From: a virus
Lineage: Duplodnaviria > Caudoviricetes
Reading direction: 5' to 3' (one strand)
Virus record (IMG/VR): IMGVR_UViG_3300020336_000004
Location: 1-64,000 of that record
DNA length: 64,000 nt
Shown one piece after another: positions 1-64,000 of the stretch. The notes below the pieces were generated by a model, which saw only the letters and a program-made list of their open reading frames with translations, was not told the origin of the DNA and made no database searches. Every line of letters starts with the position of its first letter. Positions within the stretch are counted from its first letter, which is position 1. A program made the position numbers and the translations under genes.

Positions 1-215
1 TTTTTAGTAACCTTAGCATGAGCTGTAACAGGATTTGCTACACTAGCTATTGCTCCTGCACTAGTTGAACCAGCTGATGCTGATTCCTCAACTGCATTGC
101 AGTTACAATGCTTACAAGTTGGAGAACATTTGCAATCTTCTCTTTTAACATCTGCCCCGCAACACTTGTCTGAACAATGCGTGTCTTTTGATTCTGTTAT
201 CTCAAAAATCTTCAT
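1..215 (-). CDS. Partial CDS (runs off left edge): CTS-like N-terminus followed by a Cys-rich, metallothionein-like segment
   Basis: Manual translation from ATG at 215 (TAATG overlap with upstream stop): MKIFEITESKDTHCSDKCCGADVKREDCKCSPTCKHCNCNAVEESASAG... Confidence 0.7.
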   Translation of the reverse strand, partial: MKIFEITESKDTHCSDKCCGADVKREDCKCSPTCKHCNCNAVEESASAGSTSAGAIASVANPVTAHAKVTK

Positions 216-2119
216 TATGATCTCCCACTTTTCATGTTAGCACACCAGTGATACATTTTAGCACGTTCACCGCTGGCTTTTTTTGCTTTTGCTCTTAGCT
301 CTGTAACACTGCCGCTACAACTTGCACCTGAACGTTTTACACGCCCTGGTCTGCTTTTACCCTTTTTTTTACCGTCTGCAAAGTTTTCTAGTATTTCTAT
401 TATCTGGTCTGGTGTGTACTTACCACTGCGTACAGCTTCTTTAGCCATTTTAGTTGCTGTTGCGTACATTACTGCTTCAGCATCTTTACCATAACGGTCT
501 TTGAAGTCATTCTTATTCTTCTTCATACCTTTGACGTATTTTTCTTTTTTGTTTTCTTCACCTTTAGTAAGTTCACGCTCCGGCAAAGGTTGTCCTGGAT
601 TTTTTTTCACAAAATCTAAATATTCTTTAATGCGGTTTTTTATATAGTTGACGCCTTCTTGCTGAGACATGTTACCTGACTTTATAGCTTTCCTTAACAA
701 AGTGTTTAATTTTTGTTTCATTTCTTCTTTTGGAAATCCGCCAATCAATCCTTTTATATATAAGTCAGCTTTTTCTTTAAAAATTTCTACAGTCATAGGT
801 TTAGCTATTGGTCTCAAATTTTCGTCTACATGTGCGTCATCACCGGTTTTGTCAGCATCTTGTGTTTTATAACCTACACGACTTAAATGTTTTTTGAGAT
901 GTTTCTTTTCTTTTTTGCCACCAAAAGGAACAACCATTACATCTGGTTCATCTCTGTTTGCACCTTTAGGCACTGCTTTTAGATTAGAAATAGTTTTACC
1001 TACTCTTAAAAAATCATATGCTGTATCTGCTTTTGTTAAGAAAGTATTTTTTGGATTTTTAAAATGATTTGCTTCTAAAAGATGGTGTAATTTATTTTTA
1101 ATTTTATACACAGGAACACATTCTACTTGTTGCATAATTGCTACATCATATCTATGGTGACCGTTAATAATGTTATTATCTTCGTCAATTACAATAGGTT
1201 TGAATTCGCCGCTTTTAAACTTAGTAAGTTTTTTATCTAATCTAGTTAAATCTCTTTCTTCTTGTACTGGAAATAATAATTTAGGATCAATAAACTCTAA
1301 TGTATAATCAAGGTCTGCAAGATCTTTTTCTCCTATTTGAGGTAATTGTTTTCTTGCATATACTTTAGTTTCTACTTTTTTAAGATTTTTTATAGTTCTC
1401 GTAAATTTGTGATCTTTGTGTTTGAATCCTATGCCGCCTGCAGATTCCCATTGATTTATGTTAACACCATAATCATCAATAAGAATATTTGGAACATCGC
1501 CATTCGTAGCATACTTTGCTTTATTAGTTGTAATAATTATATCTTCAGGTGGAAAGAAACTTAAATTTTTCTTAATCCATTCACGTTTATGTGGTTCTGA
1601 TTTAGGATCATCTGCTAAAGGACTGCTTAATATAGTGTAACTACCTTTTACCTTTTTTACTATTGATAAAAGGTTTTTTGCATTACTAGTTAATGGTAAA
1701 TTTAACCAAAAGTCATCAGTATCTCTTATTTTTTGTAGTGCAGGATTAATATCTTTTATATCAGTCCAAGACGTTTTATTCATTAACTTAGCCCACTCTC
1801 CAAAAAAGTCAGCTAATACGCCGTCCATATCTATATAAATTTTACTATCTTGATTTAATTGGCCTAAGGCTTCATTCATATCATCGTAGTATAACACATC
1901 TTTATGGGGTTTGTCAACCGATTCTGTCATCCCTAGGTTAAACAATACATTAGTACTTGAACCTTTTACCTTTTTTGATAGTGTAGGCGGCCTTCCGTCT
2001 TTGTCTACCTTAAAACCTAATTTTTTAGCTTGTTTAGTAATTTCGTTAGGACCTACATCGGCTGTAGTATTAACTCCGGGTACAATCCTTCCATATTCGT
2101 ATAACTGACGGAGGTTCAT
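215..2119 (-). CDS. Multidomain protein: HAD 5'(3')-deoxyribonucleotidase-like domain + ParB/Srx-like domain + short basic modules
   Basis: IYIDMDGVLADF (HAD motif I) and LIDDYGVNINQW; PIVIDEDNNIINGHHRY (ParB-like). Confidence 0.65.
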   Translation of the reverse strand: MNLRQLYEYGRIVPGVNTTADVGPNEITKQAKKLGFKVDKDGRPPTLSKKVKGSSTNVLFNLGMTESVDKPHKDVLYYDDMNEALGQLNQDSKIYIDMDGVLADFFGEWAKLMNKTSWTDIKDINPALQKIRDTDDFWLNLPLTSNAKNLLSIVKKVKGSYTILSSPLADDPKSEPHKREWIKKNLSFFPPEDIIITTNKAKYATNGDVPNILIDDYGVNINQWESAGGIGFKHKDHKFTRTIKNLKKVETKVYARKQLPQIGEKDLADLDYTLEFIDPKLLFPVQEERDLTRLDKKLTKFKSGEFKPIVIDEDNNIINGHHRYDVAIMQQVECVPVYKIKNKLHHLLEANHFKNPKNTFLTKADTAYDFLRVGKTISNLKAVPKGANRDEPDVMVVPFGGKKEKKHLKKHLSRVGYKTQDADKTGDDAHVDENLRPIAKPMTVEIFKEKADLYIKGLIGGFPKEEMKQKLNTLLRKAIKSGNMSQQEGVNYIKNRIKEYLDFVKKNPGQPLPERELTKGEENKKEKYVKGMKKNKNDFKDRYGKDAEAVMYATATKMAKEAVRSGKYTPDQIIEILENFADGKKKGKSRPGRVKRSGASCSGSVTELRAKAKKASGERAKMYHWCANMKSGRS

Positions 2120-2337
2120 TTTTTACGTCCTCTAAACTTTGGTGCGCCTGTCATATATGGTTTTGAAAACCATAGTTTAAACCATTCAGCATCGCCCGGT
2201 TTTAATCCTAACTTCTTTTCTTTTGCTTTAAGTTTTGTAGCTGTGATACTAGGATTTTCGTCGATCTGGTATTCTGTGTAACCTTTGAATTCGTTTACAC
2301 CAGCAAGTTTCTTAAGTTCATCAATACTTGAATACAT
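2116..2337 (-). CDS. Hypothetical phage protein
   Basis: 73-aa ORF, start/stop overlap with neighbours; ELKKLAG motif. Confidence 0.6.
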   Translation of the reverse strand: MYSSIDELKKLAGVNEFKGYTEYQIDENPSITATKLKAKEKKLGLKPGDAEWFKLWFSKPYMTGAPKFRGRKK

Positions 2338-2831
2338 TAGTTAACCTTAAAGCCTGTTTTATTGTTTGCTGATATTTTTAACTTATCACTCACTCGATAG
2401 TCTATAGTTTTGCCCTTATCCTTGTCGACACTCATACCCATGCCGCCGCTTCTAATTGATGTATTATCTCCGCTAATAAGTTTACCACTCATATCATAAG
2501 TTGCTTTTTGATCTATAGTTGCATCGCCTGATGATGTGCCAAAGTTTACTGTAACTGTTTGTTTAGCAATGTTATGTGTTTGTTGTAATCCACTTATCTT
2601 TGGTGTCATATACAACATTAATTTTCCTTTTGGTGTAAAAATATATGTTCCTGCACCACTTGCAACACTTCTATTACCTTTTGGTGTAGTACCAATTCGT
2701 GTACCATCTTCGCCTGTGCCATCTGGACCAGTAGGTGCTTGTGGAGGAGTAGGCATTTTAAGTACTTTAATCTGTTTAGGTAACGTCTGTCCTGGTGTTA
2801 CTTCTGCTTCTGTAATTTCGTATGCTTTCAT
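2337..2831 (-). CDS. Hypothetical protein, candidate capsid-internal protein
   Basis: 164 aa, N-terminus MKAYEITEAE, translationally coupled. Confidence 0.55.
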   Translation of the reverse strand: MKAYEITEAEVTPGQTLPKQIKVLKMPTPPQAPTGPDGTGEDGTRIGTTPKGNRSVASGAGTYIFTPKGKLMLYMTPKISGLQQTHNIAKQTVTVNFGTSSGDATIDQKATYDMSGKLISGDNTSIRSGGMGMSVDKDKGKTIDYRVSDKLKISANNKTGFKVN

Positions 2832-4708
2832 TTTAAACCTGCCAATACTTTCATCCTATTTAATTGTACTGATTCACTTTTGCCTTTTAATTTTACAACA
2901 TCTGGATGATCTTCTCCATCCCATTTAATTTCTTTACCTTTTTTATTGTAGTAAGTATATTTACCGTCTTTAATTTCACCGTTTGGATAAAGTAAATCAC
3001 GTGCTTCTCTTGACTGCTTTTTAAGATCTGAAGCTTTGTCTTTTAATGCTTTATATTCGGGATCGTCAGTAAAATCAAACTTGTCAGCATCAGGATTTTC
3101 TTTATCCCATTTATCCATCCATGCTTTCATTTCTACACGTCTAACTTCTTTAGCTTGTGCTTTCAGTTTCCTACTTTTATCATTGTCTACATACTTTGCA
3201 CTCCATCTTACATTTGCACCACCACCTGTAGTTTTTACAGTTGTTGTTTTAGTGTTGCCTCCGGACTTAGTTACAGTAGTTTTAGTATCGTTTTTGTTTC
3301 CTGCTAAACCATCGTAGTCGTCATCACCGTCAAGTGCTTTATCAAAATCGTCATCGTCATCGTCTGCAAAAGGATCTTTAGTCTTAATTCCAGCTTTCTT
3401 TTTGAGTTTATCTACTTTTGCTTTAAGATCACTTTTTTTATTTGACCAATCCCCAAATTTGTCTGAGTCTTTATAAAAATCGTCATCGCCACTTAATGCT
3501 TGGTCAAACTTATCGCCACCACTTTTAATTAGTTTAGCAATATCAGGATCGCTGGCAATTTTGTCTGCTTGTTCTTTATAATCTGCGGCCTTTTTCATAT
3601 ACTTTTGATCGATTGCTGTAAACTCTGGCGGATAGTCCGGATCATCTGTATCTACAGGAACACCTTTGTAGTATTTAGAGTCTGGGTCATCTAACCAAGA
3701 TTGTGTTAGTTTACGTTTTTCATCTTCTGCTTGTCGAGGCATAGACTCAATAGACTGCATCATTTTTACATAATCGTTGTATCTTCCTGATTTGTCTTTA
3801 CCAAATGTTTTTTCGTATTCAGATCTGTCTACAGATTTTCCATCTTTAGTGTATGTGCTGTCAGTATTATATGTATTGTCGCCATAATCCTTAGATGGTT
3901 GAGCAGTAGCTTGTTTCACTAAGGTAGTAAACTCTGGATCATCTTTTACTACTGCTAATAAACTATCAAGCTCTGCTTGTTCTGCAGCAGTAAGAGCTTC
4001 TCTAAGCATAACTGCAATACTACTTTTAAATTGTAAACCTTCTGTTGCATTTTTCTTTTTAAGAAGTGCTTCAATACGAGTTTTTACTTCTTGTCTAGTC
4101 ATCTGCTTACCGCTTACTGTAAACGTGTTTGATTTTGCAACTGGTTCTTTTACAACAGGTTCTTTTGCAACTGGCTCTTTTGCAACTGGCTCTTTTACAA
4201 CTGGTTCTTTTACAACTGGTTCTTTTGCAACTGGTTCTTTTGCAACTGGTTCTTTTGCAACTGGTTCTGTTTGAGTAGGCTTAACTACAGTACCTTGTTG
4301 GTTAGATTTAGCTACGCTATCAGCTGGACCATCTATACCAGCTTTTGCATTTGGATCTGTAGGTGTTGTAGTTTTAGCTACAGCAGGTTGAGCAATAGGT
4401 TTACCTGACACAGGATCTAATCCTTGTGCTGTATTAACAGCTTTCATAGTTTCAGGTCCTACTTTACCATCTACACCTATGCCTGCTGTAGTTTGAAAGT
4501 TTTTAATTGCAGTTTGTAATGTTGTAACTAACTGTGCCTGCTCAGGATTTTTCATTAATTCTGCAGCTTTAGCTCTAGTATTTGGTCCTACTATGCCATC
4601 AGGATTTAATCCTGCTGATGATTGAAAGGTTTTAATTGCTGTAATTAAACCATCAGCGTCTTGTCTTGTTGCGACTTCATGTATTTTACGTATTTCATAT
4701 ATTTTCAT
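2828..4708 (-). CDS. Protein with two N-terminal peptidoglycan-binding domains and an EPV(A/V)K repeat linker
   Basis: IKTFQSSAGLNPDGIVGPNT and IKNFQTTAGIGVDGKVGPET (PG_binding_1 pattern). Confidence 0.65.
   Translation of the reverse strand: MKIYEIRKIHEVATRQDADGLITAIKTFQSSAGLNPDGIVGPNTRAKAAELMKNPEQAQLVTTLQTAIKNFQTTAGIGVDGKVGPETMKAVNTAQGLDPVSGKPIAQPAVAKTTTPTDPNAKAGIDGPADSVAKSNQQGTVVKPTQTEPVAKEPVAKEPVAKEPVVKEPVVKEPVAKEPVAKEPVVKEPVAKSNTFTVSGKQMTRQEVKTRIEALLKKKNATEGLQFKSSIAVMLREALTAAEQAELDSLLAVVKDDPEFTTLVKQATAQPSKDYGDNTYNTDSTYTKDGKSVDRSEYEKTFGKDKSGRYNDYVKMMQSIESMPRQAEDEKRKLTQSWLDDPDSKYYKGVPVDTDDPDYPPEFTAIDQKYMKKAADYKEQADKIASDPDIAKLIKSGGDKFDQALSGDDDFYKDSDKFGDWSNKKSDLKAKVDKLKKKAGIKTKDPFADDDDDDFDKALDGDDDYDGLAGNKNDTKTTVTKSGGNTKTTTVKTTGGGANVRWSAKYVDNDKSRKLKAQAKEVRRVEMKAWMDKWDKENPDADKFDFTDDPEYKALKDKASDLKKQSREARDLLYPNGEIKDGKYTYYNKKGKEIKWDGEDHPDVVKLKGKSESVQLNRMKVLAGLK
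4133..4267 (-). repeat. Nine tandem 15-bp coding repeats (EPVAK/EPVVK)
   Basis: Unit ttttgcaactggttc and variants repeated 9 times on the + strand. Confidence 0.95.
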
Positions 4709-5799
4709 TATTTGATCGCATTTTTAATATCGGCTAATTCTTTGACAGTTTTTTCCATTATTTTGTTTATTACTCTAATGTTGTCCTGTATTTCACGAGC
4801 CAAAGCCATTCCTTCTCTATTGTCCGCTGAATAAATTTGTCTTTGTAAACTGTCTGCTCTAAACTTTAATTGTTCTTGATGTTCTAATCTTTTAGCTAAA
4901 CTTTCTAATTTTTTCGATAAAACTTCTACTTGTTTAGCATCTGCTGCACTTAAAGGTTTAGGTTTTATTAAACTTGTTTGTTTAGGTTTTGGTTTAACAT
5001 ATTTTTTTGCTAAGGATGCAATTTTGTTAATTCCTTTACTTGCCGTTACACCTACTTTGGCTAGTGCTCCTATACCAGTTAATGATAGTGGAAGCAACGC
5101 CCAGTCTAAAGGATCACTAGGGTCAAAAATTACATCAGTGACATCTCTCCAATTAAATTTTCCTTGATCAAGTTTATCTAATCTATCTTTTTCTTGCTTT
5201 TTAGTTAGAATATCTTTCATCTTACCTTCGTTGACATTCATACCTTGGCGTACCTTGTTATATAACATAGTTGAAAGTTTTTCGTTACCGGGAATAACAG
5301 TTTTAAATGCGTCAATGTCTCCGTCTGCAGCAAGTTGTCTAGCTTTACTTGCACTCATGCCTGATATGTCATCAGCATCAGGATCACGTTCTCCTGCACT
5401 TATAACATCAAATTCTTTTAATCCAAATTCAGAAACGTACTTTTGCATTTGTGCTTTAAATGCATCAATTCGATCACTACCTACAACAAGTATTGCTCTA
5501 TCATAATCTTTACCAATAGACTCTAATGCTTCAAATGGTGTGCGTACACTAGCATCTTTGTTTATATTAATTCCTGGAAATAGTTGCTCAAGAAAAAATA
5601 TTTTTTCTGGTAGTGTTAAAGGATTTTTTTTTGGATCTTGTGTTTTACCAGAGTAGACTTTATAGTCTCCTTGATATTTTTGTGCTACAGCTATAACACG
5701 ATCAATAAGTTTTTTATGACCTATTGTTGGCGGATTAAAACGCCCATAAGTAAACACCATGGTTTTAAGTTCTTGTTCTTTAAACTCTTGCCATTTCAT
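4708..5799 (-). CDS. Cytidylyltransferase/NMNAT-like nucleotidyltransferase with C-terminal extension
   Basis: FTYGRFNPPTIGH (HxGH-like), VVGSDR, SGMSASKAR; typical of marine T4-like phages. Confidence 0.8.
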   Translation of the reverse strand: MKWQEFKEQELKTMVFTYGRFNPPTIGHKKLIDRVIAVAQKYQGDYKVYSGKTQDPKKNPLTLPEKIFFLEQLFPGININKDASVRTPFEALESIGKDYDRAILVVGSDRIDAFKAQMQKYVSEFGLKEFDVISAGERDPDADDISGMSASKARQLAADGDIDAFKTVIPGNEKLSTMLYNKVRQGMNVNEGKMKDILTKKQEKDRLDKLDQGKFNWRDVTDVIFDPSDPLDWALLPLSLTGIGALAKVGVTASKGINKIASLAKKYVKPKPKQTSLIKPKPLSAADAKQVEVLSKKLESLAKRLEHQEQLKFRADSLQRQIYSADNREGMALAREIQDNIRVINKIMEKTVKELADIKNAIK

Positions 5800-6134
5800 T
5801 TATATTCTCCTTTATTAATTAAATTATTTTCTTCTGAACATACTCGATCAAATAAAGATATTCTATCTTGTTCTGTAAATAATTCTTCATTACTTAAAGG
5901 TAAATCGTATTTTGTACAATATCCTTGTACAGCCTTTTCTATCATTGGCATAAGTGTTTTTCGTGCATTAAACTTTTTTCCTGCACGTAATTTATCAGCA
6001 TATTCGCTTATAGTAGGAAAATAAATTTTACGATAGAACATAGGGTCATTACGCATGTAAGTTAAACAATCGTCAACTACATTGTAATTTAATTTATTGT
6101 CTTCTAAAGGACTTGCAAATTCTACAATTCTCAT
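5796..6134 (-). CDS. Hypothetical phage protein
   Basis: 112-aa ORF coupled to downstream gene. Confidence 0.6.
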   Translation of the reverse strand: MRIVEFASPLEDNKLNYNVVDDCLTYMRNDPMFYRKIYFPTISEYADKLRAGKKFNARKTLMPMIEKAVQGYCTKYDLPLSNEELFTEQDRISLFDRVCSEENNLINKGEYK

Positions 6135-6138
6135 ATTC

Positions 6139-6327
6139 TTAATCCTCTTTAGTTGACAAGTAATACTTTAAAAACTCTTGATGTTTGGGATGAGCTTCAG
6201 CAGCATCTGGACTTTTTAAATAGATTTTTAACCATCCTTGATAGTGCCTGTTCTTTTCCATAGGATCTTTTTCATCTTTTTTAAAAAAATCAAAAATTCC
6301 TTCGTTTGTAAGTTCTTTTATTCTCAT
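6139..6327 (-). CDS. Small hypothetical protein (probable start MRIKELTNE)
   Basis: In-frame ATG at 6327 directly after the upstream stop. Confidence 0.55.
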   Translation of the reverse strand: MRIKELTNEGIFDFFKKDEKDPMEKNRHYQGWLKIYLKSPDAAEAHPKHQEFLKYYLSTKED

Positions 6328-6328
6328 G

Positions 6329-6907
6329 TTACCACTTCCTGCAAGACCAATATCTTGCCTTATGTCTTGGACCCGGATTATCACAGTTGTGTCTAGCACG
6401 GAAGCTTCTTCTACGTGCGGCATTATTTTTTCTAATACGCATTGCTTTACCTTTTACACTGCTACCGCCGTGTCCAAAATTAACTTTAACTACATTACCC
6501 TTTGGATTTTTAACATATACCTTAAACTTCTTGACATCACCTTGCATTGGCTTGCCTAGTTTAACTTTACGTCCTTTGTATTCAGCTTCGTCAACAACAT
6601 CATCTTCGTTGTACCACATAACGCCATACTCTTCAAAAAAGTCATCATCGTCATCAAATGTAACTTCATCTATTTCTTCATCGCCACCAATATAAATATC
6701 AAAGTCTTCATATCCTTCAGAAAAAAGATAGTCTGCTAATCTGTTAGCATAGTCGCTTGATTCTGACTCGTCTAATTCCCTAGGTAATGGTATTTCAATA
6801 ACAGTTGTATCTTGTTCTGTATTGAATGTTTCGTAAAGAGGAAATGCACTCTCATCTAGTGCTTTTGTTTCTTGTTTTTCCATTACTACTGTTACAAAAT
6901 TTTCCAT
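6329..6907 (-). CDS. Phage protein with acidic N-half and basic C-terminal domain
   Basis: KKFKVYVKNPKGNVVKVNFG...SFRARHNC...ARYWSCRKW, a domain I recognise from large marine viruses. Confidence 0.65.
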   Translation of the reverse strand: MENFVTVVMEKQETKALDESAFPLYETFNTEQDTTVIEIPLPRELDESESSDYANRLADYLFSEGYEDFDIYIGGDEEIDEVTFDDDDDFFEEYGVMWYNEDDVVDEAEYKGRKVKLGKPMQGDVKKFKVYVKNPKGNVVKVNFGHGGSSVKGKAMRIRKNNAARRRSFRARHNCDNPGPRHKARYWSCRKW

Positions 6908-6916
6908 TGTTGTTCC

Positions 6917-7282
6917 TTAATGATTTAGCAATACACTATTCACAGTACCGTCTGTCCAGTTGCTAATATAAGCTCTTATCCATACATAATTACCTGTAAA
7001 ATTAAATATATGTGTGCCTGTATTATATTGTCCGCTGTCGTCGGTGCTTGTTAAATTAGTTCCACTAATAGTAAACCAGTCAGCATCAACAGGATTAATA
7101 GCAAGAGTTGCTTGTATATCTATTGCACCTTGAAACCCTGTTACAGCATATTGTACACTATGGAAACCGTCACTACGTCCGTAGTACCCGTCACCTTTAA
7201 ATTTTTCACCTGTGTGGGTTTGTACAGTGCTATCCCCTACATGCGTTTGATTTGATATTATTGTTTCACTATTACTTGGCAT
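6917..7282 (-). CDS. Hypothetical protein, possibly virion-associated
   Basis: 121 aa, beta-rich, directly behind a late-promoter motif. Confidence 0.6.
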   Translation of the reverse strand: MPSNSETIISNQTHVGDSTVQTHTGEKFKGDGYYGRSDGFHSVQYAVTGFQGAIDIQATLAINPVDADWFTISGTNLTSTDDSGQYNTGTHIFNFTGNYVWIRAYISNWTDGTVNSVLLNH

Positions 7283-7286
7283 ACTG

Positions 7287-7985
7287 TTATTTATCTATAT
7301 TATTCTTATGAACGATTTTATCTATCCTTCGAATATTATGACCGCACTGCAAATGGCATAGTGTTAAGATTTTTGAAGTTTTAGCAAAAAAGTAAGCCCC
7401 ATTTATGTACCCTTGATTTCTAATAGAGTTGGCAGTCTTCTGGCCTATTTTAATTTTATCAGGATTATCTAGTGCCCAGGTTATAAAGTTAATATCAGGA
7501 GTAGTTTTTAGTGTTACTTTGTATTTGTAATCTACAGGAGTTGAACTAATTATAGTATTTGAATTATTTTTTAAAAACGATATGTATTCATTGTCTGGTT
7601 CCCATAATTCAGACCTACATTTTTCAGGTACTTTTTTAATACAATCGTGTAAAAACTTTTGATCATTTGTAAAAATTGATAGTTCTCGATTTTCTATGCG
7701 TAAAGTATAGTCTACTTTTTTAGTAAACATACCTAATAACTTTCTAGCACATAAAAAATCTAACTCAGGAACTGGGTCAAGTTGAAATCGCCATGAATTA
7801 TCCGAACGTTGCATTGGTAACTTAGCATTGTATTGCAAAGATAGAGTATCTAATTGCTTTTTTGCATAGTTAAAATTTTTGTTGCGAAATATGTGTCCAA
7901 TTTCGTTTCGAAAAACAAACTTGAACATGTACTTGTCCCAAAATAATTTATTCGTTGTGTACTTCAACAATCTTTTTCTCCTCAC
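7287..7985 (-). CDS. Hypothetical phage protein
   Basis: 232-aa ORF. Confidence 0.6.
   Translation of the reverse strand: MRRKRLLKYTTNKLFWDKYMFKFVFRNEIGHIFRNKNFNYAKKQLDTLSLQYNAKLPMQRSDNSWRFQLDPVPELDFLCARKLLGMFTKKVDYTLRIENRELSIFTNDQKFLHDCIKKVPEKCRSELWEPDNEYISFLKNNSNTIISSTPVDYKYKVTLKTTPDINFITWALDNPDKIKIGQKTANSIRNQGYINGAYFFAKTSKILTLCHLQCGHNIRRIDKIVHKNNIDK
7288..7295 (-). promoter_or_regulatory. T4-like late promoter (GATAAATA), 5 nt from ATG
   Basis: Variant of gp55-type TATAAATA, recurrent in intergenic positions. Confidence 0.6.
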
Positions 7986-10191
7986 ATTGGAGTGCTAATA
8001 GACTGTTATTTAAATCAATTTTGACAGTTCCGCCATTTTTAAGTTTACCAAATAGTAACTCTTTTGACAATGGACGTTTAATATCTTGGTCAATAACTCG
8101 TTGTAAAGGTCTTGCACCCATTTTTTTATTAAATCCTTTGTCTACAAGATAGTCTAATGCTTCATCGGATACAGTAATTTCAACGTTTTTATCTTTGACC
8201 ATATTCTTAAGTTCAAGTAAGAACTTGCCAACAATTTTCATCATAACAGGTTTGCCTAACCTATTGAATGTAATGACGCCATCTAATCTATTTCTAAATT
8301 CTGGTGCAAAGAAACGTTTAAATTCATCATCACCATACTCGTCTTCTTCGCCGTCGTTAAATCCTATAGCATTTTTATCAGCTTCAACTGCACCAAGGTT
8401 AGTTGTAAGTATTAGTACACAATTACGTGCATCGGCTTCTTTACCGTTAGACCCAGTAACTTTACCATTGTCCATAACTTGTAATAAGATTTGTGAAATG
8501 TCTGGATGTGACTTTTCAATTTCATCTAATAGTAATACACAGTTAGGGTTTTCTTGAAGTTTTGTAATTAGTAGACCATTGTTATCTTCAAAACCAACAT
8601 AACCTGGAGGAGACCCAATTAGTTTACTAACACTATGTTTTTCTTGATATTCACTCATATCAAAACGTACTAATTCAACACCTAAGTTATGTGCAAGTTG
8701 TTTTGCAGTTTCAGTTTTACCGCAACCAGTTGGACCCATAAACACAAATGAACCAATAGGCTTATCATCAGGCTTAAGACCTGCTTGTGCGACTAGTATT
8801 TTATCTGTAATACTATCTATTGCATTGTCTTGACCGTAAACAACTTTTTTCATATTAGTATCTAAATTTTTAAGTTGATTAGATTCAGTTTCCATAATTT
8901 GTTCTGAAGGCATTTTTACAATTTTAGAAAGTTCAAACTGTACTTCTTTAGTGCCTATAACTTTTTTCTTTGCTTTTTTTAGATTGAACCTTGAACAAGC
9001 AAGGTCTAATAAGTCAATTGCTTTATCAGGCAATTTTTTATCTGTTTGATACTTAATACTTGTTTTAATTGCCGCGTCAATAGCATCTTCGGTAATTTCA
9101 ACACTATGAAATTCTTCGTAGTATTTTTTAATTCCTAATAGAATATCTTTAGTAACTGATGCACTTGGTTCGTCAATTGACACTCTTTGGAATCTACGCA
9201 TCAATGCACGATCTTTTTCAAAGTATTGACGGTATTCATCCCAAGTAGTTGATGCAACAACTTTTAAGTTACCTTTTGTAAGTGCAGGTTTTAGCATATT
9301 TGCTAAGTCATTGGAACTACCTTGCCCGCCTGCTCCTGCACCATTCATCATGTGTGCTTCATCTATGAACATAATAGTTTTGCCTTTTTTCTTAAGGCCT
9401 GCTAGTACAAGTTTAAAGCGTTCTTCGAAGTCTCCGCGATATTTACTACCTGCTAACATACTACCAATGTCTAACATGTATACATTATAATCTTCTAAAA
9501 ATTTAGGTACCATTTTATTTACAATGTTATATGCTAGTCCTTCTGCGATTGCAGTTTTACCAACTCCTGGTTCACCAACAAGTAATACATTGTTTTTCTG
9601 TCTACGTCCTAATGCTAATGCAATGCTTTCTAGTTCTTCTGAACGGCCAATAACTGGATCAATTTTCTTATTATCTACTTCAGTGTTTAAATTTGTTGTA
9701 AACGCATTTAATGCTCTTGCCGCTGCACCACTCATTTCTTCGTCTTCAAATGTTGCTTCAACCTCTTGTTGCAAATAGTCCAAAAATTTCTCTTTATCAA
9801 TGCCTGCTTTTTCTAAATAGTAATAAGCATGGCTTTTCTTCTCTGAAAGCATACTTAAGAATACATCACTTAGGCCAATTTCTGCTCTACCTGCAAACAA
9901 AACTTGTGTGAATGATCTATTAAGTACTCTTTCTACTGCGGCTGTTTTCTTAGGCTTATATTTGTCAAGCTCAATAACAATTTCGGAACAGTTCTCTTTT
10001 AAATATTTTTCAATGTTTACTTTAATGTATTGAATATCAACGCCAAAGCCTGATAATAAGTTGCTAAATTTTTCTTCACAAAGCATAGCAAAAAGTAAAT
10101 GTTCCAAGGTGACATATTCATGCTTTAATATGCCTGCGTCTTTTACTGCTTTATCAAATACTAACTGTAAATCTTTATTGGGTTCTACCAT
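7948..10191 (-). CDS. clpA: ClpA ATP-dependent Clp protease ATPase subunit
   Basis: Clp N-domain (HEYVTLEHLL), two Walker A motifs (GEPGVGKT, GPTGCGKT), LPDKAIDLLD, IGF loop, GARPL. Confidence 0.92.
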   Translation of the reverse strand: MVEPNKDLQLVFDKAVKDAGILKHEYVTLEHLLFAMLCEEKFSNLLSGFGVDIQYIKVNIEKYLKENCSEIVIELDKYKPKKTAAVERVLNRSFTQVLFAGRAEIGLSDVFLSMLSEKKSHAYYYLEKAGIDKEKFLDYLQQEVEATFEDEEMSGAAARALNAFTTNLNTEVDNKKIDPVIGRSEELESIALALGRRQKNNVLLVGEPGVGKTAIAEGLAYNIVNKMVPKFLEDYNVYMLDIGSMLAGSKYRGDFEERFKLVLAGLKKKGKTIMFIDEAHMMNGAGAGGQGSSNDLANMLKPALTKGNLKVVASTTWDEYRQYFEKDRALMRRFQRVSIDEPSASVTKDILLGIKKYYEEFHSVEITEDAIDAAIKTSIKYQTDKKLPDKAIDLLDLACSRFNLKKAKKKVIGTKEVQFELSKIVKMPSEQIMETESNQLKNLDTNMKKVVYGQDNAIDSITDKILVAQAGLKPDDKPIGSFVFMGPTGCGKTETAKQLAHNLGVELVRFDMSEYQEKHSVSKLIGSPPGYVGFEDNNGLLITKLQENPNCVLLLDEIEKSHPDISQILLQVMDNGKVTGSNGKEADARNCVLILTTNLGAVEADKNAIGFNDGEEDEYGDDEFKRFFAPEFRNRLDGVITFNRLGKPVMMKIVGKFLLELKNMVKDKNVEITVSDEALDYLVDKGFNKKMGARPLQRVIDQDIKRPLSKELLFGKLKNGGTVKIDLNNSLLALQCEEKKIVEVHNE

Positions 10192-10696
10192 GTCTTTTTA
10201 ACCTTTTTGCTAACTTGTCTTGTTTCTTTTTTGCCATCTCTAGTTTAAGTTTTGAAACTCGTTCTATAAACTCTATACCTTGTAAATGATCATACTCATG
10301 TGCAAAGCATCTAGCATCTATGCCAGTAAACTCTATTATACACTCTTTGCCTTCTATGTCAAGAAACTGTGCTACCAATCTTTTAGGTCTAGATATATTT
10401 AAAAATAATAAAGGATAACTTAAACAGCCTTCTGGTCCATTAATTGTTTCGTCACTAACTTCTCTTATAATAGGATTTATAACTGCAAACGGTTTTGTAA
10501 CTTCCTTATTTTCTAAAGGTCTCATTACAAATAATTGACAGTTTAATCCAACTTGATTAGCGGACAATCCTAATCCGTCATTGTCCATCATAATCTTACA
10601 CATTTCACCTGATATCTGAACAACATCCATACTGTCAAAGTCAAACGGTTGGCATACAGTTTGTAAATGTGTACTTGGTGCTTTAACTAGTTCCAT
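10175..10696 (-). CDS. def: Peptide deformylase
   Basis: GLGLSANQVG, EGCLS, HEYDHLQG motifs. Confidence 0.95.
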   Translation of the reverse strand: MELVKAPSTHLQTVCQPFDFDSMDVVQISGEMCKIMMDNDGLGLSANQVGLNCQLFVMRPLENKEVTKPFAVINPIIREVSDETINGPEGCLSYPLLFLNISRPKRLVAQFLDIEGKECIIEFTGIDARCFAHEYDHLQGIEFIERVSKLKLEMAKKKQDKLAKRLKRHGRTQ

Positions 10697-11516
10697 CTTT
10701 AATATTTTTAATATTTTGTAACATTTCTTCGTTTGTTATTTTTGGAGTAGCCCCGTCTACAGTAACATACAAGTTTCCTTTATGTCCTCTCCTATTTGGT
10801 AATCCCTGCCCATGCATACTAAATGTTGTACCAGGATTAGTACCAGGAGGGACTTTTAAACAAAAGCTATTTCCATCTAATGTACTAATAATTATCTCAG
10901 TACCTAGTATTAGATCCAAGGTATTGACTTTTTCTAAACATATTAAATTTGGTCCCTCTTTTTGAAATCTATCATGTTTTTTTAAAAGTATTCGTAAGTT
11001 TAAATTACCTGGAGGGACTTCCTTTATAGTATTGTCTCCCCAACCGTTAAATCTTATTACAGCATTTTCTTCAAACCCTGGCGGTAAATCTGCATCTAAT
11101 GTTTTTTGCTCTCCGCTTGGTATTGTATAACTAATTCTTACTTTTTTACCTGTAAAGACTTCTTCTAAGGTTGCGTTATAGTTTATATTAATATCTTTAT
11201 TTTTCCAAGATCGCTGTTGTTGGAACGGACTGCCGCCTCCAAAATTACGCATAAGTTCTTCAAACATGTCTGCGTTTAAGTGACTACTATGAAACTGTTG
11301 GCCGCCACCTCTAAATCCAAACTGAGGCTGTGGATTATCATATTCAGATTTCTTTTGAGGGTCTTTAAGTGTTGCGTATGCTTCGTTAACTTTTTTAAAT
11401 TGTTCTTCGTCACCACCCCTATCGGGATGATGCTTCATACTTTGTTTTTTGTATGCTTTTTTAAGTTCGTCTTGAGAAGCGTTTCGGGTTACACCTAGTA
11501 TGTCGTAATAGTCCAT
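10683..11516 (-). CDS. dnaJ: DnaJ/CbpA-class co-chaperone (no Zn finger)
   Basis: DYYDILGV, HHPDRGG J-domain, G/F region, C-terminal DnaJ domain. Confidence 0.9.
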   Translation of the reverse strand: MDYYDILGVTRNASQDELKKAYKKQSMKHHPDRGGDEEQFKKVNEAYATLKDPQKKSEYDNPQPQFGFRGGGQQFHSSHLNADMFEELMRNFGGGSPFQQQRSWKNKDININYNATLEEVFTGKKVRISYTIPSGEQKTLDADLPPGFEENAVIRFNGWGDNTIKEVPPGNLNLRILLKKHDRFQKEGPNLICLEKVNTLDLILGTEIIISTLDGNSFCLKVPPGTNPGTTFSMHGQGLPNRRGHKGNLYVTVDGATPKITNEEMLQNIKNIKDGTS

Positions 11517-11533
11517 ACTATTACTTATTTAGG

Positions 11534-11833
11534 TTATTTGTCTCTTTTACTAGTTCCGGTGTATAATCCAAACCATGCTGCACCAGCACCAACCACAATA
11601 CTAATTAAACCACTTTGTTCCATTGTAGGAGCCGCTAATTCCATGTACCATATAACGCATTTGTAAAGTAAAACAATATAAACAGTTAAGAATAATCTTG
11701 GGAATATTCTCCAAGCATCAACAGCTTTTGCCATATCAATAAGTCCTTGATATTTATTCTTAGAACTATCAACTGTACTTGTATCTACTTCTAGCTCAAT
11801 GTTTACTTTTTTAGTTTGTATATCGTCACTCAT
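11534..11833 (-). CDS. Two-TM membrane protein
   Basis: DAWRIFPR followed by two hydrophobic helices. Confidence 0.6.
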   Translation of the reverse strand: MSDDIQTKKVNIELEVDTSTVDSSKNKYQGLIDMAKAVDAWRIFPRLFLTVYIVLLYKCVIWYMELAAPTMEQSGLISIVVGAGAAWFGLYTGTSKRDK

Positions 11834-11989
11834 CTCAGTCCCTTATATTTGATGTGTATCAGTTTCTTTATACTCAACATTTTTCTTTTGCCCGCCAAGT
11901 ATCTTAGTTTTCAATCTAACCTTTATTGGATTTTCCATCTTTTTTAATGCTTGTTCTCTAGTAATAGGATCTAATCTTACAATTTTCAT

Positions 11990-12268
11990 CTATTTTTTCT
12001 CCAATTCGTTGATACGACTTTCAAGTTCGTCGATCTTTTTTGTAACATATGGGTATTTTTTACGCCAAGCATCTTCTGGTTGTTGCAACCAAGTCCATCC
12101 CCAGCGGTTTACTAAAAAGTCTAAGATTAAATCAAACTTGGCATATAGCCATAGACCAAAACGTGTGCTTTTAAAGTAGGTAGAAAACGCTAGACCAAAC
12201 AGCGAACCTAGTATGGCTGTGTATATCCATAGTCTATCAGATGCTAATCTTTCAATCATTTCCCACAT
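11990..12268 (-). CDS. Hypothetical membrane protein
   Basis: N-terminal TM helix; TATAAATA at 12295-12302 upstream. Confidence 0.6.
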   Translation of the reverse strand: MWEMIERLASDRLWIYTAILGSLFGLAFSTYFKSTRFGLWLYAKFDLILDFLVNRWGWTWLQQPEDAWRKKYPYVTKKIDELESRINELEKK

Positions 12269-12317
12269 AGTAACCCCTTGTGTTATTATGTAGTTATTTA
12301 TATGATTTTATATTGAA

Positions 12318-12500
12318 TTATGTTCCTAAGGAAATTCCTTGTTGTATAAAGTAGAAAGAAACCATCATAAGCCCAAGCATTACTACTTGCACTACTGATG
12401 CTATAGCAACAAAGTGCAAAGCTCTTTCAGCCCACCAAGTCCTATCACCTTCTTGCCATTCTTTTATTTCTTGTTCTGTTGCTTCTTTATAATTGTTCAA
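12318..12500 (-). CDS. Small membrane protein
   Basis: 60 aa, one TM segment. Confidence 0.5.
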   Translation of the reverse strand: MNNYKEATEQEIKEWQEGDRTWWAERALHFVAIASVVQVVMLGLMMVSFYFIQQGISLGT

Positions 12501-12924
12501 TGTATTTACTTAATGTTTGTATTTGTTGATCTGTTAGATTACCAGCTTGGCCCCACATTAAAACTGATTGTGGCCCACGGGTTTCATTATTTCTATATTG
12601 GTTAAGTGCAGTAGTTATATAACTTGATGATTGGCCAGCGAGCTTTGGAAATGCTGCTACACCTTGTCCATCTGTACCATGACAAGCTGCACATCCTGCC
12701 CAAAGTCCTTTTATAGAACTAAATTCATCTGCTGCAGCTAATATAGCCTTTGCTTCCATTTGTTCTGTTAATGTTCCATTTACTGCAATATAATTTTTAT
12801 AGCATTCTCCATAACAACTATGTGTGCTTGGATAACCTTTATATTCCATATCAGGATATACTACGCCAACAAAAAATAAACTGAAGCAAAAACATCCAAA
12901 TAATACCATTCCTAATTCTTTCAT
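12487..12924 (-). CDS. Membrane-anchored class I cytochrome c (c553/c4-like)
   Basis: CAACHG heme motif, PKLAGQ, distal Met (SVLMWGQA), N-terminal hydrophobic anchor. Confidence 0.85.
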   Translation of the reverse strand: MKELGMVLFGCFCFSLFFVGVVYPDMEYKGYPSTHSCYGECYKNYIAVNGTLTEQMEAKAILAAADEFSSIKGLWAGCAACHGTDGQGVAAFPKLAGQSSSYITTALNQYRNNETRGPQSVLMWGQAGNLTDQQIQTLSKYIEQL

Positions 12925-12930
12925 AACTCT

Positions 12931-13110
12931 TTATCCTCTACGATAAAGTTCACGCTTTACTTTTTGAATTATTTTAGGTTGGGCACTACTTTTTTCTAAA
13001 TACTCTTGGAGTTCACTTAATGAAGTATTCTTAATATAGAAGTGTTGTGTTTTAATTTTGCCAGATGCTTTATCTCTAACAGTTTGTGATTTTTTAAATT
13101 TTTCTGGCAT
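12931..13110 (-). CDS. Small basic hypothetical protein (absent from ORF track)
   Basis: Manual translation MPEKFKKSQTVRDKASGKIKTQHFYIKN...; ATG overlaps the iscU stop. Confidence 0.5.
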   Translation of the reverse strand: MPEKFKKSQTVRDKASGKIKTQHFYIKNTSLSELQEYLEKSSAQPKIIQKVKRELYRRG

Positions 13111-13535
13111 TATCGAGGTCCTCCGTTGTGTTCTCTTATCTTTCTTTTGCTATCCCAATCATTAATAGCTTTTTTAATTGAATCTTCTGCTAGTACAGAA
13201 CAGTGTATTTTAATTGGAGGCAATTCTAATGCATCTGCAATATCTTTATCTTTTATTTCTCTTGCTTCGTCTATAGTTTTTCCTTTGAGCATTTCAACAA
13301 ACATTGTTGAACTTGCAATAGCACTACCGCAACCGTACGTTTTAAAAACTACATCTTGAATCCTGTCATCGTCGTCTAGTTTAAGTTGTAGTCTCATAAC
13401 ATCGCCACATGCAGGAGCACCAGTCATTCCAGTTGCTACTTTAGGATCTGCTGGATCAAACTTCCCCACATTGAATGTATCAGGATTTGATAAAACTCCT
13501 TTAAATCTTTTTGTTACTTCTTCTGAATATGCCAT
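13110..13535 (-). CDS. iscU: Fe-S scaffold IscU
   Basis: GAPACGDVM, FKTYGCGSAIASS, LPPIKIHCSVLAED. Confidence 0.95.
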   Translation of the reverse strand: MAYSEEVTKRFKGVLSNPDTFNVGKFDPADPKVATGMTGAPACGDVMRLQLKLDDDDRIQDVVFKTYGCGSAIASSTMFVEMLKGKTIDEAREIKDKDIADALELPPIKIHCSVLAEDSIKKAINDWDSKRKIREHNGGPR

Positions 13536-13544
13536 ACTAATCTC

Positions 13545-14762
13545 CTAATGCATGTACTCGGACCAATTGAACCTTTCCATGTCAACACCGTCTTGGTACA
13601 TGTCCCATAGTGGTGATAATTGTCTTAATTTTTCAACTACATCTAGTAGTATATCTGCCGTTTGGTTAATATCTTCAATTGTAGTCTGCCTACCAAAACT
13701 AAATCGTATACTACTATGTGCTAATTCGTCTGCTCTGCCTAATGCACGTAATACATAACTTGGTTCAAGTGTTGCACTTGTACATGCACTACCGCTACTA
13801 ACAGCAACATTTTCTAAAGCCATAATTAAACTTTCGCCTTCAATAAAATTAAAACTAATATTTAAAATGTTTTTAACTTTATGGAGAAGACTTCCATTAA
13901 AATATACTTCTTCAACTTGGCTAACCCTTTCTAATAAACGATCATGTAATATTGCTACATGAGCTTTATCTTCTTCAAATCTTTCTTTTGCAATTCTGTA
14001 TGCTTCGCCCATTCCTACAATTTGATGTGTAGGAAGTGTTCCACTTCTATTTCCTCTTTCGTGGCCACCACCATGCATTTGTGCTCTAATTCTTGCACGT
14101 GGTTTACGTCTAATATATAATGCACCAACACCTTTAGGACCATATGTTTTATGTGCTGACAAACTCATTAAATGTACAGGAAGTTCTGCTAAATTAATTT
14201 CTATTTTACCTGTGGCTTGTGCTGCATCAACGTGAAACGTAATTTTTTTATCAAAGCAAAGTTTACCAATGTTTTCAATATCATTAATAGTACCAAGTTC
14301 GTTATTGATAAACATAATACTTACAAGTATAGTATCTTCTCTAATTGCGTCAGAAATCATATCTGCTGTTATAATTCCATCATCATTTGGTTCAAGATAT
14401 GTTACTTCGAATCCATCACGTTCAAGTTCTCTGCAAGGATCAAGTACCGCTTTGTGTTCAATTTTACTTGTAATAATATGTTTGCCGTTTGATTGGTAAA
14501 ATTCTGCTGTACCTTTAATAGCAAGGTTATCTGCTTCAGTAGCACCACTTGTGAATACAATTTCTCTTGGATCAGCACCAATAAGGTTTGATACTTGTTT
14601 TCTTGCTGTATCAATTGCTTGATCAGCTTCCCAGCCAAAACTATGACTTCTACTTGCAGGATTACCAAATTCACCCTCAAAGGTGAGATATTTGGCCATT
14701 AATCCTGCAACTTCGGGATCGCACGGTGTAGTTGATGCGTAGTCTAAATATACTCTTTTCAT
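13545..14762 (-). CDS. iscS: Cysteine desulfurase IscS
   Basis: [26 protein letters not shown] (PLP Lys), SSGSACTS (catalytic Cys), SPLWDM tail. Confidence 0.95.
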
Positions 14763-14782
14763 AAATTTTTAGTTATATAACT

Positions 14783-14811
14783 ATTATAACAAAATTATTA
14801 ATTATTGTCAA
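14783..14811 (-). promoter_or_regulatory. Consensus sigma70 promoter for iscS-iscU
   Basis: TTGACA-N17-TATAAT. Confidence 0.85.
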
Positions 14812-15187
14812 CCTTTTGGTCTTGCTCACCTTCGTAATATTCTTTGTAAGCATCAATAATCTTATTTTGTTTTATCATGTATGCACGTATTTGTGCATAA
14901 TTCATTCTGAAGTTTTCGTAATCTTCGTCAGTTAACCCTATAATAATAGGATCAATATTTTTCTTTTCTAGGTCTGCAAATACTTCTTCTGCATTTTCTC
15001 TGTTGATGATAATCCAACGAACTTGTTCAAGTTCTGCTGGTGCAGGCAAAGGCAAGTTAAGCGGTCGACGTTCTACTTCTGTCTTAAAAATTTCTAACGG
15101 CTGAATCGTACTACAACTAGTAAGGAACGTAGTTAGGATTAGCAAGTTCAGGACAAACAGTATTTGTCTGTGACTTCTTTGTAGCAT
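14798..15187 (-). CDS. o-spanin (Rz1-like lipoprotein)
   Basis: Lipobox FLTSC, Pro-rich segment, overlaps the 3' end of the i-spanin. Confidence 0.7.
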   Translation of the reverse strand: MLQRSHRQILFVLNLLILTTFLTSCSTIQPLEIFKTEVERRPLNLPLPAPAELEQVRWIIINRENAEEVFADLEKKNIDPIIIGLTDEDYENFRMNYAQIRAYMIKQNKIIDAYKEYYEGEQDQKVDNN

Positions 15188-15617
15188 TTAACTCCTCTTC
15201 AGTTAACTCTGCACCTTGTATAATTTCAAAACAACGTCTTTCGTTAACTTCATCTTTATTTAAAATTCTTTCTATTGATTTTGGTCTTGTTATAGACAAA
15301 TTACCAATATCTCTTCTATCACCTGCCGCATTCAATTTATTAAATTTCTCTTTTAAATTTTTATTTGCAGTTTCTAACATTCTATTTACATCTTCAAGCT
15401 CATCTCTAACTTCTATAATGGCTTCAAAGTCTTCTTGTTGTTGTGCAATTACAGCCTTTTGCTCATTAATGCCATCTTCAAGTTTGATAATATTTGCTTT
15501 TGCAGTATCGAGATCATTTTGTAGTTTTTTAACATACAAAAATCCTCCTCCAGCAGATGCAAGAACTACTAGTATTAGTGCTATACGCAAACTACTAAAC
15601 AACGTGTTTCTCCACAA
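15117..15617 (-). CDS. i-spanin (Rz-like)
   Basis: N-terminal TM + coiled coil + C-terminal Cys, downstream of endolysin; real start may be TTG at 15603. Confidence 0.7.
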   Translation of the reverse strand: MWRNTLFSSLRIALILVVLASAGGGFLYVKKLQNDLDTAKANIIKLEDGINEQKAVIAQQQEDFEAIIEVRDELEDVNRMLETANKNLKEKFNKLNAAGDRRDIGNLSITRPKSIERILNKDEVNERRCFEIIQGAELTEEELNATKKSQTNTVCPELANPNYVPY

Positions 15618-15822
15618 CGTTTAATAAATCTTGTACAGTTCCGATATCAAATGTTTCTTCTTCAGGTATATCAATTTTTAATTTTTTACACACTTGATCT
15701 GTAACATCAACAATATCAAAATCATCACCGTTTAAATCGTCTATAAAATGACTTGTTTCAGTGATCCCTTTGTCAGTACCAAAGTGTCTCTCTAGTACTT
15801 CTATTACTTGTTCTTTCCACAT
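15595..15822 (-). CDS. Acyl carrier protein homolog lacking the phosphopantetheinylated Ser
   Basis: FIDDLNGDDFDIVDV...IDIPEEE...IGTVQDL aligns with ACP FxxDLGADSLDxVEL...IEIPDEE...ITTVQ. Confidence 0.75.
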   Translation of the reverse strand: MWKEQVIEVLERHFGTDKGITETSHFIDDLNGDDFDIVDVTDQVCKKLKIDIPEEETFDIGTVQDLLNVVEKHVV

Positions 15823-15827
15823 AAAGT

Positions 15828-16667
15828 TTACTCCATAAGTTTAGCTAGTGTTTTAGGACCAACTATGCCATCAGCAACTAGTCCATTTTCTTCTTGCCAC
15901 TCCATTACAACTCTTTGAGTATTAGGACCAAAGTCACCATCAGCCGGAATACCCAAGGCTTCTTGCAGCTCTACTACTCCCGGCCCTTTTGAACCTTTTC
16001 TTAGTATACCAACCGAAGGAGCAGAACTTACTTTTGGGTCAAAGTTACCTCCAAGTACGTCTAAGAAGTGTTTGTAATGCTTTGTACGATCTTCTAAGCC
16101 AATAGTACCACCGTTAACTTTTTTACTCATTGCTACAATGTCTTGCTCGTCTGCCATAGCATTAATTTTTCTTGTATCCCAATACCAACATGCACTTTCT
16201 AATGCACCTTTGATTGTTGTAACATAATCAATTACTTCTTCTGCTGTTAAGTCAATAGTTTTTCCAAAGTCGGCATAGTTAGCACGACCAGTTAATTGAA
16301 TAACACCTCTGCCACGGAAACGCCAACCGTCACCTGATTCAGTATCACCGTTACCAATTCTATTTGCGTATGTTACGTTTGCAATTTTTTCTGGCTGTCT
16401 TGCATATTCATTTGCATCTCTACCACCACGTGCAAAATATTTGCCAAAGACAGCATCTAGTGCTTTTGCACTGTAATTTAAGTTTTCTTCTAATACTCTA
16501 AAGTTAAGACTCTCATGAGCACATTGAGCCAAAAAGCCGGCTGCTCTATCAACAGTATCAATTTCGTATTTTGGAAGCATTTCTAGTAATGCTTCATACC
16601 ATTCATCAACATGTTTATTGCCGTGTAATATTTCCTCACACATTTCTTTTGTAAATTCAAATTTCAT
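15828..16667 (-). CDS. Endolysin: GH19 domain + C-terminal peptidoglycan-binding domain
   Basis: FLAQCAHES, ENLNYS, FRGRGVIQLTG, VNGGTIGLEDR; DGIVGPKT; late motif AATAAATA at 16709-16716. Confidence 0.9.
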   Translation of the reverse strand: MKFEFTKEMCEEILHGNKHVDEWYEALLEMLPKYEIDTVDRAAGFLAQCAHESLNFRVLEENLNYSAKALDAVFGKYFARGGRDANEYARQPEKIANVTYANRIGNGDTESGDGWRFRGRGVIQLTGRANYADFGKTIDLTAEEVIDYVTTIKGALESACWYWDTRKINAMADEQDIVAMSKKVNGGTIGLEDRTKHYKHFLDVLGGNFDPKVSSAPSVGILRKGSKGPGVVELQEALGIPADGDFGPNTQRVVMEWQEENGLVADGIVGPKTLAKLME

Positions 16668-16721
16668 GTTCGCTATCCTTTATATGTGCGGCATCAAGCC
16701 GTCATTTGTATTTATTAATGC

Positions 16722-17438
16722 TTATGTTAAACGTTGTAAAACTAGAGACTTATCAGCATTATCAAACACAAGTTTATTACCATATTTTGAAATATTGTAA
16801 TCTCCTATGTATTTTGACAAAAATATAATCTCTGCAAAATTATTAACATCAAATGTTTCATTAATTCTATTTAAAACTTTTTCTGTGTCATCAAAATCTA
16901 CATATTTAAAGTGTAAAGGATCTGCATACGATTTTTTAATAGTAAGAGTTTCGTCATGCATCTGTACACTTTCAATATAACTTTTGTTAAAAAAGTTTTG
17001 AAAATTTTCTAAACTAACACTATTTCTTTTTACCCCGTATTGATCAGGGTCGACAGGTATTTCTTCTTGGAGTTTATCTAATGTTATAGGATGACTTCTA
17101 AAGTTCTTATAATATCTAAATCTAAGCTCTTCATTGTCAGTAAGTTTTTTTAATCCTTCAACAATTTCTAATATATTTTCTGCAACATCTTTATTACGTT
17201 CCATTTCAACAAATACTTTATATGTACCGTCTGATTGTTCACCTGCTGTAACATCTGCATCTAATATAAAGTTATAACCTTTTTCAAAGAAACTTACAAG
17301 GTCCTTAGCAGGTTCTTTTGATTTAACGCTAAATGCAACAGTAACAATATCTTTATCGTCGCCCATTTTACTTGCATATGAATCTATTTCTAAAATTTTA
17401 TATACTAAATGATTTAAATCTGATTGTTGTAATCCCAT
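16722..17438 (-). CDS. Hypothetical large-phage protein
   Basis: 238-aa ORF. Confidence 0.6.
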   Translation of the reverse strand: MGLQQSDLNHLVYKILEIDSYASKMGDDKDIVTVAFSVKSKEPAKDLVSFFEKGYNFILDADVTAGEQSDGTYKVFVEMERNKDVAENILEIVEGLKKLTDNEELRFRYYKNFRSHPITLDKLQEEIPVDPDQYGVKRNSVSLENFQNFFNKSYIESVQMHDETLTIKKSYADPLHFKYVDFDDTEKVLNRINETFDVNNFAEIIFLSKYIGDYNISKYGNKLVFDNADKSLVLQRLT

Positions 17439-17440
17439 TA

Positions 17441-18004
17441 CTATACTCCTGGTTCACTAGCTGTTGGTGCCGGCAATTCTGCTCCAGTTGGCATTGGCGC
17501 TGCTGGTGTTGGAGTTTCCATGCCGCCAGCTGGTGCTACATCTGCTGTAGGATTCTCTTGTGCAGGTTCAGCCTCAAATTTCTTCATTTCACTATAACCT
17601 GTGTAAATATCTGCTATCAGTGTTTTAGGCATTTTTATTTCAACTACCCAAATTGGTTCTTTGTCTAGTTTACCTTTTTTAGTTCCAGGACGTATATCGT
17701 CTGGTTGACGTATTTTACGTGGTTTAATAACATTTTCTTTTGCGTATGTAACTTTGCAGTCATATTCTAATAGTCTTTTCCCGCCCATTGGATTAGGCAT
17801 CTTATTTCGAGGCCACATAAAAGAACATGTTATCCAATGCCTGTCAATTACAGGTCCGTCAAGTAGTTCACCATCTTTCCAATTTTCAAAGACATAGATA
17901 TCTAGTTCGTCGATTACACGCTCAAAGTCCTTTAAAACTTGAAAAGAGGTATTGCTATCGTATATACCTTCTATGTTTTTTATAATATCATATATGTCAC
18001 GCAT
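17441..18004 (-). CDS. Hypothetical large-phage protein
   Basis: 187-aa ORF behind late motif GATAAATA at 18029-18036. Confidence 0.6.
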   Translation of the reverse strand: MRDIYDIIKNIEGIYDSNTSFQVLKDFERVIDELDIYVFENWKDGELLDGPVIDRHWITCSFMWPRNKMPNPMGGKRLLEYDCKVTYAKENVIKPRKIRQPDDIRPGTKKGKLDKEPIWVVEIKMPKTLIADIYTGYSEMKKFEAEPAQENPTADVAPAGGMETPTPAAPMPTGAELPAPTASEPGV

Positions 18005-18139
18005 TGGCTTTTCCTAGTCTTGTTATGTTATTTATCAGTATTAAACATTTAACCTAGCAGTTTTGTCTGCTCGTCATTTGCTAAATATTTTTGTAGGACG
18101 AGCAATCCTAACAACAAATAATCCATATAGGAGGACTTA

Positions 18140-18850
18140 ATGGGTGCAAAAAGAAAGCCTAGAAATAGGCAAAACTTTGAAAACGTTGTAGATTTCAACA
18201 AATTCCAAAAAAAACAGATTGTCCAAATACTTCCAAGAAACAAAAATCAAGAACATTATATGCTAAAATTGCTTGAACCAGGCAAAGATATTGTCTTTGG
18301 TATTGGTCCAGCAGGAACAGGCAAGACTATGTTAGCTGTACAAGTTGCAGTTAAATTGTTTAAAGAAGGTAAAGTAGACAGAATTGTAGTAACAAGACCA
18401 GCAGTAAGTGCTGATGAAGATCTTGGTCATTTACCAGGTACGCTAGAGGAAAAAATGGCGCCTTGGACAAGACCAATCTTTGATGTACTTAGAGAATATT
18501 TCCAAGCAAAGGAAATACAAGGAATGATTGCTGAAGGTATTATAGAAATATCACCATTAGCATACATGCGAGGTCGTACATTTAAAAAAGCATTTATATT
18601 AGCTGACGAGATGCAAAATGCAACTCCGAATCAAATGAAAATGTTGTTAACTAGAATTGGTGAAGGCTCTATGATGGCAGTAACCGGAGATTTAAATCAA
18701 GCAGATAGAATCAAAGATAATGGTTTAGTTGATTTTATATCGCAATTTAATAAACAATATTCGCACTTGGACATAGTCCGTTTTCAGCAAGGGGACATTG
18801 AAAGACATAATGCTGTGAAAGAAGTATTACAAATTTACGGTGATGAATAA
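18140..18850 (+). CDS. phoH: PhoH-family ATPase
   Basis: GPAGTGKT, LGHLPG, AYMRGRTF, DEMQN, GDLNQAD; strong SD GGAGG. Confidence 0.95.
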   Translation: MGAKRKPRNRQNFENVVDFNKFQKKQIVQILPRNKNQEHYMLKLLEPGKDIVFGIGPAGTGKTMLAVQVAVKLFKEGKVDRIVVTRPAVSADEDLGHLPGTLEEKMAPWTRPIFDVLREYFQAKEIQGMIAEGIIEISPLAYMRGRTFKKAFILADEMQNATPNQMKMLLTRIGEGSMMAVTGDLNQADRIKDNGLVDFISQFNKQYSHLDIVRFQQGDIERHNAVKEVLQIYGDE

Positions 18851-19981
18851 TTACTTTGTAAAGACGTAAACACCTTCAAATTTTTCTCGCCCTGAGAGTT
18901 TGTCATTTCCGACTCCAGGGCGAGTATTCAACATCATTTTTATAGTTGAATGATGTTTAAAACCTATTCTTTCAGCTGTTTGTATCCAGTCATCAACGAC
19001 TTTGTATTCTTTGTTTCCGTAGGTTTTATAATCCGCAATGTTTGTAGCAAATATTCCATCGTGGTTAAGACTGTTATAAATGTTCTCAATAGTAGGCTCA
19101 GCATATCCACTAAACCATTCGTCAAGGGTGCGATAACGTACCATACATTGTGTATCTTCATCTGAATATTTCTCCAAGTTAAAATACGGCGGCGAACTAA
19201 ATGCACAATCGATATCAGTTGGTTGATAATCTTCGCTAACATCTTGTATAATTGTTCCTCTAACACCAACTGCTTCGTCTAATAAATCGTTAAGATAATT
19301 TAAATATTTTACAGTTTCAGTATTAGGTTCAACACCGATATAGTTGTATTTCATATTGCTAGAACCAATCCCTAGCAATCTTCCTCCGTAGCCACAACTA
19401 TAATCATATACATTACCCCATAGTACAGGACATAGATGTTCTACTATACTTCTTGCATGTTGCGGTTTAAAATTTTGTACATTTTCACCTGTAACAAGTT
19501 CTAAAGCACGTCTTACGGCTGTAGGATAGCATAACTTATTACCTTCACGCATACTATAACATAGATTTATTGCACGTTTAAGTTTCTTATCATCGTAGAA
19601 TCTATCTTTTAAACTATTGTGGCCTCGTCCTTTTGGCTCAGCAGTCATCATGTTTGTAAATATAAATCTTGATATAGGTTGTCCTTTGTTATTACCTAAA
19701 CTTATTTTATTGTCTTTTACACTATTGTAACCTATACTTGCAAAATCACGTATTGCTCTTATAAGTCCTTGTTCAGTGTAGTATACAATAGGTACAAGAT
19801 TTATACTTCTATATAGATCAAAAACTTTTTGTACTGTACCTTCAGGATCTTTATTGTATGCTGGTTTGTCTAACGTGTCAAACTGATCGTAAACAGGTTC
19901 GTACCCTGTAAATTCATCCCCGCGAATATTACTATTTTGTATATTCCAAAAATTGTAAATTTCTTGGAGAACTAAATTCAT
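18851..19981 (-). CDS. Putative amino (N4-C/N6-A) DNA methyltransferase
   Basis: YDYSCGYGGRLLG (SAM-binding) and FSSPPYF (catalytic motif IV). Confidence 0.75.
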   Translation of the reverse strand: MNLVLQEIYNFWNIQNSNIRGDEFTGYEPVYDQFDTLDKPAYNKDPEGTVQKVFDLYRSINLVPIVYYTEQGLIRAIRDFASIGYNSVKDNKISLGNNKGQPISRFIFTNMMTAEPKGRGHNSLKDRFYDDKKLKRAINLCYSMREGNKLCYPTAVRRALELVTGENVQNFKPQHARSIVEHLCPVLWGNVYDYSCGYGGRLLGIGSSNMKYNYIGVEPNTETVKYLNYLNDLLDEAVGVRGTIIQDVSEDYQPTDIDCAFSSPPYFNLEKYSDEDTQCMVRYRTLDEWFSGYAEPTIENIYNSLNHDGIFATNIADYKTYGNKEYKVVDDWIQTAERIGFKHHSTIKMMLNTRPGVGNDKLSGREKFEGVYVFTK

Positions 19982-20640
19982 AGGTCATTCATTAAAGGAA
20001 AAATTTGACTGATAGCTTTTGCACATGCATGAGCAATTTCCATATGCTCTTTTTGAGTACCATTAGCACCACGTAAATCAATATAATGCACCCAACTACG
20101 AAGCGTACCATTCATATATAAACGTGTTTTAGTAAGACCTTCGGGTAATACCTTACGTGCTTGTTCTTTAGCAATGCCTTTTTTTAATGCCCAGTCGTAT
20201 TCTTTTTTAGCCCAATGTGCAACACGCATCTGTGCATGTAGCCAATCAAGTTGTAGTTTTTCGTCATCTACTTCTACTGAGTTTTGTCTGTTTTTTTCGT
20301 CTTGCAAACGTGCTTCACTGAATTCAAACATGTCTCCTTGTTCAGCAGGGTTAGCGTATCGTTGACTAAACTCTTGAAAAGCAAAACTACGATGTCGTAC
20401 AATTTGATGTGCAATATCACGAGTAGTGTCTATTTCTAATACTGCATTAACCATCTCAAGTGGCGACCAGTGTTGGTGTTTAATTAAATATTTTATAAGT
20501 TTTTCACTTGTCTCTGAATTAATCTGTGCTGAAGGATTACTTACTCTTGCACAAAATGCAATTAAGTCTTGTACATTTTCAATTCCTTCGTCTGCAAAAT
20601 CAGGTGTTGGTGTTGTATAACTTACTAGGCGAATGGCCAT
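19978..20640 (-). CDS. thyX: FAD-dependent thymidylate synthase
   Basis: HWSPLE, RHRSFAFQEFSQRY, EQARKVLP. Confidence 0.95.
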   Translation of the reverse strand: MAIRLVSYTTPTPDFADEGIENVQDLIAFCARVSNPSAQINSETSEKLIKYLIKHQHWSPLEMVNAVLEIDTTRDIAHQIVRHRSFAFQEFSQRYANPAEQGDMFEFSEARLQDEKNRQNSVEVDDEKLQLDWLHAQMRVAHWAKKEYDWALKKGIAKEQARKVLPEGLTKTRLYMNGTLRSWVHYIDLRGANGTQKEHMEIAHACAKAISQIFPLMNDL

Positions 20641-20816
20641 TCTTTTTTTTCTCCTTTTAGGTGTTTTAATCGATTTTCTAAAAACGATATAGTAGTATGT
20701 ATGTGTCCAGTGTCATGGGGCTCTATTAATGTTTTATAGTATGCTATTTCTTCTTCTAGTATATCTATTCTAACAAAGTCATTTAAAAATTTTTTGTTAC
20801 GTGTTACTTTTTGCAA
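20625..20816 (-). CDS. Small hypothetical protein
   Basis: 63 aa, PHDTGHIHT motif. Confidence 0.5.
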   Translation of the reverse strand: MQKVTRNKKFLNDFVRIDILEEEIAYYKTLIEPHDTGHIHTTISFLENRLKHLKGEKKEWPFA

Positions 20817-20818
20817 TC

Positions 20819-21172
20819 TTAATCGCCTTTTCCTGGTTCGTCACTAAAGTGATCAATAAATTTGTGTGGAATGTGTGCCCACTTTTCTGCATCAGCAGGA
20901 ACATCTTCTTCTCGTTTTTTTGTAATGTTAGGCCAACGTGTAGAATATTCTCTATTTAAATTTTCCCATTTAACTGCATCTTCTGGGCTAAATGCAGATT
21001 CAGACTGTATAGCGTCTACAGGGCACTCAGGTTCACATACTCCGCAATCGATACAAATGTCAGGATCAATCACAAGCATGTTTTCACCTTCAAAAAAGCA
21101 ATCCACAGGACAAACTTCTACACAGTCCATATGTTTACATTTGATACAGTTGTCGTTGACTAAGTACGCCAT
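20819..21172 (-). CDS. fdxA: Ferredoxin, FdxA (7Fe/8Fe) type
   Basis: [18 protein letters not shown]...[26 protein letters not shown]. Confidence 0.9.
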
Positions 21173-21321
21173 TAAGAAGCTATTACGCTAGTCAACACCA
21201 ATATACACATGCACAATGCTGTGAGTGTGAGTACAGTCCATATCTGATCTCGGAGGTCTTGTTTGCTGTTCCACAAGCCCATCGCTTTTAGTGTTTTCTT
21301 AATCTTCATATTTTTTTATTT

Positions 21322-22236
21322 TCATAATCTTGCTAAACGGATTAGTGTAGCCGCTAAGTTAATCTCTGGATCAACTACCAGCGTATGATCAACTAACCCT
21401 TGCTTAATAATTAGCACTGCTTGATCTTGCTGTTCTTCAGATCCGAACAATTCAATGTTGTCATACAGCCAACGATAAATCTCTTCCATTTCTTCTGGAC
21501 GAACCGCACCACAAAGCATTTTACGTGCTTCTTGTATCTTGCCTGCCTTAAACAATTCAACCATATCAAGTTTCCAATCAGCTTCGCCAGTGTCACCTTC
21601 ATTGGGCTTTAGCAAACTGTTGTCTTGTACATTCATTTGTACTGTGTTAATGCATTTACGCAAGTCTGGATATGTTGCTTTTACATATGTATCTAGCGTA
21701 TCCAAATCAGGAGTAACACCTTCAGTGATAAGTATTTCAGCGACTCGAGCTGTGAACTCAGTTTGGTCAATTTTAGCAATGTGGAAACCTTGACACCTAC
21801 TATGCAAAGCGGGAATAACACGATTTGGATAGTTACAAGTAAGAATGAAACGAGCAGTAGTATGATACTCTTCCATAACACCACGCAACGCCGCTTGAGC
21901 GTTTGGAGATAAGTAGTCAGCCTCATCTAATAATACAACCTTAAATTCCCCAAATGGAATCATTTGTACAAAGTTTACAATTTTATCACGTACATCATCT
22001 ACTGAGTTTGTTCGCGATGCGTTTATTTCAAGAATATCTAATTCTTGTATTTCAAGTTCGTTGAATAGTAATTTTGCAAGTGTAGTTTTACCAATGCCTG
22101 CATTACCACTAAACAGCAAATGTGGAATAGTTTTTTCTTTAATCCAAGTTTTTACTTGATTACGTTGTGCTTCATCTCGAAACACATAACCGTCTACCGT
22201 CTTAGGACGATACTTTTCTACCCATAATTCTTTCAA
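21322..22236 (-). CDS. Sliding-clamp loader AAA+ subunit (gp44/RFC-like)
   Basis: LWVEKYRP, GNAGIGKTT, LDEADYL, SRC motif. Confidence 0.92.
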   Translation of the reverse strand: MKELWVEKYRPKTVDGYVFRDEAQRNQVKTWIKEKTIPHLLFSGNAGIGKTTLAKLLFNELEIQELDILEINASRTNSVDDVRDKIVNFVQMIPFGEFKVVLLDEADYLSPNAQAALRGVMEEYHTTARFILTCNYPNRVIPALHSRCQGFHIAKIDQTEFTARVAEILITEGVTPDLDTLDTYVKATYPDLRKCINTVQMNVQDNSLLKPNEGDTGEADWKLDMVELFKAGKIQEARKMLCGAVRPEEMEEIYRWLYDNIELFGSEEQQDQAVLIIKQGLVDHTLVVDPEINLAATLIRLARL

Positions 22237-22766
22237 CGTTCAACTCCTAGTTCTTTGTATGCAATTTGGATTGCTTTTGATTGATAGTATGCATCTGCTA
22301 ATGCATTATGTAAGTCATTTTGTATTGCTTTACGAGGATCTTGGTTGCAACACCCAAAAAGTGTTCTAGAATCCCGTATTTGCCAGAAGTTCCACGGAAT
22401 AGGTAATCCGCCTTGGCGGAACATGTCTTCCATAATGGTGTAGTCAAAACCATATCCTTGTCCCCAAAACGTATCAATACCAACACTCCACTTACAAATC
22501 TGCTTTAAAGCCTCATCTACTGTGATTGCGTTAGTTTGATCAAATGCTTCTTCTTTAATTTCTTCTTTTTGAAGACTCCACCATTCTATTGTGCTATCGC
22601 TTACACTTCTGCTCAAACGGTCTTGATCGTCTATACTTATTTTTAAGTATAATTCATCATAAGGTTCTTTGTTATTTGTAGGATTGAATTTCACAGCACC
22701 TAAAGAAAGCACTGTCGCACTAGGCTTAGTGTCTAAAGTTTCAAGATCAATTGTTCCGTGTATCAA
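22233..22766 (-). CDS. DEDDh 3'-5' exonuclease (DexA-like)
   Basis: IDLETL, GFDYTI, RDSRT, HNALADA. Confidence 0.85.
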   Translation of the reverse strand: MIHGTIDLETLDTKPSATVLSLGAVKFNPTNNKEPYDELYLKISIDDQDRLSRSVSDSTIEWWSLQKEEIKEEAFDQTNAITVDEALKQICKWSVGIDTFWGQGYGFDYTIMEDMFRQGGLPIPWNFWQIRDSRTLFGCCNQDPRKAIQNDLHNALADAYYQSKAIQIAYKELGVER

Positions 22767-22788
22767 AATGTACTCCTAATTTTATGTT

Positions 22789-22817
22789 ATTGTAGCATAT
22801 GATACACACAATGTCAA
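22789..22817 (-). promoter_or_regulatory. Sigma70-type promoter
   Basis: TTGACA-N17-TACAAT. Confidence 0.75.
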
Positions 22818-22958
22818 GGATTTTCTTGTCGATATTGTTCGTAAATTTTCCAAAACTCCCAAGTTATAAAAAGCCAAATTCCACCAATCCAGTTTCCATA
22901 TAACGTACCCATAATTCCTATATAGAAAAGATGAGTAAATAAAATTATTGACACATAA

Positions 22959-23525
22959 TCAATTATTTTCAACGTAGTCAAATATTTCGTCCCAGTTTTT
23001 TGCTCTAAAAACATGCCCATTTTTAAAGTCTTGGTTATAATGATGATCTATTAATATTGGAAAATGATCTGCTTTTAAGCCAGCTAAACAATTTACAGGT
23101 TTGTCTTCTATCCAAAAATGGCTATCATATTCAGCAAGAATATCATCTTTGTCTGCTCCTGTACCAATGCATCTAATTCTACTAAAAGCATCGTGGCCAA
23201 AAATATTTACTAAGTTTTGTGAACGTAGCTCACTTGCATATCTGTCATTAGATAAACTTGTAATACATTCAAATGTATAACCTGCATCTACAAATTTACG
23301 AACACCATTATATGCATCACGTAATACAGGAAGATACCCAATCCAAGCACTTTCGTTAAAACGTTTTACAAGATCATCTGCTAGGTCTTGTGGAATTTCA
23401 TATCTGCTTGATTGTTTGTAGTCACTGTAGTTTACCGGTTGATATCCTTGTTTGGTCATCCAGTTGTCAAATGATATTTCCCAGTCTAGAAGTACACCGT
23501 CAACGTCTGTTAAAATCTTTTTCAT
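22959..23525 (-). CDS. HAD-family phosphatase / 5'-nucleotidase-like protein
   Basis: ILTDVDGVLLDW, WIEDK. Confidence 0.8.
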   Translation of the reverse strand: MKKILTDVDGVLLDWEISFDNWMTKQGYQPVNYSDYKQSSRYEIPQDLADDLVKRFNESAWIGYLPVLRDAYNGVRKFVDAGYTFECITSLSNDRYASELRSQNLVNIFGHDAFSRIRCIGTGADKDDILAEYDSHFWIEDKPVNCLAGLKADHFPILIDHHYNQDFKNGHVFRAKNWDEIFDYVENN

Positions 23526-23568
23526 CTTTGTCCTTTGTATTCTTCTTTTGCTTGATCTTCACTCATAA

Positions 23569-24126
23569 TTAATCCCACAAACTTTCAAAATACTTTCCAA
23601 ACAAACGGAAACCATTTGAAATACGTTCTTGTTCCACACCGGCTTGATCATCAATATCTTTGTTTGCCTTACAGTTAAAAGCATAAATCATTTCGTCCAT
23701 AACCCAATCCCAACGTTTGAAGAAGTCAGGATCAGTTTCACCGTTCTTAGAATATTTTTCGTACCATTCTGGCTCTGGACGCAGTTCTTCTGGTACATCC
23801 TCATAGTCTACAAAAGGAGCACCGTGTTTGGTCGCTTTCAATTGTACAAGCATGGGCAAGATGATAGGAGCAAGTGTATGATCCATACTCCAAGTGTCTT
23901 GTCTGTCAATACGAATCTTGACTTTTTGTTTACGTCTGTCAAACCAGATCCAGTTGAACACATTGTACACGCTCTGTACAGCATCTTCAAACAGTTCAAG
24001 ACTACGTTGGAATCGTGTTTGTTGTTCTGGTTCAGGCCAATCCACATAGCCATACTTGCTATCCATGTAGCGTGTATGAACACGACAGATCAATCTGTTT
24101 GGATAGTCGCCAATGTAAACTTTCAT
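23569..24126 (-). CDS. Hypothetical T4-like phage protein
   Basis: DTWSMDHTLA...WDWVMDEMIYAF...GFRLFGKY. Confidence 0.65.
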   Translation of the reverse strand: MKVYIGDYPNRLICRVHTRYMDSKYGYVDWPEPEQQTRFQRSLELFEDAVQSVYNVFNWIWFDRRKQKVKIRIDRQDTWSMDHTLAPIILPMLVQLKATKHGAPFVDYEDVPEELRPEPEWYEKYSKNGETDPDFFKRWDWVMDEMIYAFNCKANKDIDDQAGVEQERISNGFRLFGKYFESLWD

Positions 24127-24548
24127 TCTCTTCCTTTTGCAATATATTTTATTGCATTTTCTAATACTTTAATATCGTCTTGTAATTGGCCAATAGCTCT
24201 ATTACAAGTATGACAGATCCAACCACGGAACTGATGAGTTTTATGATCATGGTCTAAGCACCAATGACCTGACTTTTTGCCTCCTGCACCTCTAACTTGA
24301 TCTGCTGTTTTTTCACATATAGGACATGTGTGATTTTCAGGGGGCGGAGGAGTAATAGCTTTTAATTCACGCCTTACCTTATTTAAAAGACTGTTGCAAC
24401 TATTGCATTCAGATCTGCGATACTTTGCACCACTAGAGCGACCAAAGTTTTCTATTGATTGATCAATGCCACATTTACTACAAACTTTTGTAACATCGTT
24501 ATAAGTCGCCTTCTTTTCGATTTTCTGAGTAATGGACATTAAATTCAC
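24123..24548 (-). CDS. Endonuclease VII-domain (His-Me) nuclease
   Basis: CPIC...LDHDH...RGWICHTCNRAIG. Confidence 0.8.
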   Translation of the reverse strand: MNLMSITQKIEKKATYNDVTKVCSKCGIDQSIENFGRSSGAKYRRSECNSCNSLLNKVRRELKAITPPPPENHTCPICEKTADQVRGAGGKKSGHWCLDHDHKTHQFRGWICHTCNRAIGQLQDDIKVLENAIKYIAKGRE

Positions 24549-24903
24549 CGCCTGGATATCTAGCCTTTAATTTTTCTACGTTTTCTTCTATGACTTCATT
24601 GGGGTCAAGATCCAAAGCACGGCAAGAATTAATCCAATACCACATAATGTCCCCAAGTTCTCGTTTAGCATGAAACTTAGTTTCATCATCCAAAGGTTTA
24701 CCTTGGAATACACATTTTTTAACAATTTCAGCAAATTCGCCTCCTTCACTGGCAATGCCTATGGCTCCTGTCATTAACAGGGATATATTAACATCGTCGT
24801 TTAATTCATGCAACCGAGCTTGTGTATAAGCCCAATCGTTTGACTCTTCCGATGTTACTTCCTGTACAAAGTCTTTGTACTTGTTTAAATCAACTTGGTT
24901 CAT
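24499..24903 (-). CDS. mazG: MazG-like nucleotide pyrophosphohydrolase
   Basis: EGGEFAEIVKK, ELGDIMWY, NVEKLKARYP. Confidence 0.88.
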   Translation of the reverse strand: MNQVDLNKYKDFVQEVTSEESNDWAYTQARLHELNDDVNISLLMTGAIGIASEGGEFAEIVKKCVFQGKPLDDETKFHAKRELGDIMWYWINSCRALDLDPNEVIEENVEKLKARYPGGEFNVHYSENRKEGDL

Positions 24904-25004
24904 ATTAAGATACCTGTAGTGCTACATAGATTAAAACTCCAAGTATACTGAAATTAATAATCATATTGATATAATTTGGATTTGGTGTCATGTTATTTTA
25001 CCTT

Positions 25005-25403
25005 TTAATTCATGAAAGATTCTGGTCTAATTTCAGCAGGTCCATTACTGAATTCTTGACCAATGGATACGTCAGTTGGTTTTTCATCTGAATATGCTAA
25101 CACACTTTCAGCTTCAACCATTCGGAGAGTAAATTCTTGTCCGTCATCATCAATTAACATTCCACGTGTCCAACGTCCATGTGTAATTAAAATCCAATCA
25201 CCAACTTTATACTCGTCCTTGTTTGCGGGGCCTTTTGCATATACTTTGCCCCAGCGAGGGTAAACACCCCTTGCCTTTCCGTCATCACTACTAATAATGA
25301 TTCCGCCTCGTGTTACTTGTTCACCAAACTCCATGTCTGATACAAGTATCCTATTGCCAATAGCTCTTAGTTTGCCTTTTATAGCATTGGTGTTAATTGC
25401 CAT
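25005..25403 (-). CDS. groES: GroES-like co-chaperonin
   Basis: LRAIGNRILV, TRGGIII, GKVYAKGP, VGDWIL. Confidence 0.75.
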   Translation of the reverse strand: MAINTNAIKGKLRAIGNRILVSDMEFGEQVTRGGIIISSDDGKARGVYPRWGKVYAKGPANKDEYKVGDWILITHGRWTRGMLIDDDGQEFTLRMVEAESVLAYSDEKPTDVSIGQEFSNGPAEIRPESFMN

Positions 25404-25412
25404 TCTATCCTC

Positions 25413-25760
25413 TTATTTTTTTACAAAATTGCCGTCGTCGTCTTCAACCCAATCATCATCTGATTTAACATCTTCAGCAACTACTTCTTCATCTACAACT
25501 TCAGATTCTTCGTTTGCTTCAGCGTTACGTTTGACAGGGTGTTCAACTGGTGTACCAGGATTGTTTTCGTAATGTTCACGCATAACTTGTTCTCTAGTAC
25601 GGATAATTTTACCGCCAGGGCCTAATTCGTCTCCTCTTGCATTAACTTTTGCATTACCTACTGCAACTGTTAATTCATTTTTTTGACGAAGAAGATCCAT
25701 GTCTACAACTTTACCCGTCATAGTTTTATAAGTTTTACGACCTGTTTGTTTTATAGCCAT
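25413..25760 (-). CDS. Hypothetical large-phage protein
   Basis: AVGNAKVNARGDELGPGG motif, acidic tail, SD upstream. Confidence 0.6.
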   Translation of the reverse strand: MAIKQTGRKTYKTMTGKVVDMDLLRQKNELTVAVGNAKVNARGDELGPGGKIIRTREQVMREHYENNPGTPVEHPVKRNAEANEESEVVDEEVVAEDVKSDDDWVEDDDGNFVKK

Positions 25761-25781
25761 ATTTTTCTCCTATGTTATTAC

Positions 25782-26306
25782 TTATCTCATGAACTCGTTG
25801 AAGTCCAGGTCAAAGTGGATGCTATCTACTTTGTGTATGCCGATCAAGTATAATATATAACTTGCAACGCTTGATCCTCTACCTACACCCCAAACGATAT
25901 TTTCTTTTCTCATTAGTGCTACTAAGAATATAAGAAATCTTAATAATTGAAATAAATTACGTCTTTCATACTCTTCTAGCTCTAATTTTACTCTTGCATA
26001 TTCTGGAAAACTCTTTGGTACTATTGATTCAAAATAATTCCATAAGTCTAAGTTTTTATATTCTTCTGGCATAAACCACTCAGACTGTAAAGTACTATCA
26101 AACTCTTGTTGATTTACATCTAGTTTTTGATATTTTGATAGAGTAGGCAGTCCGTTACTTTGTGCTAATTTATTAAAAGCATCAATGTCAACAGTTTCAT
26201 CACATAGTACTTGTGTACATTCATCAATATGTCCTTGATAAATCATATTGACAAGATCTTTATGAGAAAACTTTGGAACGCCTAGAGAATCTACTTTCAT
26301 ATACAT
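25782..26306 (-). CDS. DNA polymerase III alpha (DnaE) fragment, probable split polymerase subunit
   Basis: RVKLELEEY...WGVGRGSSVASYILYLIGIHKVD matches the DnaE GRGS region. Confidence 0.75.
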   Translation of the reverse strand: MYMKVDSLGVPKFSHKDLVNMIYQGHIDECTQVLCDETVDIDAFNKLAQSNGLPTLSKYQKLDVNQQEFDSTLQSEWFMPEEYKNLDLWNYFESIVPKSFPEYARVKLELEEYERRNLFQLLRFLIFLVALMRKENIVWGVGRGSSVASYILYLIGIHKVDSIHFDLDFNEFMR

Positions 26307-26315
26307 ACTACTATA

Positions 26316-26549
26316 TTAGTTGATTTTTATTAGATTGTCAAGATCTTTATTACCATTATCATCTTGTTTTTGGTCTTTTTGACGCATTTTTGTTTTAAGT
26401 TCTTCTTTAAACATATCTAATGTTACTGATATTTGCATTCTTACGTCAGGATTGTTAGTTTGCCAATACTTTTTTGACAAACTATCTATGTTTTTTAGTA
26501 ATTCGTTTTCTGATAGTTCGGAAAGATTATCCAGTAACGGATTAAACAT
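26316..26549 (-). CDS. Hypothetical protein
   Basis: 77-aa ORF. Confidence 0.55.
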   Translation of the reverse strand: MFNPLLDNLSELSENELLKNIDSLSKKYWQTNNPDVRMQISVTLDMFKEELKTKMRQKDQKQDDNGNKDLDNLIKIN

Positions 26550-26550
26550 T

Positions 26551-27135
26551 TTAGCTGAATGTACCTATGTAACTAGCATATACAACTAGCCCTGCATCAT
26601 CAGTAAAGAAATCAACAAAGGTTTTGTTTGCACCAATAATTAAAGAATCGCCTGTCCACGCAGCATTCCCATCAGTTTTAACAGTACCACCGCCTGATGC
26701 TGCAAAAGATACAGTTTGATTTGTACTTCCGCCTCTAACAAGTCCTACTCTAATTCTTGCATACTTACCTGTTGCAGGCCAAGCAGCAAGTGTTAATGTA
26801 ACAGTGTCATCAGTTGAACTTGCATCAACTGTAATTAATTGATAATGTCCATCAGTAAAATTAATGCTGTTAGTTGTTGTATCGTTTTTTGTTACAGGAC
26901 CATAAACTTCTTCTGTGTTAGCAATAAAGTTTGCTTCGCTAATATTATTACCATTAAAATCATTAGCAGAATTTAGTTTAGCAGCCGTTGATTGCAATGT
27001 AGTAATTTCAGTAGCAGCTGTTTCAAGATTAGTTTTTACATTTGTAAAGTTATCTCTAAATCCTTGAGAATCGTTATCTTGTCCTGCGACAGGATAAGCA
27101 GCATTTAAGCCTGTTGTTGAAATATTACTTGCCAT
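26551..27135 (-). CDS. Virion structural protein (tail/baseplate-associated)
   Basis: YPVAGQDNDSQGFRDNF N-terminus; late motif at 27154-27161. Confidence 0.6.
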   Translation of the reverse strand: MASNISTTGLNAAYPVAGQDNDSQGFRDNFTNVKTNLETAATEITTLQSTAAKLNSANDFNGNNISEANFIANTEEVYGPVTKNDTTTNSINFTDGHYQLITVDASSTDDTVTLTLAAWPATGKYARIRVGLVRGGSTNQTVSFAASGGGTVKTDGNAAWTGDSLIIGANKTFVDFFTDDAGLVVYASYIGTFS

Positions 27136-27165
27136 ATTGTTTATCTCCTATTGTATTTATCTTTA

Positions 27166-29691
27166 CTATACGTTGAATCTATAATTTGCGAACAATAAAT
27201 ATTGTTCTTGTCCTATACCTGTAGTACTATCTATAATATATCTGTCAATATCAAAGTGAAACTGGCTAAAATTTGCTGTATTATTTTTTATAGCAGTCAT
27301 TACAGTGTCACCTTTTCCTGGTTTGCAATAACATAGCGGTATAGCATTAGTAAATCCTAAAGCAGCAATATTATTTCCTTGAGCAGTACGCATCCACAAA
27401 GGTTGAAAATTACCTTCAGTTGATCCTACTGTTCTTATTTTATCTCTCATATTAGTAATATTAGAAATATACTTTGTATTGTCGTAGTTACTATCTATCG
27501 TAACAGCATTACTATCAGACTTAATTGTATTCTCCTTTGGTACAGGTCTAAATCTCATATTAGGCCCTTTTCCAGGATTGATAGCAATTCCTTTTTTATT
27601 ATCAACAGTTGCTCTTGTGTATACAAATAATCCGTCTGAATATGTAAACTTATAATCCTGCGTTCTTGTACTTACATCAAATGTATTTCCAAGTGTAATA
27701 ACTGCTTCTTTACCTGGTCTTATTCTAACAGGCACATTTGGTTTCTCTGACCAATCGTAATATTGATTTTCAGGATCATGTTTTACACTATCTATAGTTA
27801 TTTTATTTCCTGTTTCTACGCCAAGTTTATTTGCAACTTTACCAATAGTAGATTCTGCAGGATCTATAACATCAATGTAAACTAATTCGTATACTGTGTC
27901 TGTACTACCAGGATTTTTTGCAACTGCTTTTTTAACTTCTCCTAACTTATAAGATTTTCTTTTATGATTTTTTGCTATAGCAGATACATAGTTTTTTGCA
28001 AGTTTAGTTTCAATACCTGCATACACTAACATTTTTATTTCTTTTTGTAATCCAAAATTTGGATCATCTGGACGATAGATATTATCTGGATCAAACATTG
28101 ATACATCGCTCATATAGTTTAAAAATAACTGACGTTTTTCTTTTTTCATCAACGGCTTAACAAATAAATTACTATAGAATTTGTCATCTGGATCAGATAC
28201 TGTAATACTGAATTTTTTTGTTTTAGCACTGTAACCAAATTGGTCTTGTGCTTTTACAACAAATTCATATTTTCTATCTACAGAAGTTGTGTTTGCATCA
28301 AATGTCATTCCTTGGCTGTCAAAGACTGTAAGTCCAATATTTGTTGATGTGCCAAAACTATTAATTTTACCTATAATTTGACCATCATAATTAATTCTTA
28401 ATCCCGGAGGTAATCTTCCACTGTTTAAACTGTAAAGCATTTTTCCGTTTGGTACGTTAGTAGTTGCAGTAACACTTAGAGTAGAAATATAGTTACTACT
28501 AATATCTGAAAGTTTAGTATCTGTCTTCCATGTAATAGTACTATTAACTTCCCCTAATAATTTTACTGTAAATGTTTTATCTGTTATTGCTTCTTCAGGT
28601 TGATCAGGAGTAAATCTACTAGCTCTAACAGTAAATTTATACTCTACTGTAACTGCCGGTTGATAAGGTACCCTGCCTGCAATTTCTCCAGTAGTACTAT
28701 CAAGTGATAACCCGGGTGGTAATGTACTTGGAGTAGTATCAGGATTGGTTGATTGTAAAAGGTATGAAACAACACCTGTAAGTGAATTACTATCGATTGT
28801 ATCTAAGAATAAAGTAACATAATTATTAGCACGTCTGTAACCTAAGTCTGCAGGTGTTAGCCATACAGGAACACGTATGTTAGTGTTATCAGCTTTAAAC
28901 GTATTAGTACCAATCTGTAATACAGTATTATCAGCTTTTAAGAAATCGTCACCAACTACATAAATTCTAAATGTTCGTTTAACAATAGATTCGCCGTCAC
29001 TTACACTTACTTTAAATTGATAATACCTATTAAGTTTTTTTGGTGCTTTGGTAGGAATATTATAATCGTATATAGTTGTATCAAAGAAATAACTATCAAA
29101 CCCGTTGTTTGATCTTATACCAAAATCATATCCTGCGTTTTGTATATCATAAGGACCTGTATCGTAATTACCATCACCGTACAATGAACCTTTTTCAATA
29201 GCAAGTATAGGATCTACTATACCTACAATTTTTCCATCAGTTGTAAGTTGTATACCTGGTGGTAACTCTCCGTCACCAGACGCAATAAAGTATTCTAGTT
29301 TTTGTCCTGCTTTGGTATCAGTGTCTGTTGCACTTAATTGATAATCTACCAATGCACTATCAAGTATAAAAAATGTATTGTTAGGGCCTACTGCAAGTAA
29401 GTCTTCTGGAGTCTGCCAAACAGGATCGTCTGCTCCTTGTACTTCAATACTAAAAGTTCTATCTTTTATAGCACTGTTATATGTTGCTCTTATAACAAAT
29501 TTAAATTCTGTATTTCTTGAGACTTCATAAGGAGTACCTACAATAACATTATTTAATAATCTTAAACCGCTAGGTAAACTACCACTAATTATCGTTGTAG
29601 TAGCATTATTTTCAGTTAAGGGAAGAGCAACACTTGTGGTTACTTGCTCTTGTAGTACTGCTAATTTTGTGCCCGATGATTGATTCCACAT
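27166..29691 (-). CDS. Baseplate wedge-like protein with putative Ig/cadherin repeats
   Basis: Repeated LPPGL/LPSGL motifs, 841 aa, structural-gene context. Confidence 0.65.
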   Translation of the reverse strand: MWNQSSGTKLAVLQEQVTTSVALPLTENNATTTIISGSLPSGLRLLNNVIVGTPYEVSRNTEFKFVIRATYNSAIKDRTFSIEVQGADDPVWQTPEDLLAVGPNNTFFILDSALVDYQLSATDTDTKAGQKLEYFIASGDGELPPGIQLTTDGKIVGIVDPILAIEKGSLYGDGNYDTGPYDIQNAGYDFGIRSNNGFDSYFFDTTIYDYNIPTKAPKKLNRYYQFKVSVSDGESIVKRTFRIYVVGDDFLKADNTVLQIGTNTFKADNTNIRVPVWLTPADLGYRRANNYVTLFLDTIDSNSLTGVVSYLLQSTNPDTTPSTLPPGLSLDSTTGEIAGRVPYQPAVTVEYKFTVRASRFTPDQPEEAITDKTFTVKLLGEVNSTITWKTDTKLSDISSNYISTLSVTATTNVPNGKMLYSLNSGRLPPGLRINYDGQIIGKINSFGTSTNIGLTVFDSQGMTFDANTTSVDRKYEFVVKAQDQFGYSAKTKKFSITVSDPDDKFYSNLFVKPLMKKEKRQLFLNYMSDVSMFDPDNIYRPDDPNFGLQKEIKMLVYAGIETKLAKNYVSAIAKNHKRKSYKLGEVKKAVAKNPGSTDTVYELVYIDVIDPAESTIGKVANKLGVETGNKITIDSVKHDPENQYYDWSEKPNVPVRIRPGKEAVITLGNTFDVSTRTQDYKFTYSDGLFVYTRATVDNKKGIAINPGKGPNMRFRPVPKENTIKSDSNAVTIDSNYDNTKYISNITNMRDKIRTVGSTEGNFQPLWMRTAQGNNIAALGFTNAIPLCYCKPGKGDTVMTAIKNNTANFSQFHFDIDRYIIDSTTGIGQEQYLLFANYRFNV

Positions 29692-29702
29692 AGTGTCCTG
29701 CT

Positions 29703-30407
29703 TTAAGTAAATGTGCCAATATCAGCATTTGCAAGATTTACACCTGCTCCTGATATTGCACCAAAATCTACGTCTGATTCTGCAAGTATAAACTCAATAG
29801 CACTATTATAATTTGGTCTAAGTTGCCCAAAGTCAAACCCTTGAAAGTAAGGACCAATTACGTTTAAGTCATAACCATTTACTAACCCTGTTAGTGCGCC
29901 AACAAAAGTATCAGAATTTACAGTTCCTGCATTTATAATATTTTTATTATTAGCATTTAAGTTTGCACTTAGAGTTGGAGCAGTATCTCGTGATAAAATA
30001 TTTGTTGTATCGAGTGCAATATTTAATGTCTGTCCTGTTACACTTGTTTGAAGACCTTCGCCGCCTGATAGTGTAATTGTTTGTCCGTTTGTTACTGTAA
30101 CTGTACCGCTATCACTTATTACCAATAACTGATTAATAGAATTTGGACCATCTAATGTAAGTGTTTCGCCTGCATCTGTGATTGTTACATTTGTACCACC
30201 AACTAGTTTTTTAAAGTTTAAGTTTGTTCCAACTTTGTCTTTAAATATTCCTGCACCAAGACTACCTACATTGACTCCTGCAACAGATGCTGCATCTTGT
30301 GCTTCTAAATATACAAAGTTGTTATTAACTTTAACAAAGGCTTGACGAAGATCATCACCTGTTCCGTCATTTGCTAAGTTACCTACATTAATCGATTCTA
30401 GTGCCAT
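29703..30407 (-). CDS. Baseplate/tail-fibre connector-like protein (gp9/gp10-type N-terminus)
   Basis: INVGNLANDGTGDDLRQAFVKVNNNF; late motif at 30425-30432. Confidence 0.7.
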   Translation of the reverse strand: MALESINVGNLANDGTGDDLRQAFVKVNNNFVYLEAQDAASVAGVNVGSLGAGIFKDKVGTNLNFKKLVGGTNVTITDAGETLTLDGPNSINQLLVISDSGTVTVTNGQTITLSGGEGLQTSVTGQTLNIALDTTNILSRDTAPTLSANLNANNKNIINAGTVNSDTFVGALTGLVNGYDLNVIGPYFQGFDFGQLRPNYNSAIEFILAESDVDFGAISGAGVNLANADIGTFT

Positions 30408-30440
30408 GTATTGCTCCTATACTATATTTATCGTCACTCA

Positions 30441-31223
30441 TTAAAGAGCAGCAATCCTAACTTTAAATGCGGCAAAGTCTGCACTTGCTGCAACTTCTGT
30501 TTTAAGTGATGCTATACTAATATATCCTGGTATTACGCCATTTACACCATCTACTAACAGTGTTGAATTATCTGCAAACACACTACCTGTTAAATCACCA
30601 TCATATGGTGCACCAGCTACTTGATATCCTGCACTTGCATGGTTACCCCAAGCAAACGCTGCGTTCCAATTAGTTGCTTCAGTTCCTGAAATATTTGCAC
30701 TTGGAATATTGCCTGCAACTCCGTCTACAAGTAAAGTACTATTATCTGCAAATACACTACCAGTAATATCTATACTAGATATATTAATGCTATTGCCATT
30801 TGAAATAGTTAATGTTCCATTTGCAAAACTTAAACTTTGTAATTCTTGAGCTGCTGTGATAAATCCAGCATCATTTGTTAATTGCGAAGTGTTAGTAGCT
30901 ATAGTTGGTTTGTTCACGAGCGAATTATAGTCACCGTCAAAAATAGCAGGTTTATCTGTTAGATTATTCCAACTACCTGAAAATATTGTTGGTCTACTTG
31001 TTAAGTCATTATAATTACCCGAAAACGCAACACTTTGTAATGTATTACCGTTTTGTATTACATTTGCAGCTGATATAGTTCCCGCTGTAATAGTTCCTGT
31101 TGCGGTAACATTAACAACATTAACAATATCATTGCTATCTAAATTAAGTTTATCACCATTAGGTAATTCCTTAAGTTTGTTACTATCATCTGTATCTAAT
31201 ATTAAAGGATATCTAGTTGCCAT
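30441..31223 (-). CDS. Tail-fibre-like structural protein with internal repeats
   Basis: Three FxGxY/WNxLxxK/RP repeats and two GSVFADNSTLLVDGV repeats. Confidence 0.65.
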   Translation of the reverse strand: MATRYPLILDTDDSNKLKELPNGDKLNLDSNDIVNVVNVTATGTITAGTISAANVIQNGNTLQSVAFSGNYNDLTSRPTIFSGSWNNLTDKPAIFDGDYNSLVNKPTIATNTSQLTNDAGFITAAQELQSLSFANGTLTISNGNSINISSIDITGSVFADNSTLLVDGVAGNIPSANISGTEATNWNAAFAWGNHASAGYQVAGAPYDGDLTGSVFADNSTLLVDGVNGVIPGYISIASLKTEVAASADFAAFKVRIAAL

Positions 31224-34200
31224 TATGCTTTTCCTACCGCTATTTCAATTGTACCTTTTTCAGGTCCTGGTTTATCTTGTAGTGCTTTACCAATTACAGT
31301 ACCAACATCTGGTATATTGTTAACAACAGCATACCCTGGTATTGCTGCTGAAATTAGTATATCACCTTTTTTCACTACACCTAATACTTTACACGGAACT
31401 CTACCTGCTAGTGCAACATCTACTGCATCTTGAAGTTCAGAGTTCATTAAGTATGCAGGATTTGTACTTACTACTCCTGCTACTCTTGGATCACCTTTTA
31501 ACTGTGTAGTAGTAACTTCTTCACTACCACCAAATATTAATACAGTGCCTGGTTCATACATCATGTCTGGAATATACTTCTCAGCTAAGTCAGCGTATTG
31601 TGCAGTTGTAGCAACTCCATTAAATGTTGTTGCATACATTGTGTTCCAACGCAATCCACTAGCACCCATGTTCCTTGCATTATTTGTGCTAGGTTCTACA
31701 TTAGAATCAATGCGTGAAGTTATAGTTAATGAGTCAGTGTTTACATTACCTATGTCAACGTTGCCGTTTAATGTTGTTGTACCATTTACAGTAGCGTTTG
31801 ATGTTACAGTAAATGTACCACCAACACCAAGATTACTTCCAACATTAAGATTACTTGCAATACCAACTCCGCCATCTACAATTAATGCTCCTGTAGTTGA
31901 ATTTGAACTTGCTGTAGTAGCATTCAAGTTTACAATACCACTTACATCAAATGTGCCGCCTACTGCTGCACCTGTACTACTTTGATTGTAAACTTCAACA
32001 CCGTCACTGATTAAAACAATTTTACCTGCTCCAGCTTGTGCAAAGCCACTACCGTTACCAATACTAATACCCGTACTATCTGCAGCCGCTGATTCATTAG
32101 CTGATTCAATAAAGTTTGTATACATCCAGTCTGCCGCAACATAACCTTCGTTATTGAAAGTACTTGCCCCTTGGAATACACCTTGTGATAATCCAGTTTC
32201 GCCTACATCTAGATTACCTTTCATATTAACAGTTACGCCATTTTGGCTAGTATTGTTTGTACCTGTTGCTTCTAATATAGTTCCTTGTGCAGGTGTTTTA
32301 AAACTTAAAGTACCTCCACTTTCACTTAAAACAACCTGTGTATTTGTACCACCAATTACAAAAGCTTCAGCTTGTAAATGACCGCTATTGTTTCTTCTTG
32401 CAATAGTATTTGTTGTACTTCCTACACTAACACTTGTAGTACCGTATACTCCATCTGCTACTTGAATAAGTACTTTACCTATTAGTGCTGTACCTGAGGA
32501 TGAACTAGGAATACTACTTGAACCCAATGCACCCGATGAGCTTCCGCTTAATTGGTTAGTACTATTAAATGTTCCTGATACTGAGTGTAATACAATTTTG
32601 TTTTCAGAAAATGTTTGACCTTGTACAACACCATTTGCACCCGATGCTGCTTGTGTAATTGTTTCACCGTCTACAACACTTACTTCTCCTACTAATGTAA
32701 GGACTGTACCTGATTCTTGTATTGCTTCGCTGTTTGTGAAATCATTATCTTGTAAACCAAAACCCTGATCTACCACAGTACTAAAGGCAATGTCACTTAC
32801 ATCTCCAGTACCTGTAGCACTTCTACCAATAACTTTATCAGAGCCAATTTCTTGTATCTCGTTAAATATGATTCCGTGTTCTTTTACTCTTACATAACCA
32901 CTTGATGTTTCAAAATTTTCATCACTAAACTTAGCAAGTCCTAAATCTGCTTGTACTTTTGGTGTACTTCCTGACCAGCCTGTAGTTGCACTGCTTTCAT
33001 CAAACGTATCTGCATTTTGTAAATTTAATTTACTTTGAGATATTGCGGCAGTTGTTGAAACATCAGCATTCAATACACTATTTGCTTCAAGTTGTAAATT
33101 AATCTTAGCACCACTTGCATCACGTGTAACACTTATGTTTACGTCACTTGCATTATCTTCTGGTGCGTTAGCAACTTCATCTACAGGCCCGTCTACAATA
33201 GTTGCTGTAGCAGTACTATTTGTAATTGATTCTGCATTTGCAAATACACCTGCTACAGGTGTATATGTTATAATACTTACACTACCTAATATAGAATCTG
33301 TTACTGCTTCTATATCAACAACAGTACCTGATTTACTTGCAACTGTGATAGTATCGCCAGCAACTATAGTTCCACCCGACGGAGGAGTAACATAAATTCT
33401 TTTCTTTCCTGTAACTACTAAAATATCGCCTGCTGTGGGAGAGTTAAATTCTACGTTTCTTAAATCTTCTATCTCATCAAATGATTGTACTTTGCTATCT
33501 ACATAATTTTTATTTGTAGCCGCACTGCCATCACTTCCTGGTAATGCAACGTTAATAATTTTGTTTGATCCAAGTTGTAAGTCGCCTTCCATTTCGGTAA
33601 TACCATTCAATGCAACTACACCAGTACCAAGTCTGTTACCTGTTGGCGATGCTTGTACTTGGTTACCACTTGCATCTAGTCCTAATCTTCTTGTCAAGTA
33701 AGATGCTACTGCTTTTTCTGTAGGTACTGCTTGTCCTGAATCATCAGCGAAACTATCATCTGAACTAAATTCATTAATAGTAACACCCTTTTTAAATCCT
33801 AAACTGTTTGCATTTGTAATACCAATCTCACCAGCAAAACTAATATCACCAGTTGCTTGGTCGACACTAAAGAACTTACCAACACGGAAGAAACCAAATT
33901 GGTCTGTACTTACAAAGAATACTCTACCTTTTCGTCTTTCCCAAACTTGAGATGACGTAGCTGTTGGTGAATCAGTGTAAAAGTCTGCAATATTATTTTC
34001 AGGATCACCTAAAATAACATTTGGATAGTTTGAATCGTTATATGATCCTGTACCAATTTGTGTAAAGTCATGTCCTGTTGCACGTAGTAATGAAATAGCA
34101 ATCGTAATTTCTGCGGTTGACGCTTTTGGCAATCCTGCAAGTAATGTTCCGCCTGCACTTGTAAATGCTTCGGCTAACCCTGTACCACCATAAGAGCTAA

Positions 34201-37200
34201 TATTTGTACTAGAAACATCTGTGAATGTTATAATAGCATATAGATTAGGTGATACACCTTGACCACCAGTATAACTTGTAACTTGGTGTGTTTTACCTTT
34301 GTGTGTAAATATCATACCGCCGGCGTAACCACCTGCTCCAGGTTGCAATCCTGCAATATCTCTCAATAGTCTAGTCTGACTAGTAGTATCAAGTTCTGCA
34401 ATAGCAAGACTTGTATTACCTTGAGCACTACCGTTGCCGCTGCCTATATTTGCACCTGAAACTATAAGATTAATAAACTCAAAGTTTGTTTCAAATGTTG
34501 CTTGAATTTCGTCTGCTTGTAATGCTATGTTTACATCATTAGTTGCACTAAACCCAATACTTCTGTATGTAGTATCGTCACTTTCGTCAAAGTTAATAGC
34601 AGTACTTGGTCTTGTTACAATACTTGTAGGATTGTTTACTCTTTCAAACTGTTGATTTAAGTTATGTTTAAATTCAATCATACTATTATTAGTAACAGTA
34701 CCTCTCAAAGTACCAAAGAAATTATCTGCAACAATATCGTCAGATCTAAGATCTAACTTATAAATTGCATTACTGTGTACATTACCTGATGCTCCAAATA
34801 TTGATCCAACGTCAAATGTAATTGCAGTACCTGTGCCTCCAATTTGTGATGCTGCTACTGTTACGGTTTGTGCTGCGGCATATCCTTCACCACATGCTGT
34901 TACTGTTACAGCAGGTTGTCCTGTGCCGTCAATAGTAACTTGGAATCGTCCGCCAGTTTGTCCTGAACCAGTTACACTAAACGAACTAACATCGTATGTT
35001 CCTGGTGTTCTAGCCGCGTCTGCTCCACTAATATTAGTTACTGTATTAATACCAGTAACTACTATGTCGCCTGCTTCACCTAACGTACCGTCACCGTCCA
35101 CATCACTTAGGTTTGTAACCTGTGAAATAATATAATCTAAACTTCCTGTAGATCCGCCATGATGGATAGTTAATTTACTATTTCCTGTAGGAGCAACTTT
35201 TGCATCTGTTACTGTAAGTGTGTTTGATTCAAATGCGTTTGTATAAGTTGAATCTGTGTATGCTTTTACAGGTTGAACCATGTCATTCAATAATATAACT
35301 TGATCAGGTACTTCATTAGGATCAGCACCTTCAGCTATCAAACCAAAGTTACCATAACCGTTTGAACCGTTTAGTGATCTAATTTCAGAACCGTTATTTG
35401 CATAGTATGCCGCTTGACAGTAATATGTAAACATACTAACCATCTCAGAAAAAGCACCATTGTTACAAACAAGTCCATATCCTAAATCATTAATTTGTGT
35501 AAAGTCGTTACCAAGTATACTTCTGTTACCAGCTGTTTGTAAGAATACATCTCGTGCTACAGTACCCGGATTAACATCAAACTGGCTTTCGTCATAACCT
35601 GTTCCTGCATTTGATCCTGCATCTAGATAAAGTGTAGCAGTACCTTGTCCACTATCGTAATCTGATATAGCGTTAACTTGATATCTACGTCCGTCAATAT
35701 AAAAAGGACATGGTAATTGAGGTTCTCTAATACGTAAACCTTGACCAACTGGACTTCGTACATTTAGTCTAAAATTATTTGTTTTTGTTTCAATTGAAAT
35801 AGGTAAGTTACCAACAAATGCATCACAGTAAATACCACCAGCAAATATTTTTTTATTTTCACTTTTACTAAAACTCGAACCTGTTTGAATGTAAGGAGAT
35901 TTAGTTAGTACTTGTCCATCTGGATCTAACACTAACATAAATCCACCGTGTCCTTGCACAGTAATATTACGTAGTATAGTTGCATCATTCATCATGAATA
36001 CATCCATCTCGTCGTTACGTAAAGGTGGATTATATTCTACATTAAATGCAAAATTAATAGTGTCAATTAAGTTACCTACAATAGTAACTGTTCCAGATTC
36101 ACCTGCACCGTTTCTTAAGTCTGGCGCAATTGAACCAGAGTATGAAGGAGCAGAGCCTGTAAGTAATGAAGAAGCTAGTGTACTAATATGACTAATGGCT
36201 GCTTCAGTTGCAACTTCTTGCGTACTATCACCTAATGCACCTGAATAATACTCTCCCTGATTTTCTAATGCTTTTTCAATTCCACCTACTGTAAGATCAT
36301 GTGATAGTCCGTCTACAATTATTCCTGTATCTCGTCTACATTTTGTTTCGTTATATACTAGTGTTGAAAAGTTAGTTGTTAGATATTGTATAACTTCTTC
36401 TTTAATAAACTCTTTATTTTCTTGTAAAATAAATGCTGAGTTAGGATAATTACCAACGTTAGTAACTGACGGACCTACGTTAACAGGTCTATCAGGTCTA
36501 AGTGAATAATGATATCCAAAGAAGCCTTGTTCCACACCTGTTTGGTTTATAAATCCTAAACCTTCTGATGCAAGAGTTAGTCCATCAAATGTTTTGTCTC
36601 TGTAAAAATATGTGTTTGCATATTTAGATTGTGAAATTCTATTTTTTGGTCTAATAATTACACGTCTAAATTCGTCCCCTTTAATGGATACGTTTGCTGC
36701 GATTTTAATTGGATAATCTTCATCATAAAAACCTGACTCAAGATGTATTGTTATTTGTTTCTGCTTAACATAGTTTCCGTATGTTATTTCTTCACCTACT
36801 TCAAACTCAATAGGCTCTAACAAGTGTAATTGTATAGTATCGTTGTTACTTTCAGTTCCGTCATTAGTTGTTAAACTTACTACTCTACCTATTGCTCCAG
36901 ACCTTTTACCAACTATAACTTTACCTGGCAAAATATCAACATTATCAGATTTACCTTGGTCAACTGCTGTAAGCCCACCATTATCCATCACAACTTTAAA
37001 TGTGCTTCCATAAACAACATCTGCACCTACATCAATACCATTTTGAATAATATTAGTTAATAAATTAAACTTAGCAACAACTGCTCCTCTTTCTGCAACT
37101 CCTGCATTACCGCCTACAGTATCAAAGTACTGGCTTTCATCTGATTGGTATCTTAAATCAATAGTACCGCCTGACACATAGTTTGTAAATCCACTTGTAT

Positions 37201-38995
37201 CATATGCCGTTGTTAATGCTGAATCAGTAAATATTTCAAAGGTTGTTGGTGTTAATACTTTGACATATTTAATTTGATTATTAATTTCAGTCATACCAGT
37301 TACACTTGCAAACCTAACTTGGTTGCCGTTAACTAGTCCATGATCAGTTGAAGTAGTTACTACAGGTATTGTAGCTTCTGTAATGTCTGTAATATTTTTC
37401 TGTTGTAATCCAGTGTTTTGTAATGCAACCTCAACAAAGTCTCTTAACTTATTAAACGATGCAACTGTTTCAGTAAGCTGTGATGTTATAGCTTTTCTAC
37501 CACTCACACCTGAATAGTATCTTTCTGCTGCTAAACGTGTAAGAAAGTTAGCATTTAATCCTCTATTAATATCTAATGCTATTGCATCAAGTACTTTACC
37601 TAAATCTCGTTTACAAGTTTTAGTATTGTACACATAATTAGGATATGTAAATTTAATAAAAGCAGAAACTTCATCAATAAGATATGTTCTGTTGTTATCT
37701 ATAAGTTTACGTGCTTGTTCGTAAACAGGTGAATTTACTGCTGAAGTAGTTGTAGTAGAATTAGTAGCACCATTGTCTTTAGTAATTGTTTGGAAGTAAG
37801 GACCTGCTTCTACTGGTGCAGTTTTAATTAATTCTTCTGCTCTACGTGCGGCCGCATTTACAGTTCTAAATGCATATGAATAACTTGTACCTTCTTTTCC
37901 TGGAGGTACTCCAGCCATTGTATCGTCACCAGTAGTACTTACAAATAAATTTTCTGGTGAACTATAACTTGTATTATCTACATAAAATTTTGTTGCGGCT
38001 TGTAAATCTTCTTTGTTTGTTGAAAGTCCTGCAAGGTCCCCTGGATGGTCGTGCAATGTTAATGCACCAGTCATTGTATCGCCTTGACGTCTAGTTATTC
38101 CATCTCTCGGAACACCAACGTCTGATAAGTAAAAACCTTCTAAGGTAGAATCATATCCTGCATCAACAAACGAGTGGACGTCATCTGATGCAATACTACC
38201 TGTAATAAAAATTCTACTAGTATCTGCCGCTGTTTGATCGTCTACTATTGCTTGAGCTTTTGTTGCATGTACAGTAAATGTATTATCATTTTTGTATCGT
38301 AAGAAATAAGTAGTTCCGCTGTCAAGGTTTGTTGGCTCTGTATCTTCTGCAATAAATTTGAATGGCAATCCGTTAATAGTAGTATCATAACCATGACCAA
38401 CTACTTCTGGGTTACCACTTACATATCTTGAAATAGTAAGCGTGTATCCGGTAGCATTGGCTGGTTCGCTTTGTAATCTAATAGGTAAGTTAGAGCTAAT
38501 ATATCTTGTGTCAGCATAACCTTTAGAAATAACTAAATCATTGATAGATATGCTAGTACCATGTTGATTGTTAAAGTCTGTAACTGCCGCTTCTGAAACT
38601 GAAACATTACCAATAGCTCTATTCAATGCGTCTAATGGCCCACCCATTTGTGGTTTTGTATCGTCTGCTACTTTTGTAAACGCACTGGATATAATTAGTT
38701 TTCCGCTTTGACTATAACTAAATGTAATAGTATCTGCGGCATTTGAATCTAATGCATTATTACTTGCAAGGGTAACAAGTTGTACATTTCCGCCAGTACT
38801 ATCAACTAACGGTATTGTGTTTGGTGTTAAACTATTTGGTGTGTCACTTAGTGTTGTAAAACTAATTTGACCGCCTTGACCAAATACTGCGTATAGTTCT
38901 GTAAAGTTTTCATTGGTTTTCTTAAACGACTCACGAATACTATCGCCTGTACCGTCATTACCCTCTACACCAATATTAATTCCTTGTCTTGCCAT
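31223..38995 (-). CDS. Giant tail fibre/baseplate protein (2590 aa)
   Basis: gp9/10-like N-terminus (NDGTGDSIRESF), repeated CxRD modules, beta-helix-like core, C-terminal YADLAEKY autoproteolytic-chaperone-type motif. Confidence 0.75.
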   Translation of the reverse strand: MARQGINIGVEGNDGTGDSIRESFKKTNENFTELYAVFGQGGQISFTTLSDTPNSLTPNTIPLVDSTGGNVQLVTLASNNALDSNAADTITFSYSQSGKLIISSAFTKVADDTKPQMGGPLDALNRAIGNVSVSEAAVTDFNNQHGTSISINDLVISKGYADTRYISSNLPIRLQSEPANATGYTLTISRYVSGNPEVVGHGYDTTINGLPFKFIAEDTEPTNLDSGTTYFLRYKNDNTFTVHATKAQAIVDDQTAADTSRIFITGSIASDDVHSFVDAGYDSTLEGFYLSDVGVPRDGITRRQGDTMTGALTLHDHPGDLAGLSTNKEDLQAATKFYVDNTSYSSPENLFVSTTGDDTMAGVPPGKEGTSYSYAFRTVNAAARRAEELIKTAPVEAGPYFQTITKDNGATNSTTTTSAVNSPVYEQARKLIDNNRTYLIDEVSAFIKFTYPNYVYNTKTCKRDLGKVLDAIALDINRGLNANFLTRLAAERYYSGVSGRKAITSQLTETVASFNKLRDFVEVALQNTGLQQKNITDITEATIPVVTTSTDHGLVNGNQVRFASVTGMTEINNQIKYVKVLTPTTFEIFTDSALTTAYDTSGFTNYVSGGTIDLRYQSDESQYFDTVGGNAGVAERGAVVAKFNLLTNIIQNGIDVGADVVYGSTFKVVMDNGGLTAVDQGKSDNVDILPGKVIVGKRSGAIGRVVSLTTNDGTESNNDTIQLHLLEPIEFEVGEEITYGNYVKQKQITIHLESGFYDEDYPIKIAANVSIKGDEFRRVIIRPKNRISQSKYANTYFYRDKTFDGLTLASEGLGFINQTGVEQGFFGYHYSLRPDRPVNVGPSVTNVGNYPNSAFILQENKEFIKEEVIQYLTTNFSTLVYNETKCRRDTGIIVDGLSHDLTVGGIEKALENQGEYYSGALGDSTQEVATEAAISHISTLASSLLTGSAPSYSGSIAPDLRNGAGESGTVTIVGNLIDTINFAFNVEYNPPLRNDEMDVFMMNDATILRNITVQGHGGFMLVLDPDGQVLTKSPYIQTGSSFSKSENKKIFAGGIYCDAFVGNLPISIETKTNNFRLNVRSPVGQGLRIREPQLPCPFYIDGRRYQVNAISDYDSGQGTATLYLDAGSNAGTGYDESQFDVNPGTVARDVFLQTAGNRSILGNDFTQINDLGYGLVCNNGAFSEMVSMFTYYCQAAYYANNGSEIRSLNGSNGYGNFGLIAEGADPNEVPDQVILLNDMVQPVKAYTDSTYTNAFESNTLTVTDAKVAPTGNSKLTIHHGGSTGSLDYIISQVTNLSDVDGDGTLGEAGDIVVTGINTVTNISGADAARTPGTYDVSSFSVTGSGQTGGRFQVTIDGTGQPAVTVTACGEGYAAAQTVTVAASQIGGTGTAITFDVGSIFGASGNVHSNAIYKLDLRSDDIVADNFFGTLRGTVTNNSMIEFKHNLNQQFERVNNPTSIVTRPSTAINFDESDDTTYRSIGFSATNDVNIALQADEIQATFETNFEFINLIVSGANIGSGNGSAQGNTSLAIAELDTTSQTRLLRDIAGLQPGAGGYAGGMIFTHKGKTHQVTSYTGGQGVSPNLYAIITFTDVSSTNISSYGGTGLAEAFTSAGGTLLAGLPKASTAEITIAISLLRATGHDFTQIGTGSYNDSNYPNVILGDPENNIADFYTDSPTATSSQVWERRKGRVFFVSTDQFGFFRVGKFFSVDQATGDISFAGEIGITNANSLGFKKGVTINEFSSDDSFADDSGQAVPTEKAVASYLTRRLGLDASGNQVQASPTGNRLGTGVVALNGITEMEGDLQLGSNKIINVALPGSDGSAATNKNYVDSKVQSFDEIEDLRNVEFNSPTAGDILVVTGKKRIYVTPPSGGTIVAGDTITVASKSGTVVDIEAVTDSILGSVSIITYTPVAGVFANAESITNSTATATIVDGPVDEVANAPEDNASDVNISVTRDASGAKINLQLEANSVLNADVSTTAAISQSKLNLQNADTFDESSATTGWSGSTPKVQADLGLAKFSDENFETSSGYVRVKEHGIIFNEIQEIGSDKVIGRSATGTGDVSDIAFSTVVDQGFGLQDNDFTNSEAIQESGTVLTLVGEVSVVDGETITQAASGANGVVQGQTFSENKIVLHSVSGTFNSTNQLSGSSSGALGSSSIPSSSSGTALIGKVLIQVADGVYGTTSVSVGSTTNTIARRNNSGHLQAEAFVIGGTNTQVVLSESGGTLSFKTPAQGTILEATGTNNTSQNGVTVNMKGNLDVGETGLSQGVFQGASTFNNEGYVAADWMYTNFIESANESAAADSTGISIGNGSGFAQAGAGKIVLISDGVEVYNQSSTGAAVGGTFDVSGIVNLNATTASSNSTTGALIVDGGVGIASNLNVGSNLGVGGTFTVTSNATVNGTTTLNGNVDIGNVNTDSLTITSRIDSNVEPSTNNARNMGASGLRWNTMYATTFNGVATTAQYADLAEKYIPDMMYEPGTVLIFGGSEEVTTTQLKGDPRVAGVVSTNPAYLMNSELQDAVDVALAGRVPCKVLGVVKKGDILISAAIPGYAVVNNIPDVGTVIGKALQDKPGPEKGTIEIAVGKA

Positions 38996-38996
38996 C

Positions 38997-39377
38997 TTAG
39001 TTGAGCTCCGTTATCTTTTCATTGTTTTGTTCAACGCTAGTCATGTCAAAGTTTACACTTACTCCACAACCACATGCACTTTGAGCATTTGGATTATTAA
39101 TTACAAATTGTGTTTGGAATACGTCTCTACTATAGTCTATTTCAGATCCAAACAAATACATTAAACTAGTAGAATCAATAACAAGTTTACCATCTCCACA
39201 GTTAACTATTTCGTCATTAACGCCAACATCATTTTTTTCACACATATCCCATTCGTACTCAAACCCTGCACAGCCACCGCCTTTTAAACCTAAATGTACT
39301 GCGAAATGCTTAGGCTCTACACTGCATAGCTCGTTTATCTTATCTTTAGCTGACTTTGTTATAGTAATAGGTAACAT
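38997..39377 (-). CDS. iscA: A-type Fe-S carrier IscA/HesB
   Basis: GGGCAGFEY, NPNAQSACGCGVS. Confidence 0.92.
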   Translation of the reverse strand: MLPITITKSAKDKINELCSVEPKHFAVHLGLKGGGCAGFEYEWDMCEKNDVGVNDEIVNCGDGKLVIDSTSLMYLFGSEIDYSRDVFQTQFVINNPNAQSACGCGVSVNFDMTSVEQNNEKITELN

Positions 39378-39397
39378 ATGTGCTCCTTAATTATATG

Positions 39398-39405
39398 TAT
39401 TTATC
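39398..39405 (-). promoter_or_regulatory. Late promoter motif upstream of iscA and the tail operon
   Basis: GATAAATA in the intergenic gap. Confidence 0.55.
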
Positions 39406-39438
39406 GGATCGTTTTATAATCTTAATGTAAATATAGTT

Positions 39439-39726
39439 ATGTATATTAAAGAATTCAAAAAAAAGAGTTGGCATGAACGTGCAAGTAAATGCGGACATAA
39501 ACATAGGTATGTACGCGAAAGCACATATGTTGTTCTAAGATGTGACAACTGTGGTGTAGAGTTTGAACGTGCAAGAGGTAGTATGGATCCTAAAAGAATA
39601 TCAAACAATTACTTTCATGTATGTAAGAACTGTGATGCAAAGGTATTTGCACAGAAAAAAGGCATTGAACGTAAACAAATTTGGGATATGCCTGCGTCCA
39701 GTGCCTTAGATATCAGCAAAATCTAG
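39439..39726 (+). CDS. Small Zn-finger-like protein
   Basis: CDNC...HVCKNC; TAAATA 5 nt before ATG. Confidence 0.6.
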   Translation: MYIKEFKKKSWHERASKCGHKHRYVRESTYVVLRCDNCGVEFERARGSMDPKRISNNYFHVCKNCDAKVFAQKKGIERKQIWDMPASSALDISKI

Positions 39727-39887
39727 TTTTCTTGTTTCCAAATAGTCCATGCACCGTATGCAATAGCGGCATATGCGGCTAACTTAGCAAAAGGCCCTGC
39801 AATTAATACGATAACACCAACAACAATTAGTGCGGCTCCGTCCCAAGATGTACGTTCATCTAATCTATTTTTAATCCAGTTTCTCAT
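39723..39887 (-). CDS. Small membrane protein (absent from ORF track)
   Basis: Manual translation MRNWIKNRLDERTSWDGAALIVVG...; SD AGGAG. Confidence 0.6.
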   Translation of the reverse strand: MRNWIKNRLDERTSWDGAALIVVGVIVLIAGPFAKLAAYAAIAYGAWTIWKQEN

Positions 39888-39976
39888 ATTATTCTCCTAT
39901 TAAGAGTTCATTTTAATGTCTCTTATATGCATATTTAGTTAAATATATACTGCCAACGCTAATATTAGGAGAAATT

Positions 39977-40213
39977 ATGTTTAATTGGTTTAAAAAACTT
40001 TTGGGTTTTGGAACAGTAACAAACGTTGTAAACGAAGTGTTACCTGAACCTAAGCAACCTATTAAAAAAGTTGCAGTAAAAAAAGCTGATCTTGCAAAAT
40101 TAACTAAAGATAAACTCGAAGCATTTGCTAAAGAGAATTACGAAGTTGATATTGATAAGAGAAGAAAGAAAGACGACTTAGTTAAAGAAGTCTTTGCATT
40201 ATCTAAGAAATAG
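39977..40213 (+). CDS. Small basic hypothetical protein
   Basis: SD AGGAG, 78 aa. Confidence 0.6.
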   Translation: MFNWFKKLLGFGTVTNVVNEVLPEPKQPIKKVAVKKADLAKLTKDKLEAFAKENYEVDIDKRRKKDDLVKEVFALSKK

Positions 40214-40514
40214 ATTTTAAAGAATTTAGTTTATTAATAGCAGATTCACAGCGAGCCAGTTTACGTTCTAAAACATTAATTGCGCCTCGCTGTTTCTTTA
40301 TCTGCTCTTCTAAGCTATTTACATATCGATGACTAGGAACTCTTTGTTCTAACCCATCTTCTGATACCATTACGAAATGATCAACACCTTGTCCTTTAAG
40401 ACCACCCGCTATGCGGTTAGGATTTTTTGTTGATACGTTTTCATGCGTTTTCGAGCTTACGTTCTTGCTGTTGTACATTCTGTTTAAATAGTTCATAGTG
40501 TTCCTTTGCGTCAT
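40203..40514 (-). CDS. Hypothetical coiled-coil protein
   Basis: KNPNRIAGGL motif, C-terminal coiled coil. Confidence 0.55.
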   Translation of the reverse strand: MTQRNTMNYLNRMYNSKNVSSKTHENVSTKNPNRIAGGLKGQGVDHFVMVSEDGLEQRVPSHRYVNSLEEQIKKQRGAINVLERKLARCESAINKLNSLKSIS

Positions 40515-41535
40515 AATATTTATACAAGTCTATACTTGCTAGATTTTTACATTTAGATTCACACATGATATCTGCATAAGGTAAAAATGACAGTGCCCAA
40601 TCATTAACAAGTTGATTAGGATAGTAATCGCTGTGAGCTCGTAATTTAGCTTTCTTATAACCTGCCTCTAATAATGTATTCATATCGGGCATAGTGTCGT
40701 GTGCAAAGTCTGCAGGTAGATGTTCGTCTCTACTGTAAGAATAATGTATTGCTGGACGTACACCACGCCACGAATCTATTACGCGAGTAAATCTATCGTC
40801 GGTGGGTAATATGTATTCACCTTCACGGCACCAGTGATGGTGTATGTCAAGTACGAGAGCACAGGTGTCGACAAGTTCAAGACTTGCGTCGATGCCCCAT
40901 TTGTTCTCGTCATTTTCGATTGTAATCGTGTTTCTCGCTTCTGGAGAAAGTCTCTTGTTGACAACGTGCTTGATACCGGCTGGACCTTTACGACCGGATA
41001 TGTGGACATTGCACTTGAAGTCTTGGAATGTTTGGCCGTAGCCCATCCATCTGATGCAATCAACATGATATTCAAACTCCTCTATTGATCTTTCGACGAT
41101 ATCATCGTTGTCACTGGCCAGTACTGTAAACTGACCGGGATGCATCGATAATCTGACATCGAGGGCTCTTGCTGTTTCTCCGACTTTTCTAAATGCTTTT
41201 TCAGCGAATGCACGTACATCATTACGCTTCCAATAATAACTCCAATCAGACTGGGTATAAACAGGAAGCACATCACTACCCAATCGTACCATCCGAAGTT
41301 CAGGGGGAAGTTCTCCAACATATTTTATTAACCTTTCATATGACGCAATGTTATGGACCATAATGTCCCATAAGCGTTCTTCAGCAACGTCGCGTGTCTG
41401 TCTATTCAGCCACTGTACAGTAGTGCTTCGAGTATTTAGCGGTCGCTGTATTTCCTCAAGTAATTTCTTTTTTTGTGTTTGGTCAGGATGCATGTACTTA
41501 CATGCAAAGCCTATACGTTTAATGTCCGTGTCCAA
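40441..41535 (-). CDS. uvsE: UV damage endonuclease UvsE/UVDE
   Basis: RIGFAC, RLSMHPGQF, IENDE, LDIHHH, AHSDY, MCESKCK. Confidence 0.9.
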   Translation of the reverse strand: MDTDIKRIGFACKYMHPDQTQKKKLLEEIQRPLNTRSTTVQWLNRQTRDVAEERLWDIMVHNIASYERLIKYVGELPPELRMVRLGSDVLPVYTQSDWSYYWKRNDVRAFAEKAFRKVGETARALDVRLSMHPGQFTVLASDNDDIVERSIEEFEYHVDCIRWMGYGQTFQDFKCNVHISGRKGPAGIKHVVNKRLSPEARNTITIENDENKWGIDASLELVDTCALVLDIHHHWCREGEYILPTDDRFTRVIDSWRGVRPAIHYSYSRDEHLPADFAHDTMPDMNTLLEAGYKKAKLRAHSDYYPNQLVNDWALSFLPYADIMCESKCKNLASIDLYKYYDAKEHYELFKQNVQQQERKLENA

Positions 41536-41707
41536 AGTGTACCCCAGTAAAATATCCTATTACTAATGACAATGGTATAATAATTAATAAATCTGTTAAC
41601 CAATGTAGTGCGATAGCAAGAGATATAATTTCTTTCCAGTGTAATTTGCATACATCTGCCCAGTGTTTTATACGTTTTGTTATCATAAATTTTTCAATAA
41701 TTTCCAT
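41519..41707 (-). CDS. Small membrane protein
   Basis: 62 aa, hydrophobic C-half. Confidence 0.45.
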   Translation of the reverse strand: MEIIEKFMITKRIKHWADVCKLHWKEIISLAIALHWLTDLLIIIPLSLVIGYFTGVHFGHGH

Positions 41708-42408
41708 GTTTCATTGTAATCTTTTATATTATAACACATTCCTAAGTCCTTGTCAATGATTTCTTTTTTGAGAGGATAGTCATTTCCTGCAGGGTCCATT
41801 CTATCTCCAAAGAAATGTATTTCATCTCTAGGATCAAAGTCAACTAGAATTTGACTTTTATCTTTACCTTTGGGTGAGATATCAATACCTGTTTCTCCTC
41901 CTGGTCTAGCAATTAAATGATCAAATTGGTTATTAAATAATTCTGCAATTATATTTCGTTCGTTATGTTCTTTATCGTATTTTACATACAGTTTACGTTC
42001 ACCTAATGTAGCATTACGTCCTACAATACTAAAGTTAATCATACCGGGTCGTTCTTCAATGTGTAGACCAGTGCGTAATGGAAAAGAACTTTCTTCTAAT
42101 TTATCTTCTAACCACGATCTTTCAAATAAAGATATTTTCCATTCATCTGATCTAATATGTGTTTCACCTTCCCAAATATCACTACCTGAACAGTTGTATA
42201 CACGTTTAGTAAGACTATAAATTTCCTCACCTATCTGTTCTATAGTTTTTTCTTTGTCGCTTCCTGTAACAAGATACACATCATTCTCAGCACAGAAGTT
42301 ACTAAAGAACACAGCAAAGTCACTGTCAATTACTTGACGACTTGGTGTTAGTGTACCATCAACGTCAAATATATAATGTTTTTTTACTTCCAATTTTCTA
42401 CTACCCAT
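41683..42408 (-). CDS. HAD-IIB phosphomannomutase (eukaryote-type PMM family)
   Basis: FDVDGTLTPSR, VTGSD, IEERPGMINFS, GGETGIDI, FFGD...GNDY. Confidence 0.85.
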   Translation of the reverse strand: MGSRKLEVKKHYIFDVDGTLTPSRQVIDSDFAVFFSNFCAENDVYLVTGSDKEKTIEQIGEEIYSLTKRVYNCSGSDIWEGETHIRSDEWKISLFERSWLEDKLEESSFPLRTGLHIEERPGMINFSIVGRNATLGERKLYVKYDKEHNERNIIAELFNNQFDHLIARPGGETGIDISPKGKDKSQILVDFDPRDEIHFFGDRMDPAGNDYPLKKEIIDKDLGMCYNIKDYNETWKLLKNL

Positions 42409-43187
42409 GGGTCATCACAGTTATGAGGATTAGGATCTCCATGAAAAACACAAACCTTACATGTTTCGGGAGGCTTACAATGTTCTACTATTTTAAATTT
42501 TCTATCACCTCGCATACCGCCTGGTAAGAATTGTTTGTCTCTTCTAATTTCCCATTTCCAACTTAGTATCCAATCATCAGGCCAATAAATTGCATTTTTA
42601 TCAGCTTCATACAACCAATCCTGATCTCCGTGCATACGTTTCATAATATTTACGGCACCTTTTTTAAAGCCGGTCCATACATGATCAAGTTGTCCTGTAT
42701 CAAATCTAACAATACTACTATTGTACTTTACCCAGCTAGGACGCATTTTTCTAGTAAAGTCTCTAATTGCACACCACCTGCCTGGTTTGTATGTAAACAG
42801 CTCGTCTATATTGCCACTTAGAATTACATCTAAATCCATATATAATATTGTACCTTTAATAGGTAAGTCTTTAGAAAACATATAAGGTTTGCACCACCAT
42901 CCTGTAAGTTCGGGTGGCAATGGGTGTGTAACAATATTACCGTTTAGTCCTTTTGGATCATCAGTTAAACAAACAAATTGATAATCAAGAGTACAGTTAC
43001 GACTGACCATATCGTATAATCTATTAACATATTCTGAAGAATACTTCTTTCCGTGTTTTAAACTTAACAGAAAATATTTTGGTTGAGTAGCAGGTACAAT
43101 AGTTATACCTGCTTTCTCAGCTTTTATTTTATTTTTTCTTGCTTTGCGTTCAGCTTTTGTTTCGCCGGCTGTATATGTCTTAGCCAT
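42384..43187 (-). CDS. GT-A fold glycosyltransferase
   Basis: GKKYSSEYVNRL, LYMDLDV (DxD), NSS, GDQDW, VFHGDPNPH. Confidence 0.75.
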   Translation of the reverse strand: MAKTYTAGETKAERKARKNKIKAEKAGITIVPATQPKYFLLSLKHGKKYSSEYVNRLYDMVSRNCTLDYQFVCLTDDPKGLNGNIVTHPLPPELTGWWCKPYMFSKDLPIKGTILYMDLDVILSGNIDELFTYKPGRWCAIRDFTRKMRPSWVKYNSSIVRFDTGQLDHVWTGFKKGAVNIMKRMHGDQDWLYEADKNAIYWPDDWILSWKWEIRRDKQFLPGGMRGDRKFKIVEHCKPPETCKVCVFHGDPNPHNCDDPWVVENWK

Positions 43188-43659
43188 CTACAAACGACAT
43201 CTTCTGTACTTGAAAGGGTGTATAGATAGCACTATTTGCACCGTGTTCGCTACATTCAACTGACTCACACCAACAACGGTTATCTGTTCCTTCACGTATC
43301 AGTTTGTCTGCAAATGCCCATGCATGTTCGGCAAATTTTTCTGCACCAACACCGTCAAAAGTTCTAATTTCTGCTAGACCTTTTTCTTCTAGAGCTTTTA
43401 GTGTTTCAAGTTCTGGGTCAGCAATATCAACTGCTGTCTTGTGATCAAATGAATCTTCAAGCCAAGCCTTCAAAGGTTTTAATCCTCCAAAGTCAACAGC
43501 CCAATTTTTTTCATCTAATTCTCTACAACCAAATGTAAACTTAAATGCTAAACTGTAACCATGTAGTAGGTGACAGTGTGAATGCATTGCTTTGGGTTGA
43601 CGGAACACTGCTGAAAGTCCTATATTGTGTCCGTATGTTTTAGTACTGTAGTATGCCAT
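43180..43659 (-). CDS. queD: QueD / 6-pyruvoyl-tetrahydropterin synthase family
   Basis: HCHLLHGYS, VDFGGLK, FDHKT, GAEKFAE, EHGANSA. Confidence 0.88.
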   Translation of the reverse strand: MAYYSTKTYGHNIGLSAVFRQPKAMHSHCHLLHGYSLAFKFTFGCRELDEKNWAVDFGGLKPLKAWLEDSFDHKTAVDIADPELETLKALEEKGLAEIRTFDGVGAEKFAEHAWAFADKLIREGTDNRCWCESVECSEHGANSAIYTPFQVQKMSFVDG

Positions 43660-43716
43660 ATTTTTCTCCTATAAAACGGCGGAGTATTTTAAGAGGGTCG
43701 ACGTATAAGTCCTCTA
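43660..43716 (-). promoter_or_regulatory. Structured queD 5' leader, preQ1-I riboswitch-like
   Basis: AGAGG-ACUUAUACGUCGAC-CCUCU stem-loop, A-rich tail UAAAAUAC, then SD AGGAG. Confidence 0.5.
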
Positions 43717-43733
43717 GTGTTAATAATGTGTTT

Positions 43734-43762
43734 ATTATATTATAAATTGTCCACAATGTCAA
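43734..43762 (-). promoter_or_regulatory. Consensus sigma70 promoter for queD
   Basis: TTGACA-N17-TATAAT. Confidence 0.85.
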
Positions 43763-44315
43763 GAGAAACATTTGAAAAAATCCAGTTATCGGGCAAATTC
43801 CAATCTTTTTTATTGTAGATAGTAAATTTTGTATTTGGAAAACATTCAAATATTTTGCCAATTTGATAAATCCAATATCTAGGATCAACTGCATTTTTGT
43901 GTGAGTCATCATATCCGTGTGTATTTTTATAAATGTTATTTAATTTATTGTCTATACCATATAAATCAAATCCGACTAGATCAACTTTATTGCTCTCTAA
44001 AGCGCCTATCAAAATAGCATACGGTCCACTACCCCAATGAAAAGGATCGTCTGGTCTATTACTTCCTTTATAAGGTAATTCTGGTACAGGGACAACAGGA
44101 TAACTAAAACCACTAAGCCAATCTTTGCGAGTATAAATTACTGGCTTATATTCTTGCTCTAATGCTTCTTTAACCATTCTGCGATCAACGCATACTAGGT
44201 AATCAACAGGATAGTCTCTAAGAACTGCATTACAACCTATAGTAAGATCGTAATCTCTACTCTTTAGGCTTATGTTCTTTCGGCTTTCTCCGTTTCCTAT
44301 TACTAGACAGGCCAT
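43740..44315 (-). CDS. Hypothetical protein, MAF/DUF115 or sialyltransferase-like fold
   Basis: CLVIGNGESR, IGCNA, WGSGPYA, LVGFD. Confidence 0.55.
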   Translation of the reverse strand: MACLVIGNGESRKNISLKSRDYDLTIGCNAVLRDYPVDYLVCVDRRMVKEALEQEYKPVIYTRKDWLSGFSYPVVPVPELPYKGSNRPDDPFHWGSGPYAILIGALESNKVDLVGFDLYGIDNKLNNIYKNTHGYDDSHKNAVDPRYWIYQIGKIFECFPNTKFTIYNKKDWNLPDNWIFSNVSLDIVDNL

Positions 44316-44613
44316 TTAAATCCTCTTTAATACTTTTTACTTCTGTACTTATTTCAGTAAACTTATCTAATGTGGTTTGAATAGATGTAAGGACATCTCT
44401 AATAGATGCCATTGTCCACCACCACCATAATATAGTTATAGAGAAAAATACACACGTTAAAATAATTGACAGTTTTGTATAGAACTCGTTCCATCCAAGG
44501 TAGTCTGTTAGTAATAATAATGCTAATGAAATAAGGGGGAGAGCACTTGCAAGTATAACCCATATACGATATTGTGTAAGTCGTTTAACTAACCGGTTGT
44601 CTTTTCCTAGCAT
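44257..44613 (-). CDS. Two-TM membrane protein
   Basis: Two hydrophobic helices, basic tail. Confidence 0.55.
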   Translation of the reverse strand: MLGKDNRLVKRLTQYRIWVILASALPLISLALLLLTDYLGWNEFYTKLSIILTCVFFSITILWWWWTMASIRDVLTSIQTTLDKFTEISTEVKSIKEDLNGLSSNRKRRKPKEHKPKE

Positions 44614-44625
44614 TCATGATTCTCA

Positions 44626-45735
44626 CTACTTAGATATTTGCCCAAAAGCATTCCACATTCCAGGAGTACCTTCTCTTACACATATCCATCCAACGTAACC
44701 TGACGGTGCCGGAGCATCATTCCATATTATGTCACCTTTAGAATATGTTCCTGAAGTAGGAATATTATTTGCAACTTCAAATTTTTTGTTTTGGAATCTT
44801 ACTGGGCCGCTTGTAGTGATACTTGCATCTTTGGAATAATTTTTAACTCCAACACCAATGCTGTTTTTTATTCTAACATCTTCGTAAATGTCTACTGTGC
44901 CGTTTTTGTCAACTTCAATTCTTGTCGTATCATCAGTGATGATTTGTAGGTTACTAGTTGACCAAGTACCTAATTTAAATTTTTTATCTTCTGTTGGATC
45001 AATAACAAATTCGTGATCAAGAGATCTAATTGCTAATGCTCCATTAGGATCTGCACAACCTAAACCTAATCGTTGTGTATCACTGTCCCAATATACAAAG
45101 TTATCAATATCAACATTGCCATCTACACTAAGATTTTCTAAAGTACCTACTGTTTGTAAGTTACTTCTTACAACTGTATTGCCTAACTGATTTAGTGATA
45201 GAACTTCAGTATTACCTATACTAAAATGTCTATCTCTTTGTAGGTCTACAATTTCACTTGAGAAAAGCCTATCGGGTTTTGATTGTAGTGTAAACTGTTT
45301 AGTAGTTCCTGATGATGGCCATATTAAACCTTTACCAAACGCTGGTTTATTTCCTTCGCTTAAGAACTGTAACGGTTCTGTTCTTTCGTTTCTTATGTCT
45401 GCACTAATTTCATTTACGTGTAATTTAGTAGCAGTTATTTCTCCGTCTACAGTTAGTGCGCCTTTGATGTTTAAACTGTTTTCTACGCTATTAACATGCA
45501 TAGCAGTAACATGTAAACCGTCATTACTTACAGTTAATACAGTTTTGTTTGCTTTATCGTCAATACCTACACTAGAAAAATTAGTAATCTTTCCACCGTT
45601 AATTTTATTACCTGATATTGCTCTATCAAGCGGTTCGGGTGCGACTACAGGCTTGTTCAGTATCTCTTGTAAGGCATCGCCTACACTGTTTAAACCTTCG
45701 CGGAAGTTCTGTGTAATCTCATCATTAGTGCTCAT
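44626..45735 (-). CDS. Probable virion/tail-associated protein
   Basis: Beta-rich, C-terminal GDIIWN...GWICVREGTPG; late motif 5 nt before ATG (45741-45748). Confidence 0.6.
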   Translation of the reverse strand: MSTNDEITQNFREGLNSVGDALQEILNKPVVAPEPLDRAISGNKINGGKITNFSSVGIDDKANKTVLTVSNDGLHVTAMHVNSVENSLNIKGALTVDGEITATKLHVNEISADIRNERTEPLQFLSEGNKPAFGKGLIWPSSGTTKQFTLQSKPDRLFSSEIVDLQRDRHFSIGNTEVLSLNQLGNTVVRSNLQTVGTLENLSVDGNVDIDNFVYWDSDTQRLGLGCADPNGALAIRSLDHEFVIDPTEDKKFKLGTWSTSNLQIITDDTTRIEVDKNGTVDIYEDVRIKNSIGVGVKNYSKDASITTSGPVRFQNKKFEVANNIPTSGTYSKGDIIWNDAPAPSGYVGWICVREGTPGMWNAFGQISK

Positions 45736-45746
45736 GTAAGTATTTA

Positions 45747-47039
45747 TCAGATTGTCTTCAGGAGTATAGTTTCAAGATTTATACGCCCGTTGAGCTTAGT
45801 ATCTGTAGTTTTTATATCATCCATGAACTTACGTAGTGCTACTTTACCTGCACCTTTAAACTCTTTTAATTGTTCTTCAGGCTTACGCATTGTCTTTTGT
45901 ATACTTTCTTCTTCAATAAATCCAATGATAGTAGTACCTTTTACTTGTAGTCCACTACCTGGTCTTTGCATTCTTTGCGGATCTGGATCTTTAGCAACAT
46001 ATTTTCCTATCTTTCGAGTCTTAGTATTAAAGACCCAAAGCTCATTTGCGTATATAATGTCTGCAGGATTAATACTTACTAGATTATATTTGTCATCTTG
46101 TTTTTTATATTTAAGTTTAGCAACAAGTTTTTCTGCACTGTATACTTTTGCTTTACGTGGCCTGCGTGTTGCTTTAGCACTTTCAATTATCATATCACAT
46201 GCAACAAGAACTTTATCGATAGCATTACCCCATAACGTCATTTCTTTTTTAGTTCTATGTGAATATCCTTCTTTTAATTGTTCCCACATGTCTGCTGTAT
46301 GCTCGTCCATCTTTTTAAGCTGAGCAGGAGTAGGCATGTTTAACCAGTCATTAATTTCTTTCCACTCTGGTTGGAAAATGTCTTTGATCTTTCTAGCATG
46401 AGCTTGTGTAACTTTCATCTGGATGAAATGTTTTTTGATATCTAATCCGTCTATTTTAAATGTTTTTGGATCTTCTACAAACCCATCTAACCATATATCT
46501 ATTTTTTCACATGCGGAATATGCCTGTGCTAAAATTCTGTCTTGAATAGATATTACAGGCTTCTTGGCTTCTTTAGCTATTTCTTCATCTTTTTCTTTTT
46601 TAGCTTCTTTACCTGTATCAATAGCAATTTGAATACGTCTTTCTAAAAAGTCTATACTAGATTTAAGTTGTCCACTAGTACCTGGAAGACTATCCCAATA
46701 TTCAGATTCTTTGTTGCTTAGTCTAGGAGCACCCATCATATCCATACGAGCAACAATACTTGCCGTAATGCTTAATGCATGATTAGGTGCGGCTTTGACC
46801 CATCTAATTTGGTCTTCAGTATACTTGTCAGTTTGCTTCATCCATTCGTATACATAATCATACAAGTCTACACGTTTAAAGTGTTCATAGTACCAATCAT
46901 GTGTATGACGTCTAAAGCGATGTATTTGTTCGCCTGACCATTCTTCCCAGCCTTCCCAGCTAGGTTCTTTGAGTTTGGCACCCCTTTGTAACCGCGGAGC
47001 GGCTCTAGGTTTTCTCTTCTTAACTTTCGGTAAGGCCAA
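45747..47039 (-). CDS. Hypothetical T4-like phage protein
   Basis: 430 aa, TTG start with SD; promoter TAGACT-N17-TATAAT at 47072-47100. Confidence 0.65.
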   Translation of the reverse strand: MALPKVKKRKPRAAPRLQRGAKLKEPSWEGWEEWSGEQIHRFRRHTHDWYYEHFKRVDLYDYVYEWMKQTDKYTEDQIRWVKAAPNHALSITASIVARMDMMGAPRLSNKESEYWDSLPGTSGQLKSSIDFLERRIQIAIDTGKEAKKEKDEEIAKEAKKPVISIQDRILAQAYSACEKIDIWLDGFVEDPKTFKIDGLDIKKHFIQMKVTQAHARKIKDIFQPEWKEINDWLNMPTPAQLKKMDEHTADMWEQLKEGYSHRTKKEMTLWGNAIDKVLVACDMIIESAKATRRPRKAKVYSAEKLVAKLKYKKQDDKYNLVSINPADIIYANELWVFNTKTRKIGKYVAKDPDPQRMQRPGSGLQVKGTTIIGFIEEESIQKTMRKPEEQLKEFKGAGKVALRKFMDDIKTTDTKLNGRINLETILLKTI

Positions 47040-47115
47040 TTTTATTCTCCTAAAAAATTACGTCTACAAAGATTATATAGCCATTTGAGATAAAAGTCTA
47101 CTTTTTTTGACTTAA

Positions 47116-48435
47116 CTAAACTTTTTCGCCTGCGTCAAATCCGCGGAATGTTTTGAATCTTGGAAAGCGTAAACTGTACGTTCCATCTTGATTTTGTGTG
47201 ATAGCATCTGCTCTTACTTCTACAAGTTGACCTGGGATATTATCGCGACCAGTCCAAAACTCATCACGATTAACATCACTAAAGCCACTACCGACATTAA
47301 CATTAATTTTCTTTCCGTCATCAGTTCCTTCACAAACAAATGCACCAAGTCGTCCTTCATTTCGTCCTGTTCCTTCTTCAACATCTTTAACCTCCAATGT
47401 CACTTCTATAAATGGTTTAGCCTTAAGCCAAGCGTGAGTTCGTTTACATTCATACGGAGCATCAATGTCTTTGATCATAACACCTTCATAACCACCGTCT
47501 ACAGCCGCTTTATTAAGCCCTACAAAGCGTTCTTGTCCTTCTGTGGTGTCTAAGTCTACCTCTTCCCATTCAAGTGCTTGTACGTGCTTTAAAACGCTTC
47601 TATGATCCTCTACCCAGTGCTTAGTAATTTGGCTTCTAAAGCTCTGTGGCTTATCCCAACTACCGTTTTTAAAACAACCTAAAGGAATAGTATCAAACAA
47701 ATGTAATACTGCATCATCGTTTTGTACATTGTCTTTACGATGTACCTGTTTCATTAGATCCTGAAAGTTTGCACTCATTACTTCTCCGTCTAGTACTAGC
47801 GGATAAGGTACAGGATTTTCTTTAATTACTGTCTCAATCTCTTCAATAATGTGTCCAAAGTTATGAAACTGTTTTCCATTACGACTAAACATTTCTACTT
47901 TGTCGCCTTGGATAATAGTAATAACTCTTACACCGTCTAATTTAATTTCAATTTGTTTTTTGCCTACCATCTTCTTTTCATGGTTAGCTGAGTCATGTGC
48001 AAGTGAACAAGTAAAAGTAGGAATAGCATACTGTGGAAATTTTTTAGCAATCTTGTTTACAGTCTTTTCTGATACACCGCAACGTAAATCTTTTATTAAG
48101 ATACGTCTATAAAACATATTCCATTGTTCTGTAGTAGCAACACCCATTGCAAGTTCAATTGCATCACGTGCCGCATGACCCGTAAGTTCTCTTGCAATAA
48201 GTTTATCTGCAAGTTCTTTGAACACATTCCAACTTAGTCCTTGTCCTGTAAGTATATCTGTACGTTCAGGTACCTGCTTTACGCCAAATGTAACAAGTGG
48301 ATCAAGTGCCATCTGGACACCTTCGAAAAACTCGTCTAGTCCTTCTTGCATTGCTGATTGAATTACTGCTTCTTTAGCAAGACGACTATTGTCTAATTCT
48401 AATTTTTCAATTACTTGTTGTGGTTGTGTTCTCAT
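47116..48435 (-). CDS. ATP-dependent DNA ligase
   Basis: KLDGVR, LDGEV, GYEGVMIK, WLKAK, SLRFPRF. Confidence 0.95.
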   Translation of the reverse strand: MRTQPQQVIEKLELDNSRLAKEAVIQSAMQEGLDEFFEGVQMALDPLVTFGVKQVPERTDILTGQGLSWNVFKELADKLIARELTGHAARDAIELAMGVATTEQWNMFYRRILIKDLRCGVSEKTVNKIAKKFPQYAIPTFTCSLAHDSANHEKKMVGKKQIEIKLDGVRVITIIQGDKVEMFSRNGKQFHNFGHIIEEIETVIKENPVPYPLVLDGEVMSANFQDLMKQVHRKDNVQNDDAVLHLFDTIPLGCFKNGSWDKPQSFRSQITKHWVEDHRSVLKHVQALEWEEVDLDTTEGQERFVGLNKAAVDGGYEGVMIKDIDAPYECKRTHAWLKAKPFIEVTLEVKDVEEGTGRNEGRLGAFVCEGTDDGKKINVNVGSGFSDVNRDEFWTGRDNIPGQLVEVRADAITQNQDGTYSLRFPRFKTFRGFDAGEKV

Positions 48436-48466
48436 GTGTGCCTCTGTATAAATTAATTATGTTTAT

Positions 48467-48495
48467 ATATTAGCACAGTTTGTGTAGTATGTCAA
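48467..48495 (-). promoter_or_regulatory. Sigma70-type promoter for the ligase, immediately downstream of the tRNA pair
   Basis: TTGACA-N17-TAATAT. Confidence 0.65.
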
Positions 48496-48501
48496 CTAAA
48501 A

Positions 48502-48595
48502 TGGTAGTCCCGGGGGGATTCGAACCCCCATCGCTCTCTAATCTGGAGACTGTGCCGAGTATAAGCCGGGTGTTTTACCGTTAAACTACGGGACT
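48502..48595 (-). tRNA. tRNA-Ile(UAU) with long extra arm
   Basis: Acceptor AGTCCCG/CGGGACT-A-CCA, anticodon loop CT-TAT-AC (48561-48563), T arm GGGGG-TTCGAAT-CCCCC, ~24-nt variable region. Confidence 0.85.
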
Positions 48596-48598
48596 ATT

Positions 48599-48672
48599 TG
48601 GCATAGGTGGAGGGAATCGAACCCCCATTAACTGGTTTGGAATCAGTTGTGTTACCATTACACTACACCCAT
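48599..48672 (-). tRNA. tRNA-Trp(CCA)
   Basis: ATGGGTG/CACCTAT-G-CCA, anticodon loop TT-CCA-AA, TTCGATT T loop. Confidence 0.92.
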
Positions 48673-48708
48673 AAAAAAAGCCCCTAACATTATTAGTGCT
48701 AGGGGCTT
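48673..48708 (-). terminator. Intrinsic terminator (attenuator 3:4) abutting the tRNA-Trp 5' end
   Basis: AAGCCCCTAGCA-CTAATAA-TGTTAGGGGC followed by T7. Confidence 0.9.
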
Positions 48709-48738
48709 ATCTAAAATAACTTTTTTTATAAAGTCATG

Positions 48739-48798
48739 TCAAGACATACCCCTTTTTAGTGGCCAACATATTATTCGTATTGTATTAGTCTTGATCAT
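48739..48798 (-). CDS. Attenuator leader peptide MIKTNTIRIICWPLKRGMS
   Basis: SD AAGGA, ATG at 48798, codons ATA CGA ATA ATA TGT TGG, TGA at 48739; its 3' end is complementary to the terminator 5' arm. Confidence 0.8.
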   Translation of the reverse strand: MIKTNTIRIICWPLKRGMS

Positions 48799-48824
48799 GT
48801 ATCTATTCCTTCTAGTATAAATTT

Positions 48825-48853
48825 ACTATACACTCGTTATTTAACAAAGTCAA
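48825..48853 (-). promoter_or_regulatory. Sigma70 promoter of the attenuated tRNA operon
   Basis: TTGACT-N17-TATAGT. Confidence 0.8.
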
Positions 48854-49083
48854 CCTTTTTTAGGGTCTTCCGGACGATTTTCTTGATCAGGATGCCAGTG
48901 AGTGACATCGCCAGTTAGAAATCCGTAATCACAATAGAAGATACTCATACCAGGCCAAACCTTGCCTTCTTCATCTTCATACAGTCCTCCATAAGTGCCT
49001 CTATGGGCACCTACTAAATCAAAGTAGTACCAACAGTTAGTTCCTACTTCCGGTAGTCTTTCGTCAACTTGAATCCATTCCAT
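48850..49083 (-). CDS. Small DUF551-like phage protein
   Basis: MEWIQVDERLPE...VTHWHP. Confidence 0.7.
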   Translation of the reverse strand: MEWIQVDERLPEVGTNCWYYFDLVGAHRGTYGGLYEDEEGKVWPGMSIFYCDYGFLTGDVTHWHPDQENRPEDPKKG

Positions 49084-49137
49084 AATAAACTCCTTTCAAA
49101 TAGATTATTGTGTTTGATGTTTATTATGGTATCATTT

Positions 49138-49515
49138 TTATTCGTGTTCGCCACCTGGATCGTTAGGATCTAACGGAACCTTTTTAGCATTGCCTTTTTC
49201 GTCTCTCCAAATAGTATATGTTCTTCCTCTACCGTATGAGTGATAACCGCCCATAAAGTTAAATGCAGTAGGCTTTCTTTTTGCAGTTTCAAATGTTGCT
49301 ACTGTGACAGCAATAGCACCTAATAGAAGTGTATGCAATAACATACTAAACACTCCTGCGTACATACTACCTACGATAATACCAAATACAACACACCACA
49401 TCCATGCTAATACTTGCATAATCATGTGTCTTGTACTGAAGTCAGGAATAGCACTTAAAGGATTTTTCTCATAATCCATTACACTATTCCAACAATCATA
49501 AACCCATTCTCTCAT
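49138..49515 (-). CDS. Hypothetical membrane protein (start MREWVY)
   Basis: Two TM helices; promoter TTGACA-N17-TAGTAT at 49547-49575. Confidence 0.6.
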   Translation of the reverse strand: MREWVYDCWNSVMDYEKNPLSAIPDFSTRHMIMQVLAWMWCVVFGIIVGSMYAGVFSMLLHTLLLGAIAVTVATFETAKRKPTAFNFMGGYHSYGRGRTYTIWRDEKGNAKKVPLDPNDPGGEHE

Positions 49516-49571
49516 TTTAAGGACCTTTCTATGTATTTTATAAACTATACTAGCACAGGATATGCTAGTTG

Positions 49572-49760
49572 TCAAGTGTTAAGTGAACCTACAGGCTTAC
49601 AAATATATTCAACTGTATCCCAAGATCCATCAGCAGGTATTTCCATGTATTCTATAAGCATAGTTTCACACTTTGCTCTAGTTTCAAACCATTGTACATC
49701 TTGTTCTAAGCAGGTTGAGCCTGAACAAACTGTTAATAGTATATGCCAAATGATTTCCAT
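49572..49760 (-). CDS. Small Cys-containing secreted-type protein
   Basis: Start MEIIWH with SD AAGGA just after tRNA-Thr. Confidence 0.55.
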   Translation of the reverse strand: MEIIWHILLTVCSGSTCLEQDVQWFETRAKCETMLIEYMEIPADGSWDTVEYICKPVGSLNT

Positions 49761-49775
49761 CTTGTTTCCTTTGTA

Positions 49776-49851
49776 TGGTGCTGGCACCAAGATTCGAACT
49801 CGGGACCTACTGATTACAAATCAGTTGCTCTACCAACTGAGCTATGCCAGC
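49776..49851 (-). tRNA. tRNA-Thr(UGU)
   Basis: GCTGGCA/TGCCAGC-A-CCA, anticodon arm CTGAT-TTGTAA-TCAG. Confidence 0.95.
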
Positions 49852-49873
49852 GTCATTTATTTATATTCCATTA

Positions 49874-49963
49874 TGGCGGAGAGTGAGGGATTCGAACCCT
49901 CGATACAGTTGCCCGTATAACACCTTAGCAGGGTGCCGCTTTCGACCACTCAGCCAACTCTCC
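49874..49963 (-). tRNA. tRNA-Ser(GCU)
   Basis: GGAGAGT/ACTCTCC-G-CCA, CT-GCT-AA loop, long variable arm. Confidence 0.95.
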
Positions 49964-49969
49964 GAAATC

Positions 49970-50389
49970 TTATTTGATGTATCGTAAGGTGTGTGATCTA
50001 CCGTCATCATCATAAAAAGTAATAGTGCTATGACTGTATACTTCTGAAGACATTTCATTATATCTAGTTTCAACAGTGCATTGTGTTCTAGTTCCACCTG
50101 TTGCGTTAGAATTATTATGTCCTAAAATGCCACCAATGATTGCACCTGCGGCGCCACCGTTTTCAATATTGCCAACATTGTTACCAATGATGCCGCCAAT
50201 GATTGCACCTTTTAATGCATCACCAGTTTTGTCTCCGTTAACGTTTACGTCACGGCACACTTCTACACTATACGGTGTTTGACTAATTACAATTTTATAA
50301 TGATCTGTAATTGTACCTGTAGTACTGTAGGCATTTGCAGAGGTTGCAAACAATGCAAACATTCCTGCTATAATTAATTTTTTATTCAA
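49970..50389 (-). CDS. Secreted glycine-zipper protein
   Basis: Signal peptide, GAIIGGIIG...GAAGAIIGGILG. Confidence 0.75.
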   Translation of the reverse strand: MNKKLIIAGMFALFATSANAYSTTGTITDHYKIVISQTPYSVEVCRDVNVNGDKTGDALKGAIIGGIIGNNVGNIENGGAAGAIIGGILGHNNSNATGGTRTQCTVETRYNEMSSEVYSHSTITFYDDDGRSHTLRYIK

Positions 50390-50393
50390 GACT

Positions 50394-50789
50394 TTATCCT
50401 TTCTCTAGAATTTGGCCTGCCTGAGAAGATTCGAACTCCTGACCTTCTGGTTCGTAGCCAGACGCTCTATCCAGCTGAGCTACAGGCAGTACTGTTTGGA
50501 CTCGATCGTATTTAAATGATCTCCATCCTTTTGCATTAAGGTCCCACACGGTAATTGTACCTTGTTTTGGTTCCTTATCTGATTTTGGTTGATTTTCTTT
50601 TGGAATTATGTCAAAACTTTTTGTGCAAGTCATTACACGTTTGTCACCGTCAAGTTTTAGAAACGTTACTTCCTGTGTTGTTTCTCTTAACAGTTGGATC
50701 AGTTCTTTTTCTGTTGGAATCCCTTTCATGGTTGCTATTGCTTCTTCCACCAAAGATTTCTCCCCAGTTGTCTCTGTACTTTGCATCAT
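50394..50789 (-). CDS. WYL_2/SH3-like phage protein with tRNA-derived C-terminal tail
   Basis: VTFLKLDGDKRVMTCT...VWDLNAKGWRSFKYDRV; start position uncertain. Confidence 0.7.
   Translation of the reverse strand: MMQSTETTGEKSLVEEAIATMKGIPTEKELIQLLRETTQEVTFLKLDGDKRVMTCTKSFDIIPKENQPKSDKEPKQGTITVWDLNAKGWRSFKYDRVQTVLPVAQLDRASGYEPEGQEFESSQAGQILEKG
50413..50489 (-). tRNA. tRNA-Arg(ACG), nested within a CDS
   Basis: CTGCCTG/CAGGCAG-G-CCA, TCTGG-CT-ACG-AA-CCAGA. Confidence 0.92.
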
Positions 50790-50834
50790 CTTGTCCTTTT
50801 CTTCTACCACTACCTTTTCCTCCTTGCCATTGGC

Positions 50835-51047
50835 TCATAGTTCTTCTACAATACCTAATACTTCTGCAATAATTAGTAATGCACCTGCAACCATAACCCA
50901 AACACCCCATTCTTCAAGGTACCAGCCGGCTACAAGAAATGCTCCACCTGCGGCAATACGTACTGCACTTTTAACAAGGCTAACGTAAAAATGAAATAGA
51001 CTAGGATCTTTTGCGGCTGGAATAATTATTTTTTCTGGAATTGGCAT
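50835..51047 (-). CDS. Small membrane protein
   Basis: HFYVSLVKSAVRI...AEVLGIVEEL. Confidence 0.6.
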   Translation of the reverse strand: MPIPEKIIIPAAKDPSLFHFYVSLVKSAVRIAAGGAFLVAGWYLEEWGVWVMVAGALLIIAEVLGIVEEL

Positions 51048-51631
51048 TATCTACTCTCCATAATTTTATCTGCAAGGCCATAATTAACTGCTTCGCTGGC
51101 ACTCATAAAGTTATCTCTATCCATATCTGCTTCAAGTGTAGCATAACTTTGTCCTGTATGCTTTTCGTACAGTTTAGTTAATGTTTCTTTCCAATACTGT
51201 AGTTCTTTATATTGAATTTCAACGTCACTTGCTTGACCTTGTGTTCCACCAAGGGGTTGATGAATCATATGCCTACTGTGAGGAAGGACAACTCTTTTAC
51301 CTTTTGCACCTGCACTGGCTAAGAAACTGCCCATACTAGCGGCTTGTCCCATTACAATAGTACTAACTGGACTTTTAATAAATTGCATAGTATCGTAGAT
51401 ACTCATACCAGCAGTAACAGATCCGCCCGGACTATTAATATAAAAGTTGATAGTCTTCTCCGGGTTTTGGCTTTCTAAGAAAAGCATTTGCGATACAATT
51501 AAACTAGCAGATGCACTATTCACATCTGTGTCTAACATTATAATACGATCTTTTAATAATCTGCTATAAATGTCGTAGCTTCTTTCACCACGGCTTTCTT
51601 TTTCAATTACTACAGGTACTAAGTTAGGCAT
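51047..51631 (-). CDS. clpP: ClpP protease proteolytic subunit
   Basis: [25 protein letters not shown] (Ser), MIHQP (His), DRD. Confidence 0.97.
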
Positions 51632-51827
51632 TGGATGTCATCTCTGTTTTAACTAAAGGAGTAACTGTAGAAACATCATTATAGTCTCCATCCTTTAAAA
51701 ATTGTCTTGTTGTAATTTCCTGCCTAAGCATTCCATCTTTGATACGGTAAGTAATAAGTTCTTGCTTAATTACTCCGCTTGTTGGTTTGGATAATGCGTC
51801 CAAGTATGGACCTTCTTTGATTTCCAT
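51624..51827 (-). CDS. Hypothetical protein
   Basis: 67 aa, coupled to neighbours. Confidence 0.55.
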
Positions 51828-52060
51828 TAAATTCTCCCGTTATAACGTTTTGCTATTTGTTTAGGTCCTGGTGTAGTAAACTCCATTCCCATTTTATTGC
51901 CTACATAAACTCTGCCGTTGTATTTGCAGTAAATTTTGTTTCCTGCAACATATGCATTTAATCCATCTTCGGCCTTAAAATTATCTATTTCAGCCTCAAC
52001 TACTTTGTCGTTGTCTGTACAAGTTAGTTGCACTCGATTGTCATAATATGCATTTGTCAT
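51827..52060 (-). CDS. Hypothetical protein
   Basis: 77 aa; promoter TTGACA-N17-TATAAT at 52082-52110. Confidence 0.6.
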   Translation of the reverse strand: MTNAYYDNRVQLTCTDNDKVVEAEIDNFKAEDGLNAYVAGNKIYCKYNGRVYVGNKMGMEFTTPGPKQIAKRYNGRI

Positions 52061-52096
52061 GTTGTATCCTTTGTTGTTTTTATTATATACAATTAG

Positions 52097-52822
52097 TTAT
52101 TGTTTGTCAAGTGGTATTTTATATAATTTGACATAATTTAACCTTGTTTCATTTGCACCAAACAGTTTGTTCTTAGTTTGTGCTTTTACTTTGGCTTTGA
52201 TACGTAGCATACTGCCTACGTTGTATTCAAACTTATTCATAAAAGATATAAGATTACCATCAATGACAGCCACATAATTATATGAATCCCATTGAGTACT
52301 ATATCTCTTGTCAAGAATTTTAATCGCTCCTTCAACTGCATCTTTTTCCTTACCCAAATATTGGGAATTTCTATATTCTGTACGAATCTCTTTAGTGAGT
52401 CCTGTTTCATGTTGATCACGTTTTACAAATTCAGGAATAAACGCAATACGCCCTAAGTTGTTAACTGTTACAGTATCTTGCGATACTGAATTAATCATGT
52501 CTCGTTTGAAGTCATCTAATTCAGCAAGTCCAAGCATCACATAACGCTTCATCCACTTGTGTAGTTCTGCCACTTCAGCATAGTCACCTGCTGTCGGAGT
52601 AGGCAAAACAAAATCATTTGGACGATAATTAGGATTGAATACAAACTTAACTATTTCTTTGTTAGAAAAAATCGTAGGATTGTCTTCTGAAAATCTACGT
52701 GTGTCTTTTACATAGCCTTTGTTAATACGTTGTGCGGCTACAGCTATAGCAAGTGCTTCTTGTGTTGAAACTGTTTTTAAAGATTTTGTGTCGAACAGTT
52801 TGTTCTTGGTTGATGCGTACAT
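52097..52822 (-). CDS. Hypothetical early protein, possible C-terminal OB fold
   Basis: Promoter TTGACA-N17-TATAAT at 52857-52885; C-terminal IKAKVK...ETRLNYVK. Confidence 0.6.
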   Translation of the reverse strand: MYASTKNKLFDTKSLKTVSTQEALAIAVAAQRINKGYVKDTRRFSEDNPTIFSNKEIVKFVFNPNYRPNDFVLPTPTAGDYAEVAELHKWMKRYVMLGLAELDDFKRDMINSVSQDTVTVNNLGRIAFIPEFVKRDQHETGLTKEIRTEYRNSQYLGKEKDAVEGAIKILDKRYSTQWDSYNYVAVIDGNLISFMNKFEYNVGSMLRIKAKVKAQTKNKLFGANETRLNYVKLYKIPLDKQ

Positions 52823-52885
52823 TATATGCCTTTCTTATTTGCCTAATTATAATATAATTATACATTCAAAAAGAATGTTTGTCAA

Positions 52886-53377
52886 CTATTTTATGCCTAA
52901 AGGATCTTGAACCCAATGTTTTTCTGAACAAGCATTTTCACTGCACCAACCAATAAACAAACCTAACTCTCTACCATGTGCTTCTATTTCCCATGGTTGT
53001 TGCCAGTAATCTTTTACACATTTTCTGTGATTAGAAAGCCATTGTCCTTGCCATCTATGTTTGTTTTGTGTAGTACTTTCATACAGTTCGCCTCTAGCAA
53101 ATTGTTTTACATGTACCATTTCGTGAGCAACGGTTTCTAATAACCGTCTTAGGCGCATTTTTTTGTTTAGTTCGATATCAAATGCTCGAGGACGATGCAG
53201 GTCAGCATCTTGATCTGGTAAAGCATACCCTAAAGTATTATCTTTTCCAAAGTCTTTTATGTGGATGTTTACTTCAATACGCCATAATTTTGGCATTAAT
53301 TCTTTTTGACAATAATAGACCATAGATTTTACTAGCTCTTTTTGTCTTTTGCTGCCACCGCGAACCGAGATAATCAT
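52886..53377 (-). CDS. Zincin metallopeptidase-like protein
   Basis: AHEMVHVKQ, PWEIEAH; promoter TTGACT-N17-TATAAT at 53407-53435. Confidence 0.75.
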   Translation of the reverse strand: MIISVRGGSKRQKELVKSMVYYCQKELMPKLWRIEVNIHIKDFGKDNTLGYALPDQDADLHRPRAFDIELNKKMRLRRLLETVAHEMVHVKQFARGELYESTTQNKHRWQGQWLSNHRKCVKDYWQQPWEIEAHGRELGLFIGWCSENACSEKHWVQDPLGIK

Positions 53378-53444
53378 ACAATAGTTCTCCTGTTAAAAGA
53401 TAACTTATTATAGTATATTTACTAGATTTAGTCAAGTATTGATT

Positions 53445-53666
53445 TCACCGTTTTAAACGGTATACAATGCGGCCTTTTGTGAGGTCATATGGTGATATCT
53501 CTACACTTACCCTATCACCACGTATCATTCGTATTTTATTCTTTTTCAATTTACCACCTGTATAGGCAGTTATAGTATGTCCATTTTCTAATAATACTTT
53601 GAACATTTGAGCAGGTAATACATCTATTACCTCTCCTTCAAACTCTAAAAGTCCCTTATCCTTCAC
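53445..53666 (-). CDS. infA: Translation initiation factor IF-1
   Basis: EGEVIDVLP...FKVLLENG...GDRVSVEISPYDLTKGRIVYR. Confidence 0.95.
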   Translation of the reverse strand: MKDKGLLEFEGEVIDVLPAQMFKVLLENGHTITAYTGGKLKKNKIRMIRGDRVSVEISPYDLTKGRIVYRLKR

Positions 53667-53853
53667 TTTTTACTTCTGAAATGATAATAGTACCTTTATC
53701 ACCAACCTCTACTTTGATTTTGGTGCCTTCACCCCATCCTTGTGCTTCAAGTATTTCAGGCGGGATAGTCATAAGTGTATTCTTATCATCTCCTTCAATG
53801 TCTTGAAAGATATCTTCTACTTTATACTCTTTGTTTTTAAAATCGTCTGTCAT
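53656..53853 (-). CDS. AbrB/MazE-like DNA-binding protein
   Basis: MTIPPEILEAQGWGEGTKIKVEV. Confidence 0.6.
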   Translation of the reverse strand: MTDDFKNKEYKVEDIFQDIEGDDKNTLMTIPPEILEAQGWGEGTKIKVEVGDKGTIIISEVKSEG

Positions 53854-54389
53854 TATATCTCCATATCTGCGGCAACTATATATCGCCAATTGTTACTTTC
53901 TAGTATCCCAGGCCGGTGCCAAGTTTTTCCTGGAAAAATTAACCAATGTCCTTCTTTAGCTGGAACATATTCTGTAGCCCCTTCTGGTGAAGTGTGTGCT
54001 AATTCTGTACCGCTTGTTTCTAAATTACAATCTTCTGGCATTTTAAGATAGTACACACCACTTACAACTAAATTGTTATCACGTATATGCTGATGCCAAT
54101 AGTCATTCCTGTCTTCTTGTGTGTCAAGGTTAGTCTTGTAACCCCAACTTTTTATAGTTTTTATTTGTTTCTCTTGATTCATAAAAGCAAAAGCACTCCA
54201 AATAAAACTCATTTTTAAATTGATCCAATTTTCGTGCGGAATACCAAAAATATTTATATTTGTTTGATAAGGAGGACTATTATGCCAAAATTTACCTGAC
54301 GCAATAGTGTTGTCTATATCGCTACACATAAAGGACCGTGCTCTATCATTAATAAGAGAAGTCCAATCATAAATCTCAAAGTCTATCAA
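53853..54389 (-). CDS. 2OG-Fe(II) oxygenase-like protein
   Basis: WHQH, SGVYYL, LIFPGKTWHRP, RYIVA. Confidence 0.7.
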   Translation of the reverse strand: MIDFEIYDWTSLINDRARSFMCSDIDNTIASGKFWHNSPPYQTNINIFGIPHENWINLKMSFIWSAFAFMNQEKQIKTIKSWGYKTNLDTQEDRNDYWHQHIRDNNLVVSGVYYLKMPEDCNLETSGTELAHTSPEGATEYVPAKEGHWLIFPGKTWHRPGILESNNWRYIVAADMEI

Positions 54390-54949
54390 ATAACTTGCTC
54401 TAAAAATTTAAGTACATTTTCTGGTTTTGTTTCAGTATAAGGATCATCATCGTCTGAATGATTATTGCGTCCTGGTTCTTCCCAAAATCTTTCTACTACA
54501 CCGTCATTGACAACCATTGCATATCTCCATGATCTATTACCAAACCCCTGCATAGGCTTACAAACTAGCATACCCATCATCTGAGTGAATTCGCCCGCAC
54601 CATCGGGTATAAATTTGATATTTTTAATTTTTTGATCAATCATCCATTTACGCATAACAAACGTATCATTAACACTGATAACATATATTTCGTCAATATC
54701 ACAGTTGCGTATTTTATCGTACATTTCTTCAAATCCTGGAACTTGGTATGTACTACATGTTGGAGTAAATGCTCCTGGTAGTGAAAATACCACTACCCTC
54801 TTGTTTTTGAATATTTCATCTGAATTGACAGATTTCCATTCAAAAGGATTTTTATCTCCGTTACTATTATCTACATATGTAATTGGTTTCCCATCTGTCC
54901 TAAATCGATACTTAAAATCAACATTAGGAACTGTTACGCCTTCTTTCAT
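54386..54949 (-). CDS. Peroxiredoxin (Prx5 type), start MKEGVT
   Basis: FSLPGAFTPTCS, SVNDTFVM, RSWRYAM; promoter TTGACA-N17-TACAAT at 54975-55003. Confidence 0.92.
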   Translation of the reverse strand: MKEGVTVPNVDFKYRFRTDGKPITYVDNSNGDKNPFEWKSVNSDEIFKNKRVVVFSLPGAFTPTCSTYQVPGFEEMYDKIRNCDIDEIYVISVNDTFVMRKWMIDQKIKNIKFIPDGAGEFTQMMGMLVCKPMQGFGNRSWRYAMVVNDGVVERFWEEPGRNNHSDDDDPYTETKPENVLKFLEQVI

Positions 54950-55061
54950 CAATAGACCTCTCTTTGTAATATTTATTGTAACATTTATAATTATCGTTGT
55001 CAACCAAAAAAAAGAATAAAGTTGAATAAATACATATAATAACCGGGCGTGGAATAATATT

Positions 55062-55340
55062 ATGGAATTTTTAAATATAGTAGGCGAAGTAGGTTTCCCA
55101 ATCGCAGGAGCAATGGCTGCTGGCCTCTTTGTTTTTACTACCTTACGATTTATTCTTGAAAGTGTTACCGGGTCAGTAAATAGTCTAAAAGGTATGATAT
55201 CTGCATTAAACAATCGCGTTCAAACTATGAATAACGATCTAGTTAAAATTGATGCTCTTATGAGCTATGCTCTTAATGTCAAACCCAATGTAGATAGACT
55301 AGCGGCTAACGAAGGCAAGGAGGACGCAAGGCGTGATTAA
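55062..55340 (+). CDS. Single-TM protein with GFPI motif (YvrJ/holin-like)
   Basis: VGFPIAGA TM + coiled coil; late motif AATAAATA at 55025-55032. Confidence 0.6.
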   Translation: MEFLNIVGEVGFPIAGAMAAGLFVFTTLRFILESVTGSVNSLKGMISALNNRVQTMNNDLVKIDALMSYALNVKPNVDRLAANEGKEDARRD

Positions 55341-55530
55341 AAATTTAAAAGACTTAATTATTTGTATTCTAGTAGCAGGAGTTTTAGGACTACTAGGGGT
55401 TATTATTATAGGCGACTATTATGTTGCACTACAAGAAAATAGACCAGTAGACGAAAGTGTTATTACATTAATGAAAATGGCACTTACAGGATTGATTGGT
55501 ATAATTGCAGGATATATTGGAAGTAAATGA
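55333..55530 (+). CDS. Two-TM small membrane protein
   Basis: Two hydrophobic helices, GTG start overlapping upstream stop. Confidence 0.55.
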   Translation: MIKNLKDLIICILVAGVLGLLGVIIIGDYYVALQENRPVDESVITLMKMALTGLIGIIAGYIGSK

Positions 55531-55862
55531 GCACTGAATTAGTTAATGCAATTAATCAATACGGTTTCCCAATCATAGCGGCAATGGGGTTAGCTTATTT
55601 TGTATACTATGTATGGAAATGGGTAACTACTGAAATTAAACCAGTGCTAGGTCAAGCAAGTTCTACACTTGTAGCATTAATAGATCGTATTCGTATGTTA
55701 GATAATGATATGATACGACTGAATCAAAAAATTAATATGATACTGGAATTTAAAGAACAGTATGAAAAGCTAACAGGCAAAAGTTTTGATCTTGATCTAG
55801 ACGAAATTGAAGATGCTATAGCTAAAACTAAAAGAGGAAAAAAAAGTGTTTCTAAAAAATAA
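55527..55862 (+). CDS. Single-TM protein with GFPI motif, paralog of 55062..55340
   Basis: YGFPIIAA, RIRMLDNDMIRLN. Confidence 0.6.
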   Translation: MSTELVNAINQYGFPIIAAMGLAYFVYYVWKWVTTEIKPVLGQASSTLVALIDRIRMLDNDMIRLNQKINMILEFKEQYEKLTGKSFDLDLDEIEDAIAKTKRGKKSVSKK

Positions 55863-55996
55863 GTTCTACGAAATACAAAATGCTACTACTCAAGCATGGT
55901 TAAGCCGACAAAGCCTTTGGACTGATTGTGATTTAATAATGTCCTTTGGTATAGGGTTACTAATTGGTAACTTAATGGGTTTAACTATTACTTTGT

Positions 55997-58048
55997 TTAT
56001 TTTGTAGTAGCAATAAAAACGCCATTCCAGTCTTTGGATAACTTCTGCGTTTTCATATACTCACAACGCTCTATCCACATATCGTAGTATGCCGCCATCT
56101 TTTCATCAAAATGATTGTGCAATAATTCACAACTAGCAATCGCATCATCAAACTTTTGTTCTTTGTAGAACTTGTGCATTTCTTCGTGCTTACGTTTTGC
56201 TGTACGCCACGCAGGTTTAATTCCATCTAACACTGTCCAAATACCAATACCTACAGTTTTTCCTTTAACTGCTAAGTCATCTATTTTTAAATAAAAGAAA
56301 TCGTCTTTAGTTGCTTGATATGTTGCATCGCCTATTAATAAAACACAACCATACTCTTTACACTTGCTTTCGATACGAGCGGCTGTGCTTACAGCATCCC
56401 CGAGAACATCATAACTGTGTCTGGCCGTTGACCCCATTTCACCAAGATAGCCAAGACCAGTATTAATACCGGCACCCATACCAACGGGTGGTCTGCCTTC
56501 ACTTGTAATTTTTTCATTGAACTTCTCCACTGCTTTTAACATATTTAAACCTGTTTCAACGGCTGTACGAGGATGATGTGAATCATCTATAGGTGCATTG
56601 TGTATGTGCATACTAGCATCACCTATATATTTAATAACCATTCCGTCGCTGTCAAGTATAGGTTGTGTAATTGCATCCATATAGCCGTTCATAATTTTAG
56701 TAAGGCCTTTTACATCGTCGCCAAATGATTCACCTAGTGGTGTAAAGCCTCTTAGATCTGAGAAGCAGATTGAAACTTCTTTTTTCATACCTTCTTTAAT
56801 TAGTGCAGGATTTTCTTGAAGTAAACGTACTACTGTTGGTGATGCATATCCTGCAAACTGTTTCTTAATTTTTTGTTTTTCAAAAAATTCTAATACAAAT
56901 CTATTAAACACCGCATGTAATCCAACAAGTAAAACTGTTACTATTGGCATTGTTGCGTCTAACAAATATAAATGTGTTGTCCAAGCATAATAAACAGCAT
57001 AGGCGAGTCCTCCCACAAATACAACTATACTTCCTCCAGCTAACCAGTAAGGTGCAAATCGTCCAAGAAGCACAAGGGCTATGCCCAAGACTGCTGTTGT
57101 GATCAACTCCACCAAGAATGCCCAGTAAGGACGTTCAATTTGATCTCCATCCATAACTGTCTGTAGTGTTACTGCCGCTGGTATATAATTATATTGTGGT
57201 CCTGTTGGACTAGCGATTAATCCGCCTATGCCTTCTGCTGTAATTCCTAAAATTACAGTTTTACCCTCAAACATCCAGAACTGATCTTTATCAGCCGCAC
57301 TTATAGTATCAAAGTCTTTATTCCACCTTAACCATAACTGTGCATTTGGATCTGTTTTTATTATTGGGTAACCCGGAACACGTACTGCTTCAATGCCTCC
57401 GGGACCTGCTTTTACTTGATAACTAGGGTTACCTGTTGCTGTTCTAATTACTTCAATTGCTAAAGTAGGATACGTATTCTCCCCAATACGCATAAGGAGA
57501 GGTACACGTCGAACAACACCGTCTATTTCAGGTGCAGTGTTTAAAACACCTACACCGTCAGCATTTTCTCCTAGCAATGGGATTGGTCCTAACATCCCTG
57601 GCCATTCAAACATATATGGCAAAGGATCTCCTATTTTGGCTACGCCTCTAGGAACAGGATTTTTATTAACAGATGTAGTTCCTGTTTGAGCAATAACTAC
57701 TCCGTTACCTGCAAGTGCTTCGGCTAACTCTATATCCCCGCCTAATCTATCAGGCTCTGAAAAGAGTATAGGCACCACTATGATGCCAGCACCTGCCTCG
57801 CGAAGATTCCAGATTATATCTGCAATAACATCACGCTTCCAAGGCCATTGTCCGTACTTTTCAATGGCAGGTTCGTCAATGGTTACGATACCTATATCTT
57901 GGGATATGGTTGACTGATCAGTGTTTTGAAGTAAGTCAAATTGCTTCAGCCGAGCAGTCTGCACAACAGAGCCATCGTTGTAATGCAAACTTATCATTAT
58001 AAAAGCTGTTACAAAGGCAACAGCCCAATGTGTGATATACTTCGTCAT
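55997..58048 (-). CDS. CHASE2-domain class III adenylate cyclase
   Basis: CHASE2 (IDE...GQWPWKR, DGVVRRVPL), 3 TM helices, FSDLRGFT, KYIGDA, GDAVSTAARIES. Confidence 0.92.
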   Translation of the reverse strand: MTKYITHWAVAFVTAFIMISLHYNDGSVVQTARLKQFDLLQNTDQSTISQDIGIVTIDEPAIEKYGQWPWKRDVIADIIWNLREAGAGIIVVPILFSEPDRLGGDIELAEALAGNGVVIAQTGTTSVNKNPVPRGVAKIGDPLPYMFEWPGMLGPIPLLGENADGVGVLNTAPEIDGVVRRVPLLMRIGENTYPTLAIEVIRTATGNPSYQVKAGPGGIEAVRVPGYPIIKTDPNAQLWLRWNKDFDTISAADKDQFWMFEGKTVILGITAEGIGGLIASPTGPQYNYIPAAVTLQTVMDGDQIERPYWAFLVELITTAVLGIALVLLGRFAPYWLAGGSIVVFVGGLAYAVYYAWTTHLYLLDATMPIVTVLLVGLHAVFNRFVLEFFEKQKIKKQFAGYASPTVVRLLQENPALIKEGMKKEVSICFSDLRGFTPLGESFGDDVKGLTKIMNGYMDAITQPILDSDGMVIKYIGDASMHIHNAPIDDSHHPRTAVETGLNMLKAVEKFNEKITSEGRPPVGMGAGINTGLGYLGEMGSTARHSYDVLGDAVSTAARIESKCKEYGCVLLIGDATYQATKDDFFYLKIDDLAVKGKTVGIGIWTVLDGIKPAWRTAKRKHEEMHKFYKEQKFDDAIASCELLHNHFDEKMAAYYDMWIERCEYMKTQKLSKDWNGVFIATTK

Positions 58049-58063
58049 ACTGTATTTATCGTA

Positions 58064-58324
58064 CTATTTGTTTGTAATTTTTCCTATAGCTTCTTTTGTC
58101 CATTTATTGCCTCGAAAGTCACGATCTTTAAATGGCATCGCTGGTCGTTCAACATATAAAGTTTTAGGACATTGATATTGTTTTAGCGTACTAGCAAATT
58201 CTCTACTACTATCTTTGCATGTATAGAAGCACATAATATCTTCTTTTACTATTTCTTTGTGTACTATAGAGCAGGACATCATTCCTGCCATTGCTAATTC
58301 AATGATCATATATTTTTGGCCCAT
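58064..58324 (-). CDS. Small Cys-rich hypothetical protein
   Basis: Four-Cys pattern. Confidence 0.5.
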   Translation of the reverse strand: MGQKYMIIELAMAGMMSCSIVHKEIVKEDIMCFYTCKDSSREFASTLKQYQCPKTLYVERPAMPFKDRDFRGNKWTKEAIGKITNK

Positions 58325-58517
58325 CTTGCACTTTAACTGGTTTACAGTATGCAGTTACTCTGTGTTCTTTAGGTACTAAGTAGCTGTGTGAATAGTTTCC
58401 GTATTGTCTAGGTATACGTTTAGCATAATATTGACATACATCTATACTTCTAAAATACATAGGTGAAGGTTGTAAGTCACCACCTATTAATACTACTAAC
58501 ATAAACGCATGTATCAT
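58299..58517 (-). CDS. Small hypothetical protein
   Basis: MYFRSIDVCQYYA...TAYCKP. Confidence 0.55.
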   Translation of the reverse strand: MIHAFMLVVLIGGDLQPSPMYFRSIDVCQYYAKRIPRQYGNYSHSYLVPKEHRVTAYCKPVKVQDGPKIYDH

Positions 58518-58822
58518 TTTGTAAGTCTATCCCATTGGTTTTTTGATCTTGATTTCTTAGGTTTTTCATTTGACCAATTTTCTTTTACTTTTTGTGGATC
58601 TTGTGTAACTTTTTCTTTTTGTTCAAGTCTGTATTTTACTTTTTCACGTTGTTCAAGTTGGGCTTTGAACATTTCTCTAACTTCTGGTGCGTTATTAGTT
58701 TCTCTTAAAAACTGCATTATACCACTCCAACTATTTCCCATAAACAATATCTTACCGTCTTTGTATAGAATTCCTTTGTTATTTTGGTTGTAATATTCTA
58801 GGTTACTATAAACATACCACAA
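58514..58822 (-). CDS. Hypothetical protein
   Basis: 102-aa ORF filling the gap between neighbours. Confidence 0.45.
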   Translation of the reverse strand: MWYVYSNLEYYNQNNKGILYKDGKILFMGNSWSGIMQFLRETNNAPEVREMFKAQLEQREKVKYRLEQKEKVTQDPQKVKENWSNEKPKKSRSKNQWDRLTK

Positions 58823-59305
58823 TTAGATCATTCCTCTAGCCTTTGCTATAAAATACACCATACCAATTAACATAGTAGCACCAATTACTAGTAATATTAC
58901 AATAGCAACTCCGTTTACTATTGCTTGTTTAGCCTCTGCGGCTGCATAAACATCACGCTCACGTTGAGCTCTAATTTTACGTTGCATTTCTTTTAGTTCA
59001 TCCCATGTACCAAAACCAAAGCGATAGTTTAACATTGTCTGTAACTCTTTCTCCATCTCCATGATTTTCTTTTCATGTATTAATAGATTAAGTGCTTCTT
59101 CTTCTACTGACCCTGCTGCTAGTAGTTTTTTAAATATAGGTGGTTTCTTCTGCATCTGCTGGCCTTTGCGGAAGTCACTAACAGCGCCATACCACTTGCC
59201 CATTTGTCCCATACAGTTTTCAAATTCTTGACCAGCATGTACAAACTTTTTAACTGTGTTGAATGCTGTTGTTGCCGCGGCTACGGCTGTGAATGGATCG
59301 ATCAA
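58823..59305 (-). CDS. Hypothetical protein with C-terminal TM helix
   Basis: MIDPFTAVAAA N-terminus; late motif CTAAATA at 59346-59352. Confidence 0.6.
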   Translation of the reverse strand: MIDPFTAVAAATTAFNTVKKFVHAGQEFENCMGQMGKWYGAVSDFRKGQQMQKKPPIFKKLLAAGSVEEEALNLLIHEKKIMEMEKELQTMLNYRFGFGTWDELKEMQRKIRAQRERDVYAAAEAKQAIVNGVAIVILLVIGATMLIGMVYFIAKARGMI

Positions 59306-59361
59306 TACGCCCTACTTTCTACAGGAGCCCATACCTGCTTACACGTATTTAGTTTTTGAAA

Positions 59362-60396
59362 TTAATTTTGGGTGATGATTAGTCCGCAACCGTAAGCGGT
59401 TGCACATGTACCTGTGATGTTATATGTTTGGTTAGTGTTAGCAGTTTGATCTAAATCTAATGTGTAGCCACCGCCTGAGTTTGTTAAATCAATATTTGCA
59501 GTGTGTGATCCATATCTTTGATATACATCAACTGTGTGTCCGTCATCTAAAACTATATCTGCAAATTGCGTGTTACTGTTACCTCTTTGTAATACTTCAA
59601 CATTATTATTGTCACCAGTAATTTCTACAAAACCATTATGATCACCTGCACCACGCTGTGTATGTTTTACATCGTTGTTATCACCTGTAACATAATTTGC
59701 AATATGCTGTCCGCCATTGCCGTTATCGTCTGTTTGATAACTTGCAAGATTATTGTTACTACCGCTAACAATCCAATACACATCATTGTTGCCAGTTTCA
59801 TCATTATCTATTGAGCCATCTTCGTGCTTGCCTTGCCATGCTTTTACATTGTTGTTGCTACCATTTACTGTAACTCTATTGACGTTGTTGCTTTGTTTAT
59901 GTACTTGTACGTCTATACTATTTGTACTGCCGTTTTGTACTTCAGTGTAAAGTGTGTTGCTATCGCCGTCATTAATAGTTACGCTAATTTGATTATTGAT
60001 ATCGCTACCATTACCTATTTCAGTATGAGTAACATTACTATCTCCATCAATAGCAACTGACATGTCGTTATTGTTACCGTGGTTGTCCATTGCACTAACA
60101 TTTGAATTACCATCTTGTATAAGTGACATCACTTGGTTAGTACCATTTGTCCAGAAACCTGCTCTATTATTGTTACCTTGTTGTGTTACTGTAAATGTTT
60201 TGTTGCTTCCGTTTATACTTGCATCGCCACTAGTTGTGTTAAGACTGCGGATACTATTGTTTTGACCGTCTTGCACAATATCTATATCAACATTATCGCC
60301 AACTTGATTTACGTAAATTTCGTTCGCGTAACAGGCTTGGGCACTAAAGTATAATACCATTACTAAGATTCCTAAATGTGTTCCTGTTATTTTCAT
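59362..60396 (-). CDS. Curlin-like (CsgA/CsgB-type) repeat protein
   Basis: Signal peptide, many QxGxxN repeats (QQGNNN, QDGNSN, QRGNSN). Confidence 0.75.
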   Translation of the reverse strand: MKITGTHLGILVMVLYFSAQACYANEIYVNQVGDNVDIDIVQDGQNNSIRSLNTTSGDASINGSNKTFTVTQQGNNNRAGFWTNGTNQVMSLIQDGNSNVSAMDNHGNNNDMSVAIDGDSNVTHTEIGNGSDINNQISVTINDGDSNTLYTEVQNGSTNSIDVQVHKQSNNVNRVTVNGSNNNVKAWQGKHEDGSIDNDETGNNDVYWIVSGSNNNLASYQTDDNGNGGQHIANYVTGDNNDVKHTQRGAGDHNGFVEITGDNNNVEVLQRGNSNTQFADIVLDDGHTVDVYQRYGSHTANIDLTNSGGGYTLDLDQTANTNQTYNITGTCATAYGCGLIITQN

Positions 60397-61517
60397 TAGT
60401 TATTACTTTGATAAATGTCTATATTATTAGGACCATTTCCAATTCTATAGTCAATTAATTCAAAATCTCCTTGTTGTAAATTAATAGTATATCCGCCTGA
60501 TGATTTATGTAACTTTAATTTTACGTTATTTGTGCCTACATTATCGTATCTTTCAAATACATAATGAGGATCTTCATCTGTTATTCGCACACCTGTTGCT
60601 GAATCAAATCCTAACCTTACTCCTGCAAAGTCAGTTTTTTGTTTTTCAAACTCGTCTTTAAATAGTGCGGCTAACTGTATATTTAACTGTTCTAAAATAT
60701 CTATTAACAGATCACCTAACATAAAATCAGTTTCATCAAGTTCAGTGTGCCAAATTTCTTCATCAGTTTGCCACACATCTATATCTAATCCATCAAATTC
60801 TAAAAAGTCAATGCCTAATATATCTGCTGCTTGTCTTTGTGCCTTTTTCCATTCTTCTTCATCTTCAACCCATGGTAATTTCTTACGTAGGATTAAAAGT
60901 GTATCAATCATATTTTCGTCTACATCTATAATTCGTGGCTTACTTGGAGGTTGTGCTCCATGAGTTGTTGATGTTGCCTGGAATGCTTGATTAAGTATAA
61001 CTTGTCCTACATCAGTATCAACTGTAATTTCGCCAACATAGCAACGACCACTTGTATCGCAACTAGGTAACAAGGTAATTAAACTTCCACCAATTTCATC
61101 TACTACCATCACAAAGTCTGTACCACGTACACCAATAGTAGCACTAGGTGTTCTTATCTGGACATTTTGCTTATATTTTTTAGCAATTTGTCCAGATGCG
61201 TACCTTACTGTTCCTAATGACGCTTTTATAGATAAGGAACCAATGTCATTAGCTGGATCATAGACAAACTCATCAATAATAAGTTTACTATGTTCAGTAA
61301 TATCCACACGGGTTTCATCTATGAAGTCTATTCGCATGGTTCCATTAGTTGTAACTGCTGAGTCTAAGCTCTCTACTTGAGTGCCAACACCAGAGCCAAT
61401 TACATCTTGGCCACGTTCTATAACTCCATTTCCTTTTTGATCCGCTATCTGACCTATATTTGCAAACGCTAAATTAGTCCAGAATGCCGCGATCAATAAA
61501 CAAAACAATATCCTCAC
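60396..61517 (-). CDS. Secreted FecR-domain protein
   Basis: Signal peptide, IDFIDETRV...IRTPSATIGVRGTDF. Confidence 0.85.
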   Translation of the reverse strand: MRILFCLLIAAFWTNLAFANIGQIADQKGNGVIERGQDVIGSGVGTQVESLDSAVTTNGTMRIDFIDETRVDITEHSKLIIDEFVYDPANDIGSLSIKASLGTVRYASGQIAKKYKQNVQIRTPSATIGVRGTDFVMVVDEIGGSLITLLPSCDTSGRCYVGEITVDTDVGQVILNQAFQATSTTHGAQPPSKPRIIDVDENMIDTLLILRKKLPWVEDEEEWKKAQRQAADILGIDFLEFDGLDIDVWQTDEEIWHTELDETDFMLGDLLIDILEQLNIQLAALFKDEFEKQKTDFAGVRLGFDSATGVRITDEDPHYVFERYDNVGTNNVKLKLHKSSGGYTINLQQGDFELIDYRIGNGPNNIDIYQSNN

Positions 61518-61519
61518 AA

Positions 61520-62230
61520 TTAATCGCTTTGCGTAATATCTATAGTACTACCACTGGTTTGCATGTTCAAATCAATAGTCTGGTCTTGTGCTGTACCACT
61601 TTGGTTAATGTTAATAGTGTTTCCACCACCAACTAAAGCCATTGTTTGATTTTGACCTGTTAAACCTGAATCATCAACATCAACTGTAATAGTGTTAGCT
61701 GTATTTAAACTTGCACCACTTCCTACACTATTATCAATTGTGTAAGTTAATGCTAAGTCTGTACCATCTAAGTTCATAGCAAGTATGTTACCATTACCAT
61801 CAATATCTAGATTAACATTAGTATTGTCAGCATCAGCATTTTCACCAATATACAAATCTAAGTTTGTGCTATCGCCGTCGATATCAATTGTTGCTGTTAC
61901 ACTTTCACAGTTTCCTGCTGAAGTACTAGAACATTTGAAATCTATGTCGTTGCTGTTTCCTGTAGCAGACCAAGTACCTGTATAACTTGTACCTTTAATT
62001 AATGCAGAGACAATGTTATTATTACCTACTTGACTAATATTAAAAGTCATACTGGCTCCATCTAAATCAACTGCTGTTACACTTGTACCTATCACGTTGC
62101 CTACACCGTCTTGAGTAATATCTAAATCTAAAGTATCACCTACCTGTGTGATGTAGATATCATTTGCTGACGCTATAGTAACAAAGCTGAATAATACTAA
62201 GGTTAAAAGTCCTTTGTACATTCTATTCAT
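61520..62230 (-). CDS. Curlin-like repeat protein 2 (start MNRMYK)
   Basis: Signal peptide, ANDIYITQVGD...QDG, QVGNNN repeats. Confidence 0.7.
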   Translation of the reverse strand: MNRMYKGLLTLVLFSFVTIASANDIYITQVGDTLDLDITQDGVGNVIGTSVTAVDLDGASMTFNISQVGNNNIVSALIKGTSYTGTWSATGNSNDIDFKCSSTSAGNCESVTATIDIDGDSTNLDLYIGENADADNTNVNLDIDGNGNILAMNLDGTDLALTYTIDNSVGSGASLNTANTITVDVDDSGLTGQNQTMALVGGGNTININQSGTAQDQTIDLNMQTSGSTIDITQSD

Positions 62231-63167
62231 TTTTATCCCTCTTCTTATCGGAGAGCTCTTCGTCATCTTCTAAATCAAGCAATAGTTGATCACATTCATC
62301 ATCAGAATCACAGTAAATTTCTGCATCCTTTTTGATCACTTCTTTATCAATATATTGTTTGTTTTTAAATTTCCAAAGACCATCTCTCTCTCCTTGGTTT
62401 ATAATCTCAATCACGCCTGCCTCAATGGCTGCCCTTACTGCGTAATTGACCGGTTCGTTAACGGAATAACCCGTTTCTGCTTCAACTGCCTTTGTACCCA
62501 TATCTAAAAATTTGAATACATCTGCTCCAGAACGGGACGATGCGATAACCTTCTCAGTAGCAATACTCATTAGTACTTTTCCACTACTTACAGAAACTAA
62601 TCTCATCACCACCGTGACAGTATCAATTCGATATTCGGTTTGAGCCGCTATACCCAAATATCTTGCACCAGCACCTCCTGTGGCAACATTGCTATCATAA
62701 CCAACAATGCCACCCTCTAACAATAACCCTGCAAATAGCATAGGTTTAAGAGGCAATGGGCCTTTTGGTAAAGTTTTTTCATACTGCTCCCTTGTGGAAC
62801 GTATTAACTGTCGCTCCTTCACCAAATTATCTAATCCTACACGTTCCACTACTTGGAACCATGTTCCGTTTCCTACATCTTGTAATGCTTTTATAACCCA
62901 TACTTCACTTCCTTGCGAAACTGCTGAGCTTAGGTTAGCAATATTACTTGCAGGTTTACGTTGTCCTGTTTTATCTGAAAAACTATATACTGCTACTGTA
63001 ATAACTGGGCCATCTAATTCTGGCACTGAAATTAGTGCATCTTTTAGTGGTGCTGTTTGAACAGTAGGATCCCAACTACTTTCTTTAGCATAATCAACCA
63101 TATTGGGACTAATAGCACACCCTGTTGCTAGTAAACTAAAAACTAATGATGCTAGAATACGCTTCAT
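62223..63167 (-). CDS. csgG: Curli secretion channel CsgG
   Basis: Lipobox LATGC, VAVYSFSDKTGQRK, SSAVSQG, VERVGLDNLVKERQLIR, EGGIVGYD, NEPV. Confidence 0.92.
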   Translation of the reverse strand: MKRILASLVFSLLATGCAISPNMVDYAKESSWDPTVQTAPLKDALISVPELDGPVITVAVYSFSDKTGQRKPASNIANLSSAVSQGSEVWVIKALQDVGNGTWFQVVERVGLDNLVKERQLIRSTREQYEKTLPKGPLPLKPMLFAGLLLEGGIVGYDSNVATGGAGARYLGIAAQTEYRIDTVTVVMRLVSVSSGKVLMSIATEKVIASSRSGADVFKFLDMGTKAVEAETGYSVNEPVNYAVRAAIEAGVIEIINQGERDGLWKFKNKQYIDKEVIKKDAEIYCDSDDECDQLLLDLEDDEELSDKKRDKNE

Positions 63168-63170
63168 GAT

Positions 63171-63662
63171 TTAGAATCCAAATTCTCCCGCTCCTGGGAT
63201 AGTAATTTCAGTTACTGAGCCGTTCTCATCTATAATAGTAAGAGTGATACTTCCTGTTACTGCATCTCTAAGCCATGTTATAGTAGAACCTTCTATAGTT
63301 GCAACTCCAGTTGTTGGTTGTGAACATATACCTGCAGCTTGATCTGCGGCTGGACAAGTTGTAAACATGCTATCTACCATCTGTTTGGAAATTTGTGCAT
63401 AAATCCTAGATTCTAAGTTTTTAATAAATTTATTTAAAGTTGTATTTTCTAGTTCTCTTTGAACTCTTTGAGCTTCAGCTCTACGAAAATCTTCTAATTC
63501 TTTTTTCCTATTATGCTGTAACTGCTCAACACTCAACACATGAGTAGAGTACCCGTTACCATAATGGAACGCAGGGTTCTTAAAACCCCATACAATTTCT
63601 GTTGCAGCCGCACCTGAATATAACATTGCTATGGATACGAATGCAAGGACTTTCATCTTCAT
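63171..63662 (-). CDS. csgF: Curli assembly protein CsgF
   Basis: Signal peptide then EIVWGFKNPAF, FIKNLESRI, GSVTEITIP; SD GGAG. Confidence 0.85.
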   Translation of the reverse strand: MKMKVLAFVSIAMLYSGAAATEIVWGFKNPAFHYGNGYSTHVLSVEQLQHNRKKELEDFRRAEAQRVQRELENTTLNKFIKNLESRIYAQISKQMVDSMFTTCPAADQAAGICSQPTTGVATIEGSTITWLRDAVTGSITLTIIDENGSVTEITIPGAGEFGF

Positions 63663-63712
63663 ATTTCTCTCCGAATATAAACGTAAATTTACGTCCATTT
63701 TGCTTTCAGTTG

Positions 63713-63720
63713 TATTTATC
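63713..63720 (-). promoter_or_regulatory. Late promoter motif upstream of the csgF operon
   Basis: GATAAATA. Confidence 0.55.
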
Positions 63721-63803
63721 GCAACAGTCTGATAATAAACTGGTTACAAAATTTTGACGGTCACATTAATTTGTACCGTAGAATTGTTGGAAAATTGACG
63801 GAA

Positions 63804-64000
63804 CTAGATTCTAAATTCCATTTGAGGGTGTACTTCTTGGTCTGGACCATATAGTAGCGGTTGCTGGGCTTTAAGAACTCCACTTACTGCTTCAGCATCT
63901 GTAAAATATAAACTGTGTCGTTTAGGGCCGTCTAACAATAACATTGTTTCAAACTTACTCATAGTTTTATAATTTTGAAAACTTGCAAGTCCCCATTCGT
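63804..64000 (-). CDS. Partial CDS entering from the right edge
   Basis: Open frame EWGLASFQNYKTMSKFE...MEFRI*. Confidence 0.4.
   Translation of the reverse strand, partial: EWGLASFQNYKTMSKFETMLLLDGPKRHSLYFTDAEAVSGVLKAQQPLLYGPDQEVHPQMEFRI

Follow-up and report, generated by a model that had tools for sequence, protein, structure and literature searches.

A conserved pseudoknot in the leader of phage queD-like genes: a preQ1-I-shaped candidate for a metabolite-sensing ON switch

Introduction

What is the short RNA that precedes a queD-like gene in an uncultured phage, and does it control that gene? The locus lies in a 64,000-nt stretch of DNA (the window, numbered from its first letter) of the IMG/VR record IMGVR_UViG_3300020336_000004, a 95.9-kb viral fragment whose source is likely a marine T4-like myophage of a streamlined heterotroph. 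A preliminary description, made from the letters of the window, had proposed a variant preQ1-I-like aptamer in the leader that represses queD translation by feedback.

PreQ1 class I (preQ1-I) riboswitches are H-type pseudoknots linked to queuosine genes. Their third loop (L3) is A-rich, a U or UU motif lies on the 5' strand of their first helix (P1), and the 3' strand of P1 follows a UC in type I and an AC in types II and III, whose C is the specificity base (PMC11625349). The mechanisms that this review gives for preQ1 riboswitches are occlusion of the Shine-Dalgarno sequence (SD) or termination alone (PMC11625349), and a preQ1-I member is known that regulates translation with its aptamer apart from the ribosome-binding site (PMC10018353). 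Riboswitches are reported as rare in phages: apart from c-di-GMP-I riboswitches in prophages, a survey came upon just two glutamine aptamers, both in cyanophages, and it raised the speculation that phages rely on classes still to be discovered (PMC5473149).

Results

The promoter, the leader and the gene

The features that define the locus are:

43757-43762, minus strand: -35 hexamer TTGACA, from the promoter scan, kept in relatives
43734-43739, minus strand: -10 hexamer TATAAT, from the promoter scan, with a spacer of 17 nt to the -35 hexamer
43660-43739: intergenic gap; the stop codon of the upstream gene (43740-43742) abuts the -10 hexamer
43666-43670, minus strand: SD AGGAG, read from the sequence, kept in relatives
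43655-43659, minus strand: start codon AUG plus GC, the 3' strand of a predicted start-codon-sequestering helix, which covaries in relatives
43180-43659, minus strand: QueD-like gene of the 6-pyruvoyl-tetrahydropterin-synthase (PTPS) family, 159 aa (Pfam PF01242, PHROG 2389)
42384-43187, minus strand: glycosyltransferase gene, 267 aa (PHROG 1962, E 3e-27), overlapping the end of queD by 8 nt

The perfect TTGACA-N17-TATAAT promoter of the preliminary description is indeed present at 43762-43734 on the minus strand, and with transcription predicted to begin near 43727 the leader would be about 67 nt long, close to the ~65 nt first estimated. It is the sole 12/12 match within 42000-46000. The scan of that interval returns 16 promoter-like sites, however, against 15.2 expected from shuffles, so a perfect match alone is weak evidence. 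Among 115 distinct homologous upstream regions the promoter matches at 10 or more of its 12 positions in 100 and perfectly in 61, and the conserved promoter ends 5-19 nt ahead of the first helix of the pseudoknot described below, which places that pseudoknot at the extreme 5' end of the mRNA.

Read 5' to 3', the leader consists of AGAGG (43715-43711), a 14-nt loop, CCUCU (43696-43692), UAAAAUACUCCGCCGUUUUAUAGGAG and the AUG (43659-43657); both the sequence as first quoted and the AGAGG...CCUCU hairpin are correct. A sequence scan of the leader region shows no terminator.

The assignment of the gene to queD holds at the level of the QueD/PTPS family, with matches to Pfam PF01242 (E 3e-14) and to PHROG 2389, 'QueD-like 6-pyruvoyl-tetrahydropterin synthase' (E 1e-39). 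The protein scores under the NCBIfam QueD equivalog cut-off (34 versus 89 bits), and a PDB sequence search with it gives no match at E up to 0.001. It carries C-x3-HGY where the corresponding position of E. coli QueD has C-x3-HGH. 

A pseudoknot common to related phage loci

Comparison of more than 350 related phage loci reveals a common H-type pseudoknot of about 40 nt, which in the window occupies 43715-43676 on the minus strand. Its parts are:

43711-43715, minus strand: 5' strand of P1, AGAGG, pairing with 43692-43696
43705-43710, minus strand: first loop (L1), ACUUAU, its first three nucleotides conserved as (A/U/C)CU and the remainder varying in length and sequence
43699-43704, minus strand: 5' strand of the second helix (P2), ACGUCG (core ACG plus conserved UCG), pairing with 43676-43681
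43697-43698, minus strand: second loop (L2), AC, with C43697 invariant and directly 5' of the P1 3' strand
43692-43696, minus strand: 3' strand of P1, CCUCU, identified by the covariation of P1
43682-43691, minus strand: L3, UAAAAUACUC, 10 nt, built around an AAA-type core and closing with an invariant UC on the 3' side
43676-43681, minus strand: 3' strand of P2, CGCCGU, overlapping GCCGU (43680-43676), the alternative partner of the start-codon AUGGC

Across the family P1 has 4-5 bp, P2 6-8 bp and L2 2-3 nt, and P2 joins the nucleotides just before a conserved UCR to those just after a conserved YGC. L1 is (A/U/C)CU followed by 0-8 variable nucleotides; in 132 distinct cores it starts with ACU (89), UCU (25) or CCU (13), its second and third positions being C and U throughout. 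All 132 cores have C as the last base of L2. This C is preceded by A in 58 cores, by U in 49 and by C in 16; the nine others have a three-nucleotide L2 (UUC or CUC). L3 measures 6 nt in one clade and 10 nt otherwise, with the consensus WWAHAWWYUC or UAAUUC. In the window, the L3 contains a CUCC that can pair with GGAG of the SD, and the SD itself lies 6 nt past P2. In relatives the start codon follows the conserved YCYGC by 18-40 nt, so that their SDs, too, lie outside P2.

The element is a discrete module. IMG/VR has 529 stretches that encode relatives of the protein, and we compared the best 80 of these 529, which are 75-89% identical. In about 64 of the 80 the element sits between a sigma-70-type promoter and the SD; in the other 16 or so the promoter is followed directly by the SD. 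Gain, loss or replacement of this regulatory module has occurred between close relatives. The relatives that lack the motif include L009, L040, L046, L053, L058-L063, L069, L077 and L078. In L075 the leader holds a different hairpin, CTTCGAGT...ACTCGAAG.

Covariation of both helices

Covariation in phage queD leaders had been named as a check in the preliminary description, and the leaders turn out to be conserved, with P1 and P2 both covarying strongly. In the 132 distinct cores the inner two pairs of P1 are G-C, the third is A-U in 69, C-G in 42, U-A in 20 and U-G in 1, and the fourth is G-C, A-U or U-A. In an alignment of 71 sequences (A2), the third pair is AU in 52 and UA in 19.

For P2, 93% of the cells for the first four pairs are paired in 113 distinct cores. 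Sliding the 3' partner by 1-3 nt lowers this to 31-58%, and none of 2000 partner swaps attains the observed pairing count; this swap count, like the other shuffle counts given here, overstates the significance because the sequences are mutually related, and is not to be read as a probability. In the 71 sequences the three central pairs vary in composition: UA 28, AU 26, GU 9, GC 7 and CG 1 for the first, GC 36 and CG 35 for the second, and GC 35, UA 23 and UG 4 for the third. These three core pairs show 27-43 double-sided changes, and slid controls collapse. The covariation score of the same alignment is 0.446 versus 0.136 for shuffles, none of 500 of which reaches it, and slid versions stay at or below 0.20. 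Inside P2, U43701 stands opposite C43679 as a mismatch that is invariant in the 132 cores. Beyond it lie two more pairs, one of which is C-G in all 132 cores and the other A-U in 90 and G-C in 42, with nothing else seen though the parsing of the cores admitted all four combinations. Both states of the latter are present inside the added clades, so the change was not one single event.

The second helix first drawn for this leader was a different one, between CUUAUA of the loop and UAUAGG overlapping the SD. This pairing is possible in the window and is not kept in relatives, where L1 beyond ACU and the bases ahead of the SD vary without compensation, and we have rejected it. The conserved P2 instead joins ACGUCG (43704-43699) to CGCCGU (43681-43676), at least 6 nt upstream of the SD. 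Folding of the single sequence is uninformative: the minimum free energy of the window leader, -9.4 kcal/mol (z -0.13), is no better than that of shuffles, so thermodynamics alone gives nothing.

Restriction to phages and to one gene family

A degenerate pattern built from the conserved positions and scanned over viral contigs matches at least 118 of them. In 115 of the 118 matches listed, the next ORF is by blastp a homologue of the QueD-like protein of the window, 36-88% identical to it; the remaining three have no usable ORF call, two of them because the locus ends soon after the motif. The association with this gene is thus exclusive. Starting from divergent QueD proteins (590 and 317 relatives) we find two further clades with equal architecture and other helix sequences.

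A covariance model made from the alignment gives one match in the 64-kb window, at 43671-43717 (60.7 bits, E 2e-12), the second-best scoring only 9.5 bits. It also gives one match each in three of four other large contigs; the fourth belongs to a clade outside the alignment of the model, and its miss is uninformative. In the window and the contigs with a match, the motif is present once per contig.

The carriers are hundreds of marine and freshwater phage contigs, all of them uncultured. Among 50,697 cultured-phage records there is no DNA match to the locus, and the 108 protein matches are all below 60% identity. The closest QueD-like proteins of cultured phages are 50-56% identical, and many adjoin QueC or FolE. 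In several freshwater-type relatives (L296, L302, L310, L312, L326, L332 and others), the SD and ATG downstream of the motif open 20-30 extra codons ahead of the region that aligns with QueD; these codons may represent an extended N terminus or a small separate ORF lying between motif and enzyme.

We also scanned one genome per species for 185,579 bacterial and archaeal species. The 86 pattern matches obtained are about the number expected by chance and have a median G+C of 60%; none of them combines a P1 of at least 4 bp with a P2 of at least 3 bp, and none is followed by a QueD homologue. We judge all 86 to be chance matches. In its consensus form, with these 185,579 cellular genomes scanned, the motif is confined to phages.

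Known RNA families do not account for the element either. Searched with Rfam 15 at the gathering score, the whole window yields five tRNAs only. At E up to 10, the region 43500-43900 has no match, the preQ1-I (RF00522), preQ1-II and preQ1-III models included, so that the comparison with the Rfam preQ1 models suggested at the outset came back empty for the leader. Twenty related loci that cover the motif classes likewise give no match to the queD-leader motif at the gathering score. Taking conservation, covariation and distribution together, we regard a conserved, phage-specific pseudoknot in the queD leader as established, with very little room for doubt.

A competing helix at the ribosome-binding site

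The 3' strand of P2 has a second possible partner. In the minimum-free-energy fold of the window leader, GCCGU (43680-43676) pairs with AUGGC (43659-43655), and CUCC can pair with GGAG, an alternative pairing that had been noticed from the start. Nested folds of the relatives similarly pair the P2 3' strand or adjacent L3 bases with the ribosome-binding region. We compared 193 distinct leaders from all clades for the longest helix that the P2 3' region can form with a ribosome-binding site: it averages 6.01 bp with the leader's own site and 5.36 bp with swapped partners (0 of 300 swaps reach the own value), and in 153 of the 193 this helix takes at least 3 nt of the P2 3' strand.

The partner differs between clades. 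In one clade the helices are 7-9 bp long and covary with codon two, examples being CCAUUAUUA paired to UAAUAAUGG, GCCAUAU to AUAUGGC and CCCAUAA to UUAUGGG; here own partners average 6.6 bp versus 5.88 bp for swapped ones, a value reached in 0 of 300 swaps. In other clades the SD is the partner and changes in step, as in ACUCC with GGAGU or CCUC with GAGG. For the window's own clade, the difference between own and swapped helices is not significant (5.43 versus 5.38 bp).

The calculated energies for the window are about -1.9 kcal/mol for the isolated P2 duplex and about -4.9 kcal/mol for the competing helix. The knot and the occluding helix therefore look mutually exclusive, with the knot needing help to win. 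Because the two share the P2 3' strand, formation of the knot should free the ribosome site, as in an ON switch, a direction that is drawn from predicted alternative helices of 4-9 bp. The feedback repression of queD proposed earlier points the other way: in most relatives the P2 3' strand overlaps the helix that occludes the start codon or the SD, which predicts ON control.

Gene context and occurrence of the phage

The glycosyltransferase gene that overlaps the end of the QueD-like gene probably belongs to one operon with it. Of 197 loci, 165 encode a homologue on the same strand as the QueD-like gene, and for 126 of those 165 the aligned start of the homologue is no more than 60 nt from where the QueD match ends. 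In the window, the glycosyltransferase is followed by a phosphomannomutase (41683-42408) and UvdE (40441-41535). One possibility suggested by this conserved pairing of PTPS and glycosyltransferase is that the product is a pterin or deazapurine in glycosylated form.

FolE is encoded in three of five large related contigs (L199, L200 and L201, also G004, G002 and G001) and was not found in the window's 95.9-kb record. Near FolE, all three contigs have a phosphoribosyltransferase-like gene, identified by eye from its motifs, and in two of them, L199 and L201, a QueE-like radical-SAM gene, also identified by eye, adjoins it. A QueE-like query has no match in the window's record, and neither QueC nor TGT/DpdA was found in that record or in the five related contigs, a result of little weight in fragments that are all estimated at 21-33% complete. 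A possible reading of these genes is a FolE-QueD-QueE pathway that leads to CDG and then takes an unusual step.

The folE gene of related phages that bear the motif has a conserved leader of its own, which in L201 (~2150-2235, minus strand), and likewise in L199, consists of a sigma-70 promoter, a hairpin ATAGAC-ATCCTC-GTCTAT and then AACTCGGAGAATTAAATG. Pairing of its loop UCC with GGA of the SD could create a miniature H-type pseudoknot in which UC precedes the P1 3' strand. This leader may be a second cis-regulatory RNA of the pathway. A match of the folE leader of a relative to RAGATH-17 (20 bits, where the gathering score of the family is 102) is attributed to chance.

The exact 3.5-kb stretch 42300-45800 is present complete in marine metagenome runs of at least 11 studies, dating from 2013 to 2025, and we conclude from this that the phage population is widespread and persistent and the element ecologically common. 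The same stretch is partly present in marine metatranscriptome runs. In RNA libraries of one marine sample, contigs extend over 43050-43684 and 43050-43695. They take in the first part of the gene after queD, the whole of queD and part of its leader, ending inside the aptamer, and none of them continues into the upstream gene. Coming from contigs that show no start, strand or level and may include DNA carry-over, this gives no more than a weak indication that the transcript begins at the predicted promoter; stretches without coverage carry no weight as evidence.

Discussion

We favour the view that the leader pseudoknot is a metabolite-binding translational riboswitch, preferably with ON wiring, and would put its probability at roughly 0.6. 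It combines general marks of a riboswitch, namely covarying helices, invariant unpaired bases, a coherent gene and an expression platform that shares nucleotides with the aptamer. In such a switch, the 5' end of the queD-like mRNA would form a compact H-type pseudoknot aptamer (43715-43676). Without ligand, the P2 3' strand and neighbouring nucleotides of L3 would engage the ribosome-binding region in pairing and so mask the start codon or the SD. Binding of the ligand would stabilise the weak P2, so that the knot would form and release the ribosome site, and the QueD-like enzyme, probably together with the overlapping glycosyltransferase, would then be made. By analogy with preQ1-I, the invariant junction C suggests that the ligand presents a guanine-like face and is a 7-deazapurine or else a pterin, for instance the substrate of the enzyme. 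To our knowledge, ON control of a biosynthetic enzyme by a compound of its own pathway would be unusual. In its most specific form, the proposal is of a phage-only, preQ1-I-shaped riboswitch class that senses a pterin or 7-deazapurine intermediate, for example dihydroneopterin triphosphate (the enzyme's substrate) or CDG/preQ0, and turns ON the translation of the QueD-like protein and the glycosyltransferase; this full version we hold tentatively, at a little under even odds.

The main rival to the riboswitch is a translational operator, in which the knot would be recognised by the QueD-like enzyme or another phage protein. T4-like phages use RNA operators, ribosomal-protein leaders are a further example of operators in leaders, and a conserved knot whose loop bases are invariant could just as well serve to bind a protein. 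The unpaired invariant nucleotides and the strict linkage to one gene, with QueD proteins 36-88% identical, would fit autoregulation. The leader of T4 gene 32 mRNA is a translational operator of this kind, an H-type pseudoknot that nucleates binding of the gene's own protein product, and we know of no metabolite that it binds. The queD leader would resemble it as an H-type pseudoknot at the 5' end of a T4-like phage mRNA with translational control, although its sequence and linked gene are unrelated. Three observations argue against an operator at the queD-like gene. The RNA consensus hardly changes as the identity of the linked protein falls to 36%; in its junction C and its general architecture the motif looks like an aptamer for a small molecule; and Pfam and NCBIfam searches show no candidate RNA-binding domain in the T-fold enzyme. 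On balance we think an operator unlikely, and take it more seriously than the other alternatives.

Alternatively, the element could be a divergent but genuine preQ1-I riboswitch through which bound preQ1 or preQ0 exerts feedback repression on the translation of queD; this seems to us rather improbable. Like preQ1-I (RF00522), it is a small H-type pseudoknot at the 5' end of a 7-deazapurine-metabolism gene, where it would act on translation. Its P1 of 4-5 bp is topped by two G-C pairs, an unpaired invariant C precedes the P1 3' strand with A (types II and III) or U (type I) ahead of it, and an A-containing L3 follows P1. The preQ1-I member with a separate ribosome-binding site (PMC10018353) also speaks for a place in that family. 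However, RF00522 remains silent on the leader and on the 20 relatives at the thresholds given above. Where preQ1-I has a short U-rich L1, the motif has (A/U/C)CU and a variable remainder; the early remark that the first loop base of the window is A rather than U was right, and its ACU falls outside the U or UU motif. P2 has 6-8 bp with the invariant U-C mismatch instead of 3-4 bp, L2 is just 2-3 nt long, and L3 ends in the invariant UC. In preQ1-I the A-rich L3 runs without interruption into a P2 3' strand that contains or abuts the SD, and bound ligand turns expression OFF by occluding the SD or through a terminator, whereas the SD of the motif lies outside the aptamer and the competition of the P2 3' strand with the occluding helix predicts ON. 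The motif is also found in uncultured phages only. The idea of a preQ1-I-like variant aptamer thus survives for the fold, P1, the junction C, the A-containing tail and the gene, and fails for the family model, L1, the end of L3, P2 and the regulatory logic. We conclude that the queD-leader motif is a preQ1-I-shaped aptamer candidate and is not a member of RF00522.

A structural element that works independently of any ligand, such as a stabiliser that keeps RNases off the 5' end, a standby site or an enhancer of translation, would suit a knot at the extreme 5' end of a transcript, and compact 5' structures can protect mRNAs. A stabiliser, however, needs neither some 15 invariant unpaired positions nor a conserved mismatch or a covarying helix at the ribosome-binding site, and it offers no reason for restriction to a single gene family, so that we give this explanation only a small chance. 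That a chance hairpin merely lies behind a chance promoter, as the single-sequence z of -0.13 and a number of promoter-like sites equal to the shuffle expectation would allow, is refuted by two helices that covary over hundreds of contigs, the single 60.7-bit match in the window and the conserved promoter.

A riboswitch at this position would also differ from those described in related phages. Glutamine (glnA-type) riboswitches occur in cyanophages and in Melnitz-like or pelagimyophage genomes (PMC5473149, PMC9004378), and a Riboswitch Scanner search of pelagimyophages found none (PMC7029224). Pelagimyophages and the OM43 phage Melnitz have also been described with curli-like csgF/csgG loci (PMC7029224, PMC9004378). 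The motif shares with the glnA type that it is a cis-regulatory RNA of marine T4-like myophages with streamlined hosts, as is likely for the phage of the window. Unlike the glnA-type phage riboswitches, which are copies of a bacterial class, it has another fold, gene and family and no cellular counterpart in 185,579 genomes. A literature search that left most subscription papers outside found no description of the motif.

If the riboswitch reading is true, the queD-leader motif would be an undiscovered phage class of the kind that the authors of the phage survey had speculated about: abundant, about 40 nt long, with no cellular counterpart, and with a logic apparently opposite to that of its nearest structural relative. 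It would add a new minimal ON-switch scaffold related to a well-studied aptamer. The identity of the ligand would reveal what the phage QueD-like/PTPS genes make, whether queuosine precursors, modified DNA bases or pterins, and also when the phage needs that product.

Follow-up and report, generated by a model that had tools for sequence, protein, structure and literature searches.

The phage leader described here appears to control the supply of the tRNAs that decode its own codons. It lies in a 64,000-nt stretch of viral DNA (Duplodnaviria; Caudoviricetes), referred to below as the window, directly ahead of the genes for tRNA-Trp(CCA) and tRNA-Ile(UAU). Comparative and thermodynamic evidence supports a reading of the element as a ribosome-mediated leader-peptide transcription attenuator of phage tRNA genes that acts as a supply sensor, and a probability of about 80% is assigned to this reading. 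The anatomy of the element is conserved among relatives, its helices show structural co-variation, the frame of its ORF is maintained, and its codons co-vary with the anticodons of the downstream tRNA genes (z = 10-12). The leader codons change with the downstream tRNA genes in over 200 related contigs, and it is therefore probable that the phage produces these tRNAs only when the matching codons are being read slowly by ribosomes. A preliminary description of the window had proposed the architecture of trp/his-type ribosome-mediated attenuation. Every part that it had placed, namely the promoter, Shine-Dalgarno (SD) sequence, ORF, helices, terminator, and tRNAs, was found in position, and the comparative and thermodynamic evidence supports the architecture as well.

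Anatomy of the leader

The element is read on the minus strand, and its features are listed in Table 1. Its helix 1:2 joins 48799-48788 with GTCTTGA-CATG at 48745-48735 (11 pairs), and its helix 2:3 joins 48753-48730 with 48723-48701 (21 pairs, -21.2 kcal/mol). Folded singly, the terminator has a predicted free energy of -19.0 kcal/mol and helix 1:2 one of -15.1 kcal/mol. The minimum free energy (MFE) of the 148-nt leader is -36.5 kcal/mol (z = -4.3), and none of 200 dinucleotide shuffles was as stable. The MFE structure consists of helix 1:2, in which the start-codon region pairs with GTCTTGACATG, together with the terminator.

Table 1. Features of the leader and of the adjoining genes in the window
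Feature	Position	Strand	Details and basis
Promoter, sigma-70-type, TTGACT-N17-TATAGT	48825..48853	-	TTGACT 48853-48848, TATAGT 48830-48825; promoter scan
Shine-Dalgarno sequence AAGGA	48807..48811	-	8 nt 5' of ATG 48798; read from sequence
Leader ORF, 19 codons + TGA	48739..48798	-	peptide MIKTNTIRIICWPLKRGMS; read from sequence
Control codons ATA CGA ATA ATA TGT TGG	48763..48780	-	ORF codons 7-12
Region 1, 5' arm of helix 1:2	48788..48799	-	CATG-A-TCAAGAC, start codon inside; folding
Region 2, G-run + GTCTTGACATGACTTT	48730..48753	-	stop codon inside; partner is region 1 or region 3
Region 3, antiterminator 3' arm	48701..48723	-	overlaps terminator 5' arm
Intrinsic terminator (regions 3:4)	48673..48708	-	12-pair stem + U7; GC-rich hairpin 48708-48678, U7 48679-48673
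tRNA-Trp(CCA)	48599..48672	-	first gene of unit; starts on base after U-tract
tRNA-Ile(UAU)	48502..48595	-	94 nt, long extra arm; 58 bits against Rfam tRNA model
Ligase gene's own promoter, TTGACA-N17-TAATAT	48467..48495	-	downstream edge of unit

The codon content of the leader ORF is unusual for this phage. ATA accounts for 3 of the 17 internal codons, compared with 23 per 1000 across the genes of the phage, and TGG, which is present as codon 12, is used at 10 per 1000 in the phage's own genes. It had been proposed that the leader controls exactly the two tRNAs that decode its control codons. This holds for ATA and TGG, which match the two tRNAs, but not for CGA and TGT, which have no cognate tRNA in the downstream unit. 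A related claim concerned the extent of that unit. The two tRNA genes are separated by a gap of only 3 nt, and the controlled unit had been taken to consist of just these two, with the ligase gene served separately. The ligase gene does have its own promoter, but no terminator is present in the window between tRNA-Ile and that promoter, so the unit is not necessarily restricted to the two tRNAs. It may extend further, and the ligase gene could be affected too.

A second promoter-like sequence inside the leader (TTGACA-18-TATTTT, 48742-48713) was considered and rejected. Its TTGACA is not kept in the GTCTTAAC class, the variable base of the hexamer co-varies with region 1, and a transcript that started there would still contain the terminator.

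Source genome and distribution of the leader

The window is part of a 95.9-kb IMG/VR virus record (IMGVR_UViG_3300020336_000004) from an uncultured marine phage. Its proteins are similar to proteins of Melnitz and HTVC008M, two marine myophages (Kyanoviridae); one protein is 67% and 47% identical. A 275-kb relative is 77% complete by CheckV, so the genome is probably ~350 kb in size. Relatives of the element were collected by searching IMG/VR with the ligase protein and by searching both IMG/VR and metagenome contigs with the conserved leader pattern. These sources yielded 234 leader instances, comprising a promoter, an SD sequence, an ORF of 15-22 codons, helices 1:2, 2:3, and 3:4, and a U-tract. 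The first set analyzed consists of 72 distinct leaders (alignment A1), and there are 93 distinct complete combinations of leader and tRNA cluster overall.

The gene 3' of the leader is nearly always the same, and the genes after it are not. tRNA-Trp comes first in every called instance except one (L149), and it is followed by a variable series of tRNAs: Pro, Cys, Gln, Ser(UGA), Tyr, Ile(UAU), a CAU tRNA, Gly(UCC), Arg, Glu, or Lys. The tRNA-Ile(UAU) gene of the window is also present in relatives L020, L025, L072, L090, and L181. In some relatives (L048) the leader sits midway in a long tRNA array, and in some tRNA-Trp lies behind a plain promoter with no leader.

The leader is absent from the cultured relatives Methylophilales phage Melnitz and Pelagibacter phage HTVC008M; the tRNA-Trp called in Melnitz has no promoter, leader ORF, or terminator upstream. 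No leader match was found in a collection of 50,697 phages. In 596 Gb of bacterial genomes there were 42 pattern matches, which is about the number estimated for chance, and none of them was followed by a terminator or a tRNA. A search for a phage TilS that might be linked to tRNA(CAU) detected its PP-loop family (PF01171) only on the two largest contigs tested, the other fragments being short. Metatranscriptome contigs from four RNA runs of one study, compared with 47800-49800 of the window, included identical pieces over the 5' end of the ligase gene, the tRNA-Ile/tRNA-Trp region, and the upstream genes and none over the leader (48671-48871); such contigs cannot show transcript ends or levels, and they may include carried-over DNA.

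Leader codons follow the downstream tRNA genes

The preliminary description predicted that leader codons would co-vary with downstream anticodons among relatives, and this proved to be the case. In the first set, leader codons with a cognate tRNA downstream (Trp excluded) numbered 189, compared with 115 +/- 7 after permutation (z = 10.1). The association was found again in 39 leader ORFs outside the first set (z = 5.1). Among the individual types, ATA, Gln, and Ser-TCN replicated in those outside leaders and no others did; the Cys codon association, for example, was not replicated there (p = 0.10). In the pooled set, z reached 12.0 when tRNAs were counted across gaps of up to 700 nt, and several apparent exceptions turned out to have the missing tRNA 175-600 nt further downstream. 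Individually significant types in the pooled set were Cys, Tyr, Gln, Ser-TCN, Ser-AGY, Gly, and Arg(ACG), and in the same set no association with leader codons was seen for Pro codons or for tRNA-Arg(GCG). The isoleucine codon ATA illustrates the match. A tRNA with anticodon UAU or CAU lies downstream of 13 of the 14 leaders with at least two ATA codons, of 1 of the 11 with a single ATA, and of none of the 68 that have none.

Does this match merely reflect linkage between leaders and the tRNA genes that happen to lie beside them? Permutation was restricted to groups of leaders with a like backbone (promoter, regions 2-4, and tRNA-Trp), that is, with like sequences flanking the control codons on both sides. 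The association persisted with z = 8.0, 5.2, and 2.9 (p = 0.0004 for the last). Nearest-neighbour contrasts went as predicted in 12 cases and in the opposite direction in 4, and those involving ATA went as predicted in 5 of 5. Furthermore, when codon sets were reassigned to tRNA types, all but 4 of the 362,880 alternatives fitted less well than the true assignment, a result that speaks against linkage alone. In a test of phylogenetically independent pairs limited to well-supported branches, there were few pairs per tRNA type and no single type was significant; the direction was as predicted for most types.

General codon usage does not account for the match either. In the ligase gene, ATA occurs at 3.2 per 1000 in phages with the matching tRNA and at 6.1 per 1000 in phages without it, whereas the corresponding values for the leader are 166 and 13. 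Likewise, none of the ATA, Gln, and Ser-TCN codons is commoner in the ligase gene of phages that have the matching tRNA. The codon usage of the ligase gene is thus independent of tRNA content, and general codon usage is not the cause of the match in the leader.

The association has a defined position in the ORF. The seven codons before TGG (W-7 to W-1) carry most of it, with z values as high as 8; little is seen at W+2 and W+3, and none in the four codons inside region 2. The G-run of region 2 begins 10-21 nt after the first base of TGG. It follows from this spacing that a ribosome paused with a control codon in its A site would leave region 2 free and a ribosome at the stop codon would cover it.

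Some features of the leader codons do not follow the tRNA genes. TGG and tRNA-Trp form the sole invariant pair. The TGT codon and the CCN codon that follows TGG hardly vary across the family, regardless of the downstream tRNAs, and Cys and Pro codons persist where the matching tRNA genes are absent. In 56 of 71 ribosome-free leaders, folding places the CC directly after TGG opposite the G-run, and this predicted pairing, which would be structural and not a part of sensing, may be the reason that CCN codons persist with or without tRNA-Pro. These features would fit a real attenuator that reports only the general status of translation and its coupling to transcription, or only the decoding of Trp, and in which the other matched codons are leftovers. 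However, ATA, Gln, Ser-TCN, and Tyr codons shift with the tRNA set even between near-identical backbones, and the shifts are specific to the stretch just 5' of TGG. Leftovers would not follow both the gains and the losses of tRNA genes. A leader that reports on Trp or general translation alone is for these reasons unlikely, and a sensor of the several codons that match the downstream tRNAs is preferred.

Probable translation of the leader ORF

Conservation of the leader ORF in relatives had been named as a test of the attenuator proposal, and the ORF is conserved as a reading frame. The distance from start to stop is a multiple of 3 in 71 of the 72 distinct leaders, which fall into six length classes of 51-66 nt, and the sole exception has an earlier in-frame stop. 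An SD-like motif precedes the start codon in 70 of 72 leaders. At 24-32 nt 5' of the start codon, 53 of 72 distinct relatives have a promoter of the form TTGACN-N16-18-TANNNT. The stop triplet is found within GTCTTGA or GTCTTAA in 71 of 72 leaders. Both ends of the ORF are anchored by structure, since helix 1 contains the start codon and helix 2 the stop triplet.

The peptide itself is weakly conserved, except for a W followed by P or CP, and the codons at the 3' end (G-G-M-S) are kept as nucleotides of region 2. The near-invariance of W and then P or CP as amino acids, encoded with synonymous CCA/CCG/CCT variation, raises the possibility of a nascent peptide (conserved C-W-P-P) that arrests the ribosome in the manner of TnaC or SecM and senses a small molecule or EF-P instead of tRNA supply. 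Several observations speak against an arrest peptide. The residues 5' of W vary freely, and with tRNA content, with no peptide motif kept. The variants WPL, WPS, WCT, and WCL occur, and the stop signal is an intrinsic terminator and not a Rho-dependent site. An arrest peptide is accordingly given little credence, and pausing at the codons matched by the downstream tRNAs remains the favored explanation.

Conservation of the helices

The expectation that the helices would show compensatory changes was borne out for helix 1:2 and for the terminator. The start codon is ATG in 57 and GTG in 15 distinct upstream regions, and the base opposite its first position in region 2 changes with it. In other words, start-codon A or G and region 2 U or C (alignment columns 23/99) form AU in 56 and GC in 16 leaders and are unpaired in 0 of 72. 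The pairing between regions 1 and 2 is also specific for each leader. Cognate regions pair with a mean of -12.5 kcal/mol and non-cognate regions with -10.3 kcal/mol, the cognate pairing being better in 94% of leaders. A swap of regions 1 and 2 between the ATG-type and GTG-type classes would cost ~7 kcal/mol (about -13 vs -5). In the terminator, 94% of cells are paired and six pairs have changes on both sides.

Helix 2:3 is supported by the conservation of its pairing. Its cells are paired in 89% of cases, compared with 41-58% when the partner columns are slid. Co-variation in helix 2:3 is not significant by itself, as changes there are mostly absent or one-sided and few are double-sided. GGG, GTCTT, and A82 are invariant in region 2 of alignment A1. 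The predicted antiterminator joins the invariant G-run to the GCCCC of the terminator 5' arm in 72 of 72 leaders, and its upper stem is built differently in 7 of the 72. The predicted fold of the ribosome-free leader contains helix 1:2 in 67 of 71 leaders and the terminator in 71 of 71.

The strong, thermodynamically favored terminator and the mid-array position of the leader in relatives such as L048 could suggest that there is no switch at all, only a constitutive terminator or insulator against upstream transcription, with an ORF that encodes a micro-protein or occurs by chance and tRNAs that arise from leaky read-through, but this is very improbable for an element that has its own conserved promoter and SD sequence, a maintained frame, a helix 1:2 that co-varies with the start codon, an alternative helix that sequesters the terminator arm in every leader of the first set, and a codon-anticodon match that is specific to the cognate assignment.

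Proposed mechanism of attenuation

How would a translated leader set the output of the tRNA genes? We infer a series of events that involves ribosome stalling, kinetic competition of the helices, read-through, and feedback. Polymerase would start at the early-type promoter, and a ribosome would load on the 19-codon leader ORF. A ribosome that proceeds to the TGA, which lies inside region 2, would cover region 2 and allow the 3:4 terminator to form, and transcription would stop one base before tRNA-Trp. In the absence of a ribosome, region 1 with its start codon would pair with region 2, and the terminator would form again. A ribosome that is slow at ATA, ATA, ATA, and TGG, just 5' of region 2, would keep region 1 from region 2. 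The freed region 2 could then pair with region 3 once that region has been made, sequestering the GCCCC of the terminator 5' arm, and polymerase would continue into tRNA-Trp and tRNA-Ile(UAU). The leader would then be removed by an RNase P cut. The tRNA products would ease the pause, forming a negative-feedback loop on tRNA supply. In other words, since the products decode the codons that cause the pause, the circuit would act as a negative-feedback supply sensor for those tRNAs.

The predicted energies bear on when the decision would be taken. At equilibrium with region 1 masked, the full antiterminator (-21.2 kcal/mol) is less stable than the terminator combined with the upper part of helix 2:3 (-26.7 kcal/mol). 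Because the terminator is favored at equilibrium even when region 1 is unavailable, the decision would have to be kinetic and made during transcription, as in the trp operon.

Comparison with known regulatory leaders

Leader-peptide attenuation is known from genes of amino-acid biosynthesis and from synthetase genes. The phage element displays every structural feature of this class, of which E. coli trpL, hisL, pheL, leuL, thrL, ilvL, and ivbL are members. The features in common are a short translated leader with control codons, regions 1-4 with mutually exclusive 1:2, 2:3, and 3:4 helices, an intrinsic terminator followed by a U-tract, and a stop codon positioned for a terminating ribosome to block region 2; the untranslated state terminates as well. 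The phage element differs from the trpL class in three respects. It regulates tRNAs (tRNA-Trp and tRNA-Ile(UAU) in the window) and not biosynthesis or synthetase genes, which are the usual targets of the class and not a mechanistic requirement of it. Its region 1 is the start-codon region, whereas region 1 of the trpL class contains the control codons. It is also phage-borne and has no similarity to that class in sequence or to its Rfam models. No Rfam leader family (Trp_leader, Thr_leader, His_leader, Leu_leader, or Phe_leader) matched at its gathering threshold, and the only leader-family match was to Thr_leader, which scored 22.7 bits (E = 0.56) where its threshold is 55. The element lacks the combination of conserved arrest peptide and Rho-dependent termination that marks the TnaC type.

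Several known systems share part of this logic. The multivalent leaders of thrL (Thr, Ile) and ilvGMEDA (Ile, Leu, Val) likewise sample several kinds of codons in one leader. The codon mix of the phage leader differs in that it is rewritten phage by phage with the downstream tRNA genes and in that it includes a single codon species (ATA), not whole amino-acid families. The pheST leader (pheM), which controls phenylalanyl-tRNA synthetase, is another case in which a component of translation is attenuated, with feedback from how much charged tRNA is available. Its product is a synthetase protein; that of the phage element is the tRNA itself, so the phage sensor could respond not only to charging but also to the abundance of the tRNA. 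In T-box riboswitches, too, a leader RNA senses the state of one particular tRNA and switches between a terminator and an antiterminator. However, a T-box binds the tRNA directly, without a ribosome, by means of a specifier codon and the T-box motif. The phage leader lacks both and has an SD sequence, start and stop codons, and a maintained frame, and no Rfam T-box match was found at E <= 1 in 47000-52000 of the window.

Such control of tRNA genes was not found described in the pelagimyophage or Melnitz papers or elsewhere in the full-text literature searched, which likewise gave no account of the attenuation of tRNA genes in cells or viruses. The E. coli tRNA-Phe genes, considered as a possible precedent, do not provide one, as pheV and pheU of MG1655 lie directly behind plain promoters with no leader ORF.

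Implications for phage tRNA supply

Several ideas are current on why phages carry tRNAs and when they express them, among them the matching of codon usage, the replacement of host tRNAs that have been degraded, and the evasion of anticodon nucleases. If a sensor is composed of the very codons that its target tRNAs decode, the phage would set its tRNA supply by measured demand, and a 150-nt element makes the question of phage tRNA supply testable. The triggers that the preliminary description had suggested, namely anticodon nucleases, limited TilS activity, and starvation, are speculative. In synthetic form, so compact a leader could also be used to sense how fast chosen codons are decoded.

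There are about even odds that the element is a modular and fast-evolving codon sensor, in which the codons 5' of the fixed TGG are rewritten at each gain or loss of a tRNA gene and the leader thereby records decoding in vivo. If so, the leader can be used as an internal annotation of what unusual phage tRNAs decode. The tRNA(CAU) of the arrays would decode AUA, that is, it would be a lysidine-type tRNA-Ile2, and tRNA-Gly(UCC) would read GGU. The element would then also amount to a tRNA-supply homeostat that could answer the depletion or cleavage of host tRNAs. As for the CGA codon in the window's leader, it can be read by the phage's tRNA-Arg(ACG), which is encoded 1.7 kb upstream.

Amino acid identity of the tRNA genes

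A long extra arm is the usual sign of a tRNA for Leu, Ser, or Tyr, and for this reason the 94-nt tRNA(UAU) is treated here as a putative tRNA-Ile. The hairpin of its extra arm, tctc-cagatta-gaga, was unchanged among relatives, and the sequences flanking the hairpin differed. In alignments over its full length, the gene was 73-77% identical to the annotated tRNA-Ile of the Lactobacillus phages LpeD, Semele, and ENFP1.

In some related loci, leaders preceded genes that ARAGORN called Met(CAU). ATA occurred one to three times in each of these leaders, and ATG was not found beyond the start codon, a codon content which suggests that the CAU genes encode a lysidine-type tRNA-Ile2 that decodes AUA. 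A lysidine synthetase gene is reported to be present in some pelagimyophages (PMC7029224). A PP-loop ATPase (PF01171, the family that includes TilS) was encoded on both large contigs among the relatives (the L170 and L142 records, G009 and G010). CheckV estimated a 275-kb relative (same records) to be 77% complete; based on this estimate, the group appears to consist of jumbo phages of ~350 kb.

Clusters containing tRNA-Gly(UCC) were preceded by leaders with a Gly codon in the control window (loci L140, L182, L090, and L313), either immediately 5' of TGG or a few codons further upstream. The codon was GGT in L140, L182, and L090, with L313 known from its peptide reading only. In the first set of leaders, Gly codons tracked tRNA-Gly(UCC) more loosely than Arg-CGN codons did.

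Coordinates of tRNA genes and associated features in the window and in related loci
Feature	Location	Strand	Remarks
Putative tRNA-Ile(UAU)	48502-48595	minus	94 nt, 24-nt extra arm
Same tRNA-Ile(UAU) gene in relatives	L020:1625-1718; L090:727-820
tRNA(CAU), ARAGORN call Met(CAU)	L182:8683-8757; L184:7072-7146; L195:1911-1985; L112:482-556
Insert between U-tract and tRNA-Trp	L006:2177-2253		similar in L020, L026, L033, L067
Melnitz tRNA-Trp call	L203:1501-1574		MZ577097.1 68570-68640
tRNA-Arg(ACG) and preceding ORF	50413-50700	minus	relatives L002, L011, L076

Leader variants and leaderless loci

In some relatives, the U-tract of the terminator is separated from tRNA-Trp by an insert of ~80 nt, whose ends are complementary and able to pair (tacactc ... 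gagtgta). The insert matched no Rfam family. Upstream of the tRNA-Trp call in Melnitz, a Methylophilales phage and cultured relative, the promoter, leader ORF, and terminator were all absent, and the sequence around the call was coding-like in appearance.

A single contig of a related strain in RNA-library run X3 links the tRNA-Ile region to the upstream gene (48594 to 48880). In this contig, 38 different nucleotides replace the 285 nt that contain the leader and tRNA-Trp. In other words, it is a structural variant without either of them.

Elsewhere in the window, an ORF (...WDLNAKGWRSFKYDRV...) ends immediately before the start of tRNA-Arg(ACG). In relatives, the same ORF lies 5' of leaderless tRNA-Trp-Glu-Ser clusters.

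Follow-up and report, generated by a model that had tools for sequence, protein, structure and literature searches.

A phage tRNA(UAU) for AUA codons carries a conserved second hairpin with the standard isoleucine anticodon in its loop

In nearly all bacteria, AUA is unique among sense codons in that it can be read only once a tRNA has been modified, and isoleucyl-tRNA synthetase (IleRS) normally rejects U34. A tRNA gene found in a 64,000-nt stretch of a Caudoviricetes genome (IMG/VR record IMGVR_UViG_3300020336_000004, positions 1 to 64,000; the whole stretch is hereafter the window) specifies the anticodon UAU together with a long extra arm, raising the questions of what this tRNA decodes, what charges it and what its arm is for. 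An initial annotation had described the UAU anticodon, a C27·C43 mismatch, a variable region of about 24 nt and, within it, the hairpin UCUC-CAGAUUA-GAGA. All of these were confirmed by direct reading, which also placed the gene on the minus strand (Table 1), and ARAGORN, suggested there as a check, called tRNA-Ile(tat) over the same interval. Comparison of 8 kb of the window with GenBank phages by megablast returned no match, so no close isolate is known. Within IMG/VR, the tRNA recurs without any change in four further contigs.

The gene scored 58.3 bits against the Rfam tRNA model (gathering score 29, E = 3 × 10−11), above the curated threshold, and comes last in a minus-strand group of five tRNA genes (Arg, Ser, Thr, Trp and Ile(UAU)). 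Its cloverleaf has the 7/5 layout (a 7-bp acceptor stem with A1-U72 and C4-G69, and a 5-bp T stem), a 4-bp D stem (GUUU/AAAC) with a 7-nt loop (AACGGUA), an anticodon stem in which the C·C mismatch is followed by C-G, C-G, G-C and G·U, and an anticodon loop with U33, UAU and A37. The variable region (A-CAG-UCUC-CAGAUUA-GAGA-GCGAU, 24 nt) is followed by the T arm GGGGG-UUCGAAU-CCCCC, and the discriminator is A73. A73, C4-G69 and U12-A23, which belong to the identity set of bacterial IleRS (PMC9976931), are all present, and the 24-nt variable region with its 4-bp stem is a long variable arm of the kind that marks class II tRNAs.

Table 1. Features of the tRNA(UAU) locus and of other genes discussed, with positions in the window.
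Feature	Position	Strand	Evidence or remark
tRNA(UAU) gene, 94 nt	48502–48595	minus	ARAGORN tRNA-Ile(tat); Rfam RF00005
Encoded CCA of tRNA(UAU)	48502–48504	minus	sequence
Extra hairpin UCUC-CAGAUUA-GAGA in variable region	48535–48549	minus	sequence and covariation
GAU in extra-hairpin loop	48541–48543	minus	sequence
Anticodon arm, C27·C43 mismatch plus 4 bp, loop CUUAUAC	48554–48570	minus	sequence
Anticodon UAU	48561–48563	minus	sequence
tRNA-Trp(CCA), first gene of two-tRNA operon	48599–48672	minus	ARAGORN; Rfam 63.5 bits
Intrinsic terminator, 12-bp stem, U7, abutting tRNA-Trp upstream	48673–48708	minus	invariant in 11 related loci
19-codon leader ORF, MIKTNTIRIICWPLKRGMS then stop	48739–48798	minus	three ATA, one TGT, one TGG
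Sigma-70-like promoter TTGACT-17-TATAGT for leader and tRNA operon	48825–48853	minus	10/12 matches
ClpA-like protein gene	7948–10191		
IscS-like protein gene	13545–14762		
ClpP gene	51047–51631		ORF translation only

To place the gene in a wider context, we assembled a set of at least 190 distinct UAU tRNAs of extended length, drawn from Lactobacillus and IMG/VR phages and from the tRNA arrays of bacteria. A distant BLAST search recovered homologues of 91–93 nt in the Lactobacillus Herelleviridae phages LpeD, ENFP1, Semele and Lpa804, in whose extra stems compensatory changes were already visible. When IMG/VR was scanned with the anticodon arm alone, 104 of the 106 tRNA(UAU) genes found were 91–96 nt long and carried an extra arm. 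A second scan of the IMG/VR viral contigs, in which only the extra loop and the T loop were fixed and the anticodon was left free, yielded 76 ARAGORN tRNAs, 73 of them with UAU, and with acceptor, D and anticodon stems that differed greatly among them. Covariance model R1, which was used to recover members with a minimal D arm that ARAGORN misses, added about ten loop-carrying tRNAs, all UAU, the remaining hits being non-tRNA chance matches; by both methods together, about 83 of 88 tRNA-like sequences with the extra loop had the anticodon UAU. Among prokaryotes, scanned at one genome per species with at least 120 loci listed, the matches listed included at least 68 ARAGORN tRNA(UAU) genes, mostly from Acidobacteriota and Rhodobacteraceae and usually in arrays of 7–38 tRNA genes. 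Across the 2,305 unique tRNAs of all loci, the CAGAUUA arm was present in 174 of 192 UAU tRNAs, 2 of 400 Leu, Ser or Tyr tRNAs and 0 of 1,713 tRNAs with other anticodons, bearing out the conservation that the initial annotation had proposed to look for by alignment. Given this family of distinct homologues and the covariation of the extra stem described below, the arrangement in the window is far beyond chance, and judged by sequence the gene is a real tRNA for AUA with a conserved extra GAU hairpin.

Structure statistics were computed from 79 representatives with pairwise identities below 86%. With the extra stem counted in, the cloverleaf was paired at 93.2%, compared with 59.9% in shuffled alignments, and none of 500 shuffles reached the observed value. 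In the extra stem itself, 97.8% of cells were paired, with double-sided changes at all four pairs. The Levitt pair 15-48 was present in 64 of the 66 rows with both bases (A-U in 58, G-C in 6), A73 in 78 of 79 representatives, C4-G69 in 40 of 70 and U12-A23 in 53 of 79; U33-U34-A35-U36 of the main loop was invariant. From the cloverleaf pairing, the Levitt pair, A73 and the invariant U33-U-A-U, we therefore infer that the family folds into a normal L shape in which the UAU hairpin is the anticodon arm. At the base of that arm, 134 of the 190 family members had a mismatch or a weak pair at 27-43, and we also considered whether the 4-bp anticodon stem might be a 'superwobble' device (PMC13092985, in which tRNA-Ile is not treated).

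In the extra hairpin itself, a basal purine–purine mismatch leads into 4 bp and a 7-nt loop, and the hairpin was followed by five unpaired bases on its 3′ side in 58 of 64 sequences, so that hairpin and unpaired bases together resemble an anticodon arm with a class I variable loop behind it. Its G, A and U were conserved in 79, 79 and 78 of the 79 representatives, respectively; among the 64 sequences found without selection on the loop, 63 had GAU (the sole exception being Lactobacillus phage Semele, with GAA) and at least 44 read CAGAUUA. In one member, L034, the extra arm (CCGUC-UUGAUAA-GGCGG) is a perfect, textbook Ile(GAU) anticodon arm. Besides GAA in Semele, the loop has drifted to AGAUG in ENFP1, and such drift would predict an Arg-type IleRS in the Lactobacillus hosts. 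In addition, the pair third from the extra loop, equivalent to 29-41, was C-G in 179 of 190 members (94%), and the last loop base, equivalent to 38, was A in 76 of 79. The main arm had C-G at 29-41 in 98 of 190 members, a count inflated by the first search pattern, and ordinary Ile(GAU) tRNAs of the same loci had it in 59 of 76. Recent duplication of the anticodon arm was rejected as the origin of the extra arm, the two stems sharing no sequence.

Bacterial IleRS recognizes A73, C4-G69, U12-A23, C29-G41, G or lysidine at 34, A35, U36, t6A37 and A38 (PMC9976931). The main arm of the window tRNA offers U34, A35, U36, A37, C38 and C29-G41, and its extra hairpin offers equivalents of G34, A35, U36, A38 and the C-G pair, although the second loop has A at '33' and U at '37' (and so no A37). 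Because GAU, A38 and the C29-G41 equivalent are found in the extra hairpin, the anticodon-arm part of the isoleucine identity set appears to sit in the second hairpin, not in the first.

We next asked what AUA means in this phage, in which ATA occurs at 22.7 per 1,000 codons and makes up a third of isoleucine codons. The columns occupied by each codon were examined in alignments of the phage ClpA and IscS with 230 cellular homologues, to which they are 70–77% identical (the two genes were probably acquired from the host lineage, judging by this identity; separately, the nearest labelled IscS, 69% identical, comes from a gammaproteobacterial MAG). At the 13 ATA codons, the homologue majority was isoleucine eight times, valine twice, another residue three times and leucine never, and three ATA sites corresponded to an invariant isoleucine in 114–116 homologues. 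Mean residue fractions in ATA columns (I 0.60, V 0.17, L 0.04) were similar to those in ATT/ATC columns (I 0.68, V 0.23, L 0.06) and unlike those in columns of leucine codons (L 0.81). As judged from these columns, AUA is written as isoleucine in the window phage, and recoding to Leu, Ser or Tyr was ruled out by the same test; the option, raised initially, that LeuRS charges the tRNA and so recodes AUA fails at the same point, there being no ATA column with a leucine majority. For charging of the tRNA with isoleucine the evidence is indirect and lies in these same ATA columns, where homologues mostly have Ile or Val. The tRNA thus has the long arm of a class II tRNA with neither a Leu, Ser or Tyr anticodon nor a matching codon meaning.

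The genes around the tRNA bear on its use. A Shine–Dalgarno sequence precedes the short ORF MIKTNTIRIICWPLKRGMS, which lies between the promoter and the terminator upstream of the tRNA-Trp and tRNA(UAU) genes, so that a short ORF with regulatory codons is followed by an intrinsic terminator, as in known attenuators. Ten distinct homologous leaders were found (L014, L024, L025, L043, L051, L054, L062, L078, L087 and L186), always ahead of operons that contain tRNA(UAU) and, in all leader operons except L025 (where ARAGORN places tRNA-Pro first), with tRNA-Trp as the first gene. The core isoleucine codons of these ten leaders are all ATA, within a recurring motif I-I-x-W-x-P, and the leader codons (ATA two to five times, TGG, TGY, CCN and sometimes TAY, GGT or TCA) partly match the downstream tRNAs. 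For example, the L186 leader has GGT where the others have TGY and its operon has tRNA-Gly, not tRNA-Cys, and TAT and TAC in the L014 leader go with a tRNA-Tyr gene in the operon behind it. Within the ORF, the beginning is paired with the end, one compensatory change being seen, and a conserved AGGGG(U/C) near the ORF end can pair with AGCCCCU of the terminator (seen by eye in 11 loci, without covariation support); there is also a weak Rfam Thr_leader match. In its promoter, Shine–Dalgarno sequence, short ORF with clustered regulatory codons and terminator the arrangement is the same as in the trp, his, thr and pheST attenuators, with this AGGGG pairing as a candidate for their alternative helix, but its targets would be tRNA genes, whose products decode the regulatory codons (AUA, UGG, UGY, CCN and others). 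The leader thus looks like a candidate ribosome-mediated attenuator of the tRNA operon, and its ATA codons support the use of tRNA(UAU) in translation. No paper on leader-peptide attenuation of a tRNA operon was found in the literature searched. As a separate observation, three class II-like tRNAs of about 100 nt (L087:737-838, L025:4676-4776 and L054:143-242), with loop CUGUUUA, an arm of about 27 nt and ARAGORN labels of Asp-atc or Stop-tta, lie just upstream of the leader operon in L087 and L054 and about 0.9 kb downstream of tRNA(UAU) in L025.

Other routes to reading AUA are known, and the family differs from each. The tRNA-Ile2(UAU) of Mycoplasma mobile (Taniguchi et al. 2013, PMC3575796) and the tilS-suppressor tRNA-Ile(UAU) of B. 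subtilis likewise have a gene-encoded UAU, decode AUA as isoleucine without lysidine and carry A73, but they are class I tRNAs with a short variable loop that are weakly charged or depend on an IleRS adapted by Arg at the W905 site. With E. coli IleRS, charging of UAU is poor and is restored by the single substitution W905R (PMC3575796). The GAU-arm family has a 24-nt variable region, and its cellular carriers have neither the lack of tilS nor the basic residue at the IleRS W905 site that go with the M. mobile type: TilS scored above the cut-off in five of the five carriers tested, and the Trp-type IleRS motif CERCW was found in the four carrier genomes whose IleRS was readable, a weak test in that the Trp type is the common state. 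Loss of TilS in cellular carriers is thus rejected, and its presence in all five indicates that tRNA(UAU) is not required there and is an accessory in cells. A TilS-independent decoder of AUA, as the initial annotation had inferred, is supported to the extent that UAU is encoded in the gene and AUA is isoleucine, but not in the sense that the tRNA replaces TilS. No IleRS or TilS gene was found in the 96-kb phage record, which CheckV rates as 27% complete.

The nematode nev-tRNA-Ile(UAU) (Hamashima et al. 2012, PMC3333845) also combines a long variable arm with UAU, but nev-tRNAs come from eukaryotes, have bodies like that of tRNA-Leu and accept leucine in vitro (PMC3333845), whereas the window tRNA has a class I-like body, a conserved arm-loop sequence and AUA columns that match isoleucine. 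The Acidobacteria allo-tRNA(UAU) (Mukai et al. 2017, PMC5389517) shares the long V arm, with UAU a predominant anticodon, but in allo-tRNAs the acceptor/T branch is 8/4 or 9/3 and position 73 is mostly G or U, in contrast to the 7/5 layout and A73 of the window tRNA; a text search of that paper found no discussion of a GAU loop. Six of our Acidobacteriota UAU tRNAs (L237, L247, L251, L288, L311 and L353) have a long D stem, a 4-nt loop and a GCGC-CAGAUUA-GCGC arm, and are taken, from the D arm alone, to be allo-tRNA-like. Class II tRNAs (Leu, Ser, Tyr and Sec) have a base-paired extra arm in the same place, between positions 44 and 48, but differ in their anticodons, in a D arm with a 3-bp stem and large loop, and in an arm with unconserved loops of 3–5 nt and few flanking unpaired bases, whereas the GAU hairpin has a 7-nt loop, four to five unpaired bases on each side and a purine–purine mismatch at its base. 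Thus tRNA-Ile(UAU), nev-tRNAs and allo-tRNA(UAU) are already known, and we found no description of a 7/5 tRNA(UAU) with a conserved, GAU-bearing second arm in the literature searched (phages, tRNA arrays and the allo-tRNA paper).

The same loci hold other tRNAs of unusual length. These phage clusters and the acidobacterial arrays contain many short tRNA-Leu genes of 74–77 nt that lack a long variable arm (for example, L001:2572-2647, L001:2912-2988, L003:2547-2621, L240:1372-1447 and L296:302-375), with 124 short and 139 long tRNA-Leu across all loci, the reverse of the Ile(UAU) case. In Semele, a 91-nt gene annotated as tRNA-Tyr (L003:1386-1476; ARAGORN anticodon AUA) adjoins the tRNA(UAU) and, with its shortened loop (CCGG-AAUAC-CCGG) and altered extra arm, looks like a decayed paralog of the UAU family. 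Phage tRNAs of 84–90 nt with extra arms were found in L015, L217, L227, L124 (Asn), L114 (Cys), L157 and L186 (both Trp) and L244 (Lys); extra arms on phage tRNAs outside class II are therefore not rare, and their loops are unrelated (for example, GAAA) and not anticodon-like.

We tentatively propose, with a confidence that stops just short of an even chance, that the gene encodes a lysidine-independent decoder of AUA as isoleucine, that its second arm secures charging by IleRS and that leader attenuation gates its supply. The tRNA would be translationally active, with its UAU anticodon reading AUA as isoleucine, and would be usable in any host without lysidine synthesis by TilS; the problem to be solved would be that ordinary bacterial IleRS, with Trp at the site that reads the wobble base, charges U34 tRNAs poorly. 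That the extra arm helps recognition by IleRS, one of the roles suggested for it initially, fits the identity-element evidence (GAU with A38, and C-G in 94% of 190). In a more explicit form, which we consider quite possible while leaning against it as a whole, the tRNA would be two-headed, with the ribosome using the UAU head, IleRS using the GAU-mimic head and the leader setting supply by sensing AUA and UGG. In either form, the second hairpin, built like an anticodon arm with one mismatch, 4 bp and a 7-nt loop, would show IleRS the nucleotides G34-A35-U36, A38 and a C29-G41-like pair, and IleRS may read this head when the second hairpin takes the place of the UAU arm in the stack beneath the D stem, whereas A at '33' and U at '37' would keep it from decoding. 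Co-transcribed with tRNA-Trp, the tRNA would probably be gated by attenuation at the AUA and UGG codons of the leader. Such a design would need neither TilS nor an adapted IleRS, and a decoder portable in this way would explain the spread of the family through phages and mobile tRNA arrays. Several points speak against an IleRS mimic. Synthetases of class I, to which IleRS belongs, as a rule leave the variable region exposed to solvent, so reading of the arm by IleRS would need a rearrangement. Among the strong determinants for bacterial-type IleRS is t6A37 (PMC9976931), but position '37' of the second loop is U; Semele has GAA, and TilS is kept in all five carriers.

The alternative that survives best, although we think it unlikely, is that the tRNA is charged via its main loop (A35, U36, t6A37 and A73) and that the arm is read instead by a U34 enzyme, or through a ribosomal or factor contact that curbs misreading of AUG. 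U34 in the AUA/AUG box risks reading of AUG, and M. mobile needs a special property of its ribosome to escape that risk (PMC3575796). The weak 27-43 pair kept in most of the family hints at tuned dynamics of the anticodon arm, and on a class I synthetase the extra arm would point into solvent. However, this alternative leaves unexplained why G-A-U, A38 and C29-G41 equivalents are the IleRS set, and with family hosts ranging from Lactobacillus to marine Proteobacteria and Acidobacteriota the other reader must be universal; we know of no universal partner that reads such an arm. More improbable still is a protective arm, which would divert host anticodon nucleases as a decoy, shield the tRNA from them or act as a stabilizing helix like those of other phage tRNAs. 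Phage tRNAs do evade tRNA-targeting defences, in keeping with such a role, and Asn, Cys, Trp, Lys and Thr phage tRNAs in these loci have 84–90-nt forms with extra arms. Those arms, however, have unrelated loops, CAGAUUA being absent from all 1,713 tRNAs of other anticodons, and a loop conserved in hosts so unlike one another points to a universal reader more than to a variety of nucleases; no tRNA-Ile-specific nuclease was identified in this analysis.

We give very little credence to an RNA without a role in translation, that is, a regulatory or mobile-element tRNA-like RNA as proposed for allo-tRNA(UAU), even though six amber suppressors derived from allo-tRNA(UAU) were inactive, with non-translational roles suggested (Mukai et al., PMC5389517), and many cellular copies lie in accessory tRNA arrays of genomes that, where tested, also carry TilS. 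Against it stand the canonical 7/5 cloverleaf, with U33, A37, T loop, Levitt pair and encoded CCA, the operons that tRNA(UAU) shares with ordinary tRNAs, the leaders whose core isoleucine codons are all ATA, and a phage that writes a third of its isoleucine codons as ATA. Least credible by far is redirection of charging to LeuRS, SerRS or TyrRS by the long arm, with AUA recoded, for which A73 with a long arm, the nev-tRNA precedent (PMC3333845) and the assumption that UAU allo-tRNAs are Ser-like (PMC5389517) could be cited, but which is at odds with the isoleucine-rich, leucine-poor ATA columns and their three invariant isoleucine sites, a class I D arm (4-bp stem, 7-nt loop), A at position 73 in place of the G73 of tRNA-Ser, and A at position 35 in place of the U35 that TyrRS requires.

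If the proposal of a second arm that secures charging by IleRS is correct, the family would be a widespread natural tRNA that solves both the need for lysidine and the rejection of U34 through a built-in copy of the standard isoleucine anticodon arm, and that arm would be a new kind of identity element, one that lies in the variable arm and mimics an anticodon. For genetic-code engineers, it would offer a ready-made decoder of AUA, and the leader, if its candidate role holds, would be the first known case of an attenuator that senses the codons read by the tRNAs whose genes it controls. The results also suggest that the acidobacterial allo-tRNA(UAU), thought to be non-translational, may be isoleucine tRNAs and not Ser-like, provided that tRNAs of the L237 type are allo-like. 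More broadly, the two-headed design, if true, would show how mobile elements make tRNAs independent of their hosts.
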